This document shows, piece after piece, positions 1 to 9,496 of a DNA stretch of 9,496 nucleotides. This stretch comes from an uncultured archaeon (lineage in GTDB: Archaea; Asgardarchaeota; Lokiarchaeia; Sigyniarchaeales; Promethearchaeaceae), in NCBI GenBank assembly GCA_964426185.1, contig CAYRPF010000098.1, forward strand, positions 1 through 9,496, written 5' to 3'. The notes beneath the pieces were generated by a model, which was given only the letters and a program-made list of their open reading frames with translations, made no database searches and was not told the DNA's origin. Position 1 is the first letter of the stretch, and each line of letters begins with the position of its first letter. Both the position numbers and the translations under genes were made by a program.

Positions 1-399
1 CCTAATATCGGGAGGAAGAATTTCCATATCGTTGATTTCAGGGTCTTCTTCATTTAATATGCAAAATCCTGCTTTTTTCATAATTTCATACATTCCAAGT
101 TCACCAATTAGGAATGCGGATCCTCCTGGGAATTTTGTGGAAAGAAAATCAGCAGCCAAATACGCAGATGTAAAAATATCAGATGGATCGACTTCAATAT
201 TGAATGCTTTTAATTTATGTGAGAACATTTCACGCGTTTTTGAGGAATTATTGGTTAAAAACACGTATTTTTTATCGTTTTGTTTGAGCAAAGAAAGAAA
301 TTTGATAGCTTCTGGAATTGGTGAAGAAGCTCTATATATTACCCCATCAAGATCAAAAATAAAAAGTTCTTTATCTCGCAATTCCGCCCGTATCTGCAT
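1..399 (-). CDS. HAD-IIA family (NagD-like) phosphatase/hydrolase, 5' part only (continues beyond the left edge)
   Basis: Manual minus-strand translation from ATG at 399 is open to position 1: MQIRAELRDKELFIFDLDGVIYRASSPIPEAIKFLSLLKQNDKKYVFLTNNSSKTREMFSHKLKAFNIEVDPSDIFTSAYLAADFL...AFLIGELG. It contains HAD motif I (FDLDGVIY), motif II (FLTNNS) and the IFTS and IGExG elements typical of class IIA. An alternative TTG start lies at 408. Confidence 0.93.
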   Translation of the reverse strand, partial: MQIRAELRDKELFIFDLDGVIYRASSPIPEAIKFLSLLKQNDKKYVFLTNNSSKTREMFSHKLKAFNIEVDPSDIFTSAYLAADFLSTKFPGGSAFLIGELGMYEIMKKAGFCILNEEDPEINDMEILPPDIR

Positions 400-636
400 T
401 ATGATCAATAACGTGTGCTGGTATTTGAACGTGTGGATAAAAAGAATAGAGTTAAGTATGGCTTTTCCGACAACTGAGTGAGGTATACCAGAATTTATTT
501 ACGTGATCTTGCTTAACGGCAAGATGACCGAATTCATTAAGTTATAGTGATTGTTGACTGTGAGATCCCAGAATATGACGTTAGAGATTTGGGTAATTCG
601 ATGAAATTTATTGTCCGAATTGGCTAACCGATAATG

Positions 637-700
637 AGAAAAAAATGATAATTAGAATTTTGGGGAAGATTTATTAGAAAAAAATGATAATTAGAATTTT
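637..700 (+). repeat. Perfect 25-bp direct repeat x2 (AGAAAAAAATGATAATTAGAATTTT), 39-bp period
   Basis: Identical copies at 637-661 and 676-700, each followed by a GGGG run; the second copy ends 14 bp before the ATG at 715. Confidence 0.9.
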
Positions 701-714
701 AAGGGGATTAATAG

Positions 715-1278
715 ATGGAAAATGAAGAAATTGATTCATTAAATCAGATACTACAAGATTTTTCTTCATACATTTTGAAATTGAAGAAAAAAAAACAGTA
801 TTATTCAATAGTGCGCTTAATTTCACGGTTTATGCATGTTGCTCAAGAACTTAATCTAGATGTAACTGAATTTGAATATTATTTGGAGAAATATTCTCAA
901 GAAGAAAGAACAGAAAAAGATATGACTCCGCAAGAAATTGATGTGCTTCTTAGTTCTTATGAAGATCGACTGAAAGAATCTATTCGTAATAATCCCCAAT
1001 CAACAAAGAAAGAATCCGTTGCAGAAAGTTCCTTAGTGGAATATTCACAGACTGAAAAAATAATGACTGGAAAACCACAGAATATCAAAACTAAAATTAG
1101 TGCGGCTTCCTCGGATGAAGAACATGTTTTTAATCAAATTGTGGATGATGTTCTGAATGAAAATTCTGAAGAGAAAGTTATTCCAGTCTTTCCTTTGAAA
1201 AATCTAGCAATTAACCGACCTTTTTCTTTTTCTGAAGGTTCTTCTGAGGTGCAAAAAGAATCAGAAAAGGAATTATAG
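715..1278 (+). CDS. Hypothetical protein (helical N-terminal part, acidic/Ser-rich and probably disordered C-terminal part)
   Basis: 187-aa ATG-initiated ORF with plausible composition, 17 bp upstream of the phosphatase ORF on the same strand. No family motif recognised. Confidence 0.75.
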   Translation: MENEEIDSLNQILQDFSSYILKLKKKKQYYSIVRLISRFMHVAQELNLDVTEFEYYLEKYSQEERTEKDMTPQEIDVLLSSYEDRLKESIRNNPQSTKKESVAESSLVEYSQTEKIMTGKPQNIKTKISAASSDEEHVFNQIVDDVLNENSEEKVIPVFPLKNLAINRPFSFSEGSSEVQKESEKEL

Positions 1279-1295
1279 AAAAGCATTTTTAGCAA

Positions 1296-2495
1296 ATGAT
1301 TTACTTCAAGGTTAATGTAATGGAATCTTTCCCCTATAATGAGCTTTGGAACTATTACTTCACTCAGCATTCACCAACACGAGTTCCAACAAATTATTAC
1401 GGTGGAAAAAACGCTCAGCAGTACTTACAAGCATTGTTTCAAGCGACAACTACCTTGTATTCTTCCCTTTATCCTAAAAAATTGATAGAATTTACAAATA
1501 TTGACCCTAAAAAAACAGTTCTTTATTTCATCGGCGACATTCATGGATCTTTTCCTTCAATTCACCGTTTGGTGTCGTTTGGGCTGAAAGTTCTTAGTTC
1601 TTCTTCATTTGATTCCCAATCTTCAAAAACTACAAAATATACAAAACATGCAAAAATAGTGTTTTTGGGTGATTATGTCGATCGAGATTCCAATGATCTT
1701 CATACTTTAATTCTACTTTTATTATTTAACCTAAAATTTCCGCATAATGTTCTTCTACTTCGAGGAAATCATGAAGAAAATTCTATAAACCAGCTGTATG
1801 GATTCAAGCGCACTGTGTTAAGCAATTTTTCCAAAGGCTTATATTCACAAATCTCCCACTTTTTCTCCACACTTCCATTAATTGCTATATTTAGCATCCC
1901 TATCTCCTTTGCTATAATTGCTTTGCACGGAGGAGTTCCTGCAAATTGGGATAATCTAAAAGAACCTGTATTAATTCGAAATATTCACTTGAATTCCAAT
2001 GTAACTTCGATTTATAAAATGGATCCTGTATCTCAACAAATATTATGGAACGATCCCAGCGAATCTTTACCGATATCGGCTGATTTCTACCCTAACCGCA
2101 ATCGCGGTGGCACATTTTATGAGTTTAGTTCCTCCGCTTTTCGCCAATTTATACGAGCCAATAATTTGGATATCATGATCCGGGGGCATCAAATGTTCAC
2201 GAACGGCTATCGATTTTACTTTAACAGAGAATTACTTTCATTATTCTCTACCGTGGAATACTGCGGGATGAAGGTGGATGGGAAAATCGCGAGAGTTACT
2301 TTTGTCAAAGAGAGGTATAATGATTTATCAGCTTCTGAAGAAAAAGAAGTAACACTTAAAGAAAAAAATAGGGAAGAAAATGAAAAAGGAGTAGAAGAAA
2401 ATATAGAAGAAGAGAATGATGAAACTGGAATCGATGAAACCATAAAAAAAATAAGTGCGAATATCGAGCTGCTTCCATTACTGAGATTATCTTGA
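1296..2495 (+). CDS. PPP-family Ser/Thr protein phosphatase (PP1/PP2A-like metallophosphoesterase)
   Basis: Motifs GDIHG (1533-1547), GDYVDR (1668-1685), LRGNHE, HGG, LWNDP, RGG, IRGHQ and LFSTVEYCG (compare PP1 LFSAPNYCG). The start could alternatively be the ATG at 1320. Confidence 0.93.
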   Translation: MIYFKVNVMESFPYNELWNYYFTQHSPTRVPTNYYGGKNAQQYLQALFQATTTLYSSLYPKKLIEFTNIDPKKTVLYFIGDIHGSFPSIHRLVSFGLKVLSSSSFDSQSSKTTKYTKHAKIVFLGDYVDRDSNDLHTLILLLLFNLKFPHNVLLLRGNHEENSINQLYGFKRTVLSNFSKGLYSQISHFFSTLPLIAIFSIPISFAIIALHGGVPANWDNLKEPVLIRNIHLNSNVTSIYKMDPVSQQILWNDPSESLPISADFYPNRNRGGTFYEFSSSAFRQFIRANNLDIMIRGHQMFTNGYRFYFNRELLSLFSTVEYCGMKVDGKIARVTFVKERYNDLSASEEKEVTLKEKNREENEKGVEENIEEENDETGIDETIKKISANIELLPLLRLS

Positions 2496-2501
2496 TTTTA
2501 A

Positions 2502-3917
2502 TTATTTCGCACTTTTCTTAATTATTTGAATAACTTCTTCCAAATTTAATTCCCTTTCTTGCTTTTCCGTAATGAAATTCTTCAAGGTGAACTTTTGAGT
2601 TTCTAATTCTCGTGGGCCGAGAAAAATCATGAATGGAATTTCCAGCCTGTTAACAAATTTACTGGCCGCTCGAAAAGATCTGCTCATTAAATCTACCTCG
2701 GTAGAAATTCCGTTTTCTCTAAGTTTTTGGGCAATTTGAATCCCGAATGTCTGAGTTTCCAATTTAGTTCCTATGAATACCTGCGAACGCGGCTTGATTG
2801 AGGGTAATTTATTCTGTTTTTCTAATGCTAACAAAATCCGGTCAAACCCGAAGGAAAAACCCAATGCGGGAGTATCTTCCCCTCCAAATACCCTTATCAT
2901 TTCATTATAACGTCCTCCACCGCAGATTTGTTTCTGTTTTCCCAGAATGGGTACATCGATCTCGAAAACCAAGTTGGTATAGTAGTCCAAACCCCGGGCT
3001 ATACCACAATCTACAACAAAATTCTCGATTCCGGCCGCTTGCAGAAAGGGGGTGATGTGTGAAATTTTCGAATCTTCGATAGCTTTCAGAGTATTAGGGT
3101 AATCGGAAAATGCATTATTCAGCTGGTTAATTACTTTATCTGCCGGTCCTACCATATCCAATAGCAATTCTAATCTTTGAGATAATTCTGCAGAAATATT
3201 TTCCTCCGCTATCGAACCCCGATAATCCTCCAAAATTGTATCCCTGTTTTGTTCTTCTTCCAAAGCTCCTATTTCCAATTTACGGAGTAAACTGGTAATT
3301 CTATCAATAATTCCAAAGATATTCTTTTGGGTAGAATGTGAAACTTCACGTTCATTTAAGAAAGTGCGTAATACGGTCAAATCATTGATTCGAAGGATGT
3401 AATCTTCAATTTTAAATGTCCGCATGATGTCCATAGCCACTAACAGCATTTCAGCATCGGCTCCCACTTTGTCGGACCCGAAAATTTCAATTCCTGCTTG
3501 AGTAAATTGACGGAAGCGACCAGGTGCTGGTTCATCGTAGCGGAAACACGGACCTATATAATAGTATTTCTGTGGTTTTGGGCGATACATCAACTCACTG
3601 GTAATGAAAAAGCGCACTAATGAGGCTGTAAATTCTGGTCGTAGTGCGTAAAGGGGGGGATTCTCTTCAGCACGGTGTTTAGGGGGATCATAAAAGGTGA
3701 AAATATCATTAATTATCTTTTCTCCAGATCTTTTTTTATAAATATCAAAGAATTCATACATAGGCAGTTCGATCTGCTGATAGCCGTATTTTTCAAATAA
3801 TTCGACTAATTTTGATTCTACCCAGCGGCGCAATGCCATTTCTTCGGGGAGATAATCCACCGTACCGGATGGTCGTTGTAGATTAATTTTATCTTTAGAA
3901 CTGTTGTTGTTTTCCAT
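2502..3917 (-). CDS. hisS: Histidine--tRNA ligase (class IIa)
   Basis: N-terminal PSGTVDYLP, motif 1 (YGYQQIELP), ALRPEFT, motif 2 (FRYDEPAPGRFRQFTQAGIE), histidine-binding loop RGLDYYT, motif 3 (GGGRY...GFSFGFDR) and a C-terminal anticodon-binding domain. Confidence 0.97.
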   Translation of the reverse strand: MENNNSSKDKINLQRPSGTVDYLPEEMALRRWVESKLVELFEKYGYQQIELPMYEFFDIYKKRSGEKIINDIFTFYDPPKHRAEENPPLYALRPEFTASLVRFFITSELMYRPKPQKYYYIGPCFRYDEPAPGRFRQFTQAGIEIFGSDKVGADAEMLLVAMDIMRTFKIEDYILRINDLTVLRTFLNEREVSHSTQKNIFGIIDRITSLLRKLEIGALEEEQNRDTILEDYRGSIAEENISAELSQRLELLLDMVGPADKVINQLNNAFSDYPNTLKAIEDSKISHITPFLQAAGIENFVVDCGIARGLDYYTNLVFEIDVPILGKQKQICGGGRYNEMIRVFGGEDTPALGFSFGFDRILLALEKQNKLPSIKPRSQVFIGTKLETQTFGIQIAQKLRENGISTEVDLMSRSFRAASKFVNRLEIPFMIFLGPRELETQKFTLKNFITEKQERELNLEEVIQIIKKSAK

Positions 3918-3919
3918 TC

Positions 3920-3946
3920 TAATTCAAAGCATTTAATTCAAAGCAT
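3920..3946 (-). repeat. 13-bp tandem direct repeat x2 immediately upstream of hisS
   Basis: TAATTCAAAGCAT at 3920-3932 and 3934-3946 on the plus strand (ATGCTTTGAATTA on the hisS strand), 2 bp from the hisS ATG. Confidence 0.85.
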
Positions 3947-4049
3947 CCAAAAATATTTTCGTTTTCGGGATAGATTACAAGCGAAATCTTTATTTGTTTT
4001 AAAGTTGAATGAAAAATATCGAATATAGTGGTTAGGAGCAATAAGTTCA

Positions 4050-5321
4050 ATGAAATTAATTGAGAGAATCCATGCTTTTGATATTGTGCGCGGCTTTGCA
4101 GTAATTTTCATGATCATTCTCCACACTGGCTTACATGAGTGGGCTGGAGCTCAAGAACTTGAGAGTGATGTGGGAGGTACTGACCCAGTTATGGGTTTGC
4201 TGATCTTTTTTTTGACCCTCGCTGGAGTTTATTCAACCATTTTAGGTGCAGTCAATAGCTTTATGTTTTATCGACGCATTGAAACAGGTAAAAATACACC
4301 TTCCCAGCTAACTAACTATGGAATTCTAATGGGAATCTGTTTAATTGTGCTAAATTTTATTTTCCGCTTGGGGTTTAGCGGCGATTCAGGGTGGGTCTAC
4401 TTTTTGGTAAAAACCGGGCAATCCACCACTTTCCAGCCATTTTGGCTAGTCAGTAGTTCTGCTTTAACTATTTTGGGCTTAAATTCTATTTTAATACCGT
4501 TTCTATTGCAAATTATTCATACTCACCTGTCTCATGGTCTTAAAAATCGCCAAAGCTATGTGATTCTCTTCTTTTTTGGATGTTTTGTACTTTTATTAAC
4601 CTTACCCCTTCGTTGGTGGGGCGCTCCGTTGGTGGATAATTTAATTTCATCAAAACAATATTTCTTAGCTTGGTTATTAGGCTGTTTTGTTTATGATAAT
4701 TTTCCTTTATTTCCATTCATGGCTTATGCCGCCTTTGGCTCTATTCTTGGAATTTCGCTAGCTCGAAAAGAACGAGCTTCTCATATATTAGAATATACAT
4801 GGTTTCAAACCTTATTCTGGTCTGGAATAGGCATTATCGGTTTGATTCCCTTAGGTGGGATTCATCCTGGTTTAATTTATGCTACAACGCGCTTAGCAAT
4901 TTTAGAAGATTACTTCCGACATATTGCCCAATTGGGTATTATTTTCCTTTTTTTCAGTGTAGCGCTTTCTATTATTGATTTTGTCTCGAGCCCTCGCAAG
5001 GAGAGAAGAGTTAAAGGATTTCGTTTTATTTCTCGCTATGGAATGATTTCACTTACTATTTATATGTTTGAAGCTTTCTTTTCTGGTTTAATCAACGGAT
5101 TACTGAACTTAATTTCTAGCTTCCAAGGTTGGAACGCCACTCTCGGATGGGTTATTGTCGAAGGAATTATCTTAACGCTGATTTGGGGGGTGGTTGCATA
5201 CTTCTGGGAACGCGTTGGTTATAAATATTCGGTTGAATGGTTTTTAATTTGGATCGCAGGAAAAATTTCGGGTAAAAAGAGTGAAAAATATCATATGGAA
5301 CGGGTAGAAATGTCGCCATAA
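4050..5321 (+). CDS. Polytopic membrane protein, DUF1624 / heparan-alpha-glucosaminide N-acetyltransferase (HGSNAT)-like acyltransferase
   Basis: N-terminal RIxxxDxxRGxAxxxMxxxH motif (RIHAFDIVRGFAVIFMIILH), FPLFPF, GxxSLTIY and C-terminal SVEW; about 10 hydrophobic segments; GGAG at 4035-4038 upstream of the ATG. Confidence 0.8.
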   Translation: MKLIERIHAFDIVRGFAVIFMIILHTGLHEWAGAQELESDVGGTDPVMGLLIFFLTLAGVYSTILGAVNSFMFYRRIETGKNTPSQLTNYGILMGICLIVLNFIFRLGFSGDSGWVYFLVKTGQSTTFQPFWLVSSSALTILGLNSILIPFLLQIIHTHLSHGLKNRQSYVILFFFGCFVLLLTLPLRWWGAPLVDNLISSKQYFLAWLLGCFVYDNFPLFPFMAYAAFGSILGISLARKERASHILEYTWFQTLFWSGIGIIGLIPLGGIHPGLIYATTRLAILEDYFRHIAQLGIIFLFFSVALSIIDFVSSPRKERRVKGFRFISRYGMISLTIYMFEAFFSGLINGLLNLISSFQGWNATLGWVIVEGIILTLIWGVVAYFWERVGYKYSVEWFLIWIAGKISGKKSEKYHMERVEMSP

Positions 5322-5357
5322 ATTATACTCTTATATTTCATGATTAAAAATAGATAA

Positions 5358-5457
5358 TAGCCCGGCGCGGAATTGAACCACGGTCACAGGGGATCTGTAA
5401 AGAAACGAGAAGTTTAACTTTCCACAACCCTGCAGTCTACGACTAACATACCGGGCT
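5358..5457 (-). tRNA. tRNA-His(GUG) with a 29-nt intron at 37/38; non-canonical acceptor (A1:U72, A73, no encoded G-1, no encoded CCA)
   Basis: The reverse complement folds as AGCCCGG TA TGTT AGTCGTA GACT G CAGGG TT GTG G^[intron]^C CCCTG TGAC CGTGG TTCAATT CCGCG CCGGGCT A. This gives a perfect 7-bp acceptor stem, 5-bp anticodon and T stems and a canonical T loop. The anticodon GTG is at 5425-5423. Confidence 0.92.
5393..5421 (-). other. Archaeal bulge-helix-bulge tRNA intron (29 nt)
   Basis: Intron AAAGTTAAACTTCTCGTTTCTTTACAGAT. Exon U32-U35 (UUGU) pairs with intron ACAG as the 4-bp central helix, flanked by the 3-nt bulges G36-G37^A and A-U^C38. Confidence 0.88.
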
Positions 5458-5488
5458 AGAGATAATATTAGTATGTAGAAAAAAGAAG

Positions 5489-5509
5489 GATAATTAAAAA
5501 AATTTCCCC
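5489..5509 (-). promoter_or_regulatory. Candidate archaeal BRE/TATA promoter for the tRNA
   Basis: The minus strand reads GGGGAAATTTTTTTAATTAT, with TTTAATTA about 33-40 nt upstream of tRNA position 1. The AT-rich background makes this weak evidence. Confidence 0.4.
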
Positions 5510-5582
5510 TTTAGCGGCATCCCGGCTAATATTATACGTGCTTGTTCTTCACGTTGAACCAATATAGCATCATTGGAAATAC

Positions 5583-5591
5583 TATTTAAAT
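5583..5591 (+). promoter_or_regulatory. Candidate TATA box for the large surface-protein gene
   Basis: TATTTAAAT about 33-41 nt upstream of the ATG at 5624. Confidence 0.35.
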
Positions 5592-5623
5592 TTTACAAAA
5601 CAAATAAAAAGATCACAAACGCT

Positions 5624-8600
5624 ATGCTAGTTATGCAAAAGTGTAGTATTCCATATGAACGAATATTTCCCATGTTCAGCGTAATTTTTCTTTTCATCAT
5701 ACTTAGCAATACCACAAATACCCAAAACTTAAATTTCATGGAAGAATGGGGTGATTTAACTCAATTTCATCAACCAGAAATCCAACAAAGCTGGAGCTTA
5801 AGTCCCATTCAAATCGACGATGTGGCTACCGGAGCTGGCGCGCATAATTGGAGTTGGGCGGTGTCGCAGGACTGGTGTCGCGGGGCTGGAACACTCATGG
5901 ATCCTTATATTATTGAAAATGTATCCATAGATGCTGCCAACGGGGCTTATGGAATTTCCATCAGTAATTCGATTAAGCACTTCATTATCCGTAACTGTTC
6001 AATTTCAAATGCTGGTAGTAGCACCTGGTATGCTGGTATATATATATACAACGTTTCTAATGGGATAATCACCGAAAATTCTCTTGTAGATAACGAAAAA
6101 GGTATTATTTTGAGGTACTTTTGTGAAAACAACACCTTATCTTGGAATAATATTACCGGAAAAACCCTATCCGGCTCGGATTATGGAATTTATATATACT
6201 ATTATGGTCAATACAACTCCATTTATGAGAATCGCATCGATTATGTCGGTTACGGCGTGTATATTTCAGGAACCAGCACCTATAATAATATTTCCTTTAA
6301 TTGGTTCGACACCATCTCATATTACCCTATTTATATTGCTTCAGCGAGCCATTATACCGTAATTAACCAAAACCAAATTCAAACAGGGGATCATCATGGT
6401 ATTTATATAGATAACGCTCAGTATTGCAACCTCACCTTCAATCAGATCTCCTCTATGCAAGAAAACGGGATATACCTCGCAAATGGGGCGGATTATACTA
6501 ACCTCACTGGAAATACTCTTGCCACAATTAATAACTTAGGAATTCGGATTGATAATTCCATGAACTGTTTTCTGACAGATAACACTATGACCAAGTCAGG
6601 AATTGGTTCGGGTATTGGAATTCGGGTCACCAGTAATATTATAACGGATTATTTTCACCAAATTTCCCCCAGTAACACCCTCGATGGCAAACCTATCTAC
6701 TATTATCGGGATCAAATTGACTTAGATGCTCTAAATTTTACAAACGCGGCTCAGATATACTTAATTAATTGCTCCTTTTCCAAGATCGCCAATTTTTCCT
6801 TTTCAAATACTGCCTATGGTTTACTGATGGCAAACTGCTCCTACATTACCGTTAATAATAACTCTTTTACCTCCCATTTCTTTGATGGTTTGTTTCTGTA
6901 CGATGTCAAGAATTCAAATCTTACCGATAACCAAATTTTCTCAAATCACCGCAATGGGTTAAACATTATATATTATTCCAACGAAATTTTTGCTGTAAAT
7001 AATACTATCACTTATAACGATGAAAATGGGGTGTATATCTCTTCATATTGTGATGGTATAACCCTCTACAATAATAGTATCAGTAGAAACACTCTGGATG
7101 GTCTTTACATCAATGATAATTGCTTACGTGTCAATGCCTCATACAATAATATTAGATACAATGAGCAAGATGGGTTAGATCTGGGTTCCTACTCGGATTA
7201 TTTCATATGTAGTTATAATCAAATTCATCACAATTTATACAACGGATTATATATACGCTCTTACACGGATTATGCTGATATCTTACATAATAATATATCC
7301 GATAATTCCAGATATGGGCTTTATATTAACAATCGGGTGCAGTATTCCAATTTCACTCATAATACTTTATTTCGCAACGGTCTATCGGGAAATTACTATG
7401 GGATGTATATGATCAGCGATAGCAATTTTAACCGCATTACCAACAATATTTTTAAGTATAATCAGAAATATGGGCTTTATTTATCTTCCTGCGAATCCAC
7501 CATCATTAAAGATAATCAATTTAACAGCACGGGTTTTGGTATCTATGGAAACTATGATTTGGAATTCGAGCATTATGTAAACACGAATAACTCTTTTGAT
7601 GGAGGCTGGATATATTATTATCTAAATATGAAAAACCTCCGCACTACTGATTTTGAAGCTGCAAAGCAGATATATTTAATTAGCTGTGATGGGGCTTCAA
7701 TTTTCGATATTTCAATCATTAATCAACAATACGGCTTATTTCTGTGGAATTCTTCCCATATTATTGTTAACACTGCCAATTTAACCTTCAGTCATGAAAA
7801 ATCCATCTATATGCGACGTTCTTCCAACAACAGCATCATTCTCGCCGATTGTAGGTGGTATGGTAATAATTATGCCTTACATATGGATCAAGATTGTTCT
7901 GATAATTATTTCAGTCAGTGTAATTTTTCTGAAACTCAAACCGCATATGGATATGGGACCTTTATGACTACGAATTGCGAACGGAACACTTTTTATAACA
8001 ACACTTTTATCAAGAACGGGGATAGAAACATTTACTTGACTTCTACCTGTAATTTGAATAATTTCACCCTAAATATCATAAAAAATGCCCGCCGTTATGA
8101 GGGAATTTACATTGGTGGTAATTCTAACTATAATCTATTCCAAGATAACATCATTCAAGATAATCCCCGGAGTGGGATATTCATTACTGGTAGTTCATTC
8201 AACGAAATATTGGATAATAATATCACTAACAACGGCCAATCTGGATATCCTGGATTATATATCTATAACAATGCCCTCAACACAACTATCAGCGGGAATA
8301 ATGTAATTGATAACTACGGGCACGGAATTGTTATACATACAGGATGTCACAATGCCAGAATTGTTAATAATAATTGTTCTTTGAACGGGGGTTCATCTAG
8401 TTACGGATACGGATTTTGGATCAATAATAATTGTGACAATTTTACCCTTCGAGATAATACTGCTCTAAATAATCGAAAATCGGGTATATATATTTCCGCA
8501 AACTGCCAAAATGGCTTAATCATTAGAAATAATGCTTCATACAACCAAAAAAATGGAATGTTTATGCAAGATAATTGTAACTATTTGGAAATTTTGGATA

Positions 8601-9496
8601 ACATTTTTAATTTTAACTACCAACACGGTTTATCAATGCTGGATTACTGCGATAACATCTTGATCGAAAATAACCGAATGGTAAATAACTCTGATCACGG
8701 TATGTATTTCGAAACATTTTGCGATGCGAATGTTGTAATCAATAACACCATATCGAATAACACCGCGGTGGGAATCGGCTTTTACTCCCTAACTAACGCC
8801 AATCTCATTTTTTTCAATAATTTCACGAATAATGGGTTTCATGCCATCGATAACGGATTAGTTAATAACTGGGATAATTCTTCGCATGGAAATTATTGGG
8901 ATAATTACACTGGAAGAGATTTAGATGATGATTTAATTGGAGATATCGAGTGGGTTATCGTAGGTAGTGCTAATGCTATTGATCATTTTCCGCTGTGGGA
9001 TGATGAATTAGATTTACAGCCATTGCCTGATTTGTCTTCTCCTTTTGATATTGAATACTTTTTTGGAGATATCGGAAATAATGTTACTTGGATTGCAAAT
9101 ACCACTTTCCCAGATAGTTATATTATCACCCGAAACGGAACGATAATTATTACAGGGGCGTGGTTTAATTTTGTTCCAATTACTATCAATGTTGATGCTC
9201 TCTCGGTTGGAATTTACGTTTACAACTGCACCGTTAATACTACCAGAGGTGATTGGATCAGCGATGAAGTGTTAGTTTCAGTAAAAAGAACCCATCCGCT
9301 GATTTCTTCTCCTGAAGATCAAGAAATTCTGGTCAGCGATGATTCACACGATATAATTTGGATAGGGGATGCTCCGTTTCCTGATGTAGTCATTATCCGT
9401 CAAGATGGGGTCGAAATTTATCGAGGTTTTTGGATTTCTAATTCTCCAATTATAGTGAACTTAACTGGGCTTCTTCCCGGTAATTACATCTTTGAA
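5624..9496 (+). CDS. Large secreted/cell-surface protein: right-handed parallel beta-helix (NosD/CASH-like) repeats followed by Ig-like repeats; partial, more than 1291 aa
   Basis: Manual translation of frame +2 has no stop from the TGA at 5555-5557 to the window end. It shows a hydrophobic N-terminal segment (PMFSVIFLFIILS), an N-cap (WCRGAGTLMDPYIIEN), dozens of GIY(I/L)...N..I..N rungs, a NosD-type C-cap (GNYWDNYTGRDLDDDLIGD...DHFPL, about 8888-8995) and then 90-aa beta-sandwich repeats. The start may be ATG 5624 or ATG 5633. Confidence 0.93.
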   Translation, partial: MLVMQKCSIPYERIFPMFSVIFLFIILSNTTNTQNLNFMEEWGDLTQFHQPEIQQSWSLSPIQIDDVATGAGAHNWSWAVSQDWCRGAGTLMDPYIIENVSIDAANGAYGISISNSIKHFIIRNCSISNAGSSTWYAGIYIYNVSNGIITENSLVDNEKGIILRYFCENNTLSWNNITGKTLSGSDYGIYIYYYGQYNSIYENRIDYVGYGVYISGTSTYNNISFNWFDTISYYPIYIASASHYTVINQNQIQTGDHHGIYIDNAQYCNLTFNQISSMQENGIYLANGADYTNLTGNTLATINNLGIRIDNSMNCFLTDNTMTKSGIGSGIGIRVTSNIITDYFHQISPSNTLDGKPIYYYRDQIDLDALNFTNAAQIYLINCSFSKIANFSFSNTAYGLLMANCSYITVNNNSFTSHFFDGLFLYDVKNSNLTDNQIFSNHRNGLNIIYYSNEIFAVNNTITYNDENGVYISSYCDGITLYNNSISRNTLDGLYINDNCLRVNASYNNIRYNEQDGLDLGSYSDYFICSYNQIHHNLYNGLYIRSYTDYADILHNNISDNSRYGLYINNRVQYSNFTHNTLFRNGLSGNYYGMYMISDSNFNRITNNIFKYNQKYGLYLSSCESTIIKDNQFNSTGFGIYGNYDLEFEHYVNTNNSFDGGWIYYYLNMKNLRTTDFEAAKQIYLISCDGASIFDISIINQQYGLFLWNSSHIIVNTANLTFSHEKSIYMRRSSNNSIILADCRWYGNNYALHMDQDCSDNYFSQCNFSETQTAYGYGTFMTTNCERNTFYNNTFIKNGDRNIYLTSTCNLNNFTLNIIKNARRYEGIYIGGNSNYNLFQDNIIQDNPRSGIFITGSSFNEILDNNITNNGQSGYPGLYIYNNALNTTISGNNVIDNYGHGIVIHTGCHNARIVNNNCSLNGGSSSYGYGFWINNNCDNFTLRDNTALNNRKSGIYISANCQNGLIIRNNASYNQKNGMFMQDNCNYLEILDNIFNFNYQHGLSMLDYCDNILIENNRMVNNSDHGMYFETFCDANVVINNTISNNTAVGIGFYSLTNANLIFFNNFTNNGFHAIDNGLVNNWDNSSHGNYWDNYTGRDLDDDLIGDIEWVIVGSANAIDHFPLWDDELDLQPLPDLSSPFDIEYFFGDIGNNVTWIANTTFPDSYIITRNGTIIITGAWFNFVPITINVDALSVGIYVYNCTVNTTRGDWISDEVLVSVKRTHPLISSPEDQEILVSDDSHDIIWIGDAPFPDVVIIRQDGVEIYRGFWISNSPIIVNLTGLLPGNYIFE
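9023..9496 (+). repeat. Tandem ~90-aa Ig-like domain repeats (1 complete, 1 partial)
   Basis: SSPFD..VTW..FPDSYIITRNG..GAW..PITINVDALSVGIY aligns with SSPED..IIW..FPDVVIIRQDG..GFW..PIIVNLTGLLPGNY. The SSP motifs start at 9035 and 9305, a 270-nt period. Confidence 0.8.

Follow-up and report, generated by a model that had tools for sequence, protein, structure and literature searches.

The window, by which we mean the whole stretch of 9,496 nucleotides analysed here, comes from an uncultured archaeon of the Promethearchaeaceae and carries on its minus strand a gene for histidyl-tRNA synthetase (hisS, 2502-3917, 471 amino acids, P0001) and an intron-containing gene for tRNA-His(GUG) (5358-5457). 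HisS was identified from its open reading frame and translation together with Pfam and PDB matches. The catalytic domain is covered over its full length (PF13393 tRNA-synt_His, 1-308/308, E 9e-49) and is followed by a C-terminal HGTP_anticodon domain (PF03129, E 9e-13). Matches to HisRS structures reach E values down to 2e-53, while HisZ structures match far more weakly (E 6e-20 or worse). The protein is a housekeeping class IIa enzyme and not a HisZ-like paralogue, and its gene is single-copy, with one match in the window genome (completeness 92%). The initial annotation had placed the two genes about 1.44 kb apart on the same strand, and the gap indeed amounts to 1440 nucleotides. Since an open reading frame of 423 amino acids (4050-5321, from the list of open reading frames, without Pfam match) intervenes on the plus strand, the genes are linked but do not form one operon. 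Distances of 0.1-10 kb between tRNA-His and hisS occur in seven genomes of the window's family (f1), and the two are direct neighbours in genomes G008 and G196. In all C73 lineages checked they are unlinked.

The tRNA-His gene is genuine and not a chance look-alike. It was found with the Rfam tRNA model when the tRNA region was scanned alone (43 bits, E 5e-8 at 5358-5457, minus strand), by direct reading, and by ARAGORN with introns permitted, which returned tRNA-His(GUG) with a 29-nucleotide intron at 37/38. Neither ARAGORN under default settings nor an Rfam gathering scan of the whole window called it, and it is not among the matches of a genome-wide Rfam tRNA search in which 150 of 252 candidates were scored. 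The 5' exon (positions 1-37, 5422-5457) begins with A1 at 5457 and contains the GUG anticodon at 5425-5423; the intron (5393-5421; ARAGORN and MFE fold) occupies the canonical 37/38 site; the 3' exon (positions 38-73, 5358-5392) ends with U72 at 5359 and the discriminator A73 at 5358, all on the minus strand. CCA is not encoded, the acceptor stem AGCCCGG/CCGGGCT gives A1:U72, and the variable loop has 4 nucleotides. In the MFE fold the structure at the splice site is at best a relaxed bulge-helix-bulge. Introns in relatives sit at the same site, measure 28-38 nucleotides and are unrelated in sequence, and some relatives have none. A 2020 RNA-seq run of the MK-D1 relative contains the full unspliced stretch, in the form of assembled contigs, which do not inform on the RNA ends.

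Once spliced, the window tRNA shares 79-80% identity with other tRNA-His genes of Asgard archaea, one canonical C73 gene among them, and its identity to the remaining tRNAs of the window genome does not exceed 69%. It is the sole tRNA-His of that genome and the sole tRNA able to read His codons; neither a second, canonical tRNA-His nor a second hisS, both of which the initial annotation had proposed to look for, was found in the window genome. The canonical prokaryotic identity pair consists of an encoded G-1 and C73. In the window gene, direct reading gives T at position -1 (5458, minus strand) and A at 73, as had been claimed. In the precursor this T could form a pair with A73; the base at -1 is not conserved.

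The motif-2 loop of the window HisRS, RYDEPAPGRFRQF, likewise reads as annotated. Upon alignment to E. coli HisRS (1KMM/2EL9), R126-Y-D-E-P-A131-P-G-R-F-R-Q-F138 (codons at 3504-3542, minus strand) matches R113-H-E115-R-P-Q118-K-G-R121-Y-R123-Q-F without gaps, such that D128 takes the position of E115 and A131 that of Q118, while R134 and R136 correspond to R121 and R123 and are kept. We take Q118 to be the residue that reads C73; R123 is said to contact G-1. The retention of R136 is a point against independence of G-1. Both partners, tRNA and HisRS, had been interpreted as changed in a compensatory direction. A loop survey covering 120 homologues plus about 45 genome-linked HisRS upholds this in so far as the C73-reading Gln is usually substituted in the window's HisRS clade, and DxPA loops, whose occurrence alongside C73 had been named as a check, were not seen together with a C73 tRNA-His. 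The exchange of E115 for D had to be dropped as diagnostic of A73, as D is found alongside PQ and C73; RYD(N/R)PQ loops are present in the G-1:C73 lineages f7 G010, f9 and f31. Nor does A73 universally entail loss of Q118, a rule rejected on G008 and on HisRS types III and IIb: G008 (A73) retains the Gln, the Heimdall-type (type III) HisRS of A73 lineages retains PQ, and one further type, neither the window's nor the Heimdall type, has no Gln under either tRNA state.

A stronger signal on the enzyme side, overlooked in the initial annotation, is an insertion that replaces the glycines of the G-1 pocket. Canonical HisRS carries D-(K/R)-G-G-R at this site, a loop reaching across the dimer to form the G-1 pocket; in the Thermus thermophilus complex the pocket is made by G72'G73' (PMC4357726). 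In the window HisRS the place of the canonical DKGGR is occupied by DPPKHRAEENPP, and alignments to solved HisRS delimit a Pro-rich insertion of seven residues within D77-PPKHRAEENPPL-Y90 (codons at 3648-3689, minus strand), seen as a seven-residue gap in the enzymes from Staphylococcus aureus, Thermoplasma acidophilum (DKGGRE) and E. coli. Insertions of 7-17 residues replacing D-K-G-G-R are common to the entire A73 type-I clade and absent in its C73 relatives. The HisRS of families f24 and f25 (G-1:C73) are without Gly-Gly, and the two other A73 HisRS clades exhibit neither the pocket insertion nor the loss of Gln. As these enzyme-side correlates are not universal, the pocket argument draws on homology to one bacterial structure.

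For the search across Asgard genomes, a tRNA-His covariance model built from two sequences (R1) proved unspecific, its top matches elsewhere being tRNA-Gln and tRNA-Gly, and a model from seven sequences (R2) performed better; each match was verified by ARAGORN or by hand, and several multi-intron genes mis-drawn by ARAGORN were resolved manually, starting at the T-arm anchor. A sequence-pattern search for tRNA-His also matched tRNA-Ser genes. Family f1, with 14 genomes, takes in two cultured species, Promethearchaeum syntrophicum (MK-D1) and Lokiarchaeum ossiferum. A73 is present in each of the 11 tRNA-His genes that were recovered from these genomes, and none of the genes has G-1, position -1 being T in seven genomes, A in four and G in none. 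No second tRNA-His appeared among the next-best model matches in the single-contig genomes of MK-D1, L. ossiferum and H. repetitus. The phylum-wide picture is that of a sample, since no tRNA-His was recovered from G018, G134, G135 and G139, nor from families f5, f6, f11, f12, f18, f20-f23, f26, f27, f30, f32 and f33. Lokiarchaeal relatives of the same class (f2, f4 and f7 G010) have kept an encoded G-1:C73, which makes the state with A73 and without G-1 a derived one, specific to its lineage.

On the HisRS tree, A73 without G-1 falls in three clean clades, with three state changes over 40 scored rows. The departure of the pair from the G-1:C73 rule is thus conserved within the family and tracks the HisRS clade. 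The clade of the window enzyme (support 99%) comprises the main type of f1, f3, G008, G196 and homologues labelled Hod/Heimdall, and has A73 in every member with a known tRNA; its outgroups (Methanobacterium, G010, G307) combine C73 with PQxGR loops. Heimdall-group families also possess A73 without G-1, with a different HisRS type, and in part of f1 (g2, g5) the HisRS is closest to human cytosolic HisRS among solved structures (E 4e-60). The A1:U72 pair, which the initial annotation had proposed to test by a change to G:C, is not a conserved determinant: the pair at 1:72 varies inside the window's genus, being A1:U72 in the window and G1:C72 in Harpocratesius, and G1:C72 is found in syntenic, clearly orthologous genes of relatives.

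Neither PF04446 nor a TLP protein from Asgard archaea, used as queries, found a gene for Thg1 or a Thg1-like protein (TLP) in the 14 f1 genomes, three of which are single-contig. Thg1/TLP was not found in families f3 (0/4), f13 (0/31), f14 (0/3), f15 (0/12) and f19 (0/19) either. In the window genome, where a Thg1/TLP gene had been suggested as a further check, PF14413 was the third query to yield none. The PF04446 search matched the Methanosarcina control and, out of 400 Asgard genomes, 16. These queries cover Thg1/TLP only, an unrelated G-adding activity lying outside their reach.

It is likely, as far as sequences can tell, that the sole HisRS and the sole tRNA-His of the window genome form a histidine identity system that is independent of G-1. 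Because the only HisRS has a rebuilt G-binding site and its tRNA is without the extra G, the histidine tRNA of this lineage is probably read by a rule undescribed for archaea. The precursor would be spliced at 37/38 and then cut by RNase P at +1, since there is no G-1:C73 pair to shift cleavage, and with Thg1/TLP absent no G would be added afterwards. We infer that the mature tRNA would start with A1 and end with A73-CCA. HisRS would have adapted by swapping the cross-subunit Gly-Gly loop, which offers room for G-1, for the Pro-rich insertion (residues 78-88), which may occlude the pocket, and the C73-reading Gln of motif 2 for Ala131, the catalytic core and the arginines equivalent to R121/R123 staying unchanged. 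Specificity would shift to other determinants, most likely A73 together with the GUG anticodon, the latter recognised through the C-terminal domain, by analogy with HisRS from Caulobacter and from Trypanosoma/Acanthamoeba.

The initial annotation had left the choice between this G-1-independent reading, which we regard as the best, and a eukaryote-like one, whose Thg1 branch finds no support in the family. In the latter, RNase P would cut at +1, G-1 would then be added opposite A73 by an unrelated enzyme or by a Thg1/TLP diverged beyond detection, and HisRS would use the 5'-phosphate of G-1. The gene state, A73 without encoded G-1, is the same as in eukaryotes, the motif-2 arginines matching R121/R123 are still present, the HisRS used by g2 and g5 is the one nearest the human cytosolic enzyme, and TLPs are sporadic in Asgard archaea. 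We nevertheless consider this route unlikely in view of the negative searches in f1 and the five further families. Besides, archaeal TLPs add templated nucleotides and would place U, not G, opposite A73 (PMC3245924), and the Gly-Gly pocket loop that is lost to the insertion here is kept in human HisRS (DQGGE).

Quite unlikely, too, is the retention of a templated U-1, for which RNase P would have to shift its cut upstream by one position, as with bacterial G-1:C73, leaving a mature U-1:A73 tRNA whose 5'-phosphate is placed like that of a canonical tRNA-His. That the T at -1 can pair with A73, and that ARAGORN draws an 8-bp stem, bears on this possibility and likewise speaks against independence of G-1. 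T is the commonest base at -1 among the scored A73 genes (17/26), a count to be read with the AT-rich flanks, which make T often expected by chance, and with the relatedness of the genes, which are not independent. But A is found in 8/26 and G in 1/26, the base switches within one genus between near-identical tRNAs (T in G078, A in G105 and G140), and Harpocratesius, in the same genus as the window organism, has A. A conserved U-1:A73 pair was rejected on this variation. Finally, the gene might be a remodelled tRNA-Gln-like gene whose anticodon turned GUG, or a copy that is accessory or in decay. Archaeal tRNA-Gln has A1:U72 and A73 as its acceptor signature, and the two-sequence covariance model strongly matched tRNA-Gln genes, but we hold this to be highly improbable: the identity is 79-80% to tRNA-His genes versus 61% to the genome's own tRNA-Gln(CUG), a comparison on which the remodelling idea was rejected, the orthologues of relatives have G1:C72, and the gene alone serves the His codons of its genome.

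To our knowledge, the only accepted exceptions to G-1 in tRNA-His are one alphaproteobacterial clade and a few protists. We found no paper describing A73, G-1-less tRNA-His from Asgard archaea, in a search outside of which most subscription journals lay. G-1 is held to be near-universal; C73 counts as its partner in archaea and bacteria, and A73 as an invention of eukaryotes (PMC3245924, PMC9976931). The exception spans whole Asgard families, both cultured Asgard species and Heimdall-group lineages near the eukaryotic stem: besides the family to which both cultured Lokiarchaeia belong, Heimdallarchaeaceae and families labelled Hodarchaeota/Heimdallarchaeota have the A73, G-1-less state. Since Heimdall-group families share A73, a bearing on how A73 originated in eukaryotes is plausible. 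A wider scenario, possible though doubtful, holds that A73, G-1-less identity predates eukaryotes in their Asgard lineage and that non-templated addition of G-1 opposite A73 by Thg1 is a secondary re-imposition on an A73 tRNA, with at least three rewirings in three HisRS subfamilies and an apparent transfer of some linked tRNA-hisS cassettes from one lineage to another. If confirmed, G-1 independence in Asgard archaea would add the third domain of life to such systems, bear directly on the timing of A73 and of Thg1 dependence, and provide a natural experiment, with sister clades having or lacking G-1:C73 in each of three HisRS subfamilies, in which to trace how a synthetase changes its identity rule. 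The Asgard A73 HisRS/tRNA-His pairs are candidate orthogonal pairs, and with MK-D1 and L. ossiferum in culture the question can already be put to the test.

Among known systems, the canonical archaeal one (Thermoplasma 1WU7, Methanobacterium), with G-1:C73, an RYE-x-PQ-x-GR loop and a DKGGR pocket, agrees with the window in the fold of HisRS, its catalytic motifs and its anticodon-binding domain, and over the tRNA body the window gene has 80% identity to the canonical tRNA-His of the Asgard genome G010; the two systems differ at positions -1 and 73 of the tRNA and, in HisRS, at the motif-2 Gln and in the pocket loop. The eukaryotic cytosolic system resembles the window pair in A73, the lack of an encoded G-1 and the replacement of Gln, with D-x-P-A as in R-R-D-N-P-A. 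It relies on Thg1-added G-1 and an AMT-type motif-2 loop in HisRS, whereas here no Thg1 was found, the Ala-Met-Thr loop lengthening is missing and the pocket glycines are lost. Acanthamoeba castellanii and Trypanosoma brucei are also without Thg1 and G-1 (Rao 2013, PMC3561963; Rao & Jackman 2015, PMC4338351), and as in those protists the scattered distribution suggests repeated origins. Trypanosoma HisRS is among the closest solved relatives of the Heimdall-type (type III) Asgard enzyme (E 4e-58). These protists, however, are eukaryotes in which an ancestral Thg1 system was lost, the discriminator of T. brucei is U73, and the type I HisRS of the window is not close to theirs. Caulobacter crescentus of the RCS/RRCH alphaproteobacteria likewise has a G-1-less tRNA-His with A73 and no Thg1 (Ardell & Andersson 2006; Wang 2007; Yuan 2011, PMC3064791). 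There, too, the motif-2 loop co-varies with N73, the Gly-Gly pocket is altered, the state co-segregates with one HisRS clade and the pair is a candidate orthogonal one. The pocket change is nonetheless a different one, Asp-Asp in place of the glycines in Caulobacter (PMC4357726) versus a 7-17-residue insertion, and the Caulobacter tRNA has a conserved G1-U72 and an extra U20a, while 1:72 is A:U or G:C and unconserved here. The tRNA-His described here, moreover, is archaeal and contains an archaeal intron, and at least three HisRS subfamilies of one phylum acquired or fixed the change. Its synthetase belongs to another lineage, whose nearest canonical relatives are Methanobacterium-type archaeal enzymes. 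Common descent with the alphaproteobacterial HisRS clade seems unlikely, given that the nearest relatives found are from Asgard archaea, followed by Methanobacterium.

The hisS gene of the window (2502-3917, minus strand) is complete and encodes a class IIa histidyl-tRNA synthetase of 471 amino acids (P0001) that matches the Pfam tRNA-synt_His family (E 9e-49), carries an HGTP anticodon-binding domain and aligns with solved HisRS structures with a best E of 2e-53. A tRNA-His(GUG) gene with a 29-nt intron at 37/38 lies on the same strand (5358-5457), and the measured gap of 1440 nt that separates it from the start codon of hisS further downstream agrees with the approximately 1.44 kb put forward in the initial annotation. 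The tRNA gene was detected by ARAGORN with introns allowed and was missed by default ARAGORN and by a whole-window Rfam scan; when the region was scanned alone, it matched the Rfam tRNA family with 43 bits (E 5e-8). Sequence reading also confirmed the discriminator A73 (5358, minus strand) and T at position -1 (5458, minus strand) that had been reported for this tRNA. Its acceptor stem is AGCCCGG/CCGGGCT and the 1:72 pair is therefore A:U; the variable loop comprises 4 nt and CCA is not encoded. The D-loop (5437-5444, minus strand) reads AGUCGUA without the usual G18-G19 pair, next to a normal T-loop; AGTCGT also occurs in genomes G077 and G140 and most relatives have AGTGG.

The two genes are linked, yet they do not form one operon, as an ORF of unknown function (423 amino acids, 4050-5321, plus strand, no Pfam match) lies between them on the opposite strand. 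The plus strand further carries two ORFs without Pfam match (159 amino acids, 2-481; 187 amino acids, 715-1278), a gene for a calcineurin-like metallophosphoesterase (1296-2495) and an ORF of more than 1308 amino acids (5573-9496) that runs past the window end. With seven to eight right-handed beta-helix/NosD repeats (PF13229, E 1e-74; PF05048, E 5e-68) the latter probably specifies a giant surface protein.

A73 without G-1 is a property of the whole family of the window (f1), which also includes Promethearchaeum syntrophicum MK-D1, Lokiarchaeum ossiferum and Candidatus Harpocratesius repetitus FW102, the closest named relative, with the same genus code and a HisRS 69% identical to P0001. A covariance model was built from tRNA-His genes, each match was checked, and tRNA-His was recovered from all but three of the 14 f1 genomes. 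A73 is common to these 11 genes; the base at -1 is T in seven of them, A in four and G in none. The 1:72 pair is A:U or G:C depending on the genome and varies even inside the genus of the window, and five of the 11 genes contain introns at 37/38 with unrelated sequences. The locus of the MK-D1 relative is present as contigs in one RNA-seq run. The assembly containing the window (3.26 Mb, 155 contigs, 92% complete) holds one hisS and one tRNA-His gene, such that a search for a second synthetase or a canonical second tRNA came back empty. Nor was a second tRNA-His found in three single-contig f1 genomes, in which the next-best covariance-model matches were all other tRNAs, and a hidden canonical tRNA-His is thus absent from them.

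Outside f1, A73 without G-1 occurs in further Lokiarchaeia (family f3, genomes G090 and G130; G008 of f7), in 6/6 genomes checked of f13, which is Heimdallarchaeaceae since it contains Heimdallarchaeum aukensis (G166), in f14, in G206 of f15, and in f19, where several introns interrupt the tRNA-His gene, which is located immediately upstream of hisS; the HisRS of one f19 member carries a Hodarchaeota label in NCBI. Genome G196 (f15, genus g43; L210) combines A73 with G at -1, a gene state resembling that of C. elegans. Encoded G-1 opposite C73 was found within the class of the window in f2 (three genomes checked), f4 and G010 of f7, and elsewhere in the phylum in f8, f9, f10, f16, f24, f25, f28 and f31 (seven genomes). 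Asgard archaea thus do not share A73 as a general trait. The tRNA-His genes of f9, f10, f16, f19 and f28 (L144, L145, L146, L150, L152, L153, L158, L277) are interrupted at non-canonical sites (D-arm, anticodon stem) by one to three introns, and ARAGORN mis-calls or misses these genes.

In a maximum-likelihood tree, the Asgard HisRS proteins fall into three subfamilies, each of which holds one A73 clade beside C73 relatives. A minimum of three changes in tRNA state is required over the 40 rows for which this state is known; the tRNA state tracks the HisRS clade, which supports the earlier proposal of a co-evolved non-canonical pair. The A73 clade of type I, the subfamily of P0001, has 99% support and comprises the main f1 type, f3, G008, G196 and homologues that carry Hod-, Heimdall-, Hel- and Sigynarchaeota labels; wherever the tRNA of a member is known, it has A73, and the outgroups Methanobacterium, G010 and G307 have C73. 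The eukaryote-like type IIb, with human cytosolic HisRS as its nearest solved relatives (E 4e-60), is present in close relatives of the window, the f1 genera g2 and g5 (L140, L141, L139; G038, G062, G088), where it is paired with an A73, G-1-less tRNA and has the motif-2 loop FRDGP-x-K-(V/A/I)-GRYREF. Its sister f16 has FRDGP-x-KKGR and a G-1:C73 tRNA. The type III enzymes (about 500 amino acids; nearest solved relatives Thermoplasma, then Trypanosoma HisRS) share RDET-x-Q-x-GR-V-K-E in f13, f14, f15, f18 and f19, and their sisters f2 and f4 have RYE-x-PQ-x-GRRRE and C73.

The motif-2 loop of P0001 is R126-YDEPAPGRFRQ-F138, just as initially read; translation and alignment with E. coli HisRS place D128 at E115, A131 at Q118 and R134/R136 at R121/R123. 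In types I, II and III, C73 lineages other than f16 consistently have the canonical RY(E/D)-x-P-Q-x-GR. Two substitutions had been held to be compensatory. Replacement of the C73-reading Gln is indeed typical of the type I A73 clade, with its consensus RYD(E/K/T)-P-(A/K/T/S)-(P/K/R)-GR, but it is not obligatory, as G008 retains it (RYETPQPGR; the other exception is RYEKPAPGR in G130). The E-to-D exchange is uninformative because D co-occurs with PQ and C73 in G010 of f7, f9 and f31.

A second change in the enzyme goes beyond the initial observations. In canonical HisRS proteins, the LRPE-x-T strand is immediately preceded by D-(K/R)-G-G-R. At this site P0001 reads D77-PPKHRAEENPPL-Y90, a glycine-free, 7-residue insertion that appears as a gap in alignments with the S. 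aureus, Thermoplasma (DKGGRE) and E. coli enzymes. In the T. thermophilus HisRS-tRNA complex the loop residues G72'G73' from the other subunit form an enlarged pocket that admits G-1, and the G-1-less Caulobacter enzyme has two aspartates in place of this Gly-Gly (PMC4357726). By homology, the insertion may occlude or remove the G-1 pocket in P0001. Insertions of 7-17 residues are common to the entire type I A73 clade and absent from all C73 relatives. As a sequence correlate, the insertion is specific to this clade; a comparable change was not found in the A73 clades of types IIb and III. The Gly-Gly motif itself is not universal among G-1 users, as f24 and f25 (L180, L181, L190) have G-1:C73 tRNA-His, yet DPWS(E/D)(T/K)W at this site.

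In seven f1 genomes with type I HisRS, tRNA-His lies 0.2-9.4 kb from hisS, and it directly adjoins hisS in G008 (divergent), G196 (tandem, about 150 nt upstream) and f19 (tandem). In all C73 lineages checked the two genes either occupy separate contigs or are about 100 kb distant from each other, and they are unlinked in the A73 type IIb genomes and f13 as well. Linkage by chance is unlikely given several independent adjacent arrangements. The G196 cassette is of type I in a family (f15) whose other members use the type III enzyme of about 500 amino acids; this suggests joint mobility of the two genes and lateral transfer of the cassette, in parallel to the alphaproteobacterial case, for which lateral transfer has also been proposed.

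From sequence and by analogy, we consider a G-1-independent histidine identity rule probable for the window pair. RNase P would cut the precursor at +1, no nucleotide would be added to the 5' end thereafter, and HisRS would select its substrate via the anticodon and A73. The alternative offered at the outset, a eukaryote-like system with G-1 added by Thg1 opposite A73, is not supported: Thg1 (PF04446) was not detected in any of the 14 f1 genomes; the same search was positive in 16/400 Asgard genomes and in the Methanosarcina control. The C-terminal Thg1 domain was not found in the genome of the window, an Asgard Thg1-like protein (TLP) used as query had no match in f1, and Thg1 was likewise not detected in the other A73 families f3 (0/4), f13 (0/31), f14 (0/3), f15 (0/12) and f19 (0/19). 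That a hidden activity supplies the G is unlikely, since Thg1 is missing even from closed f1 genomes, archaeal TLP chemistry is templated and the G-1 pocket appears to be lost. Retention of a templated U-1 on the mature tRNA is quite doubtful, given that position -1 alternates between T and A among near-identical tRNA-His genes. It is extremely improbable that the gene represents a tRNA-Gln with remodelled anticodon or a decayed copy: after splicing, the tRNA shares 79-80% identity with other Asgard tRNA-His genes, one canonical C73 gene included, and no more than 69% with the remaining tRNAs of the genome (61% with tRNA-Gln(CUG)), a pattern that rules out the tRNA-Gln origin.

A different situation is met in G309 (family f29; loci L159 and G309:C212:5302-5673), where tRNA-His has C73, encoded CCA and T at -1, and the genome contains a Thg1/TLP gene (E 3.5e-26); this is a candidate Asgard case of templated post-transcriptional G-1 addition.

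Reviews assign C73 to archaeal and bacterial tRNA-His. The many archaea without encoded G-1 noted by Rao and Jackman were discussed in connection with C73 and TLP (PMC4338351). A full-text literature search of incomplete coverage returned no publication dealing with histidine tRNA identity in Asgard archaea. The phylogenetic distribution of the Asgard A73 systems bears on how the eukaryotic A73 rule arose. By its sequence features, the window pair would add a new archaeal member, with a distinct enzyme-side solution, to the established class of G-1-independent histidine identity systems. The proposed rule matches that demonstrated in Caulobacter, where changes in the anticodon cause 91-1000-fold losses and added G-1 brings no benefit (PMC3064791), and it also matches the situation in Acanthamoeba and Trypanosoma (PMC4338351).

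Follow-up and report, generated by a model that had tools for sequence, protein, structure and literature searches.

The window, i.e. the whole stretch of 9,496 nt analysed here, lies on contig C98 of a Lokiarchaeia genome (G000, hereafter the source genome; 3.26 Mb, 92% complete). In what follows, f-, G- and L-numbers designate Asgard families, genomes and loci, respectively. The window carries a tRNA-His gene and the hisS gene encoding the histidyl-tRNA synthetase (HisRS), which follows 1.44 kb downstream in the same orientation, with an ORF of the opposite strand intervening (Table 1). This ORF probably does not belong to the tRNA-His/HisRS system. The tRNA-His and hisS genes are found within 10 kb of each other in 9 genomes. 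Downstream of hisS, positions 1-2495 contain a HAD hydrolase, an ORF without assigned family and a calcineurin-like phosphoesterase, in the same order as at the L290 locus. Positions 5573-9496 (plus strand) contain a large beta-helix (NosD-like) repeat protein, open at the window end and probably secreted or surface-bound.

Table 1 Features of the tRNA-His/hisS locus, in window coordinates
Feature	Position	Strand	Remarks
tRNA-His(GUG) gene	5358..5457	minus	100-nt precursor, A1 at 5457, A73 at 5358; CCA not encoded
Acceptor 5' strand (A1, G2, C3 ...)	5451..5457	minus	T at 5458 (position -1), without G-1
Acceptor 3' strand 66-72 (ending in U72) and discriminator A73	5358..5365	minus	
D arm, His-clade type	5434..5448	minus	G11:C24, U12:A23, 7-nt loop, C18
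Anticodon GUG	5423..5425	minus	
29-nt intron at 37/38 with BHB motif	5393..5421	minus	pairing read from the sequence
hisS, only histidyl-tRNA synthetase found	2502..3917	minus	471 aa, archaeal-type, TIGR00442 354 bits vs cut-off 287
HisRS residues 77-90, Gly-Gly loop of the G-1 pocket replaced, 7 residues longer	3648..3689	minus	pocket according to PMC4357726
HisRS motif-2 loop, residues 126-136	3510..3542	minus	Ala131 for the C73-reading Gln, Pro132 for Lys; Arg136 kept (PMC4357726, PMC10100707)
423-aa hydrophobic ORF, no known family	4050..5321	plus	between the tRNA gene and hisS

The acceptor of the tRNA-His reads AGCCCGG/CCGGGCT followed by A73, with A1:U72 as the first pair, and the variable loop has 4 nt (UGAC). 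The cloverleaf and the BHB intron at 37/38 follow the archaeal pattern of intron-containing tRNAs: the central helix is UUGU/ACAG, the bulges are GGA and AUC, 37/38 is the canonical site, and the spliced anticodon loop is UU-GUG-GC. The initial annotation, a tRNA-His(GUG) with A1:U72, A73, a BHB intron and a UGAC loop, was confirmed in the sequence on all these points. The variable loop is nevertheless not a meaningful trait, since GAC at 45-48 is shared by G318 and G319, whose His genes have a canonical acceptor.

The gene was called as His(GUG) by ARAGORN with introns allowed and scored 43 bits (E 5e-8) with Rfam RF00005. It was called neither by ARAGORN without introns nor by Rfam at the gathering level, because of the intron. 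Alternative splice registers (e.g. Leu CAG) were rejected, as 37/38 alone gives a BHB. No second tRNA-His was found in the source genome with ARAGORN, RF00005 and a structural scan, genes with a D-loop intron being covered in this search by the loose ARAGORN calls and by the scan in its intronless-anticodon branch, and the window gene is the sole CAY reader found in the genome. Position 18 in the D loop (window 5441, minus strand) is C in place of the near-invariant G18, as in the orthologues of G006 and G013 and likewise in the tRNA-Ser(GGA) of the source genome (C1:90502-90585). A tRNA-Sec gene is present in the same genome at C3:27670-27760.

Position -1, discriminator A73 and the HisRS pocket

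In canonical archaeal tRNA-His, G-1 pairs with C73 and is either encoded or added opposite C73 by Thg1 (PMC3245924). The pocket for G-1 is formed in the T. thermophilus HisRS by a Gly-Gly loop, replaced in Caulobacter (PMC4357726), and a Gln of HisRS motif 2 reads C73 (PMC10100707). Canonical tRNA-His genes are found in the sister family f3 and in many further families of Asgard archaea, and two tRNA-His with C73 but no encoded G belong to genomes that carry Thg1. The window gene agrees with the canonical archaeal tRNA-His (PMC3245924) in its GUG anticodon, reading CAY alone, its G11:C24-type D stem, its 4-nt variable loop and its BHB intron, whereas it encodes no G-1 and presents A73 for C73, G2:C71 for C2:G71 and A1:U72. 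Thg1 domains (PF04446, PF14413) were found neither in the source genome, at its completeness of 92%, nor in 13 further genomes of the family, three of them single-contig, in a search whose positive control worked.

The best outside matches of the HisRS are Methanobacterium HisRS. In the HisRS tree, the main f1 lineage, f4 and G318 form a clade with a support of 100/100. Every tRNA-His found for this clade has A73, and G-1 is encoded in 0/14 of those with a linked HisRS sequence. The pocket loop carries an insertion of 6-14 residues in 11/11 HisRS of the clade with a known A73 tRNA compared to 0/20 with C73, counts that are not independent as the lineages are related. The motif-2 Gln that reads C73 is lost throughout the clade except in G318. 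Loss of the Gly-Gly loop or of this Gln is by itself no proof of G-1 independence, because Arg136, which binds the 5'-phosphate, is retained in the source genome and the same losses occur in some C73 lineages (f3, f26, f31).

Other HisRS types, too, are accompanied by the A73 state without G-1, namely in three f1 genomes and in f10 (Heimdallarchaeaceae), f17, f19, f28 and f30, and Thg1 was not found alongside it in these three genomes or five families. At L137-L139 (G003, G004 and G009, f1), a HisRS type that groups with f26 and f22 accompanies a tRNA-His with A73, no G-1 and a normal register; in f26, this HisRS type is paired with a G-1:C73 tRNA-His. At L225 and L160 (G192, f27), the tRNA-His has U73 and no G-1, and the adjoining HisRS is highly divergent with a pocket-loop insertion of its own, likely an independent rewiring. 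Two further loci, L035 (G019:C54) and L050 (G016:C82), contain dense arrays of 10-11 tRNA genes with atypical acceptors within 3 kb, which probably stem from mobile elements or viruses.

Alternatively, the mature tRNA may still obtain a nucleotide at -1, either because RNase P leaves a U-1:A73 pair or through G-1 addition opposite A73, as known from eukaryotes, by an enzyme that escaped recognition. The T at -1, the phosphate-binding Arg kept in HisRS and the use of other -1 bases by the A. pernix HisRS (PMC9976931) are in its favour. The possible pairing of this T with A73 had been pointed out before; the base is indeed present, but a conserved U-1:A73 pair was ruled out, since position -1 varies among 18 related genes (T in 10, A in 5, G in 2, C in 1) and T is common there in Gln genes as well (12/37). 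Against a tRNA-His without G-1, two relatives (G012, L287) have a G at -1 that faces A73. Considering that position -1 varies, that the 14 family genomes yielded no Thg1 domain, that archaeal Thg1 requires C73 (PMC3245924) and that the pocket loop is rebuilt, a retained or added nucleotide at -1 appears improbable.

By analogy with known systems, the mature tRNA-His would lack G-1 and we infer that HisRS reads mainly the GUG anticodon. In Caulobacter, HisRS charges its tRNA on the basis of the anticodon without G-1 (PMC3064791). The window pair has in common with that of C. crescentus (PMC3064791, PMC4357726) the absence of an encoded G-1, A73, U72 and an altered Gly-Gly pocket and motif-2 loop, and the anticodon is likewise expected to be its main determinant. 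It differs in the archaeal host, the archaeal-type HisRS, G2:C71 and a pocket rebuilt by insertion and not by Asp-Asp; moreover, Caulobacter conserves a G1-U72 wobble, whereas the 1:72 pair is here a Watson-Crick A:U or G:C that varies between sister species. The pair would thus work like that of Caulobacter, but without G1-U72 and with an archaeal-type HisRS. The G-1-independent HisRS of Acanthamoeba castellanii and Trypanosoma brucei (PMC4338351) are similar in having no Thg1-dependent G-1, a Watson-Crick 1:72 pair and, as would be expected here, anticodon-dependent charging; these are eukaryotes with a eukaryotic-type HisRS for which this was shown biochemically, unlike the present case, which is deduced from sequence.

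Reviews regard G-1 as almost universal and list as exceptions a single clade of Alphaproteobacteria, some protists and the mitochondrion of a nematode (PMC9976931); the C73-to-A73 change has been placed in early eukaryotes (PMC3245924). In the openly accessible literature, nothing relevant was found on tRNA-His, G-1 or Thg1 of Asgard archaea, nor any archaeal case without G-1. Several Asgard lineages, with no fewer than three HisRS types among them, have A73 but neither G-1 nor Thg1, which suggests a repeated rewiring of the identity rule, located in the archaea closest to eukaryotes.

Glutamine likeness of the acceptor

The tRNA-His of the window was compared with Asgard tRNAs in a covariance-model alignment of 44 His and 37 Gln genes, using log-odds profiles trained without this lineage and with the anticodon masked. 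Its acceptor scored -33 bits, close to the average of true Gln tRNAs (-34.5), in agreement with the Gln-like acceptor described in the initial annotation. Outside the acceptor, the score was +17 bits, just short of the 18-47 bits of held-out His genes and above the Gln maximum of -2.4.

The resemblance to the archaeal tRNA-Gln of the ND-GluRS/GatDE route (PMC2330236, PMC2978374) consists of A1:U72, G2:C71, C3:G70, A73 and the 4-nt variable loop. The tRNA-His differs from it at G34, in the D stem, in D-loop length and at positions 32, 57 and 59: the Gln-invariant U11:A24, G12:C23, 9-nt D loop and G57 are all absent, and U32, A57 and U59 likewise break Gln-invariant states. The D arm is common to the His genes of G318 and G022, the acceptors of which are His-like, the anticodon and T loops are of the His type, and orthologous tRNA-His make up the five nearest sequences.

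The tRNA trees, built on 52-67 columns and unstable, rejected neither descent. With the acceptor included, the f1 His group fell on the Gln side by a non-significant 6.6 lnL, and the free maximum-likelihood tree nested the eight His genes of the main f1 lineage among Gln genes; with the acceptor removed, His monophyly was best by 6.7 lnL (p-AU of the alternative, 0.26). The earlier proposal that the gene descends from a tRNA-Gln therefore finds agreement in the acceptor and disagreement in the D arm, the two loops and the nearest sequences, and is weakly supported; as to how the body clusters, profile and neighbours favour His, and the trees turn on the acceptor.

The source genome has two ordinary tRNA-Gln genes of its own, CUG on C22 and UUG with a D-loop intron on C8, whose identity to the tRNA-His over acceptor and T arm is 24/32 and 17/32. 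A recent conversion from these genes was ruled out, as their acceptors differ. An initiator-tRNA donor was rejected as well: iMet has in common A1:U72 and the anticodon stem, but another acceptor and D arm, and the traits that it shares with the tRNA-His are also present in Gln tRNAs.

The amino acid carried by the tRNA-His

A1:U72 had been singled out in the initial annotation as the GatDE recognition element, which agrees with the report that GatDE recognises A1-U72 and the D loop (PMC2330236), and insertion of Gln at His codons had been raised as a consequence. The tRNA would then be glutamylated by ND-GluRS and amidated by GatDE, so that some or all CAY codons are read as Gln. A1:U72, A73 and the 4-nt variable loop would suit GatDE, and the source genome has an archaeal GluRS, two GatE-GatD operons and, in a genome search, no GlnRS. 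However, in alignments with homologues from outside the family, the CAY codons of the source genome stand opposite His in 225 cases and opposite Gln in 16; this 3% of Gln is background (2.6% for AAT), and CAR faces Gln 249 times. Since no other tRNA reads CAY, delivery of His has to be done by this one.

In addition, ND-GluRS reads C/U34 and U35 (PMC2978374), and the GluRS of the source genome retains R403, R459, D462, Q530 and R533 but not R426, i.e. 5/6 of the residues named in that study. The YUG anticodon read by ND-GluRS is absent from the tRNA-His, which has G34, and the D arm does not show the Gln/Glu pattern. G34 and the His-type D arm would keep ND-GluRS off, and since GatDE acts only on Glu that is already attached (PMC2330236), it would never meet a Glu-loaded tRNA-His; the Gln-like acceptor would thereby be harmless. 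The second GatE occurs family-wide, including species with G1:C72. Decoding of CAY as Gln is thus not supported by these data and appears very improbable. Gln charging of the tRNA-His is unlikely on this evidence, although some low-level mischarging may occur, and the neighbouring HisRS, already proposed as the enzyme adopting the tRNA, is the likely charging enzyme. The case probes how far a tRNA-His can adopt GatDE/Gln acceptor determinants without being mischarged.

The two GatE-GatD operons of the source genome are divergently oriented (G000:C28:19434-23750, L268 and L269) and their GatE paralogues are 35% identical. AsnRS lies near them and GatB was not found in this genome. Two GatE genes were present in 4/4 other f1 genomes and one in the f3 genome tested.

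History of the acceptor pairs 1:72 and 2:71

The relatives of the source genome include Harpocratesius repetitus, of the same genus, Lokiarchaeum ossiferum and Promethearchaeum syntrophicum. The history of the 1:72 pair speaks most clearly on a descent from tRNA-Gln. A1:U72 occurs at three separate places on the HisRS tree, namely in the source genome, in G006 and in the genus Promethearchaeum. Sister species carry G1:C72 (H. repetitus for the source genome, L. ossiferum for G006), as do the basal f1 species and seven f1 lineages. Parsimony gave 3 changes for the 1:72 pair, a count which presupposes joint inheritance of tRNA and HisRS. Grouping all A1:U72 carriers in one clade was rejected (p-AU 0.0002). 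The acceptor of the H. repetitus orthologue differs from that of the window only at 1:72 and 7:66. Considering that A1:U72 is recurrent and that sister species have G1:C72, the Gln hallmark is therefore a derived state, a late compensatory swap from G1:C72 that took place about three times.

G2:C71 has another history. G2 is present in 15/15 acceptors of the main f1 lineage, and G2:C71 in 37/37 Gln genes and 0/33 other His genes. G2:C71 is the older trait, probably fixed at the base of the main f1 lineage. Regarding traits of a Gln donor, A1:U72 is derived and G2:C71 is ancestral to this lineage, yet not specific to Gln.

These data, together with the sole His gene, A73, the absence of an encoded G-1 and of a detected Thg1, the rebuilt pocket loop and the reading of CAY as His, support the hypothesis of a genuine, vertically inherited tRNA-His that would be charged by the neighbouring HisRS without G-1, its Gln likeness being convergent and limited to the acceptor. 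We assign this reading as a whole a probability of roughly 0.7. After splicing at the BHB, the tRNA would be trimmed to +1 by RNase P, provided with CCA and histidylated without G-1. With G-1:C73 no longer defining identity, the top of the acceptor would be free to change; G2:C71 would have been fixed at the base of the main f1 lineage, and G1:C72 would then have turned into A1:U72 about three times, by two transitions, possibly via G1-U72. The identity without G-1 and with A73, the remodelled HisRS and the absence of Thg1 are likely the context of this drift of the acceptor.

A register slip is a tentative variant of this reading that concerns the origin of G2:C71. An inner pair of an 8-bp acceptor with G-1:C73 would have been deleted and a new discriminator A added, so that the old G-1:C73 became pair 1:72 and the old G1:C72 became 2:71; later swaps of G:C to A:U would have produced the Gln-like start. 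Acceptors of the main f1 lineage fit the His profile shifted by one position (mean -10.1 bits) better than the Gln profile (-12.0) or the His profile in register (-16.2), and the order is the same for positions 2-7 alone (-7.1, -9.0 and -13.2, respectively). Moreover, the sequence from -1 to 6 of canonical Asgard His genes recurs unchanged in two G1-type acceptors (G001 and the P0011 locus). Nevertheless, the gain over the in-register model comes mostly from position 2, a G-G start is frequent among tRNAs, and the slip requires two deletions and one added A. Sisters with the same HisRS type (G318, f4) have no G-1 yet a normal register, so that loss of G-1 may predate the slip. The conversion of G-1:C73 into pair 1:72 by a shift of one position is accordingly put forward as a possibility based on few positions.

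Alternatively, the acceptor or the whole gene may have been recruited from a tRNA-Gln at the base of the main f1 lineage, the His anticodon and D arm being acquired or retained and A1:U72 later replaced by G1:C72 in several species. The window acceptor exactly matches the most frequent Gln acceptor of Asgard archaea, acceptor and T arm together are 27-29/32 identical to Gln genes of other families, and the nesting in the free tree and the distribution of G2:C71 point in the same direction. On the other hand, the tree signal is gone once the acceptor is removed, an ancestral A1 needs about 6 changes instead of 3, recruitment of the whole gene would imply that a D arm like that of the sister His genes was rebuilt, and the Gln acceptors of family f1 itself are unlike that of the window tRNA-His. 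Alloacceptor remolding by anticodon shift could explain a body that resembles another isotype; in the reports on it (PMC3923123, PMC4783518, PMC3113583), the whole body of a remolded tRNA groups with its donor, whereas here only the acceptor does so and it varies among orthologues. Recruitment from tRNA-Gln is consequently doubtful, and its narrower form, in which the Promethearchaeum/Harpocratesius-type acceptor or body came from a tRNA-Gln at the switch to G-1-independent histidylation, is a little more so. If true, a chimeric or remolded tRNA would be encoded in the chromosome of an archaeon that continues to use the GluRS/GatDE route.

Under the preferred reading of a vertically inherited, G-1-independent tRNA-His, the new elements are the recurrent A1:U72 and, possibly, the slip of G-1:C73 into pair 1:72. 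Cultured species of the same HisRS clade provide a natural comparison, P. syntrophicum having A1:U72 and L. ossiferum G1:C72, and the HisRS/tRNA pair of the type found in the source genome could be a candidate orthogonal pair. An unrelated canonical tRNA-His, the G-1:C73 gene of G017 (family f3, L093), also has A1:U72, and the G017 genome carries a short Thg1-like ORF.
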